From Dimorphilus gyrociliatus (taxonomy: Eukaryota > Animalia > Annelida): a stretch of DNA of 64,000 bases. The position numbers and the translations under genes were made by a program. Location: positions 1,667,713 to 1,731,712 of the forward strand of contig CAJFCJ010000004.1 in NCBI GenBank assembly GCA_904063045.1, given 5' to 3'. Below the pieces are notes generated by a model, which was not told where the DNA came from, did not search any database, and saw nothing but the letters and a program-made list of their open reading frames with translations. The number at the start of each line of letters is the position of its first letter. Positions within the stretch are counted from its first letter, which is position 1. This document shows positions 1-64,000 of the stretch, piece by piece.

Positions 1-1038
1 AGAAGAGAATTTTCTCGCCGTCCAAACGGTCGCGCAAGATTAAACTAACAAGTATTTATAGACGGCCTAATGACACGTTTCCCTACAAGCATGCCATCTG
101 CCTTTCGCTCTCGTGCATAATTCATTCGCGAAATATGCAAATACTATCTTACTTAGGACCCAATGTCGCCAGGCAGATGGGTAATTAAGCATATATACAT
201 GGTAAACTATAGCTGTCTAGGCGTAGTAAGAGTAAGACGACGGCAGCTGAAGAATGACGGTCGATTAATTGGAAAGTTTTCGGCCGCCCACTAATTTCCT
301 CATGGCACGCGTCGAAAAGGGGAAAAGATCTATCGGTAATAAGGACTCTGTAAACAATGCAATGTGCTACAAGTCTCGGCAGGTGCAATTTCTACTCCTT
401 ATATGTGTTATTTTGTTTGAGATATGAACAAAATATCGTTATTGACCATTTTATACGCGGTCAAAGTTGTCGGACAGGTGCGCGGTATATTTTTCGGAAA
501 CTAATCGAAAGAGTATATTGGAAGAGTTTTCGGCGGATCCTTTAATCGTTCGTGAACATTGCCTTCTTTCAAGTATACGCACCTGGCACGCGTCTAATCG
601 GCGTCCTTGGCGTTTTTCACGTGTAAACGATAGAAATGGAGGGTAAAAGAAAGGGAAAAAAAGGAAAGCCGTTTGATCCGTATCGGCCGTTATGATCGCC
701 ACACGCGCCGGCCTTCCTCTTTTCCTTTTGAAGGCAGGAACTAACAAAAAAGCCGCGCAAGGCACCTCTATCAATCACGCGCACGTGATCGGGCCGGTGG
801 GCGGAGCGTAGCAGTTAAGGGGGGCATCATTGCCAATTTTCCAATTCATTCGGCGCCGGAGGTTAGCGGCTACCACTTTGTTCAAGCGGACGAACGACGT
901 TCACACTCCATACGTAACTCCTATCGCCGTCAAACCATAATTGGCAGGAATTCAACAATCCTTATTTACGACATGCCAACCGTCTTGTTTACTTAAGTCG
1001 TCCTTATCGAAAGAGACTTGCATCGACTCGTCATTGAC

Positions 1039-3722
1039 ATGGATCACGATCGACTAGTTAACAAATTAATGGAAATATGCGACGATTACGAGGAAGGTTA
1101 GTGACATATTTGATTTTTTTTTATAAAAAAGGGATCGTACCCTATCCATTGTCACCATCGACACGTTTTGGATTGTGGAAGATAAAAAAAAGAGGGAGAA
1201 CGAGACAGCTGGCAACGAGAAATTTTTTCACCAATCTCGGCGGGAGGTTGAGAAAGGAATGTGACACGACTTTTACGCATATACCCCCAAAACACTGCTT
1301 AGGACCCGACTCAACGCAAAAATTTCCACTTTACAGTGTCATGGCGAACTGACACCAATTCAAAAAACGCAAGAACGAGTTTGAACGCGAGGATTAGCGT
1401 TTTAACATTTAATAAATAGTAGTACCGAGTTAATCTCTTCTTTTTAACAAGTTCCGACAGTTGGTCGTAGAGATAGTTCTTATTGATAAACCCCCCTAAG
1501 GCACCTGCCCTATTTACTTTTCGTAGAATGGAATAACAAAGTTGGGTATATAGACATATATAGTACATAAAATCGCCCACTATATAGATAATAACGTATA
1601 TACTATATGCCAAATAGCCCTTTTATTTCGTTTATAAAGGGTTTATTGTTTGAAAATATGATTTTTAGACTGAATAGAAAGAAAACATATCAGTATTTAG
1701 TATAAAATGCATATAGATAGATATATAGTATCTATATAAGTATGTGAAGCATTTTTTTAAGTATATTTATAGAAAAGAAATAGGATTAAGATGTTGAGAA
1801 ATATTTTCAAGAGAAAGTAAACCCTTTGGGCGGAGTAGGAAATTCGTCTCGATTCTCAGACAGATACGCCTCTAAGTTTGTATATTTGTACAAGGAGTTA
1901 GATTAGTCCACTCGTTCGCTAAACATCTGTTCAGAAATCGTGACGTTTGAATGGCGTCGAGTTGTATGAGAACATTAGGAGGTCGTGCGAAAGGAGTATA
2001 CGACAGAAAATATAATAAGAGAAAAAGAATCTGGGGCCTATAGACTCGAGGCGTTTCTTAAAGATACATATCAGTTTCGACCCTTCATCACCGTATTCAA
2101 TGACATAATTATACTGAAGAATAGATTCACATAGCTATCCCGTAGAGAAAACTGTCCGACCTCTGACACGCTAATTAATTATTTTTTCTTTTCTTCATTT
2201 TTCCCATTCTAGCGGATGAACGCTTTCGCCCATCAAGCCAACTCTACCAACCTTACAATGGTCAAATACAGTTAGCCATCTACGTGAATTCGGGCTTGAT
2301 AACTGTTCATAGTGAGTATTCATTTCCCTCTGCTTCCCCCTTCCTGTACTAATTTAACACCTTTTTTACTTAGTAATTGAAGGGAAGAATTTAAATCCTA
2401 CTAATGCAAACGAACCGTGCCATTCTTTCGTTCAGGTAAAAATTTATTTCTTCCTCTACGGCTTTTGTAGTCATTGTTCAAGACTAGGCAATAAAACCTG
2501 CTAATTATCGCTTTTACGTATAAAAGCCGCTAAAAGACGCCGCCGTCGCATGACGTCACAGTTCTCACAAAAAGCGTTGAAGGGAAAGAAAAATACGGCC
2601 TCTGTTGCCCTTTACCCTTCTGCGTTCTATCTTGACCTATTGTTCAGTCTGCGGGTGTATTCTAAGCGATTTTTCGCTTAGAAATCCTCCCATTTTTCCA
2701 TTTTATTTCATTTCTAACCTATGTTAACCCATGCTCAAATAAAAAATAGGTCAATCTGGCGCCGGATCGGGGTGGGAGGACGACCTGTAGAACGGAAACG
2801 ATTTACTGCAACCGCTGTCCCGTTTACGATGAAAAATTCTCATTGTAAGTTCATTTTTTTCTCACCTTTCGTCACCTATGTGTCATTAATCTCTATCTTA
2901 TTCTCCTTTGGCAAATCGTAGTGAACTCCTGGAAGGCGACGAGCGCAAAAGGGTTATTATAGCTGTATGGCAAACTCATTACGTTGATGCAAGGTAGAGT
3001 ATTGACTCCAAAAGATAAATATAGATTAATCTAATTATCCAATGCTATTTTCCCGCTCTTCGTAGGTATGATGAATTTCTTGGATGTACGTCATTTGGTG
3101 TCAAAAGTATTATTGATGGGAAGAAAACTGTGGACGGCTGGTACTATTTGTTAACACAAGATGTGGGCATAAGGAAACACTTGAGAGCGTCAAAGAAAAA
3201 AAATCAATTACGCAGAGAACTTAGCTCCGTCGATTTATCTTCTAGTCTCTTGCAATCCGAACAATCAACTTGGCTTGAATCAAAAACGGTAACGCCATCT
3301 AGCGGATTTTTAGAACACATAGTATTTTCACTAAAATCCTTTATTAACTTTGTCCAATTACAGCTACTGTTAAAAAGAGATAATAGTGGTTATGGTTTTA
3401 CAATAACTGGTAAATCTCCAGCAAGAGTTTGTAAAGTTGATAAAGGTTCTCAAGCAATTTTGGCTGGCCTACAATGCAACGATGTGATAATTCGCTTAGA
3501 TAATATAAACGTTTCAAAATTATCTGCAGACGCAGTAGTTCGACTAATTAGGTAAAGTTTTTTTAATTGAGGTTAAAAGTTTAATAATCTATTAATAACA
3601 TAATTTTATTTAACAAAAAAAAAAACAGAAATTGTCCTCATTACATGGTTTTGGAAATACAAAGGTTACGTCAACCAGAATTATCATTTCAAAAGGAAAA
3701 TATCTTTCCGCTTCATTTGTAA
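1039..3722 (+). CDS. C2 + PDZ domain protein (RGS3 N-terminus / PsGEF-like), spliced
   Basis: Manually joined exons ~1039-1096 (MDHDRLVNKLMEICDDYEE; tentative), 2213-2311, ~2372-2435, ~2746-2846, ~2922-2993, ~3066-3551, 3629-3722. They give a C2 domain (IQLAIYVNSGLITVHIIEGKNL...CPVYDEKFSF...FLGCTSFGVKSIIDGKKTVDGWYYLLTQDVGIRKHL, like RGS3 GCMSFGVKSLL...GWYYLL) and a PDZ domain (GYGFTITGKSPARVCKVDKGSQAILAGLQCNDVIIRLD). Stop at 3720-3722. Confidence 0.8.
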
Positions 3723-4129
3723 ATATTTTTAAAACGAACGAATAAAGGAGAAGAATAGAAATATATGGACATTCTTTATTTATTCTTTATTCAAATATAT
3801 TTAATCCTTTGTTTTTATTGGTGCTATGAAAACATTTTTAATTAATAAACAACTAATTTATAATACTATACTGGTATACTTTCTCTCTATATATACTGTA
3901 TAACTATGTTTATTTGTTTGTTTATTCTGCTTGTTTATACTTTTTTTTGTTATAGAAATGTTAAAAAAAAGACGATAAAAACATAAAAGTTAATAAATAT
4001 TTAATACGATAATGATTGAAATGAATTAGTTAAGTTGTTTATTTATTTATTTATTTATTTATTTATTACTAATTTATTCTTAAAAGAGTTTATCTGTACA
4101 AATTGGTGTAAATATTTTATTATTGAAAA

Positions 4130-4900
4130 GTGGTTGGATGGACAAATGGGAATCTAAAAACTAATTAAGAGGGAATAAGGCTAAAAGGATACGGTTTGAT
4201 GTCACAAGTTCGAATGAATGTCTAGGTGGGCTTTAATTCTAAAATTCCAAGTTATTTACTATCTTACGGAGGAAGCTAAGATTGAGATTGAAGGACTATG
4301 TTGATTCTCTTGTTCAAAGGATTAGAAGTAGGAAGATAGATGATTCCGAGGTACTTGATAATATCTATGGTAAATGGCTGCCGTTTGATAGCAATAAAGA
4401 GTATTTGAACAAGAATACTGAGGCGGTTGATAAAAGATTACAGTTGTAAAGGGGAAAATTCCAATCGAGCATTCATCTTGAAATAGAGCTGGAAATTGAT
4501 TAAAAATTCATTTAAATGATTCATTTGCTAATAAATAAAAACTTATCAGTAGATACTATCTTAGCTGATAATTTGATGAATAGCTGTAATGGCGTGTATT
4601 TATAGATGAAAAATTGTATTAATTTTCAACGGTAAAAGTAAATCTGATAATAGAAAAGTTAAAATATAAAGAGATCATGTTTACGTGAGAATCGGTATAA
4701 AAAGTAGACCTCCCCATAGCTTCAAAGTAGATCTTGATGAGAAAAGAATGGAGAAGAAAGCCTTTAAAATATACATTTTATCATTGGAATAGCACCCTTC
4801 ACAATGTTAATCATCATATCCAGTTACTTCCAATACAAAAGAGAGTATTTTTCAGCCTCTTCAAATAACAAACCGTTCAAATAAAAAACTCTATTACTCT
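4130..4900 (-). mobile_element. Possible highly decayed non-LTR retrotransposon RT fragment
   Basis: The minus strand reads ...QPFTIDIIKYLGIIY...(frameshift)LNLSFLRKIV, resembling the KYLG motif and downstream L.FLRR of LINE RT. Many stops and frameshifts; no clear YADD. Confidence 0.25.
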
Positions 4901-5374
4901 ATTCTTTTAGCAATACAGTTTTCTTTTCTTCATACATACAGTATTTTCAGTACTGTATATGTAGTATTTATATATTTTATATACTTACATAAAAAAAGAT
5001 CGTCTAGACGAACGTTTCTTTTTTTGTATTACGAAATATGACGCACTTGAACAACAATTAAGATGGCGTATAAGTGTTGAGAAAATGAAATATGGCAGTT
5101 TCAAAAAAAAGACATAATAAACTATATACGTATACAAGACAGTCGCGCGACATTTTTATAGTTCTTTTTGGTATGAGCTTCTGCATGTCTGCTTTTTGAA
5201 TGATAAAACTCCTAGGCAGGTGTTTTCGTTAAAAAATAATCTGAGATATGCACGGAAATAAATTAAAACAAACATAAAATTGGCAAAAAATTTTTTCGCA
5301 ACAAGGCACAATAATAAAACGAAAAATAATGTACGATGAATAAAAAAAATGAAAATTGCAGTAGATGATATGAC

Positions 5375-5375
<1 letters not shown>

Positions 5376-5422
<47 letters not shown>
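5376..5422. repeat. (GA)n microsatellite followed by a purine-rich tract
   Basis: Direct GA dinucleotide run downstream of the PKC stop codon. Confidence 0.95.
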
Positions 5423-5426
<4 letters not shown>

Positions 5427-5659
5427 AAGAAAGAAGAAAGAAAGAATAGAGGAATATAGAGGAGAAATACTTTTAGAAAAGAGAGAGAGAGAGAGGAGGG
5501 GGGAGGGGCAGGGGAGAAAGAGAAGAGGAGAAATATTGAGGAAAAGTATATTAGGAGAGTGAGAGGAGAGAGACGGGATATTTTGGACTAGTAATAGAAT
5601 TTACATAAAAATAAACAAAAATAAAATTGCGATATAAAAACGGAAAAATAAACCATACA

Positions 5660-8597
<2,938 letters not shown>

Positions 8598-8930
8598 GGT
8601 CAGAATCGCCTTCTTCTATGGAGTCATGCGTGAACGTGAATTTTTTTGAGAATGATTACAGGTTATGATGATGGTGGCGTCTCATTTAGGCGGCGCATTT
8701 GATGAAATTCTAGGAGAAATGCAATGCAGAGAAACGGAAGCTAATGATATTTCCCATAATTCATTTTGCGCATGCGTAGCTTCTAGGAACACTTGCTCAA
8801 ATTCTAGGAAGATTTTAAAAATTATGCACAAAAATGTATAAGTATTAAATTAATAAGATATGAATCTATGTTTATTTCGAGGATTATACGAAGTAACAAG
8901 TGAGATAGTCATTTAATTTAGAAACTAAAA
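8598..8930. promoter_or_regulatory. Bidirectional promoter region PKC / ISCA2
   Basis: Divergent start codons only ~330 bp apart. Confidence 0.6.
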
Positions 8931-9707
8931 ATGGCGTCAATGTTTAGAAATATTGCCCATATTTATAGGAAGTTACCTTCTCAAGCCAAGTATGTATTAA
9001 ATTTTCTTTAAATTATACTCACATATGTTCCAAATAAATATATAGAATATACTCTACTTATTAAAATCTAAGAGACAGTGTCTAAAAAGATAGAAGAGAA
9101 AACAAATAAACGAACTTATGATTTCACGGAGTTCTCTTTTTTCGTTTCAGGTATTTTACAAAATTTAACTCACATTCTTATTTATCAAGCAACTGTCACC
9201 GCTTTTCAACTGCAAGTAACGAGAAAACTAGTCTTAATGAGCCTGATGATAATACAATACACTTGTCAGATGCGTGTGTTGAGGTTTGACCACTTCTCAC
9301 CTAAGATGATGTAATAATGAGAAATAACATTGTATTTTTATGACAGAGAATGCAAGCTATCGCTAGTAAAGGAGAGTATCTACGTGTGATAATTGAAGGG
9401 GGAGGATGTTCCGGTTTTCAATATAAATTTAACCTTGATACGGTACTTAACGAAGATGATAAGTCAGTTTACAAATATTGAATGTTGAGTTTATAAATTA
9501 ATTAACAAATGTATTATTTTTTCTATTTCTAGAGTTTTTTCAAATCGAGGAGTGAGCATTGTAGTAGACTCCGAATCGTTTGATTTTATAAAAGGATCCA
9601 CAATTGATTTTCAAGTCGAACTAATAAGAAGTTCTTTCGTCATTATGAATAATCCTAATGCCGAGCAGGGCTGTTCTTGTGGTGCTTCCTTCAACTTGAA
9701 ATTTTAA
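8931..9707 (+). CDS. ISCA2: Iron-sulfur cluster assembly 2 (IscA/HesB family), mitochondrial, 4 exons
   Basis: Not in the ORF track. Exons ~8931-8989, ~9151-9292, ~9346-9465, ~9532-9707 give a transit-like N-terminus [39 protein letters not shown] and C-terminal [14 protein letters not shown] with all three Fe-S cysteines. Confidence 0.93.
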
Positions 9708-10689
9708 ACAATTCTTAATTTGTTGTTGTTTATTTTTTTTAACACCATGATACATCTAAAACTGATTTCCCTTCCCATAAGTGTTTTTGTTTTTATTAAG
9801 TTTTAAGTTAACTTTTATATGAGATAGATGGCGCTGTAATACTTGTCATATGGCGCCACCTGTAAATGAGCTTAAAAAATGATTGACATATGTAGATGAA
9901 GCATTTTCAGAATATTTTATAAAAAATTTACCTCTTTATACAATAACGTATTCGGATATCTAGTAGCTTCCGGCCATTCGACTTTGTTATTTTATCGTTG
10001 AAAGACGCGTAACGATAACGTATCCCATATGTTTGTCAAACTGGGTATTGTTTTCGAATAGGATAGTATTTACAGTCTACAATTTGCGTTATTTCGCCAA
10101 GGGTACACAAGAGAGTGCTGACATTCATACATTTGCGTATAAACCTTTACTACAGTAAATATTGCACATAATTACATGTATTTTATCACACAATCTTTAT
10201 ATTTATACTAAATATAGCACAGTATAGAAAGGTTTATATATATATACTGTATTTATTATAAATATATAAATAATACATATTGTGTGTACATATTTGTAGA
10301 TTTTAGTATATGTGTTTGTATGTATGTGTGGTGGAGTTTATGCTATTTACACAATCATTTTATATTTGGGCAGTCAGTTTTTCGGTTAACATAAGTTAAT
10401 AAACAAATATTTTTAACTTCTAAAAAGTAGATGACGTAAAATGTATTTAAACGGGGAAACCTAAGCCCGTCTTTCTCTCTCTATTTAGATTCTTATGTCG
10501 ATGTCTTTCTTCTTTTCCTTTTTTCTTTGACTTCTATGACCTGAGAGAGCTAACAAAAACGACTATAAAAACACTTTAATTTATAAACAGAATAATTTCC
10601 GGCTTCCAGGCCTACCTCAATCTTTGGCAAATTTCCCAACCATAGGTCATTCGCATTGATCAAGGGCACGCGACGCCTTGGTAAAATCT

Positions 10690-11110
10690 TTATGGATTTG
10701 GCGGGCCAGCGCATGCGCATTGTTTTATAGGCCTTTGGCATATCAAAAAGCCTTATTTGGGATTTGGCGCGCAAAAATAGTTAATTGTAAACATCACGTG
10801 ACTCATGAATGTGCTCTGCTGACGTAGTACGTTGACACTGCCGGCCGGCAAAAACAACTTTTTCCAAAACAAGGCTGTTTACGGGTAAGAGAAAATTATT
10901 TGTGAATGACAAATGATTAGACGCCCTAACAAAGAAAGAAACGAATGGTATTTGTATTTCAATCAAGAGTTAAAAGAACGCCGATTTTTCAGAGCTTTCC
11001 GCTGAAACGTGACGTCACATTTTTACCGAATAAACAATACGCTGCTTACTCACCTGTCAGTCATTTCGTTGCACGAATCAGGAGGAAGGCTCCGCCCACA
11101 TCGGAAGATA
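10690..11110 (+). promoter_or_regulatory. TIS11 upstream promoter motif cluster
   Basis: NRF1-like GCGCATGCGC 10709-10718, CArG box CCTTATTTGG 10751-10760, E2F-like TTTGGCGC 10763-10770, CACGTG ~10795, full CRE TGACGTCA 11010-11017, GC box ~11090. Confidence 0.55.
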
Positions 11111-11253
11111 TTTAACCGCGTTCTAAAACACCGCAGCCACTTGCTGCGAACGTGTCGTGCTTAGAACGACATTTTAGACTCTTTTTTTTTTCTATTGCGA
11201 AATTATCCGGATTTTTTTATTTAATTTTAATCAGAAGACAGAAAGATAAAACT

Positions 11254-11961
11254 ATGTCGACTACAGCGGTTTTACCGACATTCGTCGGCTGGAACGATCT
11301 TCTCTTACAGGTAAATATACGAAATAATTGTCTCAAAATTCGGCCAACGTTGATTTTTTTGTATTCTCTAAAACAATAGCAAGCCATATTTGTACCTGCT
11401 CCGCAACGACCTCGTCAAAAAGAGGACAGACAGAACGATAGGTACAAGACGGAACTATGTCGGCCATTTGAGGAGTCGGGTCATTGCAAGTACGGTGCCA
11501 AATGTCAGTTCGCCCACGGTAAAGGAGAATTACGAGCTACCCAAAGGCACCCGAAATATAAAACGGAACTATGTAGAACCTTTCATTCCTCTGGTTTATG
11601 CCCATACGGTAGAAGATGCCATTTTGTTCATGGTGAGGCTCCTCCAAGTAAAAAACAGGAACAACAACAACAACAGAAAGATCTCCTATATTTTCGCTCC
11701 TTCCATTTGCCCCTAACAAGGAATGACTCGATAGGAAGTTGTGGCTCAGCTAGTTTATCAACTAGCCCATCCGCTTCACCCTCTTTACCGGCTAATGATG
11801 ATGTCTTTCCAAATACGACAAAATTTCAATTTCCTAATGCTCTGGATGCGCTCCCAGCTCAGATAAGACAAGTTTTGGACGAAGATTGTTGTTCGAGCCC
11901 ACTGGACGTCAGTAAGTCGTTACCGACGCTACCGTTTTTCTCGAATTTACACGAATCTTAA
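11254..11961 (+). CDS. TIS11: Tristetraprolin-family tandem CCCH zinc-finger ARE-binding protein (TIS11/ZFP36), 2 exons
   Basis: Exon 1 11254-11310 ([19 protein letters not shown]); exon 2 11380-11961 with [26 protein letters not shown] and [27 protein letters not shown]-terminal [10 protein letters not shown] resembles the CNOT1-binding motif. The zinc-finger portion is missed by the ORF track. Confidence 0.95.
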
Positions 11962-12031
11962 AATAAGAAAGAGGAGATTGATAAAAACTGTAAAAAAATT
12001 TGCTCTTTCTGTGTTTATCAGAAACGATCTT

Positions 12032-12040
12032 TTATTTATT
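12032..12040 (+). promoter_or_regulatory. AU-rich element nonamer UUAUUUAUU in TIS11 3'UTR
   Basis: Exact TTATTTATT 70 nt after the stop codon. Confidence 0.55.
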
Positions 12041-15000
12041 GCAAACTGCAGTGACGTATATACATCCATTGGACATATATATGTATATAACGTATCATAT
12101 AAACATACAAACCAGTATATATTGTATATAATATGTATACGATAATATACATATATACGGCTAAAGAATGTATATACACTATATATATATATATATATAT
12201 ATTTTATATTTTGAAAAATTCATTTTTACATGACTACATGTGTTTTTTGCAAACCTCCCCAAACGTTTACGTATAGTTTCTAGCCTGTAGAAATTTAGTT
12301 TTGATGTATCGCAGTATTGATCAGTGTCTGTAAAAAATTAATTTATTTTTTTTTACACATGTTCTTGTGTTCATTTTTAGTGTCGAAACGATTTAGAAAA
12401 AAGTAACATTTTTTTTTTATTTTAACAATCGACAAAGGAGAAAACTTTGAAGAAAAAAATACAGTAAAAGAAGAAAAATTCTATTTTAAAAAAAAAAAGC
12501 AACCATTTTTTTTTTACTTCATTGTATACACACTGGGCTTCTGCGACATGGCGTCGGCCTATGTCAAAGTTTTTGGCCCGATGCCAATCATTGTATAAAC
12601 AGCGTTAGCGGCTTTAGAAGAGTTTATGAAAAATTATAGCAAACAAGTTGATAAATATACTCCGTAAACCTTTGTATATATATATATATATATCTATATA
12701 TATTTATATATATTCAATGGTTGCATAATACGCAAGAGGGTCGGTGTAGGAAAAAAAAGTCGGAACGGCTTAATTTTGCCCGAGTAGATTTAGTTGCGTA
12801 ATGAGCGACGCCCGAACATGCTTGGAACGAGTTCGACCACGCACGTTCCAAAAATGACTCGCTTGACCGACGTCCGACTCTCACAGGAAAAAACGCGTTA
12901 GAGTCGGTTTAACAGGAAAGCAGGCCTTGATACTGTTAGCGATAACAAATAAGCGGTCGTTTCCGGCTTGAGAGTGGAGATTTTGAATACGGAAGGCGTT
13001 TTTTTTATTTCTCTTTATTCTCATTCTTATAGGCACAATCCGGTTATTTTAATTGTTTACTTTATTAGTAACGAACCGATAAATTCGCTTACTGTTAAGA
13101 GAAAGGTAGTCAGGCTTATCGGATAAGACGCTCATTGACCTTTGACACCCAGCCACGCTAGCCGCCGATTGCTCCCATGTATTTATTTATTAGCAAAAAA
13201 AAGAAAACAAAATAATAATAATAATCTTGTCTGATGAAAATCATTTCTGGCTAGTCCAACTCGAGGAACGACCTTGACCTAAACTGAACCGATTAAAAAA
13301 TGTAAAAGCGAACCAAGTAACAATAGAATATGAGTAGTGTGTATAGTAATTTACCAAGAAGGGATAAAAGATTTTATATAAGAATGGGAATTAATGCTAT
13401 TTGCGCAGGAAATGAAATCACTATTGAACATGGACGTTTTTGAGCAGAGTAAACAATCTGGAGATATCATCGAGAAAAATGCTGGTAGTTTGAAGGGTTT
13501 ACTTAACATTTGACAGATAGCGTTACTTTCGAGTCTGTAAAGGAACGCGTGGGAAATTTTTTCCTAGCATTTAAATATTATACATAGAAAATGATTTCAT
13601 CCATTTAACCCTTTCTTCCCGAATTCTTAACTTAAAATCCAACCAACCCCCCTCCTTATTCTTTTTGTTCTATTTTCTTTCCCCATTCTTTTTCAATTCC
13701 CTTTCTCCCTCCTTCCGCCCACTTACCCACCACCCACGCAACTTCTCCAGAGTCCCAGACTGCCCGAAGGGGCTGGTAAATAATGGCGAGTAAAAGAAGT
13801 TGCGAGTATTCTTTTTAAAAAGGATTTCTATTCAATAGCCACTAGTCTACATAACTGAGCGTCATCGCAGTCCTGACACTTTTACAATAAATAGAATTGA
13901 AAAGGCCTAGAAGAGCGCCATGATGAATATGTGCCCAGAACCCCACACGTTGGCCTACAGAGGGGAGGGGGCAGCGCTAATTAAGTCGAGTGGTAGAGCC
14001 GCAGGGCGAAGTCGTGGGAACCTAGACGCCCCAGCCGTCTCCTGCCGACTTATCGAACGTTATAAAGCGATTTAGGGAGTAAATCACAGAAAGCGAATGC
14101 TTTTCGGCTCCGACCAGTTCAAACGTTACCGACTGAGGACGGTCGTAAAGGGAAGGCGTTAATTCGGTTGTAAAAAAAAAGCTCTATTGCGTGTCTTCTC
14201 TTTCTTAATTAAGAAGCTATTTTCAAGCCTTAAACCTAATTCCTAGCCCCCCTCCAACTATTATAGAAGAGTATTGAAATCTCTTTCTGTTCTAGACTGG
14301 GGGCTATATCGAATGTCTGACACGTTCAAGAACTTCTCAAACAAATCATCTGACCGGGAATCGATCGCTTATCTACCAATAAATCGATAAGGTTGGATAA
14401 GATAAGTCCCGTCACGCCATAACATCGACAACGCATAGAATTCGAAAAAAGTCAAGTTGTACCGACAAAAAAAGACAATTCTTTCTTGTATTGTATTCAT
14501 TTTTTTCCTACACATCTTTTTTTAAACACAACAAACAATACCGTATATTGAAAACGTTACGTAATCGCCGCTAGAATTTCTAAGAAAAAAACGGTGAGAG
14601 TTAGTAATACCCATCCAGGAGAAAATATTGACAGAACGAGTCGTTTCAAAGAGACGCACTGTTGACGCTATTCTTTTAATCCTTCCCCCTCTGCCTAGAT
14701 GAGGAAGGCGGCATGAAGATAGGCGGTAAGTGGGCGTAAAGTATACTAAGAAAAAAAACTACAGAGAGAATGAGTGGGAGAGAGAAAGAGAGAGGTGAAG
14801 TAGTGCCACAGGACTAGAAAGTAGCTAGGAAAGAAAGACAGAAAAGAGAGAGAGGGTGGGAGAGAAAAGTAGAATAATAGAGAAAAAAGAAGCTTTACGA
14901 CTATTACGCAAGATTCACCAACCTAAAGCGCAACGGGCCGTAAGACTTCACGCCGTTAGTTGTTTCTTTGAACGAATCCCCGCGCGGCCAGAATTCGATA

Positions 15001-16717
15001 CTATTTGTAAAAAAAACGTGCATCTGCGATTCATTGCTTCTACGACCAATTTTCGACTTTTTCCCTTTAACCCTACGCATTTCCTTACTTGAAATGTCCA
15101 TTTTATCGGTGCATTTTAACGTTGCGGAACCGCCGTCGTACGATTTACATCTTTAAACCGTACAATCGGCACCGATTAGACACGTCGGACGATTTTTTAA
15201 AGTGTATATCTTAGCCGACGATAAGCGGCCTCATTCTTAAAACGAAACAATCGTACACAATGACAATGAAAAAGTTGAAATATAGGCCACGTAATACTAT
15301 CTATCACGCCATGTAGGATTAAGGCATCGGAGTGCGCTCTTTTAAAATTTCACTAGGAGGAGCCACCTTATCTCCTTTACGAACCTAGTAAAACGATATG
15401 CGATAGAATTATAGCGTAATTACGGTGCATCGATAAGAAAATTTCAAACAAACGCTATCTGATCAACGATAGAGTAGTTGAGGAGCGACACGGAGTTAGG
15501 CCTAAGTTGAAAAGGTGATCTATGGAGCTAGTATGACGTAATACAGGAATTTAATCTAAAAAAAGACGACGACGCGCGCCACCGCCGTACGCACCTGTTC
15601 ATTTACGAGCCTAGCATTCCATGAAATGTATACGAGCACGCGTCATTCTTTTTTTTCTTCATCTCTTTATTTTCCCTTTGAGGAGAGAAAATAATCGGCC
15701 ACCTGCCGCATCACAATCGAAATCTACGCATATTTTAATTTATTATTTTATATTTTATTTCTTTCTTTAAAATACTATTTTTTCTTTTTTCTAGGTCTTA
15801 ATAATTGCTTGTTTACGGGCTGGTAGACGAAACATCCCGTCGAGCTCGTAAGATTTATGCCCATTACGAGTATATGACAGGCTTTCTTGAGAGCAGGATG
15901 TCGGCTTGACCAGCAGTAGGCTTCCCAATTGTGATTTATAGACACGATATTTCTTTTTTTATATCCATCTCCAATGCTTGTGCTCTTTTTAATTCATTTT
16001 CTAATAGGTTCCATAATAGTTATTTTACAATTGTTGAACTGTTACGCGATCTTTGGTCCATAAATCCATTGTAGTCGGATCTACAGCAGAGTCGTTTCGG
16101 GGCGGAGCATCTGGTGAAAAATATTGACATAATGTTTTAATAATTAAAATGACTATTACCGGGCTGTTGCCCAGGATGAAATAAGCCGGCTATCAATTCA
16201 CGCGGAATAAATATAGTGGTAAGTTACATTCTTCGTATCCGTATCGAGAAGAACGTCGTTTAAAAGTCTCTCAATCAACAAGTGGCTACTATATGAAACG
16301 TCTCGTAAATCAATATAAAGTCGCTTTATAAGCTTTGATGTACAAGAATGGCGTCATTACGAATTGCTCAGCAATAATATACGTTCCTTATTGTTCGCCC
16401 CTTGCGGTATGTATTGTTGGAAACTTTTAAGTATTTCTCCACTTGAATAGCAAGATTTCTCTATTGAATTTATACATTCTCCCACGTTTTTTTTTACCTA
16501 TTCCTGGCAAGTTTTCGCTATTGAATGATGAAAAAAATCGTTGAGGCGCATCGAGAAGCGTACAATTAAGGAGAATGCACAGAGGCAAGCCATTTCAATA
16601 GGTTGCTTTATTTTTCCTTGGCCTCTTTCAATACACCTACGTATATACACTATTGTGGTACAAAGTTTTAATGGACAGACTATACAATTCTAAACCATTT
16701 TGTATACCAATATATAA

Positions 16718-16730
<13 letters not shown>

Positions 16731-16785
<55 letters not shown>

Positions 16786-16787
16786 TA
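16731..16787. repeat. Compound (TA)n(GA)n microsatellite
   Basis: Directly visible. Confidence 0.9.
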
Positions 16788-17761
16788 TATATGTTTTTAT
16801 ATCTATACATGCATCTATATACATTGTACAATATTACAATGTACTGTTTGTATAAAAAGAGATTTCTTCCATAGATATTTCAATGTTTATGACAAAGTTA
16901 CCTTCCATATGTACACTTCAATAAATCCCCTAAACTTTCGATTATTTATTACCTATTTATTATTTTATAACTAAACCAAGGACCAAACAGAGAGGGAAAC
17001 AGCAGGATATAACCGGTTTCACGCATGCACGCGCCCATTTTAAAACCACTACCGACTTTTTAATTCTTAGCCTCGAAATTTTATAGACGCCGTAGGCCTT
17101 AAAAGCGAGCCATTCTATTAAAATATTATCAACCATTCGTCAAATAATGATGGTAATTTTCGGTGCGTCCTTTAATTACATTCATCGTTAGACCTGGTCT
17201 TAATGTGTATGGGCCCTTCCATTTTCCTCTTTTCAACTTGAAAAGAGAGGGGGGTCTGAATGAAAAAGAAGTAAACTGCACTATTGATGCGCCCACACGC
17301 AATTCATTACTAGGCATTACGCAAGTACCCATCTGCCCTTAAGGACACGACCAGTGACGTCATCGTCTCTTCTCACGGTCGATGTCTCCCCACCTGCAGT
17401 GTGTACTCTGTCGTTAATTTTGTTAATTGGACGGTTTTAAACGCTTAACAAGTGCTGGCTTCAAAGTGTTATTGCCCAGGGCGAAAGATCGACTTAAAGT
17501 CGGCTTTATAACACTCTGACAGGAAGTTTTAAGGAATGTTTAAAATTTCTATTTAATACTTGAACATTGCGGTGTTGTAAATTAAATGGTTATTACGGCA
17601 CTATGCACAATTTCACCTTCACCCGTCCTTCAACTCCTTATTTAAAACTTTATAAATTTCTTTCGCGTTACAAATGATCGTACTTCAGCTATATAAGTTA
17701 CTTAACGAAGCGAAGAAGACAACTTTTGAAGAATTGTACCGAATATTTAGTAATATTTATT

Positions 17762-19063
17762 CTAAGGTAGGAATCTACGCGAATAGCTTTTTAATTTCAT
17801 CCGTACTTCCTCAAAATCTAAACCGAATTCTGTCATCGAATATTTGTGTCTTCCTCCTCCGTGCGCCTTTTGTTCAGCAACATACTCGATTAATTGTTTA
17901 CAATCGTTCTCATTCCAATTCTCTCCCAATTTCCGGTAAATACCCTTCATGGTTTCTGCAGGTTTTTTAGTTAGATCTTCGAACAAAACATCAATGAATC
18001 GTTCTGATTCGCCAGAGTGCCTCTCACGGAAATCCATTAGCATTTCAATACCTTTTTCCATGTGCTTCAAAAGTCGTTTACCTATTTCAACTTTATTGTT
18101 GTCACCATTTCTTTTATATTGTTTCGAAATGTTGCACACAAGGGATGAAATGGAATTCACAAGTTTGGGCGGATCACGATGAATAGTAATAAATTGGGCA
18201 TCAGGAAAAACTTGCAGAAGTGCCTCAGCATTCAAGCAGGGAAAATGAGTAACCCATAAAACTCTTTTACCCGCAATATCTTTCCGATGATAGTTAATCG
18301 TCTGAAAAGTTTGCTTTAATGTTGTGTAAATTCTACACCAATCATCCGTGGTTAATCCCTCATAAGTCCACTGAGCATAACTATCTAGTTCACTGCCCTT
18401 TAACAACTGAGGCAAAAAATTATGAACACCTTCACATTCCAAAAATATGGTCTCATCTTCCGGGTCGCGAGCGTTCACATCATGAGCAGCTTTCATATCC
18501 TCACCTGCTAATAAATGCGAATACTTGAGTTGCTTGGTCATTTCATCAATACGTTTGATTTCAGAAATAGTGAATGGAATATGGGGGGGTGGAGTGGGGA
18601 ACGATAATTGCCACGTTTCAGGTACCAACCATCGTTGGTCTTTTTGCATAGAACAATGTAGGAATGTGCTTGCCGTCCTCGGCATACTAACGATAAAAAC
18701 CGGTCTCGATATCTTTACGGCTAATATTTCGGGATTAGATTTCAAACACTCGACCAGATCTGCTCGGCGTCGTAAACCCTCTACTATCGATCTATGAAGT
18801 ATAAACCGACCCACAGTTGACACTTCCCGGCAGCTATTTAGAGCGGATACTAGTCTGGAAATGGATTCTATTACATGCTTCCCAACAATATCAGAATTTA
18901 GATAGGCTCGAGATTTATCAGGTAGACCCTTATAAACAGAATCGACTGTCAACGTAAATAATTGAACGCCAGTTATTCTCAACCAAAGGTCACCAAAAAG
19001 GTCTATAAAATTTCTGAAGATAATTAGAATCCAGAAAGCGGCAGTTGACATTCTTGCAATCAT
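17762..19063 (-). CDS. PAPS-dependent sulfotransferase (Sulfotransfer_3 / mycobacterial Stf-like), intronless CDS
   Basis: Single 433-codon ORF from ATG 19063. It has the 5'-PSB loop PVFIVSMPRTASTFLH, the 3'-PB motif FITIHRDP..LVNS, FIDVLFEDL, and a C-terminal HKYSMTEFGLD typical of this family. Confidence 0.85.
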   Translation of the reverse strand: MIARMSTAAFWILIIFRNFIDLFGDLWLRITGVQLFTLTVDSVYKGLPDKSRAYLNSDIVGKHVIESISRLVSALNSCREVSTVGRFILHRSIVEGLRRRADLVECLKSNPEILAVKISRPVFIVSMPRTASTFLHCSMQKDQRWLVPETWQLSFPTPPPHIPFTISEIKRIDEMTKQLKYSHLLAGEDMKAAHDVNARDPEDETIFLECEGVHNFLPQLLKGSELDSYAQWTYEGLTTDDWCRIYTTLKQTFQTINYHRKDIAGKRVLWVTHFPCLNAEALLQVFPDAQFITIHRDPPKLVNSISSLVCNISKQYKRNGDNNKVEIGKRLLKHMEKGIEMLMDFRERHSGESERFIDVLFEDLTKKPAETMKGIYRKLGENWNENDCKQLIEYVAEQKAHGGGRHKYSMTEFGLDFEEVRMKLKSYSRRFLP

Positions 19064-22000
19064 GGTCTTTATGTTCGCTTGAAACAAGTAAATCACATAG
19101 TGAAATATGTCTTTATACCAGTTTTCACCATAAACATGATGCTTTCTGTAAAGGCGTTATCATAGCTGAACCTCAACCATCAAAGCAACTTCCAAGAAGC
19201 CAGAGCGCCGTTCAACGTCAACGCTCTCTGTCTTTAAAGAATACATCAAAGTGTGATGTTAAGAAACATGGAGGGAGATATTTGTTAAAGAAGGTGATGG
19301 GTCGGGTGATAGGTCGAATGGATCCTCAAGTCTTGATGTCCGCACGTCTTATTGCACTAACATTTCAGGAAATTCTCCTTCAACCCTTTGTTCCTATGTT
19401 TTCTTTATTCTTTATTCGTTTACCAAGTTACGAAATTGAAATACCAAACTTAAACGAACGCATACTCGTCGATCGATCTTGCGTAAGCGATGCCAATTAA
19501 CAGAAGGCGGCTGCTAAAAGAACACACCTTCAGGCGTTCTACCGTTAAGTCGTCAGACTTAAAAGAGACCGCCTATTGTTTCGATAAATTGCCGACAAAC
19601 GGCGCCAAGCGTCGCTCTTATATCCTTCAAAGGGCCGGGTAGTTAACGAACGCTAATTGATCGAACGGAGACGTAAATTTGCTGCCGCTGTTTTTTACTT
19701 TCGCTTTTTTCACTTCATTCACGCCTATCTACACCTGGCTATCTCCGAAGGCCGGAGAGGAAAAGGAAATCACTACGATTCCTATAGTATATTTTCATCA
19801 TCAAACAAACGAAAGCCGGAGGAACGTGACAGTGCGAAACAGTTGTATCAACATTCACTATACAAGGCGGGCAATTTATACGCTTTCGATTTGAAAACAA
19901 AACGTTCCTTTTAAATTACTGTGGGAAGGGTAAAATCAGCGTTTGATGAGGAAAACGCTGTAAAGAGTATAGGGTAAAATGCAAACAAGACCAGATTTCG
20001 CCAATTTCCTTTGCACATTTCGCTACCCTTAGTTAAGCTTGTTTTTATTCGTTTCTTATAGGCCATCAACCGCCTCTAAGAGCTTGTCCCTAAACTAGGG
20101 ACAATATTTTTATAGAACTGCGTATTTAAGGCCTATCATCAAACCCGCTGCTATGGCTCGATCTTATCTGTCAAATATCAATGCTCGGATAGAATTCGAG
20201 GCACGTTCGAAACGCCTTTTTTGAGCGCAGCTTGCCCGACCATTTCAGCACATGAACCATATTGTTGAGATGCTGACCTGACGTAAACAGGATATGCACT
20301 AAGAATATTGACCGAAAAAAGCAAAGGGCATTTTATCCAGGCACTGCACTTTGGCTCAAACCATTTTACCCCATCAGTACGGTTGAATGTAAACATTGTA
20401 TATTATTTTATGTTTTACGGTCATAAAATTCCTATTGTCGTAATACGATATACCAAAAGTCGTATTCAGTGCTATAAGCGGTTAGCGGTAGAGCTTAAAA
20501 AGGGATACAAAGTAACTTAAGAGGAGGTAGGATGAAAGATTAGCGTACATAAACGCCTTATATGAGAAATTATACTAAAGAAGGTTATGATAAAATCTAC
20601 GACATATTGTTGAATGGGATAGTAGGTTTTGGGCGACTTGAATAGCGGCTGAACATCACGGCAACGAACAAATAGGTAGTTATTGTAAAAGCCCGTGCCG
20701 GCGCCGTTTTATTATTAATAAGATTGAGGAAGGAAAGTCGGCTTCAATCAGAAATGAGTTATTGATGTGACACGATTGTTTGTTCTCATTACAAAATTCG
20801 ATAGTCTCCTTCCTCAAAATGTTTATTTTCTTTTATGCTAATCGCCATATATTTCTAGTGATTAATAGTTGCCTCGAACTACGACTTGAGCGTTGTATAT
20901 ATAGTGCTTTGGGAATGTTAAGTGGAAGAGGGCGTAGTCAACACCGGGCCGAAAATCGGCGTCTTGAGGCGTCTAGGTATAGCGGTCGACTTAATGAACG
21001 TCGCTGCGGCGTGCAGCATATGGAATGTAACCGACCGACCTCGCTCGACGCCTTCGCCTTTAGCCTTTGACACCGCTGCCGCCTTTGAGCGAACGTCTTG
21101 CAACAGGCATCTACGGCAGCTTATCGCCTCTAATTTCCTTTCACCCCTTTACCCGGGCCCGCCATTTCCTTTTCCAAGTATAAGGCATAATGCATCAGGT
21201 ATGTCTACACGTGCAACTCTTTTGTAGCATTTGTAAAGAACATTCCCGCGACCTCCCTCCAACAATCTCCAAATCAAACAATCCTCTTATCGTCAACCTA
21301 AAAACTCTGATAAGATTGGGAAAGAAAAGTGACGCAATCGTTTCGCACAACTCGAGTAGTACCGACTACTTGACTGCAGCTATTGAGACGGGTTTACTAG
21401 GCAATTCGATAGCACTTATATAGTCTTATATAGCCGTCGTATACAGTCGGCGCATGCCTTTAAAGATTAATAGATGTGAATAGACAAAAAAAAGACGGTC
21501 AGGGGGGGACGGCTGACAGTCGTTAATTCCAGTTTTGTTGGGAAAAAAGTGGCGAAATGAACGAGATTAATGGGCGGAGAGGGTAGCGGTGAACGCTTTT
21601 CAACTCTTCTTTTTCTTCTTCCCTTTTATTCTATTATTTTGGCTTCCCTTTGTAGCGATATTGTATATAAATACATACCCTATGCGCTAAGCGTATACAC
21701 AATAAGGGCGCTATTTCGAGATGTTCAAGATATGAATCTTAAGAAAAAAAAGAATTGCTAGACGTCCCAATCACTCGCCGTATACATACTACGCTATTAG
21801 AGTGACGTAAACACTTACGTCATACGTAGTTTACTTGTTCGACGCTCAACAATTAAGAAATACCAATAATAGAAACATTCGGCATTCTTGTACAAATCAT
21901 GCAAAAAGAAAATAGTTGAGTTTACTAGGACAGATGTTATTCTATGTTTTTCAAAAGGCTTATTGCCGATTTCTTTTCAAATGCTATCACAATAAACCTT

Positions 22001-22705
22001 GTCACCCCAGCCATTATTGCGAAATGTAAATCTAACTACGTAGTAAGCGAAAATTGGGCAATTTTTTTTATCATTGAGGTTTTTTTTCTTCTTTCTCTTT
22101 CTCTACCTTCTTATTTACTTCTTCATTGTTCGTTGCTATTTCTCTACTATTAGTCTTTATATTTCTTTTTTAATCTAGTATCTCGCTTTAATTTCTTCTA
22201 AGGGTCATAAATAGAGTAAGACAAATAAAGATTTATTCAGTCTATCCTTTTTAACCCTTTCTTATATTTATGTCATTTCGTCGCTTGTGTTATAATTAAA
22301 CCCGCTTTACCCGTATCGGCTCATCGCCTGGCCGAAAGTAGAAGGTTTTTAATGGCCTTAATGTTCAACATGGCGACTTAATGTTCCCTCCCCATCTGAA
22401 CGACGTTTTTAAGGAATTTTTATTTTTTTTATAGAGATTTTCTAATGACTTAGATTGTCGAACTGAGAATTGCAACATTCGTCACATACTACAACTTATA
22501 CGATAAGACGGCGTATACATTCTTTCAATTTTCTTTTAACCGTACACTGTATCCTCTAAGCCGCTTACCATAATTACGAAATCCTATATTTATGTCTATA
22601 TATATTGATATAAATAGGTTTGCGCTAGATGGCGTTTAAGTTTAGGCAAGGGGTGATGGCTTATCTTGACAAAATGTCAGTTACGTAAAGGGATAAGGAC
22701 AGGTG

Positions 22706-25391
22706 TTATACTCTCTTTCTAAACAAACCTTGTAGGACGATTCCACTAGCGTTTATCAGGTAGATAAGGGATGTGTATGCTGCTCCAGATGATTTAGCGA
22801 CTGTTAGCTATAGAATACGTAGTGAAAAAAATGTATCGAATTGTTAAAAATTGTGTTGTATGAAAAAGAAATGATTACCATTCTGGATTCGGTGTCGACG
22901 TATTGAACGACAAGGCGAACATTAACACAGTGAGACCAGAAATTGCCAAATACCGGCGTCACATTCTTCCCACCGTCATCATCTTCTGTTGCATTTCTAG
23001 ACCGGAACCTAGTTGTAACTTGATTAGTGACCAGAATCTGCGGTGTTTTTTTTATACAGTGTATATGCATTTAATTGAAACAGGTGGCAAACATTCGCCA
23101 AACAATAGCTTAGGGAAATAATCGTGGGAAAAAAAACGGCGATCGAATCCTTCCTGGCAGCTTCTGGAATGTTTCGTTCGCACGTCATTCGGCAGTTACT
23201 AATTTAACGACCTATCGAATAACTGAACTGGTCGCTTAGAAAAATAAAATAGGAGAAAAGGGAATTTCGTAACATCATCTTGGAACTTCAATCAACGGTC
23301 AAGTTTTGAAACGGGCTGGGGCGGGTGTGAGAAAATTTTCGACGCCGGTATGGCACGTAAATTGATACGCGTTAATTAAGGGTAGTGAAACGACTAGGGC
23401 CAACGGTGACCTGCCAAAGGTTAAAATTAGTTTCAGGAATTGTGACAAACAGAAATCAGGCAAATGACGGCAGGTGCAGCGTTCATCACCCTACTGCTAA
23501 TACATTTTATTACGCGCGTCATTAGCCTCATAAGCAGCGGAATGCGAAGCGCGTATGTTTTTTTAAAACCGGCTGACAGTAATCGAAGCAATTCCCGACA
23601 TGACCTTACCGTAGAATTATTTCTCACGCGACAGAATTTACTACATGGAGAGAGAGAGTGAGTGAGGGAGAAAGAAAACGAAAGTGGGAGAAAACGGTAA
23701 AGACCAAATTAACTCGTAATTCTTCTTGTGGGAAAAAAGAAAGCAGAGCGTTTACAAACAATTTGAAACAAGTGCGATAAAGAGTGCTAGGAAAGGATAA
23801 TTCAACTTTCTTCCTTTTGATGTGTTGCAACACCACACCCTTTTCTGCTTTCTATCCCAGCGATAAGAGTTGGGTACAATACTGGGCACTAAAAAGTAAA
23901 GCCCTGCGGCTCGCTGATTTTTATTCTAATCAAGTCGACCAAGTCCAACCCCCCTCTCTTCCGATCGGCGCCAGATAGGACGAAACGTGAAAATAAACGT
24001 CCACCGTGTAACTATCAAGGGAATCGGGGAAGAAAACAGGTGTGCGAGATGGCGTTAATGGCGCGCGAAGATAGCGAAAACTCGCTAAGTGATAAGCGAT
24101 ATCTGGCGTCAAAGGCTTAGTGATGGCGAGTTTTTCATTGGGAAACGTTTAAAAGAATACTCTGTTTCCCCAAGGCCTTTTTAACACCCATCTAGTAGAT
24201 TTTTTAATCAAAAATAATTTTTGATTAACGACCTAGGCTTAATGGCTATTTCTTTACAAAGCCCCAACACTTTACAAACAAACAAGTCATTGCAAAATGA
24301 CCGGGAACAAGCAGTGCGCCCCTTAAATGTTGCGTGACGATGATAATTCTTGAAAAACGATCGAAACAGATGTTTAGCAGTATAAGGGTGAGCGAAGGAG
24401 GGGTGGGGTTTGCCGCTGATAAGACTTTCTCAGCTTTACGCTAATTAAGCATCATTTCGAAATTAATGAGCGCCACTTACCGCTATGCGCAAACTTTCGG
24501 CTATACTTTTCAACGTGGATGCCAATTTCATTAAGATTCCATACCGAGTATCGTCCTCTTTTCTAATAGGAGAAGCCACGGAATCTATTATGAGTAGGCG
24601 GACGTTCCTTTCGATAATCTCCTCCTCGAGATGATCAATTCTGCATTGTATGATAGGTAACGCCATCTACTGTATAGGGCAATTACTACAAATACCACTA
24701 ACCGTTCTTGTAAACTTTCAACAGAACTTTCTTTGACAATTATAATATGGCTTAATATTTTCTTGGCCAATTCTGAATTTTCATTTGTCCTATTTTCGGC
24801 AATTTCGAGTAACCTATAGCAGTTAACGGCTCCTTCAGTGTCAATATAATAGACGGAACAGTCGGGGTCTGCTTTGGCAACTGCTACAGATATAGTCATA
24901 CAAAATTGGGTTTTACCACATCCAGCTGGTCCAGATATCTATATTATGATGATGTTATCGTTATCTCTCTTTAAGTTTATTTTTTAGCTTAAATAGAAAA
25001 AAAAAATAAGTTTATCTAAATGTTTTGTAGACACTCACTTCAGTTAGACTACCAATTTTCAATCCTTTTATTAAGTGATCTACTTTCTCTAAGGATGTAG
25101 ATAGATAATCATTTTCAGTTTTTAAAAGATCTAATACTTTAACAACTGGAGGACGGCATTTTTCAGATATCTTTTTAATTATTTCATCGGCCGTACTTAA
25201 ACTACAGTCAATATAATTGGCTAAATGTACTGCATTTGGCGATGAAAGAACATCCTATAAAAGTGAAGCGTAAAAATGTCATCCTTTAATTATATCCTTT
25301 AGCTTACGCTGCATTTATTAAAACCTCGCTTCTTTAATTTTTCAATTAAAATCTCGTCTTTAATTATAGTGTCAACGTCTCTATGAGCCAT
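22706..25391 (-). CDS. RAD51B: RAD51 paralog B
   Basis: Exons 25391-~25308, ~25256-25041, ~24940-24707, ~24643-24481, 23037-~22879, ~22812-22706. Motifs GSLTE|ISGPAGCGKTQFC, YYIDTEGA, LEEEII..VRLLIIDSVAS, ILVTNQVTT, GNFWSHCVNVRLVVQY, VAKSSGAAYTSLIYLINASGIVLQ match human RAD51B, with mostly shared intron positions. Confidence 0.92.
23123..23734. promoter_or_regulatory. Cluster of four Su(H)/CSL-type YGTGRGAA motifs in the long RAD51B intron
   Basis: CGTGGGAA 23123, TGTGAGAA 23326, TTCTCACG (reverse) 23621, TGTGGGAA 23727. Confidence 0.4.
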
Positions 25392-25940
25392 AGCTTTAAA
25401 AAGGTGCCGATATTGTCGCTCTAGTCAATAGTAGTTAGCACGTTTCTTTTTAGTCCGTACTTTGATGTATAAGATTTTTTTCAGTTTTGTTAAGTTGTTA
25501 TCCGTTCAATTTAATTATAGACGATTGCTGAAGAATGTTAATCCTTTTAATATTGAGTTTTTCTGTTAGATAACTTTTTTTACCGCGATTATAAAAGAAA
25601 AATATACAATCGTTTTTATAAAAAGTTTAAAGTTTCAATTGTATGTGGTTCATCTCTAATTTTATTTTTTGACATTCCTAAGAGGGATTGGATTCCATAC
25701 TATGACGTTAGGTATGGTGACTTATTGTTCAACTACAATTACTTTATCATTTTTTACGTGGAACTTGTAACCGTATCTTTTGGCGCTAAATGTGCTAGAC
25801 TATTTGAAAAATGTGAGCGCAGCAGGAACTGTATATTTTGCTTTTAATGGTTCGCTGTAAAAATATAGTGAGGCTTGTGTTCCAATTTTTCTTAACGGGA
25901 AACCGTACAAAACAACTGGCAGACGACGTTGAAAACGACC

Positions 25941-28900
25941 ATGGCTGCAGCGCGCGCTGTAAATTCTGAACAAATTGAGTTGCAGTTTCAAGAAACATTA
26001 GTTAGTTAAGACAACACTTTATCCCCGTCTAATTTATATCCTTCAAATTAGTGTATACAATATCCTTGTTTGATAATTGTGTCTTATCCCAAACTCCCCC
26101 GTTCAAAGTTCCGCCTTAAACTGTATTAATTTTCAGACTGCAGGTCAATGGGTTCCAGAACCATTGTCTACTTTTCCAAGTCATGATGAATCAAAAGCCT
26201 CTATCGAATCATCAGTAACGCCTAAGAGTGCAAAACAAAATAGACTATCCAGTTGTCGTTGTACGTATAGATTATCAATTAAAATTTAGGAGAGGCAGGT
26301 GATAAAAAGATGAAGAGGAAGGAGAGAGAGATTAAAAAGATACCCTTTTCTTTCTTTACTTAATTGGTTCAATTTATTTTTCTTTATTTAAGATATGTGC
26401 GGAAGATGTATACGTAAAACTTTGCAATTTATTGGGGATGAATGGATTCAATTGACTCTTTTGGGCGTTATAATGGCACTACTAAGTTTCTTAATGGACT
26501 ATGTTATAGAGAAAAGTCTTGACGGTTATTTTCTTTGATTAAGATTAAATAGATAGTCTACTTTGAAGAGTTATAGATGAACTTATAAAGAGAAATTTTC
26601 TCGTTCTCTCTTTAAGTGGAATAGTTAAACTACTAGTATCAATAATTCATATCATATATCCCTTATCCAATCTACTTAACTCTAAAATTTCATACTTATA
26701 ATTCAATATAAGAATAATTTTGTCAACAGCTCGGCACTGGCTTTACAATAAAACCGAATTTTCCATTCCATTACAATTTTTTACGTGGGTCATCTTTCCT
26801 GTGATATTTATAAATTTTTCTACTGGCTTCGTCCACATTGTTGGTCCCAGTGCAGTTGGTTTGTTGACCTTTTTCCTATATTAATAAAAAACACAAAAGC
26901 ATATATATATACAGTATATATAAATTTATATATAAATATATATTTATATACTGAATTTAATACTCCCAAATTATTATCTAGGTTCCGGTATACCGGAAAT
27001 GAAGACTATATTACGTGGGGTAGTGCTGAAGAAATATTTATCATTTAGAACTTTAATATCAAAAATGGTTGGTCTAGTAGCTTCTATCGGAAGCGGCCTT
27101 TCAATTGGGAAGGAAGTAAGCATAAATTTGAAGGATAAATTGTAGTTTTCTTAAACAAAGAATACTATCAAGCAAACAACTTTCTTTAATGCACGACTTA
27201 TTCATAGTTAATGTTGTTTTGCTCTAGATTATATTCTTGATAAATTGTCAGAAAAGATTTATATGCTCAACCATCTGCGAATACTTTCTTCTTTACTGTC
27301 TATCTTTCTTTAGGGTCCTTTTGTCCATATTGCCAGTATCACAGCAAGATTGTTATGTAAATATGTCCGATCGACCAAAGGGAAATTTCTGGTATATATT
27401 TATATAATATTAGATAAACACTTTAAATCAAATAGCCTGTTCTCGCTTTCTTTTAGAAAAAAGATACAAACATGGAATTGTTAGCGGCAGCTTGTGCTGT
27501 TGGTGTTGCTAGTACTTTTGCAGCTCCTATTGGAGGTAATTCAATGAAAAAAACTACTAATTAAATAGAATAATTCTAAATATATCGTCTCTAAATATAG
27601 AATCATACTTTTTCAATATTGAAAAATTACTTTAACAAGTGCTTTCACTAATTTCTTTCTTTATCATATTCTTCTAGGTGTTCTGTTCAGTATAGAAGTC
27701 ACAGCTACGTATTTTGCAGTTAGTAATTATTGGCGTGGATTTTATTCAGCCGTTTGCGGTGCTCTAGTCTTCCGATTATTAGGTGTCTGGTTTAGAAACG
27801 AAGAAACCATTACAGCTTTATTTAAAACTGATTTAAGAACAAACATTCCATTCGACCCCTTAGAATTGGTTGTCTTTGCTGGTATCGGGTAAATAGAGCC
27901 AATTTTCAATCATATTTTCAATATTTTAAAGACGTATTTTGCAGTGTTACTAGTGGTTTGGCAGGAGCCCTCTTCGTTTTCCTTCACAGGACTATTATTG
28001 AATTTATTAGAAGTCAAAGAAGCGTAACAAAGTTTATTACTAGCCAGTAAAAGCTATTATTAAATTATTATTACCTAATGAATATTAATATTTAATAATT
28101 ATTTATTTATTGTATAACTTTCAGGCGCTTTTTATTTCCAACTCTAGTTGCTGTCTTTATTTGCTCATTAACATATCCTAAAGGATTGGGAAAGTATATG
28201 TCTGGCATTCTTACAAATAGAGAAGCTGTTAATCAATTATTCTCGTAAGTTAATTAGTTAAATGAGGTATGTGATTGTTAAAAGAAGCGTGTTTTTTTTT
28301 TAATAGTAATATAAGTTGGACTAAGGGGCAGTCTGATGTGCCAGAACAGGATGATATCATTTCAGGGTGGAAAGGTCCAAATGACAATATTTATTTAACT
28401 CTGTCACTTTTTATCTTAATGAGGGTGAGAATTGAACATGTTAACATAAACTGAAAAACAGATAACAGCTATTGTTTCAATCTATCATCTAGTTCTGGAT
28501 GTCAGCTTTATCTATTACACTACCCGTTCCAGCTGGAGTTTTTATGCCAGTTTTTACTTTAGGAGCTGCTTACGGTCGTTTAATAGGAGAGTCTATGGCT
28601 GCCTGGTTTCCCAACGGTGTTTCTAACGTTGATAATGCATTAGTTGTACCGGCTGGTTACGCTATAGTTGGTATGGCGTTTACTATTATTTCTGTTACCT
28701 TAGCTTTCCATTGTATACTATAATAGTCTTTTTGTTATTGTTTATCTTTTAAACAGGTGCAGCATCATTTGCCGGTGCGGTAACACATACTGTATCAACA
28801 TCAGTTATTGTTTTTGAGTTAACCGGTCATCTTGGTCACATTCTTCCCTGTGTGGTATGTATGTCAAAAGAAAACAATATCCAATTACTTAAACTATGGC

Positions 28901-31064
28901 CTTGTATCAAATCTTCTTTCTATTAATTTGTATCATTAAAATCTTTCGAGGTGTCAGTTTTATTGGCCAACGCTGTAGCCCAGAAATTCGAAGATTCAGT
29001 CTATAATATGATAATAGCGACTAATAAGTTACCTAGTTTACCGTATTTGGTAAATGTGCGGGAAGTATTTAAGTAGGTCAATCAATCAGTTCGCTTTAGT
29101 CCATTGTTAATTTAATTTCACTACCACCTCTTGTTTCATTTGTTTTAATATTCTTTTACGATTGTGTGTAATTTATTTATTAAACGAGATTTCCCTAATT
29201 GGACATTTTTTTTGCTGGTTTCGCTTTATCAAAGAGTGTGTGCAGTTTAGAATTAGATTTGAAAAGAATATGGTTTTGTAGAGAAAATACTTTTGAGAAT
29301 ATACGCAAGACCAATGATTAGCTTCTTTAATGCTCTATATCTTTAGGGAGAATTCTATAGGAGAAAAATTATGAATTATTCTTTTTTTCAAAGATTCATA
29401 AAGAAAATAGTGTTCCTCCTTTGTCATCCTTTTTCACCTTCTCTCTTGTTTAGGCGAGAGAGGGAGTGAAAGAAAGAAAGGAAGAACGAGCAAATGGGAG
29501 ACGAGTTCTCTTCTAATAAGAGAAAGTACTTTCTATAACGATAAAGATAGATTGATCTCAATCTGAAATTATGAATATATGTGACACCATAAGGAAATCA
29601 TGGAAAAAAAGCAATTATTCATTATTCTCCTATTTCTTCTTACAGATCAGCGTTCTCGTTGCGAATAGCATAAGTCATCGATTCGCTCCGAATATTTATG
29701 ACAGCTTTATCTATATTAAACGCCTACCTTATTTACCAGATTTGATTGAATCTGATGAAAAGTATAAATTTTTGCTTCTTTCTTACTATTCAATTCTTTA
29801 AATGGTCTTCGGAAAGATAAGAGAGAAAGAAAGGAAGAGAGAGTTCGAAATTATCTTAAAAGGAGAGACGGGTTGGGGGGTAACGAATGGGGTACTTTAC
29901 CAGATGTAAATAACTAATTTTACATAAAAAAAGAGGATACTTATACCCTAATTGGTAAATAAGAGATCTGTAGAAAACATCTAAGATACTTACTTTCTCT
30001 CATATCTACGTTAGTGTTATTAGCAGACTTTAGAGTCGTCTCTTATCTCTTAATAGAGGTAATTCTAACCTTGCGCGGTATACTTTATAGGGCGAAAGAA
30101 ACAACTGCTGAAGAATTTATGGTTAAGGATCCTAATTTGATATATATCACAAAACGTATCTCTTACAATCGATTACAAGACTTCTTAAATCGATATGGCT
30201 TCTTATCTTTCCCAGTGGTTGATAAAGAAGGTAGCATCTTTATTCTGTCAACCTATTTATTTCAGTTTGTTTAATTTATCCATCTAGATTCCAGAATATT
30301 TGTTGGATCTATTGGAAGATCTGAATTAACTAATAATTTACATAATAATCCAATAATTTCCGGGTAAATTGGGATTTTATCAATTTTAATTTTGCGTAAT
30401 AATAGCCTTTTATCAACTAATTTATAACTAATTAACAGAGAAAGAGAAGTAGAGGAAGAAGATAACGGAGGACAAGAAGAAGAAGAAGAAAAAGTAATTA
30501 TTGCCGATTATGAAACAATTACCGGAATTAATGAAACGGAAATGGTAGATACTGTAAGATAAATTATTCTTTTAATCGTTTATATTTTCCTGTAATTATT
30601 AATTTGGTTATCTTTGTGTTTTGATTTGCCTTTTATAAAATAAATAAGGCTTGCTTAGTAGACGACAATATTAAAACTACGAAGAAGAAATATAAGAAAA
30701 GTTTGTATACTGTTGTAAAAATACCATATAAAAACCAGAAGTAATGTTACTTATTATTTCAATAGAAAAGAAAAATAAGCATAGAAAAGATTCATCGGAT
30801 TTTATCGAGATAAATGACGAAGATATTGATCCTTCTCCTTTTCAACTGGTGCAAAAAACTACATTAGCTAAAGTAAATATATTAATCTTATTAACTTTTT
30901 CTAATAAATATTAATAATTTATTAATTTTATTAAGGTACATTGGTTTTTCTCCATACTTAGCATAAAATATGCATATATTACTTCAAGTGGAAAATTGGT
31001 TGGGGTAATAGCTTTAAAAGATATTTGTAAAGCTATAAATGGAATAAAAGATGAGAAAAATTAA
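25941..31064 (+). CDS. CLCN2: ClC-2-type voltage-gated chloride channel, multi-exon, with an alternative exon pair
   Basis: Start [20 protein letters not shown]; [27 protein letters not shown]|[15 protein letters not shown] (channel-type Val), GVFMP, two CBS domains, stop 31062-31064. Alternative exons 28951-29072 and 29646-29761. Confidence 0.93.
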
Positions 31065-32010
31065 AATAAAAGAAGAGATTTAGCATTTTTCCCTAGAAAA
31101 CTGTTTTTGTTTATTCGTTTTTTATTTATTTTAATATTTAATGTTTTACAAAACAACGATAAAGGAAAGTTTACTGCTCAAGGCGTTTTTATTTGTTTTA
31201 ATTTACTGCTCGTTTGATTGTATTAATTAATATTATTGGTGATTATATTCTTTTGCGGAAATATTTTAATGAAAGTCCATGAAATATAAGCTGAAAGCAA
31301 GAACGGAAAGGAGAGGAGGAGAAGAGAAAGAATGTGAAAAGTATTTGACATAATAAGAATAAGAAATATATTTTTACCATGTCTATTCCATAGTGTAAAT
31401 AAGTAGAAAACGCTGATATATCCTGCTATTTACTAGTTTTATCCATTTTGTCCCTTTTTTAAGTACTTTGTTTCTAATTTATTAATAAAGTTGTTTCAAA
31501 TTATTAATAAAGTACTAAGTTGATTATAATATAGAATTTAATTTATTGGGTTAAGGCTTTCTTCTTTAAACTGAACTGATGTAATTTAATAATCCTATAA
31601 GAGGGCCAATTGCCCGCATACTAAAGATTTTTGCATTGAACTCTGAACTGTGGCAAGCAATCAATCATTTTCTTGGCGTGTTATGAAAAGACTGCTCTTC
31701 TCTTCACGCCTATGAATTACTATTGTCTGGTATACAATTTTTTATGGTTCTTATTCACTTATTCCTCTTATTAGCTCGATAAGAAGGTCTTTCCCAGGTA
31801 TATATGTCTATCAATCACTGCCGCCTTAAATTTTAAAGGGATTTTGTATTGTAAACAACTGCAGATGTCTTTTTTCGCAAGCATAATAAATATTTTGAAA
31901 ACATACACAACCAGCTGCATGGTATTCATTAAATAAAGCAAATTTAATACTTAAAAAATAATCCATAAGATTATTGAAAAGCACAATGAAAAAAAAGGGG
32001 AAGAGAGAAT

Positions 32011-35000
32011 TTAAATAAACTGAGTTCTCTTTGATGGACTTTGACTGTCTGATCGTCTTTGCAGGTCACTTACTTGCTTCTTTAATAGAGTCACGTCGTC
32101 TTTTAACGAGTAGATGGTGTCGATGAGTGATCTGAATAGGTTAAGGGAAGGGGGAAAAAGAAAGTAAGAAAATTGTTAGATTTATCTTTTTTTTGAGATA
32201 ATGCATATGTAGAGATAAAAACAATTGGAAGTTAATCTCTTACTTTTCTTCAATCTCTATTTGTCCATTTCTTTGTTCTTCAATAATAATTTTTTCCTCT
32301 TCCGGTAGTATAATTGAAGACTTATATCCTGCATATAAATAAATAACATTTTATTACAAATCTTTTATTAATTAACCTTTTAGGGTAAAGTTTTTGTGTT
32401 AACCTCAATAAATTTTCGTATCTCAATAGATTTTTATAGTTTTATTGATATTCTTAAATATATACATCATATATGCACACTTATTAATATATATACATTA
32501 TATACTCTCTATAATAGTTTATTTACTATGGTAAAAAATATCCACGAGCGCAAAACCCCTTTTGTTCTACTTAAACCTTAATTCTGTAACTTAGCTTGTA
32601 TAAACTACTAAAGTTAATTTCAAATAAAACAAAGTCGAGTTTATATATGTTCAGTGAACACATGTACACAAAAGAGATAAAGGAGGTCAGAATCTATTTT
32701 CTATCATACATGCATAAATTTATAAAAAAATCACAAAGAAATCGTGTTTGTCTTTCTTAACATACATAAATAGAAAATTAGGGCAAATTTTCTAACCGAA
32801 TGTAGCTAATAGCCGTATAAAAGATTTTTATTATAAAAATCGTTATTATGCATTAAAATTCACAGTGTTTCTTTAAAAAGATGTTCTTTTTTTGTTTTTT
32901 TTCTTCGTTTATCTACTATGCTTCACATATATAGATTATATAAATGTATAATAAAAAAAGATTTAACTATCAAATAGATGTATATAATCCCATTTTTTAA
33001 AATTTATTTCTTCATGCTTCTATTTAAATTTTTCGATACTGGAAAGCAACCAACCAGATCCTCATCATCATCTTCCAGATGTTCATTTTGCTTACGATGT
33101 TTTTTCAGATCAACTGAAAATATGATTTAATATAAAAAAATGAACCTAATTTAAAAATGAAAAATTATGTTTGGTTCTTTTTTTAATAATAAGATAAAGG
33201 CAAAATATATATAGTATGCATACACTGTAATTACAACATACTACATATAATTCTACAGTTTTAGTATAATAAATTATAAGATAAACAGAAAAATTGATAA
33301 TAATAATAATTAATTATAAAAGCATAAAAAGGATTGAATAGATAGATAGATACATAGATAGATATATAAATAAGTAAAATTTACCTAAATTCTCCATAAA
33401 ATTTTATACGATTCACAACAGCTTCAAAAATATGGTTTTTTTTTTTTAAAAGAAAAAAGTAATAAAAAAAACTAGAGTTGTTTAGCGGTGATTAATACAT
33501 GCAAAAAGAAGCGTTTTATATTCGATGTGTGCGCCATGCAGAGAGCTTTTTCTATTTTTTGACACAATTACAACATTAAAAGATATTTTTCTTTGCTTGA
33601 ATTTGCTTATTTGTCTGTTTTCCTTTTGTTAAAAAAACACAAATAGTACTATACTTACGTGACTTCGTTGTTGAATTTCTTTTAGACGCTTTATAATATG
33701 CTTCTATAACATTTAAAACAAGAGCATCTTGGGCATCTTTTGCTGATCCAGCTTTTAAAGATAAAGAGAAAATTCCTAATTATGTATCAGTCTTTTAATA
33801 AAACTAATTTTATACCCAAAAATTTAGTAGGCTCTTTTCTAGCAGATTTAGGACTTTTAATAAAATCGACTGTATGATGATTATTTAGATTCGGTGGATT
33901 TGGTTTAAGACAGCCGCTAGACCAAGCTGAATATATTTGTTTTGCGACTATGCCCTTGGCAGTTTGTTGACTTTCACAAATTTCTGAATGTTGAGCATTT
34001 AGGAAAGAATTCGGTAGAGTTGTTATTTTTAATTCAGTAATATTTTGCCCATTAGATATGCATTGAGTTAAATTCCTTTGATTGACGATTGCATCGAACC
34101 ATTTATTACATTGTATTTCCGACTTATATGTAATTTTTTGATTATCTAAAAAGTATAAATAAAAATATACATTTCTCTTACGTAGGTGTATACTGTACAA
34201 ATATACAGTATATTATAAGATCGTCTACAATGACGATAAAGGAAAGCAATATTTAGATAATTACTAAGTACAAGTGATAATTTATCTCCATAAAATTGTT
34301 CTACTCTTAACCAGTTTACAGGATATTTTTTCTGGAGAATAAAAAATAAATATTTGTAAAAATACTTTCTATTAAAAGAAAAGGAAAGGAAAAGCGATAC
34401 CTCAAAAACGTATCCTGACAATCGATCGCTAACTGATAGAACCAACAAGACGCGAGGAAAGAGTACTAATATTCTATCTTGAATTTCTTTTTCGCATGTT
34501 ATGTTTACGTTATCCAACAGTACTATGTCCCCGAATGAGGATATAGGCTGCAAAAACATATAGGTTACATTCCAATAAAAATTTGATTTATTTTCATTAC
34601 TGTTTAAAATATGAACGTATTTTTATAATTCCTAAGAAATATAAATAAACGTATATTCAGCTGTTAGTCTATCCTTAATATTAATCAAATATACAAAACT
34701 TTCCTATGTTTTCTATTTATATATACATATACTTTATATACACAAATGCAGTATGGTAAAGAGCATGTTTTTTACTCTGATATGCTTTCTTTTCTATTTC
34801 GTCTTTTTATAAATTGTTTTATCTATTTATTAAATGTTTTCAAACCTCTCCGTCCCAACCAAGAATTTCGCTGTGTAAAATGTTTACTTCTGTCTCTTTT
34901 TCCCTGCGTATATCTGAGCAAACAGTCTGAAAAAACATTAAATCTCTCATTTTCACATGAAAGGGATACTATACTTCCTGTGTAAAGTCGAAATACTAAC

Positions 35001-36290
35001 AAAAATTTCCCTATATACTTCAATTGATCTTTGCGTATCGCCAAGATCGGCGTGACTGATAGGTGTATGCCTCTCCAACTCTTTCAGTAAGTTTGGATAT
35101 TGTTCCAATCTAACGAAGGGTCTAAATATGTTTGATGCCATGTATGAAAAATTTGAACTGTTTATGGATTTTTCTTTATCTTGGAAAAACTTTTCTAGTT
35201 TCTCCCTGCAAAAAAAGGAAAAGAAATAAACCAATAGAAACAAATAGCTTTGAAATTTATAAGTATTCAGATAAGATTATGGCAATTGTAATGATAATAA
35301 CAGTGAAGATACTCCAGAAGGATCTTACTTGAAAGTAATATTTACAAGTAATAAAATTATTTGTTTTAGTTATCAATCATGTTTATGTTTACCTTTGCTT
35401 CTTTATTATCTCTACTGCCATAGGATGAAATTTTCCGTAAGTCTTATAAAGTTTTGTTATTTCATTGGATGCTTCGAGGAAAGTTTTACCAATTCGCTGA
35501 CTAGCTTCAGATAATCTAAAAAGTTGAAGATTAATTAGGTTGTGTTGTGTTAATCTTGCACTTAAAAATGAGACATTAGCATATTATACAAAAATAATGT
35601 TCAATTTTATTACCTTGATACCCTCAAAAGATTATTAAGTAGAGATTTATGAAAAGTTAATATTTCATCCATTGTACAGTCAATAATAGCAAACACAGAA
35701 TCAGCAATACTGATGAGAGAAATCACGGTTTAGAATAATATTAATGAGAATAGTTTATACAGATTTTGCTTACATAATTCGAGACGGTTTAAGATAATTT
35801 TGCAAAAAAGATGACAGATCGTTCAAGTACGCTTTCTCTGTAGCTATTATACTCTGCAGGACCTATGAATATAATAATCACATTTAATAATTATTTCTTT
35901 GTCTTAAAAAGGTGTCGTCTTTTTACCATATCTCTATAAAATCCACTGACTGACTCATTAAGTTCAGGAGCCTCAACTTTGTCTTCACCTTTAAATGATA
36001 TTCTGTTTTAATATCTTTTATAGTAAGTCACTGTACTCACATATAGGCACAACATAATTAGAGGGAAACCATCCAGCCTTACTACCTAAGGTACCTTCCC
36101 ACCAACCACCATCTATTTGTTGCGTAACAACAATCACGTCTCCTTTCGTGAATTGAAGCTAAAGAAATGGGTGATGAAAGAAAAATTCTACCTCTCTAAA
36201 CTTCAATAATGGTTAACTAACCTCATCATTGTGAGAAGGAGCAAAGTTATATTGTGCAACAACTTTTTTTAGAGACGAGTTGTCATTCAT
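32011..36290 (-). CDS. ARHGEF7: Rho GEF beta-PIX/Cool (SH3-DH-PH-GBD-coiled coil)
   Basis: SH3 ([46 protein letters not shown]), DH ([20 protein letters not shown]), PH ([26 protein letters not shown]), GIT-binding [11 protein letters not shown], and [11 protein letters not shown]...[16 protein letters not shown]. The exact 3' end is less certain. Confidence 0.9.
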
Positions 36291-36892
36291 TTCTTATAAA
36301 ATTCTTTGTCATTTACCATTTTATAACCAAGTCAGTACCTGATTATAATTTCTCTCATTTAAATTTTTTTTTAAACCGTCTTTTTAAACTTGTTTAATAT
36401 GTTTTTCACGATTTGTCGGAGGATTTAGCAGACTCCTAAAATAGAACAATGTTGTCTTATACTAATATTGTAAACACTTAGTTGTAGATGTTTTGTATTT
36501 TTCAAAATGGAGGATGCTTTCTACATTTTTTCAGTCATTTTGGATTACCGAAAAACTAAAAATCTTTTGTTATCTTTGAAAGAACCATATTAAAAAGAGT
36601 ATTTACTTTTGTTATTTAAGAAAATGGCTGATAAAAAAGATTTTATATGAGCATTCATTTTTCTTTTTAAATATTTCGTCAAAGACATATACTCACATTT
36701 TTCCTAGAAATAATTAAATTAGGTGAAAAACCTTACAAACCGATTAAAATATGGGCAACGTCAAAGTTGGTTAATATTAATATTAAAATTTTCTATTTAT
36801 TGTTTAGTTTCTTTGTTTTCGAAAGGGAAATTTAAGAAATGGAGTACGAATCATATGAACTAACCCGTTTTCACGTGGAAAATTTAACTCAA

Positions 36893-38324
36893 ATGGCTTC
36901 ATTTAAGAAACCGAAGAAAAGTTTTCGCCAAAATCGCAAACCACTATCAGTTGAGGACGATGACGAAGAGCACGACAATGTCAGGTATTCTATCTATAGA
37001 TCCAGTTAATTAAATTATTTTGGATAATTTAGTTGAAGTAAATCTTATCATTTTGTGACCGATAATGCATCGAAAACGTTTTCGAATTGTAGAATACTTT
37101 TTTAACATAACATTTTGCAATAGAAATATTCTGGAGGAGGCAAAAGAAGTACAAAAGTTACGCGAACGACAGAAAGGTGTGAGTGCTGAAGATTTGGTTT
37201 CAACAAGACCATCAAAAGAAGTTAAAAGAGATACAGTACGTTTATTATTATGAATTACACTTAAACGGGTGCAAATTAAACATAAGTTATTTTTTGCTAC
37301 AGAAAGATACTTTTAAGATAAAAACTGGGGGAATGGTAGATATGAAAAATATCAAGTAATTTAAAAATTTTTCAAAAAAAATACATGAAATCAATATAAG
37401 AGTATTTCTATGAATTTTAGAGTAAATGATGATGACATAGAAGCTATAGGCAATAATTTTGCTGCTGAAACTAATAGAAGAGATGAAGATGCCGACATGT
37501 CTGTATGTAATTTTTATATTAAAAGTACTAATAAATAAAATATGCTGCAGGCTTAAATATGTGGAAACAGAACTTCGAAAAAGAAAAGGAGAGGAAGATG
37601 ATAATGACAGCCCTGAAAAGTACTAGCAAAAATAATAAAATACCATAAAATGTATTAGTTATTCAATCCTACCTTTAATCATCCTATGTAGGCGAGCAAG
37701 ACCAGAAGACGCATTATACGCTCTACCTGATAACATAAAAAATGTAACTAATTCCAAAAAAACAGAAGATATGTTGTCAAATCAAATGCTTTCAGGTATT
37801 CCAGAAATTGAACTTGGAATAGAGTAAGTTTATATTTAATAATATTGTACTTTTCTATATCGGTAATATCGATAATATTTCCAATTAGAGCAAAAATAAA
37901 AAATATAGAAGCTACTGAAATTGCCAGGCAAAAATTAATGAAAGAAAAAAGAAAGAAGACAGGCAGTGATGTTAGTGAGTTTGTTCCCACCAACATGGCT
38001 GTAAACTTTGTACAGCATAACCGATGTAAGATGATTATTAACTATTCTATATTTTTTTAATAATTCATGCATAAGTACAGTAATTATATGTAAGTATATA
38101 TGTACTTTTTATTTAGTTAATATTGAAGATGATACCCCAATTTTAAAACAACAAGGCGGTGAACCAACTCGTGAAGCGACACACAGAAAAGGTATTGAAA
38201 ATATTATATTAATAATACAAAGGAAAATATTCTAATATTAAAAACTTTTCCCACAGGTCCAAACACAAAAGGACCAACAGATAATTATCATTTTACAAAG
38301 TTTAAAAATCAAATGAGACCTTAA
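36893..38324 (+). CDS. C9orf78: C9orf78 / Tls1 spliceosome-associated protein (an in-frame upstream ATG at 36839 is also possible)
   Basis: Spliced product includes KTGGMVDMK, FAAETNRRDEDADMLKYVETELRKRKG, MLSNQMLSGIPEIELGIEAKIKNIEATE, FVPTNMAVNFVQHNRF, TDNYHFTKFK. Confidence 0.92.
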
Positions 38325-39291
38325 CTTTCAATTTTAGTTTTATAAATAGTGTAAAAAGTAACCTTTTAACTCTTACGACTTTGCTATTTATCTGAAACTG
38401 TTTTATATTTATCACCCTGGGTATTGATCTAAATAATTAATGAAGAACATTTGATGCTCTGGAGTTTATATTGTATTTCTGTTTTTATAGATTTGATACT
38501 CAATATAAAAACAATAATCAGTCTTACAAAAAATATGTGTGTAGTTTATCCATATGTTTCTCTTATTTTCTAATAGAGATAAGGATAAATTATCAATAAA
38601 TTGGCATATTTAACATCTTCAAACGTGACCTTTTCTTGTTAAAAGATTTCATTTTGGGGAAATCAATGATAAAGTACCTTTTTCAAGTTAAATCTAAGAG
38701 CTTAAGTTTCTGTTTTCTCCAATTTTTACTTCGTTACTTATTAAGTACGGTACATTTGGGTCACATTTCTTCTATTCCATTTGAAAGTTTTTTAGTTGAA
38801 AGCATTTGTAGCTGGCTATAGGTGCAAAAATAACAGAGACAATAGCATTAGCTATAAAGTTCTCATTTAAATATTCTATAATATTGATAGAACAGGGAAT
38901 AGAAAAAGACTTAAAATAGAACATACTAAATTACAAAGATAAAGTTGCCCTATTTTAATTTCCCATAAATATGTCGTTATTTTTTAATAATTTCAGACTT
39001 AAGTATCAGAATACACGTGCCCTGACATATATACTATATATATATATATATATATATACATATATACAGTATATATATTAGAATTATTGGTATAGCTAAA
39101 CAGACAGGGGTGGGTGAAGTCACAATTTTTTCGAAACAATTTTTGAACGGTAGATCTTTTGTCTGCAAGATTCAATGTATTCAAATTGAACTCCTTACAG
39201 TATTTAGATATACCCTCTTGCTTATTTATTTTTAGCATTATTAGCTTGTGATAAGCCAAAGGGAAGGTTAAAAACAAAGGCATCCTAAAAA

Positions 39292-39942
39292 ATGGCAACG
39301 GTTGTCGATATAAATAGCGATGAAGGAAAGGTTCGATTGCAAAATGCTAAGAGTAATAAGTCGTTTCACGAATGGATTCAAGTCGTTTTTTCAAAGCAAA
39401 AATTTCACTCTGGTTGTGGATTAAGAACTACTGCAATCCTCTTAACAGCAGCCGAATATGCCAGATCAAATCCAACGCAAAAATTTATCCCGGAGTGTCA
39501 GCAGCCTTTCACTGAAAAAGGATTGATGGATTCAGAGAATTTTAAAGCAATTAGTTCATTTGAAAAATTAGATAAAGTTGGAACAACACTAGATGAAGTC
39601 TGTCGTTTAATGAAGTCCTATAACTATAATATTAAGAGTTTCAAAGCGTCAGAGACGTCTCTTAAAGATTTTCGTGCCTTATTAGCCGAGGTTTGCAAGA
39701 GCCAAAATTCTCTTATGGGTGTTAATTATTGCCTGAAAACCTTACAATTTAAACTACCGTATGGTCATCACAGCCCAATAGCCGCATACGATGACAAAAC
39801 TGATTCGGTATTAATTATGGATACTTGGCCTGATCACGGGGAATATTGGGTTGACACATCTTTGCTTTGGGAGTCAATGGATACGTTAGACATTGATAGT
39901 AATGAACGTAGGGGTTTTTATGTGCTATACAATGATATCTAA
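39292..39942 (+). CDS. Phytochelatin-synthase-like protein (peptidase C83), catalytic domain only, intronless
   Basis: Q-x5-C (KQKFHSGCGL), GHHSPIAAYDDKTDSVLIMD with His-Asp spacing of 18 as in AtPCS1 H162/D180, and a YWV motif; 216 aa. Confidence 0.85.
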   Translation: MATVVDINSDEGKVRLQNAKSNKSFHEWIQVVFSKQKFHSGCGLRTTAILLTAAEYARSNPTQKFIPECQQPFTEKGLMDSENFKAISSFEKLDKVGTTLDEVCRLMKSYNYNIKSFKASETSLKDFRALLAEVCKSQNSLMGVNYCLKTLQFKLPYGHHSPIAAYDDKTDSVLIMDTWPDHGEYWVDTSLLWESMDTLDIDSNERRGFYVLYNDI

Positions 39943-40201
39943 TAAATACTTGGGCCTGTTAGATAGGCTTTTAAATGATAAAAACCCATTGATTTTTAAA
40001 GGGTGTGTTTGTGTAGCTGGGGACAGGGGTGGTCTTACTGTCAAAAAGGGGAAAAGGGAGAAAGAGCATTGAGTGTATTTAAGTCGATCTCAATATCGTA
40101 TTGTCAATAAATTTGTTATTCGATTGAAATATAGCAATACTAAGGCGTCGGCCGAAAGGGTGAAGATATATCTTTTTTAGCTCTTTATAAAATATTAAAT
40201 A

Positions 40202-43125
40202 ATGGATGAAGATGACAATTTAAGCTATGACGAACAACAGTTCGAACACAACAGCGACCTCAAAGGCGTCGCTTACTACAAGTAAGCCGATTAAAAATAT
40301 AAATTTTAATAGAATATTATCACTTAATGTATAGTTTATCCAGTCGATTTATGAATCATTAACCAACGCCTAAATGATGAATTCATATCCTTTTTTTCTT
40401 AGTCGAGACTTAAGCGATTCGGATGAGGGTCGTAAAAGGATCTTGACAACTACTGCCGAACAGGAAGAGGCCATAAAGGATTTATTTATACAATTCGGCT
40501 GGTTGTTTGATTATAGCGTTTTGCCGGTCGTTAATAAAAATGCTACGCAATCTAGAGACGGATTTTCGGATGATGCTAGTTAGCTTTGTCAATTCTCTTC
40601 TTTTTATTCTATCATTACCACTCCTTATTGATTTATTTAGGTGCACAGAGTATGCGTACCGAAGAACACTCGTTCGGTAGCATTTCCGGACCAAATCTTC
40701 CAAGAACAGGAATCCTGCGACTCCATCCTGATGAGGAAATTAGAGATGAACAAGAGAAAGGCATTGATGCTATGTATGAGAGTCATGGCTGGGAATTGAA
40801 ATATACAGATGCATCGGAATTAATTAATATCAAAGATCTCTTACAGACACACGGAGGTTGATTATCAACAAAAAATTATTCATTTACCAAATGATTTAAT
40901 TAATTATTCTATTAATGACCTCCACAGTTCAAAATGGCCTTGAAGAGAAATCTTATACGCTTGTTCTTAAGATTACATCCGATCAATTTAACCAAATACG
41001 GAATCTATATTATGCCAATAAATGGAAATCTGAGTATTGTTCAGTCCCAATTACTCCATCTCTAATTTACCAGACGAAAACCCCACGTAATAATTAACAC
41101 TTGATTAACCAAAATAATTGTTATGTAATAGGAAATTAATAGATTTAATTCTCTTTTGTTTAGACTTACAACCAAACGTTGCTTTAGTCAAAGTAAATAG
41201 AGATCAAGAATGGAAACTGAAAGAATGTTTTTGGCGAAATAGATGGGATTTTGAGAGTTCAGTTCTTGCTGTTCTTCCCCATTATCAAATTGAAAGGAGA
41301 AAACAAGAAGGGGAATTAAGTAAGAAAAGATTACTGTTATGTCAAATAAAACCAGCAGAACGTCATATTCTAAAGGAATATGAAGAATTAAACGATAAAA
41401 ATATACAGGAAAGTTGTCTTATTGACGTGATTGACGAAACTTCCGGTTAGTATACGTTTTCCTATCTCAATAAGGAAGTTCTTTTCATCTTCTCTTCTTT
41501 TGATATGCCTTACAGCAATGGTCATTCAAAATTGTAATCGTTACCTTGTTATAAGAATAACAAAGTCTGAGTCAGAGCACATACAGCAATTTTTCTTTGA
41601 GCATGGTTCCTCGCTTAATTTCACTACTTTAGATAGTGAAAGATTCACGGAGCCCAGAGGTAGAAATATCATATATATCTATTATTCCATGCTAAGCATA
41701 TTTTGAATATCAGTATTTTTTCCATTGCTCGTATAGAGGAATCAGAAGATAATCAATCCAAGATAAAGTTCTATTGGCATGTTATAGGGAGAATAGCTGC
41801 TTTTTTACTAATCGCTATTCACCTAGCTGTGGCTGCAGGATTTCTTAACACTGCGTATAAACAGTTACACTACAGGGCTATAAAGACCTTAGGGAAAAAT
41901 ATCGATTATAAATCTCTAAGAGCGGAGGTTTGTAAATGTAAATAGGCCATCAACTGATATCATTAACTATAGGAAAAAATAGGTGACAGCTTCTGTAGTG
42001 CTGGTTATCATTGCTATCTCCTGTATGATGCTAATCCTCTCCGGATTAATCAAGCTTATACCAAAATTGTATGATATTGGTAATAGGTTAAAGCATTTGA
42101 TACCAATACCTATTTTTTTCTTTATCCTGTAAGTAGTTCTATTGCTAGCGTTTTTTTATATTACCCTAATTAGTTGTTTTTGTTCTGAATATTTTTAAGG
42201 TTTGGGATGTATTCTATTTGGATTGCATCATCATGCTTACAGTTGGCCGTTCAATATGTGGATTCAGAACCGCAAAATATACTTTGCACTGAGGAAGCTA
42301 ATAAATGCTTGTGTATCTTACCTCACGCAAATCATTGGCTGGAATTCGCAATAAACCATTCTAGAAAATGCTCTGAAGAATATTTGTTAAAGCGTCTAGA
42401 CGCCTTAGGAATTTATTATGACAAAATTGCAAGAGTCTCAGTTAGAAATATTACCTTTGACAATGACGTTTATGACATAGGAAGAGTAACTTCGGTACGT
42501 ATGATATAATTAAATAGGTCTTTTTAAAAATTAATTACATGCTTATTCTTTTTATTGAAACCAAAAATAGGCATTCCGGTCTCTATCATTCTCTCCTGCA
42601 ATTTTAACAGCGACACTCGTATGTTTGACCCCCGATCTAGTCGGATCTATAAGTCTGGGAAGATTACGTTTATTCATGGACGCTTGCCTCAGAGCTCTGC
42701 TCGACTTAATCGACATTCTCGATCTACTTTCCTACGTATTTGCCACACCATCTCAATATAAAGAGCAGAAAGCTCTGATACTTATCTTAGGCATTTTATT
42801 CGTTTTTATATCGCTAATTGTAATTGTGCAAATTGTATCTCATGATGCCTTTAGATGTGGGGTAAGGCTTGTAAGCCGGAAGAGTAAATATTGGGCGTTT
42901 GTGACGGCTATTAATTTACTAGTTTATTATGTTTTCTTTGCCCAATTTGCCCTGTTTATAGTTAGAGTTTGGACAGGACATGTGAGATGGTCGCATGGAG
43001 GTGCTGTTATTGCAGAACTAGCTTTCATATCATTTATCGTTAAGGAATTTGTTGTTCTGGTCGATGCCTATCTAAACAGAAATAGACGACGTGCAATAGT
43101 TAAATACGAATCGGAAGATAATTAA
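40202..43125 (+). CDS. Multi-pass membrane protein with N-terminal repeats; C-terminus weakly TMEM121/TMEM26-like
   Basis: About 10 exons joined in frame from MDEDDNLSYDEQQ to ...VKYESEDN*. Several hydrophobic segments after ~41770 and a LLDLIDILDLL motif. Family assignment is tentative. Confidence 0.7.
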
Positions 43126-43443
43126 AGGACAATCCATTGTTTTTTTTTATAAATAAATATATATATAAAAGCACTGCTTTTTGTGCTATGTCCTATTTTT
43201 TTATGCGTTTTTTGACTTTCACTTAAATATATAAAGTCTAAACTTTCGCTGTTTTTGAGTAATAAGCTTCAATTCTGCTCATTAACGAAATTACTCAATT
43301 AAAAGGGTATAAATTCGGGTGGTTTGCTTGCCACTTCGCACAACTTTAAGCGGGAACGGTGCCGTTTACAAGTCTCCATCGTACTTTCTGCTTTAGAATT
43401 GAATTTTCCAATTTATTTTCAACTATTTGTAAATAACCTGAGC

Positions 43444-43521
43444 ATGGTAAGTGTTAAATATTATTTGTGTTGAATTGCTTCTCTCTCTCTCTTTCTCTCT
43501 CTCTTTCTTTCTCTCTCTGTC

Positions 43522-43584
<63 letters not shown>

Positions 43585-46500
43585 TATATATATGTATTTA
43601 ATTAATTATCTCGATAACACGGCTTAACCTACGTCAATTTCTTTCTTTTTTTCAGCTGAGGAAGGCAGCTGTGCAAGAGTATTTTTTTTTTTACCTGCTA
43701 GTCTTTAGCCAACTATTTGGCGTCCACTTAGGTTCCGAATTAGGTGAGTAGTTATACTCATTAAGAGTAGAATACTCCTGCGTGCACGTAGGGGAAAAAA
43801 TTGTTACATTTCACAACTAATTGGTTTTCTTTTCCCTTTCTTTTCCTCTTCAATTTTCTTAATAGAGTCCTTTTTTTTGGTCAAATCTGATAAAAAATTA
43901 TTAGGAATTGACGGTGACTCTAGTTCTCCCAAAAAATTGCTGAGTGATGCTCAATATGTAAACGCTTTTGGTTAGTACAAAAAATATCGTTGTACTTTAA
44001 TTGGTTCAATAGTTTTTTATTGTTTTAATGTTGTATATACCACTTTCCAGATGCTGATTTGCAAACTAAGACTCTATATTATTACCATACAAAAGAGAAA
44101 GTTATCTACTCTCAACCTTTGGAAGGTGGACAACGAACTGAAGAATTCTCTTATAGTGAGCTTTAAACTATTTAATACGCATTTATTTACATATATACAG
44201 TATAGAGATTTAATGTCAATTGCTAATAGATCTGGAAGGATTATATCGCATTCAGTTCGATGGCAGAGATAATAATTTATATCTTGGTATTAATAAGAAG
44301 AATTTGGGATCCTTTATCGTCGTTTGTTCTCTACATAAATCAAAGAAAGAAAGGAAGTGTTCGACAATTGTAGAAGAAAAACAGATTATAACTTCTTTCT
44401 TATATGTGGACAGGTAAGAAACAAACATTTGGTCTACATTAACTCTAATTGAGTTGTTATATTCTTTGTATACTGTACTTTAATTTGGTCTTTTTATGTA
44501 GGAAATTTGCTCTATTAGTAAATAATTTAGAAAAACAACAACAAGAAGTTAAAATATGCGATGGAGATTGTAAATCGATTGTTAAACTTGATAAAGACGA
44601 AGAGTTTGTAGGAGATATCACTTATGACTATAACAAACACACAGTTATATGGACAACTAGTGAATCCAACTTTGGATTCTATAAATTAAAGAATGAGGTT
44701 ACTCTTAGAAGGAAAGCTACAAAAAAAGATTTTAAAGTTGATTCATTGGCGTTTTTCAATGGAGAAATATTTGTAGGAGAAAGGGAGACTGGACAATGTT
44801 ATCGTTTTGATATCCATAATAACTATAAAAAAGTGGATAACTTGAGAATTGGCACCGTTTCCGCAATGATGACGTCTTATTATGATAAAGATGATTACGA
44901 ATCATTTTGTAATGACGAAAAGTGTGCTACTAGTATTTGTGTATCAACGACAAAAACTTCACGATGTATTTGTCCCGTTAATGGTAAAAGTAGAAACTGT
45001 GCAAATTTCAACGACGTAGAAGTAGCTATCGGTGTATTAATTAGTCGTAGCGATGTTATTCAGTTTTACCCTGATGCTATGGGTATATTTCATTCAAACA
45101 TAGTTTATACCTTCAAAACTCAGTTTTCATCAGTAATTGGCGATTATTCTATAAAATCAAACTCTTTTATATATGCTGTATCCGAAGGTAAATATGCTGA
45201 GTTCTACAAGGTAGATTTAAATACTGGAAGACACTCTCTACTGGAAAGAATGGAAGATACTAAAGTAAGGTCTATTGCTATTGATCAAAGAACTGGTAAT
45301 ATCTATTATTCGTCGAATTTTGGTATTCGAATTTTGACTGAGAGCGGTCGGCAAGGCAGATTTAAAAATAATATTGTCTCATATGATATTGGTAGAATCT
45401 TTATCAATCCTTTCGGTTACAAACTACACGCCTTCCAACGACACAAACACAATAACGAAACAATGGTAGTTAATTACGATATGGGTTTGGATGAAGTTGG
45501 TCGGAATCTATTTTTTTATGAACCTAATGATGCTTTTGGTGTAGAAGCTACAAGAGATGGAGATATTGTTGCTGGCCACATTGCTTCAAAGTCTGGTTAT
45601 CGTGTTATTATTGAATCTATGAAAACTTTTGAAGAGAAGAAAATTACTTTAAAAACTGTACCAAGCCATATTAATCCGCACGGAAGTCAATTATTTTATA
45701 CTGTAGATAATAGGTTAATATCATATGACTTAAACTCTGATGATTCGAGTGAAAAAGTTATTTTAAAGGGTAGCGATTCAATAGATGTTTTAAAGATTTA
45801 CTCGAGAGACTTTAAAGGTATTGAAATGAATGCCTGCAAGTTTACATCATGCAGTCATGTTTGTGTAATGCTATCTGAAGAGGCAACGAAATGTATCTGT
45901 CCAAGTTTTTCATTTTTAAGGGATAAGGATAATTGTGAAAATCCTGGTTGCGATAAAGATGAATACTATTGCAAAAGTGAACAAGGAAATTCTTGTAAAA
46001 AATATTCCGATCAAAAAGGCTGCAATAATCAAAATAATTGTATAGATGATAGTGATGAATACGATTGCGAATACGGATTTTGGAAATCGTCCTTTTGTAG
46101 GACAGATACGGAATACTATTGTGAGACAGCTATTTTCCCCAAATGCGAACGGAGAGAAGACCTATGTAGCGGTGAACATAGGCCCAAATGCCTTAATACT
46201 ATAGATGAAAATGAAATTTGTAAAAATTTTAAAGAGTGTAAAAAGAATCAGTTTAAGTGTAAAAACTCTAAACCTCTATTCGCTATTTGTAAAAGTACAA
46301 GTACAGTTTGTGATGGTACACCAGACTGTCGTGATAATTCGGATGAGGACGGTTGCACAACAAATTGCCTTCAAGGACAATTTGCTTGCAAGGACCAGGA
46401 TGATTCTAAAAAAACTTTTCAATGTGTACAAAATACGACACTCTGTGACGGAAAGAATGACTGCGCAAATGGTTTAGATGAAGATACAAGCATATGTGAG

Positions 46501-48475
46501 AGTCATTGTTCAAAATCTGATCAATTTAAATGTGATTATTATGGAAGTACTTGTGTGCCTAGTTCGCTTGTATGCAACGGTGTTCCAGATTGCGAAAATG
46601 GTAGAGACGAGCAAAATTGTAAAGAATGTACAGACAGCGAATATAAATGCTCTGACTATATGGATGAAACGATATGCAGCAAACGTTGTGATGGAAATAA
46701 GGAATGCTACGATGGAAGTGACGAGAATGATTGCGACTGTGACGAGAATGAAGTAACTTGTAACTTGAAAATATGCATTGACCACAAAGACTGGTGTCAA
46801 AATCCCAATCCAAAAAAGTGTTCACGCCCGAGAAATATACCTGACTGTAGCACTACTTATAACCCTATTACTACTCCTATTAGTACTACTAATGCCGCTA
46901 CTACTAGTATTACTGTTGCTGCTACTACTACTGTTGCTACTCCTCCTCCTGCTGTTGCTGCTGATGATGATATAACTAGTACTAGCAGTAGTCCTTCAAC
47001 TAGTCAACAGACGCCTACAATACAATCGGAATCATTTGAGTCCAGTGTTTCAACGCTTTTAAAGAATTGTTCTAATGATCAGGAGATGCTATGCAAAGAT
47101 AAAACTAAATGCATACATATTAAGTTATTTTGCGATTATTCGCCAGATTGCCCTGATGGTTCGGACGAAGGTGGTCTTTGCGATGATTCGAGTGTTTGTA
47201 GGAGTAATCGAATATGTAAGAAAGGTATTTGCTATAAGCTTCCACGGGGTAAACCTATCTGTAAATGCCCACAAGGGTATTTGCAAACAGAATCTGATTG
47301 TATTGATATAAATGAATGTGAAGACGATAATCCATGCGATCAGATTTGTGACAATCTTGAAGGACATTATAAGTGCTCTTGCAAACCTGGATACACAATT
47401 GATCATAAAACGGGTACATGTACATCGAGTTATCTGCCAACTTTCTGGATTGGATCATATTCAAAAATTTATCAATATTCAGAAACTTACGACTCTTCTA
47501 TCAAATGGCAAATGAAAAATGAAAATCATTTGTCAGCAATGGCAATGACATCGAAAACTGTTATATTAAGTGAAGTAGGAAAGGATTCAACAAGCATCTA
47601 TCAATTTAATAAAATGTATCCAGATCAAAATACCACTATTATGAAGTTTGAAGATAGCGAAATTCTTGGATTAGCCTATGATTGGATTAATGAAAATATA
47701 TATTACACTGAATATAAACATTACGGAAACTATAACGATAAAGGCACAATTGGTGTTTGTACTATAAAAGAAGGCGAGACACTATGTAAGACGCTGTTTA
47801 AAGGTATTGGAAGGTTTTCCAAGGTAGTCGTTGACCCTCTTAAGGGTTATATATATTGGGTCGAATTTCAAGGAAGATACAATATACGCAGAGCAGATAT
47901 GGACTGTTCGCCCAGCTCTATTCGTACATTGTTTGAACCAGATATACACAGTGAACCGCTATTGACTGTTGATTACGCAACGCATAGGGTTTACAGCTAT
48001 TACGATGGTAAAGCTTATTCGACTGATCCTGAAATGCCAAAGAAGATTTGGTCGAGAGGTCTTCACCTTGACGCTCCAAAATCTATGGATTTTTTTGAAA
48101 GTAACGTTTTACTTAATTGAACAGAATTTTTTTTATCATAATTTTATCGGTATTCTCATTGTGAAATTCGTTTTTAGATAAGATATATTTTGGTGCTCAG
48201 GAGGGTTTGATTGAATATTCCATCAGATCAAATGTTCAAAAAACAATTTATAGATTAGACGAAAAAGTAACTTTCGTTTTACTTTCTCATAAGCTTAGGC
48301 AACCGAAAGATTCGAATGGTTTGTACTGACTAACTTCATTAATCTAAATTGCATTCCCTTTTTTCTTAATTAGAGCACGAAAAAGCGTGCTATCCAGCCT
48401 GTTCGCCCAAAGAAATCTGTTTAATGAACCCGAAGGGTGGATCTTGTGTCCAGTCGGATAAAACACACACGGGTA

Positions 48476-48510
<35 letters not shown>

Positions 48511-49649
48511 CTTACAAAAGGAAAAATTATGGAAAAAAAATTATTCATATCGAGTTAAATGTTTCAATTATACTTTGTTATAGTGACGCAACAACCGACA
48601 AATTCTCCGGATGAATTTCGTAAGTAGATTGCTTGGGAAGTGAGCTAGGGCAAGGGAAAGGGGTAAAAGGGGGGAAAGAGAACAATTTAGTTCCTTTTCT
48701 TGAGGCTAAACCATTTGCTAAACGATTTTTTTTCTTTACTTTCTCTTAGAGAATACAAGCTTACAATCGAAAATCCACGAAAGTAAGATATATATATATA
48801 TATATATTTCTTTTTTACACAATTACTAATCATTCATCTTCTTTTTCATTATCATCATCACTAATACGACTATTACTACCACTATCATCATTACCACTAT
48901 TGCTTCTTTAGCATTATTACTAAATGCGAGTATATCGGAGATATGTGACTTTTGCCAGAATGGAAATTGCATTGTCAAAGACAACAATACAACCTTTTGC
49001 GAGTGATAAGATTTTTACACCTTTTAATTAAAATTTGCTGTTGATAAGTTAAAACAGGCATTGATATTACTATTTTAATTTAAAATTTAGCTGCTCTCGT
49101 GGATATCGTGGTGAGAACTGCACGTTATTTGACAATCAGTCAGATCATCAACCGTCAAGAATGAAGAGAAACATAATTATTGCTAGTATTTTTGGAATAA
49201 TCGTAATAGTGACGGCTTTACTGCTCGTTTGGTTCTGGGAAAGACTTAAGAAATGGTAAGGAAAGTTTTGTCTACTTTATTCCAGTAATTAAAGAAATAG
49301 CAAGAATATAATTGAATAATTAATGATTAAAGGAGCAGAAAGCCGTTAAAATTGTGTGCTGGTTTGACCACTATGATTTTCCGAAGGAGTGAGGATGAAA
49401 GGAACCTGGTAGAAAACCCTGGATTTATCGAGGACGTGCATGAAATTGACGAGAAAGATGACGATAAATATGTTGAAATGAGCTACAACGTATGAATAAT
49501 CTTGTACATTTTAATTACTTTGTACACATGTGAAATTATTATGCTCATAGTGCTATATATATATATATATTGGAGATATATATATACATATTATATATAT
49601 ATATATATAAAATTTATTGATATATATATATATTCATTATATATCCATA

Positions 49650-49692
<43 letters not shown>

Positions 49693-49790
49693 TATACAAT
49701 ATATCATTCCTCTTAATCTTTACTTATCAGTCGGTGGGAAACGACACGGCAAACTCGGACGAACCAACAGTGCAATTAATAATTCGATAA
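43444..49790 (+). CDS. LDL-receptor-related protein (propeller/EGF, LDLa cluster, Thr-rich linker, EGF, TM)
   Basis: ATG-only first exon, signal peptide LRKAAVQEYFFFYLLVFSQLFG, 3.6-kb exon ~44502-48104 with LDLa repeats (CDGTPDCRDNSDEDGC, CDGKNDCANGLDE, CNGVPDCENGRDE), cbEGF (DINECEDDNPCDQICDNLEGHYKCSC), propeller LAYDWINENIYYT, TM IIIASIFGIIVIVTALLLVWFW, and probable last exon 49731-49790. Confidence 0.88.
43480..43582. repeat. (CT)n microsatellite in LRP intron 1
   Basis: Directly visible. Confidence 0.95.
49552..49700. repeat. Degenerate (TA)n tract in the last LRP intron
   Basis: Directly visible; explains the spurious YI-rich ORF. Confidence 0.9.
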
Positions 49791-50072
49791 AAGTCGAGCC
49801 TCGGATTTTATTATCACCAATTGTGCCATGGATATCGTTATCGGAACTGTTGCATTCTTCTATTTTTCGTGTTTTTGTAATAAACCGATTTTTAAATAAA
49901 GACGCTCGTATCGATCGTTAACGGTGTCCAATAGGTGGCGCTAACCGAAATTCATTACGCCAAAAATTGGCGTTGATTTACAAACGTTGAGCGGGCTTAT
50001 TAATATATTAACATGACGGATATATATTTATAAAGAAATTTTAAGCGAAATGGAATTGTGGTCGAATGGGTA

Positions 50073-50984
50073 ATGAGCTTTTTACAGATTCCATATTTTT
50101 TTACGCCTTTCGAACCGCAACGGGCGCTATACGACGTCTCTTTTTATTTCGACGAACTCAAGCGATCGCGAGAGAGATACATGGTGGGATTTTACGGAGT
50201 CCAGATCTGCTGCGAGTTGGGAAAAAATTTTTTCCCTCTAATTTGTTAACAATAAAAGTTTGTCATTTTACAGTTGCGAAGGACACGACTGCAATAAGAA
50301 CAATAGTTCTTACTTGCTACCGTCTTTATGGGCTGATAGCAGCTACGCATGGATAGCCGGAATTATTTGTATCTTTATCATCCTCTTCTCGACAGTCTGT
50401 CTCGCAGCTTATTTATGCAGAAAACACCAGCGACATAGGTAAGCCAGCCGTCTAAAAGATTAAAAATTCGGTTGAGGATAAAAGGTTGGAGCAAAGAGCT
50501 CGCCTATGGCGTCAATTAACGCTTATAAAAAGTGCAATGGGATTTAATTTATAGATCGTCGTCGTCATCATCATTTTCCATATCTTCCTTGACAAAGTTC
50601 TGCTGCAGGAGGAGACGGACCGACGATAGCAGGATATTAGTTGATTCATCTATGTGTCGTAATGAGGCTTTCGAAGGAGAACAACCCGATTCCAAAATGG
50701 TAATAAGATAATGTCAAATGAACTGTGACAAATAGGTGTATTATCTGTCTTAAAGAAAGCTAACTTAGCGTAATCTAGGTGTCTTTTTTTACGTTTTTCT
50801 TCATTATTTCATCGTTTAAATTTACAAAAATCAGGATAAATCCGAAATGAAAGATGAAGAATCGTCTAGTTCTACATCAACTCTCGACTCTCCCTTCACA
50901 AGTCGTCGTCAGAGTATCGATAACATCGCCGACGACGCCGACTCAAAACCTTTAACATATAATGAAAATTACGAGAGCGCCTAG
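50073..50984 (+). CDS. Small single-pass membrane protein of unknown function (5' end unresolved)
   Basis: Exons ~50273-50438 (CEGHDCNK..YAWIAGIICIFIILFSTVCLAAYLCRKHQRHR), ~50554-50699 and ~50836-50984 splice in frame with canonical sites and give a Ser-rich tail. Confidence 0.55.
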
Positions 50985-53119
50985 CAGCTAAAACTTTACC
51001 GGACCGACAGTATATCACTTTACTAAGTTTAGAGACGAATTTGATTTGCATATTGGCATTTCGTTAGCTACGGCTCGTATACTTTCGTTTTTTGTTTCTC
51101 ATTTCTTTCCTTCATATTGTTTTCATTCATCTTATTAAAGAAAACATAAAGGTATGTAATATATTCTGTATATACAGATCTCTACTGTGTTCTTTTTCCT
51201 ACTTTCTCTTCCCTTATTCATTTCAATTTTTGTTTATATTCTACAATATTTCTATATAAATTTATATATAGACTTCAACATTTATATATATAGATCCATT
51301 GATTTGTCTACTATATCGCATAGTTCTTGCATGTATCCAATTCTCTCACTCACACAATGATCAACTTTACTCAAGTCGGTTAAAGAAATGGTTAGACGTT
51401 TGTACTCTTTACAAGATTACGGCTATCAATACCCGTCAGATGGCGTGTTTTTTGTTTACAAAAAAGAAAATAAAGCCAAAGATTATATAATAAATAAACT
51501 GTTAATAGGCTTGTTTTTTAGCAAAAAAGCCACATATTTACAATTATTGAATAAAAAAAAAAGTACAAGACAAAAAGTAAATGCTGTCTACTTCGACTTC
51601 CTCGATATCTTTGCCTCCGTCGATTGCAATTTTATTCAGCTCTTCCTTTATATGACTGCAGAGAAAGAAGAACAATGTAATAATCAATTCCTAAGATTAT
51701 TAATAGACATGGGAAAAGAATTGCTTATGAGCCTAGCGTCTATTCTTTTGATCAGATTGAAATATTGTTTTTTAACAATTTGTATCAGAAAAAAATACCT
51801 GTAAAGTATTTAGCTAATAAAGAAATCAGCTGTTTAATTTATTTGTAACTACGTAGAAACTATCACAACAATTTGAGAGATACCAAAAATTTTTAGTATA
51901 TCGGGGTTTGGCATCGGTTTGTGTGAATATAAGATGACTGATATAGCATGCATCAATCATATTTCCGCTAACAGAATCGTTAAACAGTAAAGAAGATAAA
52001 ACAAAGCTGGTTGAATTAAACCTACGCAATAAACTGGGTTGACGCATTTTTCTATTAATTAAGTAGATTGGAGCAATTTATGGATAGTTAGAAATGAGAG
52101 TGGAACAATTGAGCGTTACATGAACTGCGTAAAAAATAAAGTCTAAATGGCTGCAGACACTCTTCCTATACATCTTCCAACTTTTATAAAAAAGCAAATT
52201 TGTACGAACAGAATAGAATGGTCTAAGAGATTATAGCAATAGGATATTGAAAATATTACGAGGTCGGGGAAATACGAGAATTCATCATTTCTCTCTCGCA
52301 AGTACTTGCTCGTCCGGAAGATGCTTATTTTTCCAAATTTATAGCTATTTTGATGTCAATTCATATTAATAAAAAAATATTACATGAAATTTACGCACTC
52401 AAGTATGAAAATGACTAGATTTACGTTCTTATTAAGGCATAAAAAGCCTGTATTCAAAAAAGAATCAACTTTTTTTATAGTATTTTCCATTTTTTTAACA
52501 GTTGATTTCCTAGATAAGATTAATTTTATGATTTCAAAGCAAGCTGTCGAAATTTACACTCAACCGGCTCCTTTGAAGATATAAAGTAGTAGTATTAGCA
52601 AATTACAAGTTAGATTTTGTTACTAATTAAATTTTATTTAAAATTAGTTGGTAATACATTCTACCATTTGTTCTCATGCTAAAACAATTATCCCAATTGA
52701 GAAAATTCTGTCGGATACTGCTATTTTTGTCTGTGAGATCAACTTTTTTTTTTAAAGTATCCCTTATTATTTATTATATATGATAAAAACGATTAAGCGG
52801 CTCGAAAAAACTCCTATATAGGTAGGATAGGATTTACCAACTTTTGTAAGAGATGTTTGCTTCTACATAAATGAAATATTGCTTTTTCTATTTTCCTAAT
52901 ATTCTTTTCATGCATACGCAGTTTTTATGAAAAGGTTACTAATTTATTATCTATTTAATTAATAATAAACAGATTCATACGTCTTCTCAAACAAAAGAGA
53001 ATGATTAATAAAGTGTTTTAGTTGTCTATTTAACAATAGAATCAACTAATAATCATAATTTATTAAACTAACGCAGGTGGACATGACTGCATATGAAACA
53101 TAACTACTAGATACTTAAG

Positions 53120-54310
53120 ATGGTAAGTGTACAACGCTCCTTGCTGTTTCTTGAGACTTATTATGGTAAAGATTTTAAATTGGCTGAAAAAAAGCTGTGT
53201 CTAGAGAAACATATGCAGATAATCTGGCCATGTAATAATCTAAAAGTTTGGAAAATTCATGAGAGAAGTTTGTTTTGGATAACTGGTATTTTGATGCCTA
53301 CAATTGGTTTTTTGGGCCTTCTACTTAGCTTAACAATTGCTTTTGTCTTTTTCAAAATGAGAAAAAGTAAGGCCACAACGGCCTTCGTGGTGGCATTGGC
53401 TTTTTCAGATATTGGTGTTCTGATAGTGGGAGGAATTATGAATATTTTTCGTGCTGGTATTCACTATGAAGCGCAGGAGGTTATTAAGTCCTACAAATTA
53501 ATGGTTATCAACGTATATTTTATATCATCATCCCTACTCGTGTTTCAGTCTTGTACCGTAAACATTATGGTGTCTTTGTCCGTATTTCGTTACTTGGCTA
53601 TAAGATTTCCTCTAAAAGCTTACAGACTCTGCTCAAGACGTAGAGCACTCGTAACTATCCTCATATCTGTATGCCTTGCGGTCTTATTTACAGGATCTCA
53701 ATTTAATAGTTTTAAAATTGCAAAGATATGTATACGTATATCGAAAGACAAGTGTGTTCAAAGTGTTTATCAGTATGTTTTAAATATCACGAAATTTTGG
53801 GTCGATTTTCAATATTATCTAGCATTAGTAGTTGTAAATTTTCTGCCTTGGTTAACGCTGGTAGTCTCCAGCATCCTGTTGACAGTGGAAATTAAGAAAT
53901 CAACGAACGCTATTTCGAGAATAGGAAAAGCTTCATCTGACGATATCAACAAAAAGAGAAAGCAAGAAAGACGTATAAGCAAAATGTTCCTACTAGTTAT
54001 AGCTATGACATCATTACTCTATCTACCTCAAGTCGTATATGTACTAGTTTCTCTGATTGACAAAAAATTGGCTGCCTATCATCCATACCTTCTAATATTT
54101 AGCTACATTTCCAATGGTTTAGTGGTTGTGAATTCGACAATTAATTTCTTTCTATACCTAGCAGTAAACAAGCAGTTTCGTCAAGATTTAATGGCAATTT
54201 TATGCCGCGCGAGACTGCGCAGAGACCAGACGTCTCCAAGAACAACAAAAACGCAATTGAGAAGTATAGCTAGTGTATCATCTTCACTTGAAAGTAAAAA
54301 TATCTCTTAA
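53120..54310 (+). CDS. Rhodopsin-class peptide GPCR (FMRFamide-receptor-like), intronless
   Basis: Seven hydrophobic helices, LAFSD (TM2), FRY at the DRY position, LYLP (TM6), NSTINFFLY (TM7). Confidence 0.88.
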   Translation: MVSVQRSLLFLETYYGKDFKLAEKKLCLEKHMQIIWPCNNLKVWKIHERSLFWITGILMPTIGFLGLLLSLTIAFVFFKMRKSKATTAFVVALAFSDIGVLIVGGIMNIFRAGIHYEAQEVIKSYKLMVINVYFISSSLLVFQSCTVNIMVSLSVFRYLAIRFPLKAYRLCSRRRALVTILISVCLAVLFTGSQFNSFKIAKICIRISKDKCVQSVYQYVLNITKFWVDFQYYLALVVVNFLPWLTLVVSSILLTVEIKKSTNAISRIGKASSDDINKKRKQERRISKMFLLVIAMTSLLYLPQVVYVLVSLIDKKLAAYHPYLLIFSYISNGLVVVNSTINFFLYLAVNKQFRQDLMAILCRARLRRDQTSPRTTKTQLRSIASVSSSLESKNIS

Positions 54311-54447
54311 AAAAAAGGCGTAAAGGAAAAAGAAAAGAAAAGAAAAAGAGCAAAGGGAAAAAAATCACATGTTGTCAGTTTTGTTGTAAAAAAGACAAAA
54401 AAAAATTCTATACAGCATATTTACAATTAACTTGACCGTATTCTTAC

Positions 54448-56470
54448 CTAAGACATTAACTGCTCTAGAATTGTTACATTCACTGAAATTGCGCCTTGTT
54501 GTTCGATTGATGACGATAAGAATTTGCAAGCGGCTCGAGATGACTGTGATCTAACTATAGGTAGTTTTAACAATAGCTTGGTGCAACTGTTTAAAGAAAA
54601 TCGTTTTCTTTCATTAGGTATCATTTCAAAAGATAAAGAAAACTCTTACAGACCGTAAAGGTTCATTTGGGTAACATTCATTGTCAAAGAATTGTAACAA
54701 TTCTAAATAACGCGTTTGCATATTCGATACGGCTATTCTGTCATTAATTCCTTCAGCATCTGTATCAATAATAATATATGAATGCATTGAAAACGATAGT
54801 TCGTTTTATATGGGAATCAATGGCATCGTACCGGGAAAAAGTAATATGATTGCACATAAAATGCAAAACTCTGTAGAATCAATATAAAAATCCAATGCTT
54901 GTAATCTTAAGATAATATCCAGAGTACATTCCATTATTTCACGACCCCACGTCAATGCTGATGCAGCTTGCTTTTCAACTAAAACATTCCTCGCCAATAA
55001 CACCGTATTATCAGTGTCTATTGATCTTTTTTGGATATTATACAAATAAATATTTACATTTATATTTAGGTTTTCATGTATATACATAATGCATATATAA
55101 ACTTTGTATTACCTATAAGCCATCCTGAATACAAGCAACTCGACAAATGATGATTTTACAAGGCTTATCTGGTCCTCATTTTGTAGATGTTGGAAACCTA
55201 TGAAAAAGCCGCTTGATGTGCTTTTTTTATTGTTACTGCCCTGTCTTATACTAACCGGGAACAAGTCTGGCCCAATCTATAATTAATCGTAATTCCTGAT
55301 CGGATACAGACATAAGTTCTTTAACTGGAATATCTTCAACTTTTTCGATGGGGCCAATGGCTAATTTAAGAATTTACTTATTTTTCAGCTTTTTTTATAA
55401 TAGGAATACAGACTTAATTCAGGCATATTAGCAGCTCCTATCTGAGTTATTTGTTTCACAAGCGCTTCTTCCTCTGTCACTGAGGTCTCAGTTTTTTGCA
55501 CTACAATTTTAAGAAAAAAACAATTAGGCGCTTTTTTCTTTTCTCGAATCTAATTTAAATTCTTATGCTGTAGGCTAATACCTTTTTCCGGAGATTTATA
55601 GACAAGTTCAGTGCCTATTCTTTTATGTCGATGACGTCCTCCAGGGGTTCTATCCTCTCTAACAGCTAGTTAAACATAATTCATCAATCAAATTTTAATA
55701 ACTATTTGAGTTATAAATAACTAACAATCTTTTTTCATTCCAACTTGAAGACATTTCGTGAATCGACAATACTGACAATTGTTTCTCGTTGCCTTGTTGA
55801 TGACACAGCAGCAATTTTCTCGACAAGTGTAAGTTAAGTTTTTTTGAACGCTTCTCTGTTTGTAATAATAATTTCAAATTCTGGTTGTAAAGTAAGTGTC
55901 ATTCTAGTAACCTTAAAAAATCCTTTGCAACCTTCGCAACTGAATACAGAGTAGTGAAAACCAGTTCCCTTGTCTCCACATACAGCACAGCAGGCACCTT
56001 CTATTCCATAATTCTCAGTTGCCTCCTGATATAATCCCACCTGTATCGCATTTCAACAACAAATTAAGCTGTTCGATTTGTTAAACATTTATCTGGTTTT
56101 AGTAACCTAACACCTTATAGTATTTTACAATAGATAAAACTTTTGGAACTTTGCTTTTAAAAATTTTTCATTTGAAAGCTACCTGCATATCATCAGTTTG
56201 TACTTCGTAGTTGGCGCCATCTTCAGGCAAATCGTCGACTCTCTGTAAGGTAGAACTTGAGTTATCTTCTGATATTACATACACTTTGGGCTTGGACGGA
56301 ACAGCTACATAACGTGTATCACTCGATGATACTGGTTTTAAGACGATTTTAGCTTGATTTTCTTCTGAAGAAATCTGTTCTGTGGAGTCGTTTGGTCGAG
56401 GGAGTATTTCGACTTTTATAACTTGCTGTTGTCCTCCCGGAGATTCGATACTGATTGATTTTGTTGACAT
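54448..56470 (-). CDS. Orphan nuclear receptor with DBD and LBD (NR7/NR8-like candidate)
   Basis: [26 protein letters not shown]|[11 protein letters not shown]...[13 protein letters not shown]-box [18 protein letters not shown] signature [30 protein letters not shown], terminal ILEQLMS*. Confidence 0.9.
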
Positions 56471-56770
56471 TTTCCTAGCGATCAATTAGGCGAACATACA
56501 AAAAGACTGATGCATTGAGTTTGTTTGAAAATTGTGCAAAAATAGGGTGAAGGCCGAAAATTTTGTCCGGAAGTGGATAATGTAGATCAACTTCCGGTTG
56601 TTCTAAAAAAAATTATTTCGTAAAAATTAATTTCTGTCTTTAATTGCGCCAATTATTTTTAGGTTAATTTATTTAAAAAAGAGAGGGAAATTTCGCATAT
56701 TTAAAATAAATTGTTTACGTCACATGCTAATGAGAATACTAAAGCAAGGCGAATCGAAATTCTATAAAAA

Positions 56771-57622
56771 ATGCAATCTTTTCGGCAGCAATTAGCTGAT
56801 AGCGGGTCTAAGGCTGAAACAAATCCTGAGGCAACTTGGTGGTGTAAATTATTAGCTAGAGGAGTATCAATAGTAGCAGCATTTAGTAAGTTTAATCGGC
56901 TAGTTTCTATTTTTGAACGAACTTTTTTTTCGTTCTATGATTTTTCATCAATCTGTCTACTTCAGTCTTTTTAATACTATATGTAATTAACAGTCGCATT
57001 CATTCTTGGTATTGGTGGGATGATTGGTGTACCTGGAATATGTACTGGAGCCGGTTTGCTACAAATGTAGGCTTTTCAATTAATCAATTTAAATGAACAG
57101 TTGTCACATATTCAATACAAATGTTCATACAGTTTAGCGGCAGCAATAGTACTCATGATAGAGGCTCCCTGTTGTTTTCACTATCTTGAAATTACGAAAC
57201 CCTTGGTTGGGTTCGCCGAAAGAAGATCTTTCTTACAAAGGGGTATTGCTTACGGAATGTATGATTTCAATTGTTAAATTTGTCTTTTGTGTTAAAAATA
57301 AAAGAGCATAATTGACTTTTTAGACTTTCAATTCCACCTTTGGCTATGTGCTTCTCATTTCCTTGGACAGTTTGTGGTTCTGGTCTGATCTTCGCTGGTG
57401 GGGTGCTATATGGTTTAATGGGATTGGGTAGAAAGTAAGTTCAAATAATTACAATATCTGTTTACAAAATTAAATTCATATTAAAACTAATTGTTTTTCA
57501 GGGCTGATAGAGATGAAATGAAAATGAAAGCTACTGGTCAAGGCATTGGTAATGAATTTGAAAATTCGAAGGATGCTTTAGTTACTCATGATCGGTCAGG
57601 AGCCGAATATGGTCAACCATAA
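56771..57622 (+). CDS. CACFD1: Calcium channel flower homolog
   Basis: Spliced product TWWCKLLARG...MIEAPCCFHYLE...LQRGIAYG...GVLYGLMGLGRKADR matches Flower motifs (EAPFCC, GVLYGLSALGKK). Confidence 0.88.
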
Positions 57623-57944
57623 TAGCCATAATGAGACCAAATCTGTTTATTTTTTTTTAGATATTAAGGAACAAATAATTGTACAAAAAAAAGCTATTTT
57701 AACATATCCAAATAGCTCATTCCATTTAACTGTAAAGGGAAGATTTCTCTATCTTTTTTTTTCATGGCCACATAAATATATATTGTGACAATAAGATAGG
57801 TTATGTTGATCTAGTCATAATAATGAGTTTTGTTCAATTCAAGTGGTAATAACAAATAGGAAGAACATACTTTATTGTTGTCAAAGATTTAATGTGCTCA
57901 AAACTGTTGTAATAACATCAATAAAATATTAAAGTTAAAATGAA

Positions 57945-59504
57945 TTAGCTAAATATATTATGCTTTAGTTGTTTAATTTGACTGATTATTGTTTTCAAGT
58001 CCATCAAAAGAAACACTCCAAATTCAGCCACCAAAAATAATAACCATATCGTGAAAATCGCTGGTCCTCCTTTCGCCTCGGATGGTTTCGTTTCTTCTTG
58101 GCTAATGCCAACGTAAGATTGCACAATCATATCAAGTTGTTTACGTAACAGTTCATTGTCGGTTGTCAATTTAATATCCGCAGTGGAACTTGTCACAGGC
58201 AACGATTCCTTAGTAGTTGAAAATTTTCTTTTGGTTGAAGATTGTTCAACAGACAATGTACTTTCAATAGACTTTGGTGTGACAGACGTCTGAGAACTTG
58301 AATAAGAATCTGTTGTTAACAATTTTTGAGTAGTAGAGTGATCTGTTATTGTCGATTTGAAGCTCGAAGATTCTTGTGTTGATATACTTTCTTTTGGGTC
58401 TTCCTTTGAGTTTGCAAGAGTAGTAGTAGAATTGCCAGTGGAGGAACGAGTGACTGGATTATCAGTTGTGGAAGAAATAATAGAATTATCAATAGTAGGA
58501 TTGGGAATAGAAGGAGAGGTGGTGAGATTATCAGCTGAAGAAAAGCTAGTAGGATTATCAGTGGTGGGAGGAGTAGTAGGATTGGAAGTAATAGAAGGAG
58601 AGGTGGTGAAATCATCAGTTGTATAAGAGCTAGTAGGATTTTCAGTGGTAGAAGAAGTCATAGGATTAACAGATGAAGAATGAGCGGTTGTTTTTTCGGT
58701 AGTGGGGAGAGTAGTAGGATTAGTAATATAAGGCGAGGTGGTGAGATTATCAGTTGTAGAAGAGCTAGTAGGATTATCGGTGGTAGAAGTAGTAGGACTC
58801 GCAGTAGTAGAAGTAGTGGGTATTACCATAGTAGTGATTTCCTCTGTAGTTGTTATAACTGTTTCTTCTGGAGCTTCCAACATTTCAGTTCTGAATGGTG
58901 TGTTGCATTTGCTATTATCATTTGGATGAGTAAGAGCATTTATTACTACATCCCATTCGGATGATATAAAATCTATCAATGGGGCATTTTCCAAAGATTT
59001 TCTCTTTGCAAATCCTTTTCTATAATTCCATCCAGTAGTCTCATCTGAGCCGTAGGCATCAACCAACTTAAAAAAAAAATGTATTGCGTTGTATAAAAAC
59101 AAAAATTCTTTTAATCACATCAATATATAGAATAACAACTTTAAATATTGGTCTTATAAACTCACCTGATTATCTTTAAATAAGTAAACTTTAACTGAGC
59201 CGCTACTTAAGCTGAAAGTTTCACTTTCTTCTTCCACGGCTTTTCCTAAAAAAGCTGACATAACTACTTTATTCATCACATAAAAGTATGACAGAGCCTG
59301 TAGATTATTACTACTGATGAATATAGATGGTACTTGAGCGTTTATTCCCAAACTGTATGTGTTCAAGTCGTTAATGTCAGTTGGAGATACCAGCTCAACA
59401 AAATATCTGTTTCCTTGTATTTCACCAACAGCGGAAATAGCTAGTTGACCGCTAATTATACATTCAAATAGAACAATATAATTCAAAATATATTTTATAG
59501 ACAT
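57945..59504 (-). CDS. Mucin-like single-pass membrane protein with an N-terminal globular domain, 2 exons
   Basis: Exon 1 59504-59166 (signal peptide, then RYFVELVSP...VYLFKDNQ); exon 2 59066-57945 (LVDAYG..GWNYRKGFAKRK, Thr/Ser-rich stalk, TM AIFTIWLLFLVAEFGVFLLMD). Confidence 0.8.
58480..58810 (-). repeat. Coding tandem repeat, ~25-30 aa units (TDNPTSS.TTDNLTTSP.ITNPT)
   Basis: At least three diverged copies visible in DNA and protein. Confidence 0.75.
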
Positions 59505-59830
59505 CGTTGTTAAGTTCGGAAAGAAGTGATAGAGAAAACTTATGAAAGATCGATGACATGCTTGCATAATTTTTCCAGGATCAATACGGGTCGCAGAGAA
59601 AACAGTTATAAAACTATGTAAGTCACGTTAAAATTATTAACATTTGCTCTCATTGTTGTCCTATAACACGTAAGGAATTACAATAGGTTAATTATTTATT
59701 TGAGATATGTTAACTTTCTATACATCTGTGTTTTCTCAGAATTGATAATGACATTTAAAAAGTATATATAGACGCACAGCAAGCATATTCTTCCTGCACC
59801 TTTCTTTATTGAAGAATCAATATTTCAATA

Positions 59831-61004
59831 ATGAAATTTTTTGCGGTAGCTGTTTTGTTTATTCAATGTTAGTTGAAATTGTCATAATAGATTGTTGACC
59901 TGTGCTCTAATAAATATATTTTGTTACTTAAAATTTATTTAGTTGGTCTTCTTGATGCCAGATCTTCCACCCCATTCATTGTAGGGGGTTCGGAATCCGC
60001 TAAAGGAAGATGGCCGTGGCAATTATCTCTTCAAGTCAACCGAGGAGAGGGAGTCTTCGGGTAACAATAGTTTTTAAAGACTCTATTATTTGATTTGATT
60101 TTCACCTTTTCCTTTATCTCGATTCTTTAAGGCATTCCTGTGGAGCTGTTCTTATCAAGGAAAATTGGGTACTAACTGCTGGACACTGCCTTATGCTTAA
60201 CGAAGAGTATGTATTTCCATACTGTATATTTAATATAAATGCAGCATATGATTGATAACGTCACTTATTTTGAATTATAGAGAGCCAGATGATTATTTAC
60301 TTCGCGCTGGAGCTTTCAGAATTGCCCCTGTTGGAGACGAGGAACAAACTCTTCACGTTGAGAAAATCATTATTGTAATCATGTTTATTTCCCTATCGAC
60401 AATAGCTTAACTTATTTACCTATATACTAATGAAACAGCATCCTGAGTTTGAACTAATCAATCCCGGATTACCTAATGACATTGCTTTATTGAAATTAAA
60501 AGAGAACGCTGACTTGGGCAATCCTAATATTAACACTATTAGCCTTCCTCCAAATGATTCTAACGACTTTGCCGGAAACAGTGATTGTTGGATCACTGGC
60601 TGGGGTAGAACTAGCGGAAATGCAACTGGCGCAAGCCCAGTTCTTATGGAATTGAATATTCCAGTTTTGACAAACGAAGTATGTGACGATCGTTGGAGCG
60701 ATAATATCATTGGTATTGTTCAACCAATCTTGGATGAACATATTTGTGTAGGAGATGACGCAGGAAACCTTAGCGCATGTCAAGTATGATTATTTTGAAA
60801 TATGTATTTAAAAATAATAATCAACAGCGGTTATCTAAATAAAATTAGGGTGACTCCGGAGGTCCTCTCTCTTGTCAAGTCAACGGCGAATGGTTGGTTG
60901 CTGGAATAACTTCAAGAGGATTCCCAGATTGCAAAGGCTATCCCTCCGTTTACACAAGAACATCAAAATATATTCAATGGGTAAACGATACAATTAACGA
61001 ATAA
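59831..61004 (+). CDS. Secreted S1A serine protease, chymotrypsin/elastase-like
   Basis: Signal peptide, IVGG activation site, LTAGHC, NDIALL, SACQ|GDSGGP. Residue 189 is Ser rather than Asp. Confidence 0.93.
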
Positions 61005-61064
61005 ACTATTTAAAATAATTTTGAAAGTGGTGACTTCTGTATAAAATAACTAAAAATCTTTAGG

Positions 61065-62385
61065 CTAAAAGAAGACTTTGCTGTTTAATAAATACAATAC
61101 ATGAAAATAATATGAGAAACTATTATTAAAAATGTATAGATAAGTTGAAAGAGTCAATTTATTGCAACTACCTCTCATTATTTTAGACCAATTGCAAAGA
61201 AAATTAGGATACTTTTGTTGGAAAATGACAATAATTTCGTCGATAAAATAAGAGCAAGTCTTTTTGTCATTTAAAAAACAAATGACAGCCTCCTGTAAAG
61301 ACTCGCAATTATTTCTCCTCTTCACTTCAATTCTGTTTATCTGTTTTTGGCAATTAAGTTTACATTTTAATCTATTGACGAGTGAATATCTAGTTCTATC
61401 GTAATTTAATCCATGTATTCTATTAGATTCAGTATTTAGGCTATTATCAAACGGACAAGTGCGATTTTTAAGTTTTTCGCCTACACTTGTAATAAAATAC
61501 CACAGTTGGCAAGATTTCTCATAAAATCTTTCATAAGATTTCATACATATTCTTAAACGGTTATTTCTTTCACAATCATCAAATTGTTTACTCTTCATCA
61601 TTGCAGAATGTAGTTCTTCCCAACATCCGATTGCGCAACGACTGTTTGCGTCTATAGATAAGCCATAATTTTTAATATTAGTTTTTAATCTACGTAATCT
61701 ACAAGAAATGTTATTCTTTTCAATTTTCTTTAATATTAAATAACGATAGAAATTGCAAGTATTTTTTAATTTTCCATTAAATAAACAAGAATAGAAATAA
61801 TTATTCGATTTACAATTTTGAAAATTGTAGAATAAAACTTCGGACCAAACTAATTTACAATTTCCTTCTAAACATTTAGAATCGATTGAAAAGTTTTTTT
61901 CACTCAATTCCCTATATATATTCAGTTCTACTGCCTCTTCTTCTTCTTCTCCTTCAATTGTCCTGTATGGTTGAACGATTTCGTCTGTAGAAAAGAGTTT
62001 TATTCATTCATTCAATCATTCATTTAGAAATAATAAAAACACTTTAACCGGACGATTTGTATTTACAAAATTTCCCAATAGAACTCATCATTTTTATCAA
62101 ATCTTTACAAAATTCATATGTTTTAATACAAGACCATATTTGATAGTAGATTCTACACTTAATATTATTATTTCTTTTTAAAGTTAGCATTAAATTTGGG
62201 CATTTATTAATGCAGAACAGAGTACTATCCATTTTCAAGGTTTTTAACACTACGTGACAAAAAAATTATCGGGAAGTTTAGTAATTATTGTAATTTAAGA
62301 CGATTATTATATAATTTATTCAAATTTCACCATTTAAGTTGAAAAGGTTAAAAGAAAGAACAAAAAAGAAAATGAATCCTATCAT
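61065..62385 (-). CDS. Cys-rich secreted or GPI-anchor-like protein, paralog A, 3 exons
   Basis: Exon 1 from ATG 62385 (MIGFIFFFVLSFNLFNLN), exon 2 ~62249-62048, exon 3 ~61987-61065. Repeated Cys modules and a hydrophobic C-terminus; aligns with the neighbouring gene. Confidence 0.72.
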
Positions 62386-62439
62386 TATTTTGTGCTCTTA
62401 TCGTTTAAAATTCAAAAATGATACAAGTGTGATGTTTTA

Positions 62440-63594
62440 TTATAAAAGATAAAATATTAAAATCATAATATTTAGTATAATGTTAAAGCTATTTACACGG
62501 AGCGATATTGAAGAATTTAAGGACATTACCCTCATCCAATCACAGTTTTTCTTTGACTTAGTTAATTGATAATGAACGACAGTTTCGTCAAATAGATACA
62601 AACAATTAATTGAATTAAGTAGTCTTTCTTTAATTAAACAACTCTTTGCCTCTATTAATAGATTACAACTAGAATTTTGTAGATTAGCTAATTGCCTTTC
62701 TTTAATACATTTTTTCTTGCATTCTAATCTCCGCCACCTATTCAGGTATGGTCTTTTATTGTATGTTAATCCGTTAATTCTAGGTACCCTTTGGCTGTTA
62801 AATTTACAAGTTAAATTCGATTTTATCTCTTGATATTGTACGAAATATATCCATAAGCGTTTTTTGGTATTAACTAGATTCAAGCACGTTCTAACCATAT
62901 TATTCAATCGACAGTCTTTCATCTGCCTATTCTGAGACTTACTGAGCAAATGGGAACAAGCTGCGATAGTTTGTATTTCACTTTTGGATATCTCAATATT
63001 AGATATTTTAGTTTTATTCCATCTATTCCATATATCTTCATCGCAAGTTGTAGCAGCTTTTTCCATCGTTTTTCTTTTCAAATCGCTAAGCCAACCATTG
63101 CAATTGTATCCTAGGCTATTCAAGCATTTATAAGCCCGAAAGCTGACTTTACAAAACGAATAATTCTCAAGAATCGCTTTCAACCATAATAGTTGACATT
63201 TATCGTTTAAGCAAGTAAAAGAAATTCCCTGTTTAAAGCTTCTAATCGTTGATTCGTCAACATTGAAAATCTGTTGAATTCGAGTATGAAATTCCCTTGC
63301 ACCGAAAGGTAGTTTTGGCTTTTGTTTACTGGACCTTTTATTGCATATTCCAACAGTAAAATTTAGTACTCTGTCTTTTATTCGCTCTGAACAGCCTGCG
63401 TGTGTTGAGATACAGTTTAACGCTTCGTTTAATCTATCGCATTTCATAAAAGCTGGATCTTGGAGTATTTCATAAATCTTATAAGGTAAACAACTCGATA
63501 TACAGAATAATTGCTCAATTCTTACTAATCTTTGAGAAAACGTTACATTTGATCTATTTAATACATTTATTAAAATTAATAATATCAATTTCAT
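62440..63594 (-). CDS. Cys-rich secreted or GPI-anchor-like protein, paralog B, intronless
   Basis: 384-aa ORF with signal peptide, four Cys modules and a hydrophobic tail (FNIILNIMILIFYLL). Shares LFCI..C, C.L.W, RI.GL.Y, RL.CK..C and DE..V..Q with paralog A. Confidence 0.8.
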   Translation of the reverse strand: MKLILLILINVLNRSNVTFSQRLVRIEQLFCISSCLPYKIYEILQDPAFMKCDRLNEALNCISTHAGCSERIKDRVLNFTVGICNKRSSKQKPKLPFGAREFHTRIQQIFNVDESTIRSFKQGISFTCLNDKCQLLWLKAILENYSFCKVSFRAYKCLNSLGYNCNGWLSDLKRKTMEKAATTCDEDIWNRWNKTKISNIEISKSEIQTIAACSHLLSKSQNRQMKDCRLNNMVRTCLNLVNTKKRLWIYFVQYQEIKSNLTCKFNSQRVPRINGLTYNKRPYLNRWRRLECKKKCIKERQLANLQNSSCNLLIEAKSCLIKERLLNSINCLYLFDETVVHYQLTKSKKNCDWMRVMSLNSSISLRVNSFNIILNIMILIFYLL

Positions 63595-64000
63595 TTTAAA
63601 ATGATTTTTCTTTGTTTTTTTGTTTTAGTTTATTCCATTTCATAAGATTAATTTTGATTAATACACGTCATCCGAAAGATGGCGCTTGTTATTTATTTAT
63701 TTATTATTATTTTTTAAGAAAATAGTCTAACTACGTATTCGGTAGCTTAAAGAATTTTCTAAATTTAGCTTAGGCTATATGTAGTGGCATTCTTTAACCG
63801 CTACCACCTTATACGACCGTATCATAATAAAATTAGAATTATAACTGCCTTCGCACCTGCTTTTTAGCGTCCGTCTTCGCGCTGGGACGCCCACTTAGCA
63901 TTCTACTTGTCCTATTTAGACCTTTATAACTCACTTTTTTCTAACTTAATAACGTCTTGCCAAATATACCGTCCACCAATATAAATTATCTACATTGAAA

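Follow-up and report, generated by a model that had tools for sequence, protein, structure and literature searches.

A candidate pair of mutually exclusive exons for pore helix R in a ClC-2-like chloride channel gene of the annelid Dimorphilus gyrociliatus

Mutually exclusive tandem exon pairs are a well-known feature of ion-channel genes, and genes of the ClC-2 type are also known to give rise to variant proteins; the products clh-3a and clh-3b of C. elegans, for example, differ at their N- and C-termini. Substitutions between tandemly duplicated exons have been the subject of several reviews (PMC8373072, PMC9741552, PMC9013439, PMC5740500), and a passage in PMC3245913, citing Flores et al. 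2006, describes Drosophila ClC-a as having four cassette exons grouped in its cytoplasmic region. The effects of altered charge on helix R of a CLC channel have been explored with mutants of ClC-0, including D513C and a series of replacements at K519 (PMC2229543, PMC2229544, PMC2229583). As to the control of exon choice, the docking-site and selector mechanism of Dscam exon 6 and 14-3-3 zeta is discussed in PMC6071210. In the papers covered by full-text searches, alternative exons for a pore helix are not reported for any CLC protein; the pair presented here would exchange one such helix.

The window analysed in this study is a stretch of 64,000 nucleotides from D. gyrociliatus (assembly GCA_904063045.1, contig CAJFCJ010000004.1, positions 1,667,713 to 1,731,712 of the forward strand), and the features of the locus are collected in Table 1. 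When the exon translations of its channel gene were searched singly against Pfam, four of them matched Voltage_CLC (PF00654) above the Pfam cut-off, with E-values from 3e-9 to 1e-5. The last exon gave a weak match to the CBS domain (PF00571) that lies below the cut-off (E 0.009), and the CBS1 exon aligns with its orthologues without a match to the Pfam CBS model in this exon-by-exon search. Alignments of 600-800 residues with ClC-2 orthologues show 42-49% identity; an octopus ClC-2 is among the best long matches (48% over 809 aligned residues), and others are named chloride channel protein 2. The motif with the gating glutamate, GKE|GP, is split between two exons, the one ending near 27130 and the next starting near 27314. 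With Voltage_CLC matches, ClC-2 orthologues as its closest relatives, and both the gating glutamate and the central tyrosine in place, the gene qualifies on its sequence as a member of the ClC-1/2/K type. Helix-R copies of the ClC-2 type are found in the 77.9-Mb genome only in the two exons discussed below, termed A and B, and their host is the only recognisable ClC-1/2-type chloride channel gene of this worm.

Table 1. Features of the ClC-2-like locus, with positions in the window and nucleotide identity to a related worm
Feature	Position	Strand	Identity	Details
ClC-1/2/K-type (ClC-2-like) chloride channel gene	26392..31061	+		Approximate coding extent; Pfam Voltage_CLC matches, orthologue alignment
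Constitutive upstream exon	28758..28854	+	89%	From helix P into the start of helix Q; phase 0 at its 3' end
Intron between upstream exon and A			66%	
Exon A, divergent	28951..29072	+	67%	End of helix Q, Q-R loop, helix R, start of linker; 122 nt, phase 0 to 2
Conserved stretch directly 3' of the donor of A	29073..29099	+	~25/27	Conservation collapses thereafter
Intron between A and B			53%	
Exon B, near-canonical	29646..29761	+	87%	Copy of the same segment as A; 116 nt, phase 0 to 2
Purine-rich arm	29815..29833	+		~55 nt downstream of exon B; can pair with 29989-30007 (inverted repeat I2, 19 nt, 89% complementary)
Conserved non-coding block	29861..30075	+		Lies in the intron that follows exon B; includes the pyrimidine-rich arm 29989-30007
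Constitutive downstream exon	30091..30230	+	83%	Encodes the linker and the beginning of CBS1; the AA| codon of A or B is completed by its first base

The two homologous exons had been recognised in a preliminary description of this DNA, and their boundaries, translations and AG/GT splice sites were all confirmed. Exon A encodes an open segment of 40 residues and exon B one of 38; the two proteins align without gaps over 38 residues at 37% identity (E 7e-10). Searched individually against solved structures, both exons align best with human ClC-2 (residues 536-568) and ClC-1 (residues 561-593), the match being stronger for exon B (27.8 bits) than for exon A (21.3 bits). The central tyrosine, which had been reported as kept in both exons, aligns in each of them with human ClC-2 Y553, which is the TyrC of the inner gate in the cryoEM study (PMC10942593). 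The designation of these exons as encoding helix R likewise stands as far as the helix and its tyrosine are concerned, with the refinement that each takes in, besides helix R, the C-terminal half of helix Q and the Q-R loop on one side and the beginning of the CBS1 linker on the other. Nucleotide identity between A and B at the first, second and third codon positions amounts to 0.42, 0.63 and 0.34, respectively, indicating that the duplication is old and that both copies have been retained as coding sequence.

Both exons run from phase 0 to phase 2, as originally proposed, and when the exons are joined locally the frame remains open with A alone or with B alone. Joining A to B places a stop after 10 codons of B, and skipping both exons leads to stops immediately. 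The acceptor of exon A (cgAG|GTG) is weak: its pyrimidine tract is poor and position -3 is a G. At the other end of exon A stands the donor AA|GTAGGT; exon B has an acceptor with a strong pyrimidine tract (acAG|ATC) and a weak donor (AA|GTATAA). The strongest two of these four sites are the donor of A and the acceptor of B. The GAG acceptor of exon A, singled out earlier as unusual, is real, and the related worm also has a G at -3. The intron between A and B measures 573 nt and has no U12-type donor (RTATCCTT); exclusivity appears to depend on the reading frame alone, both exons being 3n+2 in length, and not on a short intron or on U2/U12 incompatibility.

We consider it probable, at roughly three chances in four, that A and B constitute a tandem-duplicated, mutually exclusive pair supplying a canonical (B) and a divergent (A) version of the pore helix, with altered pore-lining charges in the latter. 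Each mRNA would then take one of the two exons between the constitutive upstream and downstream exons, and messages with both or neither would shift frame, run into early stops and give no channel, probably being degraded by nonsense-mediated decay (NMD). A near-canonical channel would come from exon B, which has the strong acceptor. Exon A, whose weak gAG acceptor is kept in the related worm, would probably need an activator, and its use is likely to be specific to certain cell types or conditions. The two predicted isoforms would differ only in about 40 residues, which reach from the end of helix Q through the Q-R loop and helix R into the beginning of the linker, and both would keep the chloride-coordinating tyrosine. 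In their adjacency, matching phases and intact splice sites, in the incompatibility of including both or neither, and in their selection and conservation, the two exons have, at the level of sequence, the properties of an exclusive pair. The original reading of the exons as mutually exclusive is strengthened in that both are coding, A evolves under purifying selection and is in frame only when it replaces B, and the same architecture recurs in Capitella. The analysis shows the homology, the frame logic, the purifying selection on A and the Capitella pair directly; how the messages are spliced, their removal by NMD, the regulation of the choice and its biophysical consequences are inferred.

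The evidence for selection comes from a related worm. An exhaustive search with a profile of A and B recovered a 48-residue ORF (P0006) that is 77% identical to A and 39% identical to B, and that is found on six Logan contigs from two studies, all six representing one identical genomic sequence. The longest contig of this worm (L005) is collinear with the ClC gene of the window; another of its contigs (L011) carries Illumina adapter sequence at positions 1-23. In L005 the orthologue of exon A (10022-10143) is 122 nt long, open and free of gaps, and keeps both splice sites, while the flanking introns contain many gaps; the orthologue of exon B lies at 10700-10815. Stops in orthologous copies of A, or the lack of such copies, had been named in advance as marks of a dead pseudo-exon and are not what is seen here; a dN/dS estimate had been named as a means of judging the exon. 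The Nei-Gojobori omega of exon A, which compares the window with this one related worm over the whole time since the species split, comes to 0.14 over the whole exon; codons 1-31, the helix part, give 0.067 and the last 9 codons 0.74. The corresponding value is 0.14 for exon B and 0.08 for the downstream exon, and the upstream exon has an identical protein, with all of its 10 changes synonymous. Third codon positions account for 22 of the 40 differences in exon A. At the same time pN is 0.23 in exon A versus 0.07 in exon B, such that the A protein evolves about three times faster.

These values were set against a neutral simulation of exon A, in which an equal number of substitutions was placed at random with the substitution spectrum of the introns in 20,000 runs. 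As few amino-acid changes as observed arose with P 0.0003 for the whole exon and in 0 of the 20,000 runs for codons 1-31, and only 16% of the neutrally mutated copies were still open, the genome having 34% G+C. From the open frame, the low omega and the simulation taken together, we reject the possibility that exon A has been a dead pseudo-exon through most of the period after the two worms diverged; judged from the two genomic sequences, it is maintained as a coding exon under purifying selection. About 12 nt before the acceptor of A and about 27 nt after its donor are also kept in the related worm, the rest of the introns having diverged, and the conserved stretch beyond the donor may represent an intronic splicing signal.

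A second instance of the architecture is found in Capitella teleta (sequence L012, KB304272.1), where two tandem helix-R copies occupy positions 3251-3360 (copy 1) and 3454-3572 (copy 2) of L012. Copy 1 is unannotated and lies upstream of the annotated copy 2 (gene model protein P0270); it is open and has AG/GT sites. The pair has the same upstream boundary (CCC TGT GTG|gt) and the same phases as in D. gyrociliatus, the copies measure 110 and 119 nt, both 3n+2, with an intron of 93 nt between them, and inclusion of both or neither likewise runs into stops. Their identity by codon position is 0.64/0.78/0.25, with the third position saturated and the first and second kept. The suggestion that such pairs might be sought in other annelid ClC-2 loci was thus rewarded in Capitella and not in Owenia, which has a single copy; a second helix-R copy is also absent from the loci of the nemertean Lineus, the limpet Lottia and the bryozoan Bugula, each with one copy. 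A tree of the exon copies, based on 38 columns, does not distinguish a common origin of A and Capitella copy 1 from separate ones.

Across about 117 ClC-2 orthologues, spanning molluscs, annelids, nemerteans, echinoderms, arthropods, cnidarians and chordates, there is one canonical helix R of the type QPS-YDSII-K-LPYLP. In five orthologues without the canonical motif, the second basic residue is replaced by Gly and the remainder is canonical. No helix-R variants were detected among about 180 sequences, comprising these orthologues and about 60 further isoforms; in the RefSeq and other isoform sets compared, from octopus, lampreys, shrimp, crayfish, Gordionus, Lineus and several molluscs, the differences lie outside helix R, which does not vary among the isoforms. 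One protein considered as a possible exon cluster (P0001, MetaClust UPI0006077CEC) was discarded, its three helix-R stretches being identical repeats indicative of a faulty model. Other blocks of this 906-residue ClC model are repeated too, and it looks like an artefact of assembly or gene modelling.

In terms of function, the differences between A and B can be read against the residues of ClC-0, in which D513, I515, I516, K519, P522 and Y523 correspond to Tyr+1, +3, +4, +7, +10 and +11. Cysteine accessibility places these residues on the pore face of helix R, and charges at 513 and 519 shape the electrostatic potential of the pore (PMC2229544), conductance being set by the charge at 519 (PMC2229543). 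Exon B keeps all of the pore-face positions. Exon A departs from residues that are invariant in the approximately 117 animal ClC-2 proteins, with Asp for Pro at Tyr-3, Asn for Asp at Tyr+1 and Met for Ser at Tyr+2, and retains the tyrosine itself along with the LP..P motif. Both worms have in exon A the Asn at Tyr+1, the Met at Tyr+2, Glu-Asp at Tyr-4/-3 and a single basic residue at Tyr+7/+8, which reads NK or KN in the two worms; Capitella copy 1 has Asn-Asp there. Loss of the K519 equivalent is ruled out as a defining feature of A by the Lys at Tyr+7 in exon A of the related worm. Over the segment from Tyr-4 to Tyr+14, the net charge of the upstream copy is 1-2 fewer positive than that of the downstream copy in all three species. 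Given that the charge at the pore-facing positions Tyr+1 and Tyr+7 sets conductance, rectification and fast-gate kinetics in ClC-0, isoform A would be expected to differ in permeation and gating. A difference in gating or selectivity, as suggested in the preliminary description, is predicted by analogy with ClC-0 mutagenesis; altered conductance, rectification or fast gating of isoform A can reasonably be inferred, as can a changed coupling to CBS1 by way of the different linker.

The measure of selection covers the whole time since the split and may be compatible with a recent loss of exon A use in D. gyrociliatus. Exon A would in that case be a relic that worked for most of this time and is now unspliced or spliced at the level of noise, with the gene making B only, and its weak acceptor, its faster evolution and its neutral-looking tail would all suit such a history. 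The searches of proteins and contigs, too, returned no transcript-derived sequence with A. Parts of the stretch occur in six sequencing runs, among them marine and coral metatranscriptomes with 8-13% of the sampled words, and neither the protein word search nor the metagenome scans with exon A and A-type peptides found spliced exon A, the scans also yielding no relative; for a stretch of the downstream exon the word search gave only a genomic ORF of the related worm. These blanks are uninformative, the word search having missed P0006 as well; this ORF shares about 12 five-residue words with the exon A query and is in the same collection, so that blanks from this search are weak evidence. Against a relic stand the 41 codons that remain open in a genome of 34% G+C, where few neutral copies would, the conservation of the splice sites and their immediate flanks amid otherwise diverged introns, and the strong third-position bias of the differences, and we regard it as quite unlikely. 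It is very improbable, in our estimate, that A is translated in a manner that is not exclusive, either as the truncated end of a channel lacking CBS domains or as a 'poison' exon included with B for NMD. Reading through the donor of A gives AAG TAG, an immediate stop that intron retention or intronic polyadenylation could expose, and the strength of the donor of A and the acceptor of B makes A-to-B splicing, with its stop after 10 codons, plausible. However, an in-frame stop of this kind follows any phase-2 exon with a consensus GTRAG donor and is therefore no sign of a terminal exon; ClC channels without CBS domains are, moreover, generally non-functional. A poison exon needs no protein constraint, whereas the helix-R part of A has an omega of 0.067 and keeps its tyrosine and LP..P motif, and the upstream copies, at 122, 122 and 110 nt, are all 3n+2, which is the requirement for joining the downstream exon.

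How the choice between A and B might be controlled is a separate matter, on which the intron downstream of B has some bearing. It contains a block of 215 nt that is 90% identical to its counterpart in the related worm (22 substitutions over 215 aligned positions), is better conserved than the synonymous sites of the exons and occurs as a single copy in the genome. A coding explanation was dismissed: the substitutions are spread 7/6/9 over the codon positions, and every frame contains stops in at least one species. Rfam has no convincing family for the block, and the Rfam matches in the low-complexity part of the intron between A and B were sub-threshold and attributed to chance. The fold of the block by itself is not exceptional, with 4 compensatory pairs among 68 predicted. 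Its pyrimidine-rich arm can form a duplex with the purine-rich arm beyond exon B, with a dG of -23.7 kcal/mol in the window, a value within the lowest 5% of 100 shuffles though not beyond their minimum. In the related worm the same duplex has a dG of -27.8 kcal/mol and beats all 100 shuffles, even with the purine arm diverged in sequence. The block may help to control the choice between A and B, and in structural terms it is possible that such a stem shortens the intron between B and the downstream exon and thereby helps the weak donor of B. Similar purine-rich GAAAG repeats occur downstream of A (29468-29490) and of B (29821-29843); they would fit a duplication unit consisting of an exon and its following intron, and being of low complexity may also be due to chance.

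A more elaborate control by competing RNA structures, of the Dscam and 14-3-3 zeta type, would have the conserved block serve as a docking site for two selectors, one after A and one after B. The conservation of the block and the better-than-shuffled pairing of its core downstream of B in both species accord with such a scheme, and in the window there is also a 13-nt match (I5) to the same core downstream of A. This match has no conserved equivalent: downstream of A the best duplex with the core reaches -17.9 in the window, where the controls average -17.6, and -13.3 in the related worm, where they average -17.3, and for the conserved 27 nt after the donor of A no significant pairing partner was found. 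Capitella, furthermore, has the exon pair but a downstream intron of 54 nt and no such block, and the purine- and pyrimidine-rich arms are sequence of low complexity. With a partner after B only and none after A, the two-selector model in its proper form is rejected, and competition of this type is, on balance, unlikely.

A broader scenario may be offered, with considerable reserve and as more doubtful than probable: the pair could have a single origin on the stem leading to the main annelid clade, later than the separation of the Owenia line, and have been kept for hundreds of millions of years as a switch from a canonical to a charge-altered CLC pore and back, with the 215-nt RNA block of dinophilids setting the choice through a stem that favours B. 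If true, a natural switch of pore helices would here be seen for the first time in a CLC protein, accompanied by a dedicated RNA control element. For the biophysics of CLC proteins, helix R and its tyrosine are intensively studied in relation to permeation and to the coupling of pore and CBS domains; the known splice variants all leave the CLC pore alone, and a natural pore-helix pair under selection would be a ready-made experiment on otherwise invariant residues. The Capitella gene model without its upstream copy suggests that the diversity of annelid ClC-2 is under-annotated. For the study of splicing, the locus would bring together an exclusive pair enforced by frame and a strongly conserved intronic element.

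The described systems with which the locus may be compared each resemble it in part. As in Dscam and 14-3-3 zeta, the most conserved non-coding sequence of the locus lies beside the exon pair and can pair near one variable exon; unlike them, only one of the two required selectors is found here, and the defining competition is not seen. In common with the ClC-0 mutants, exon A alters the equivalent of D513 (Asn in both worms) and those of the K519/K520 pair. Those were single laboratory mutations in a fish channel, whereas exon A changes about 25 residues at once, some of them in the Q-R loop and the linker, and therefore the net effect of exon A cannot be predicted from the single mutants. Drosophila ClC-a and C. 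elegans clh-3a/b likewise represent one ClC-2-type gene giving several differently regulated isoforms, but in their variants cytoplasmic segments are gained or lost and the pore stays the same, whereas the annelid pair would substitute a helix that lines it. The closest resemblance in architecture is to the exclusive exons of other channels, such as 5N/5A of vertebrate SCN genes, 8/8a of CACNA1C and those of Drosophila para and slo, which like A and B are adjacent and homologous, of nearly equal length and of equal phase. As would be the case in the annelids, one exon is used per message in these pairs and the isoforms are identical outside one structurally equivalent segment; here as there, selection acts on both copies of an old duplication. 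What sets the annelid pair apart from them is its host, a CLC channel, and the segment exchanged, which is helix R with the chloride-binding tyrosine.
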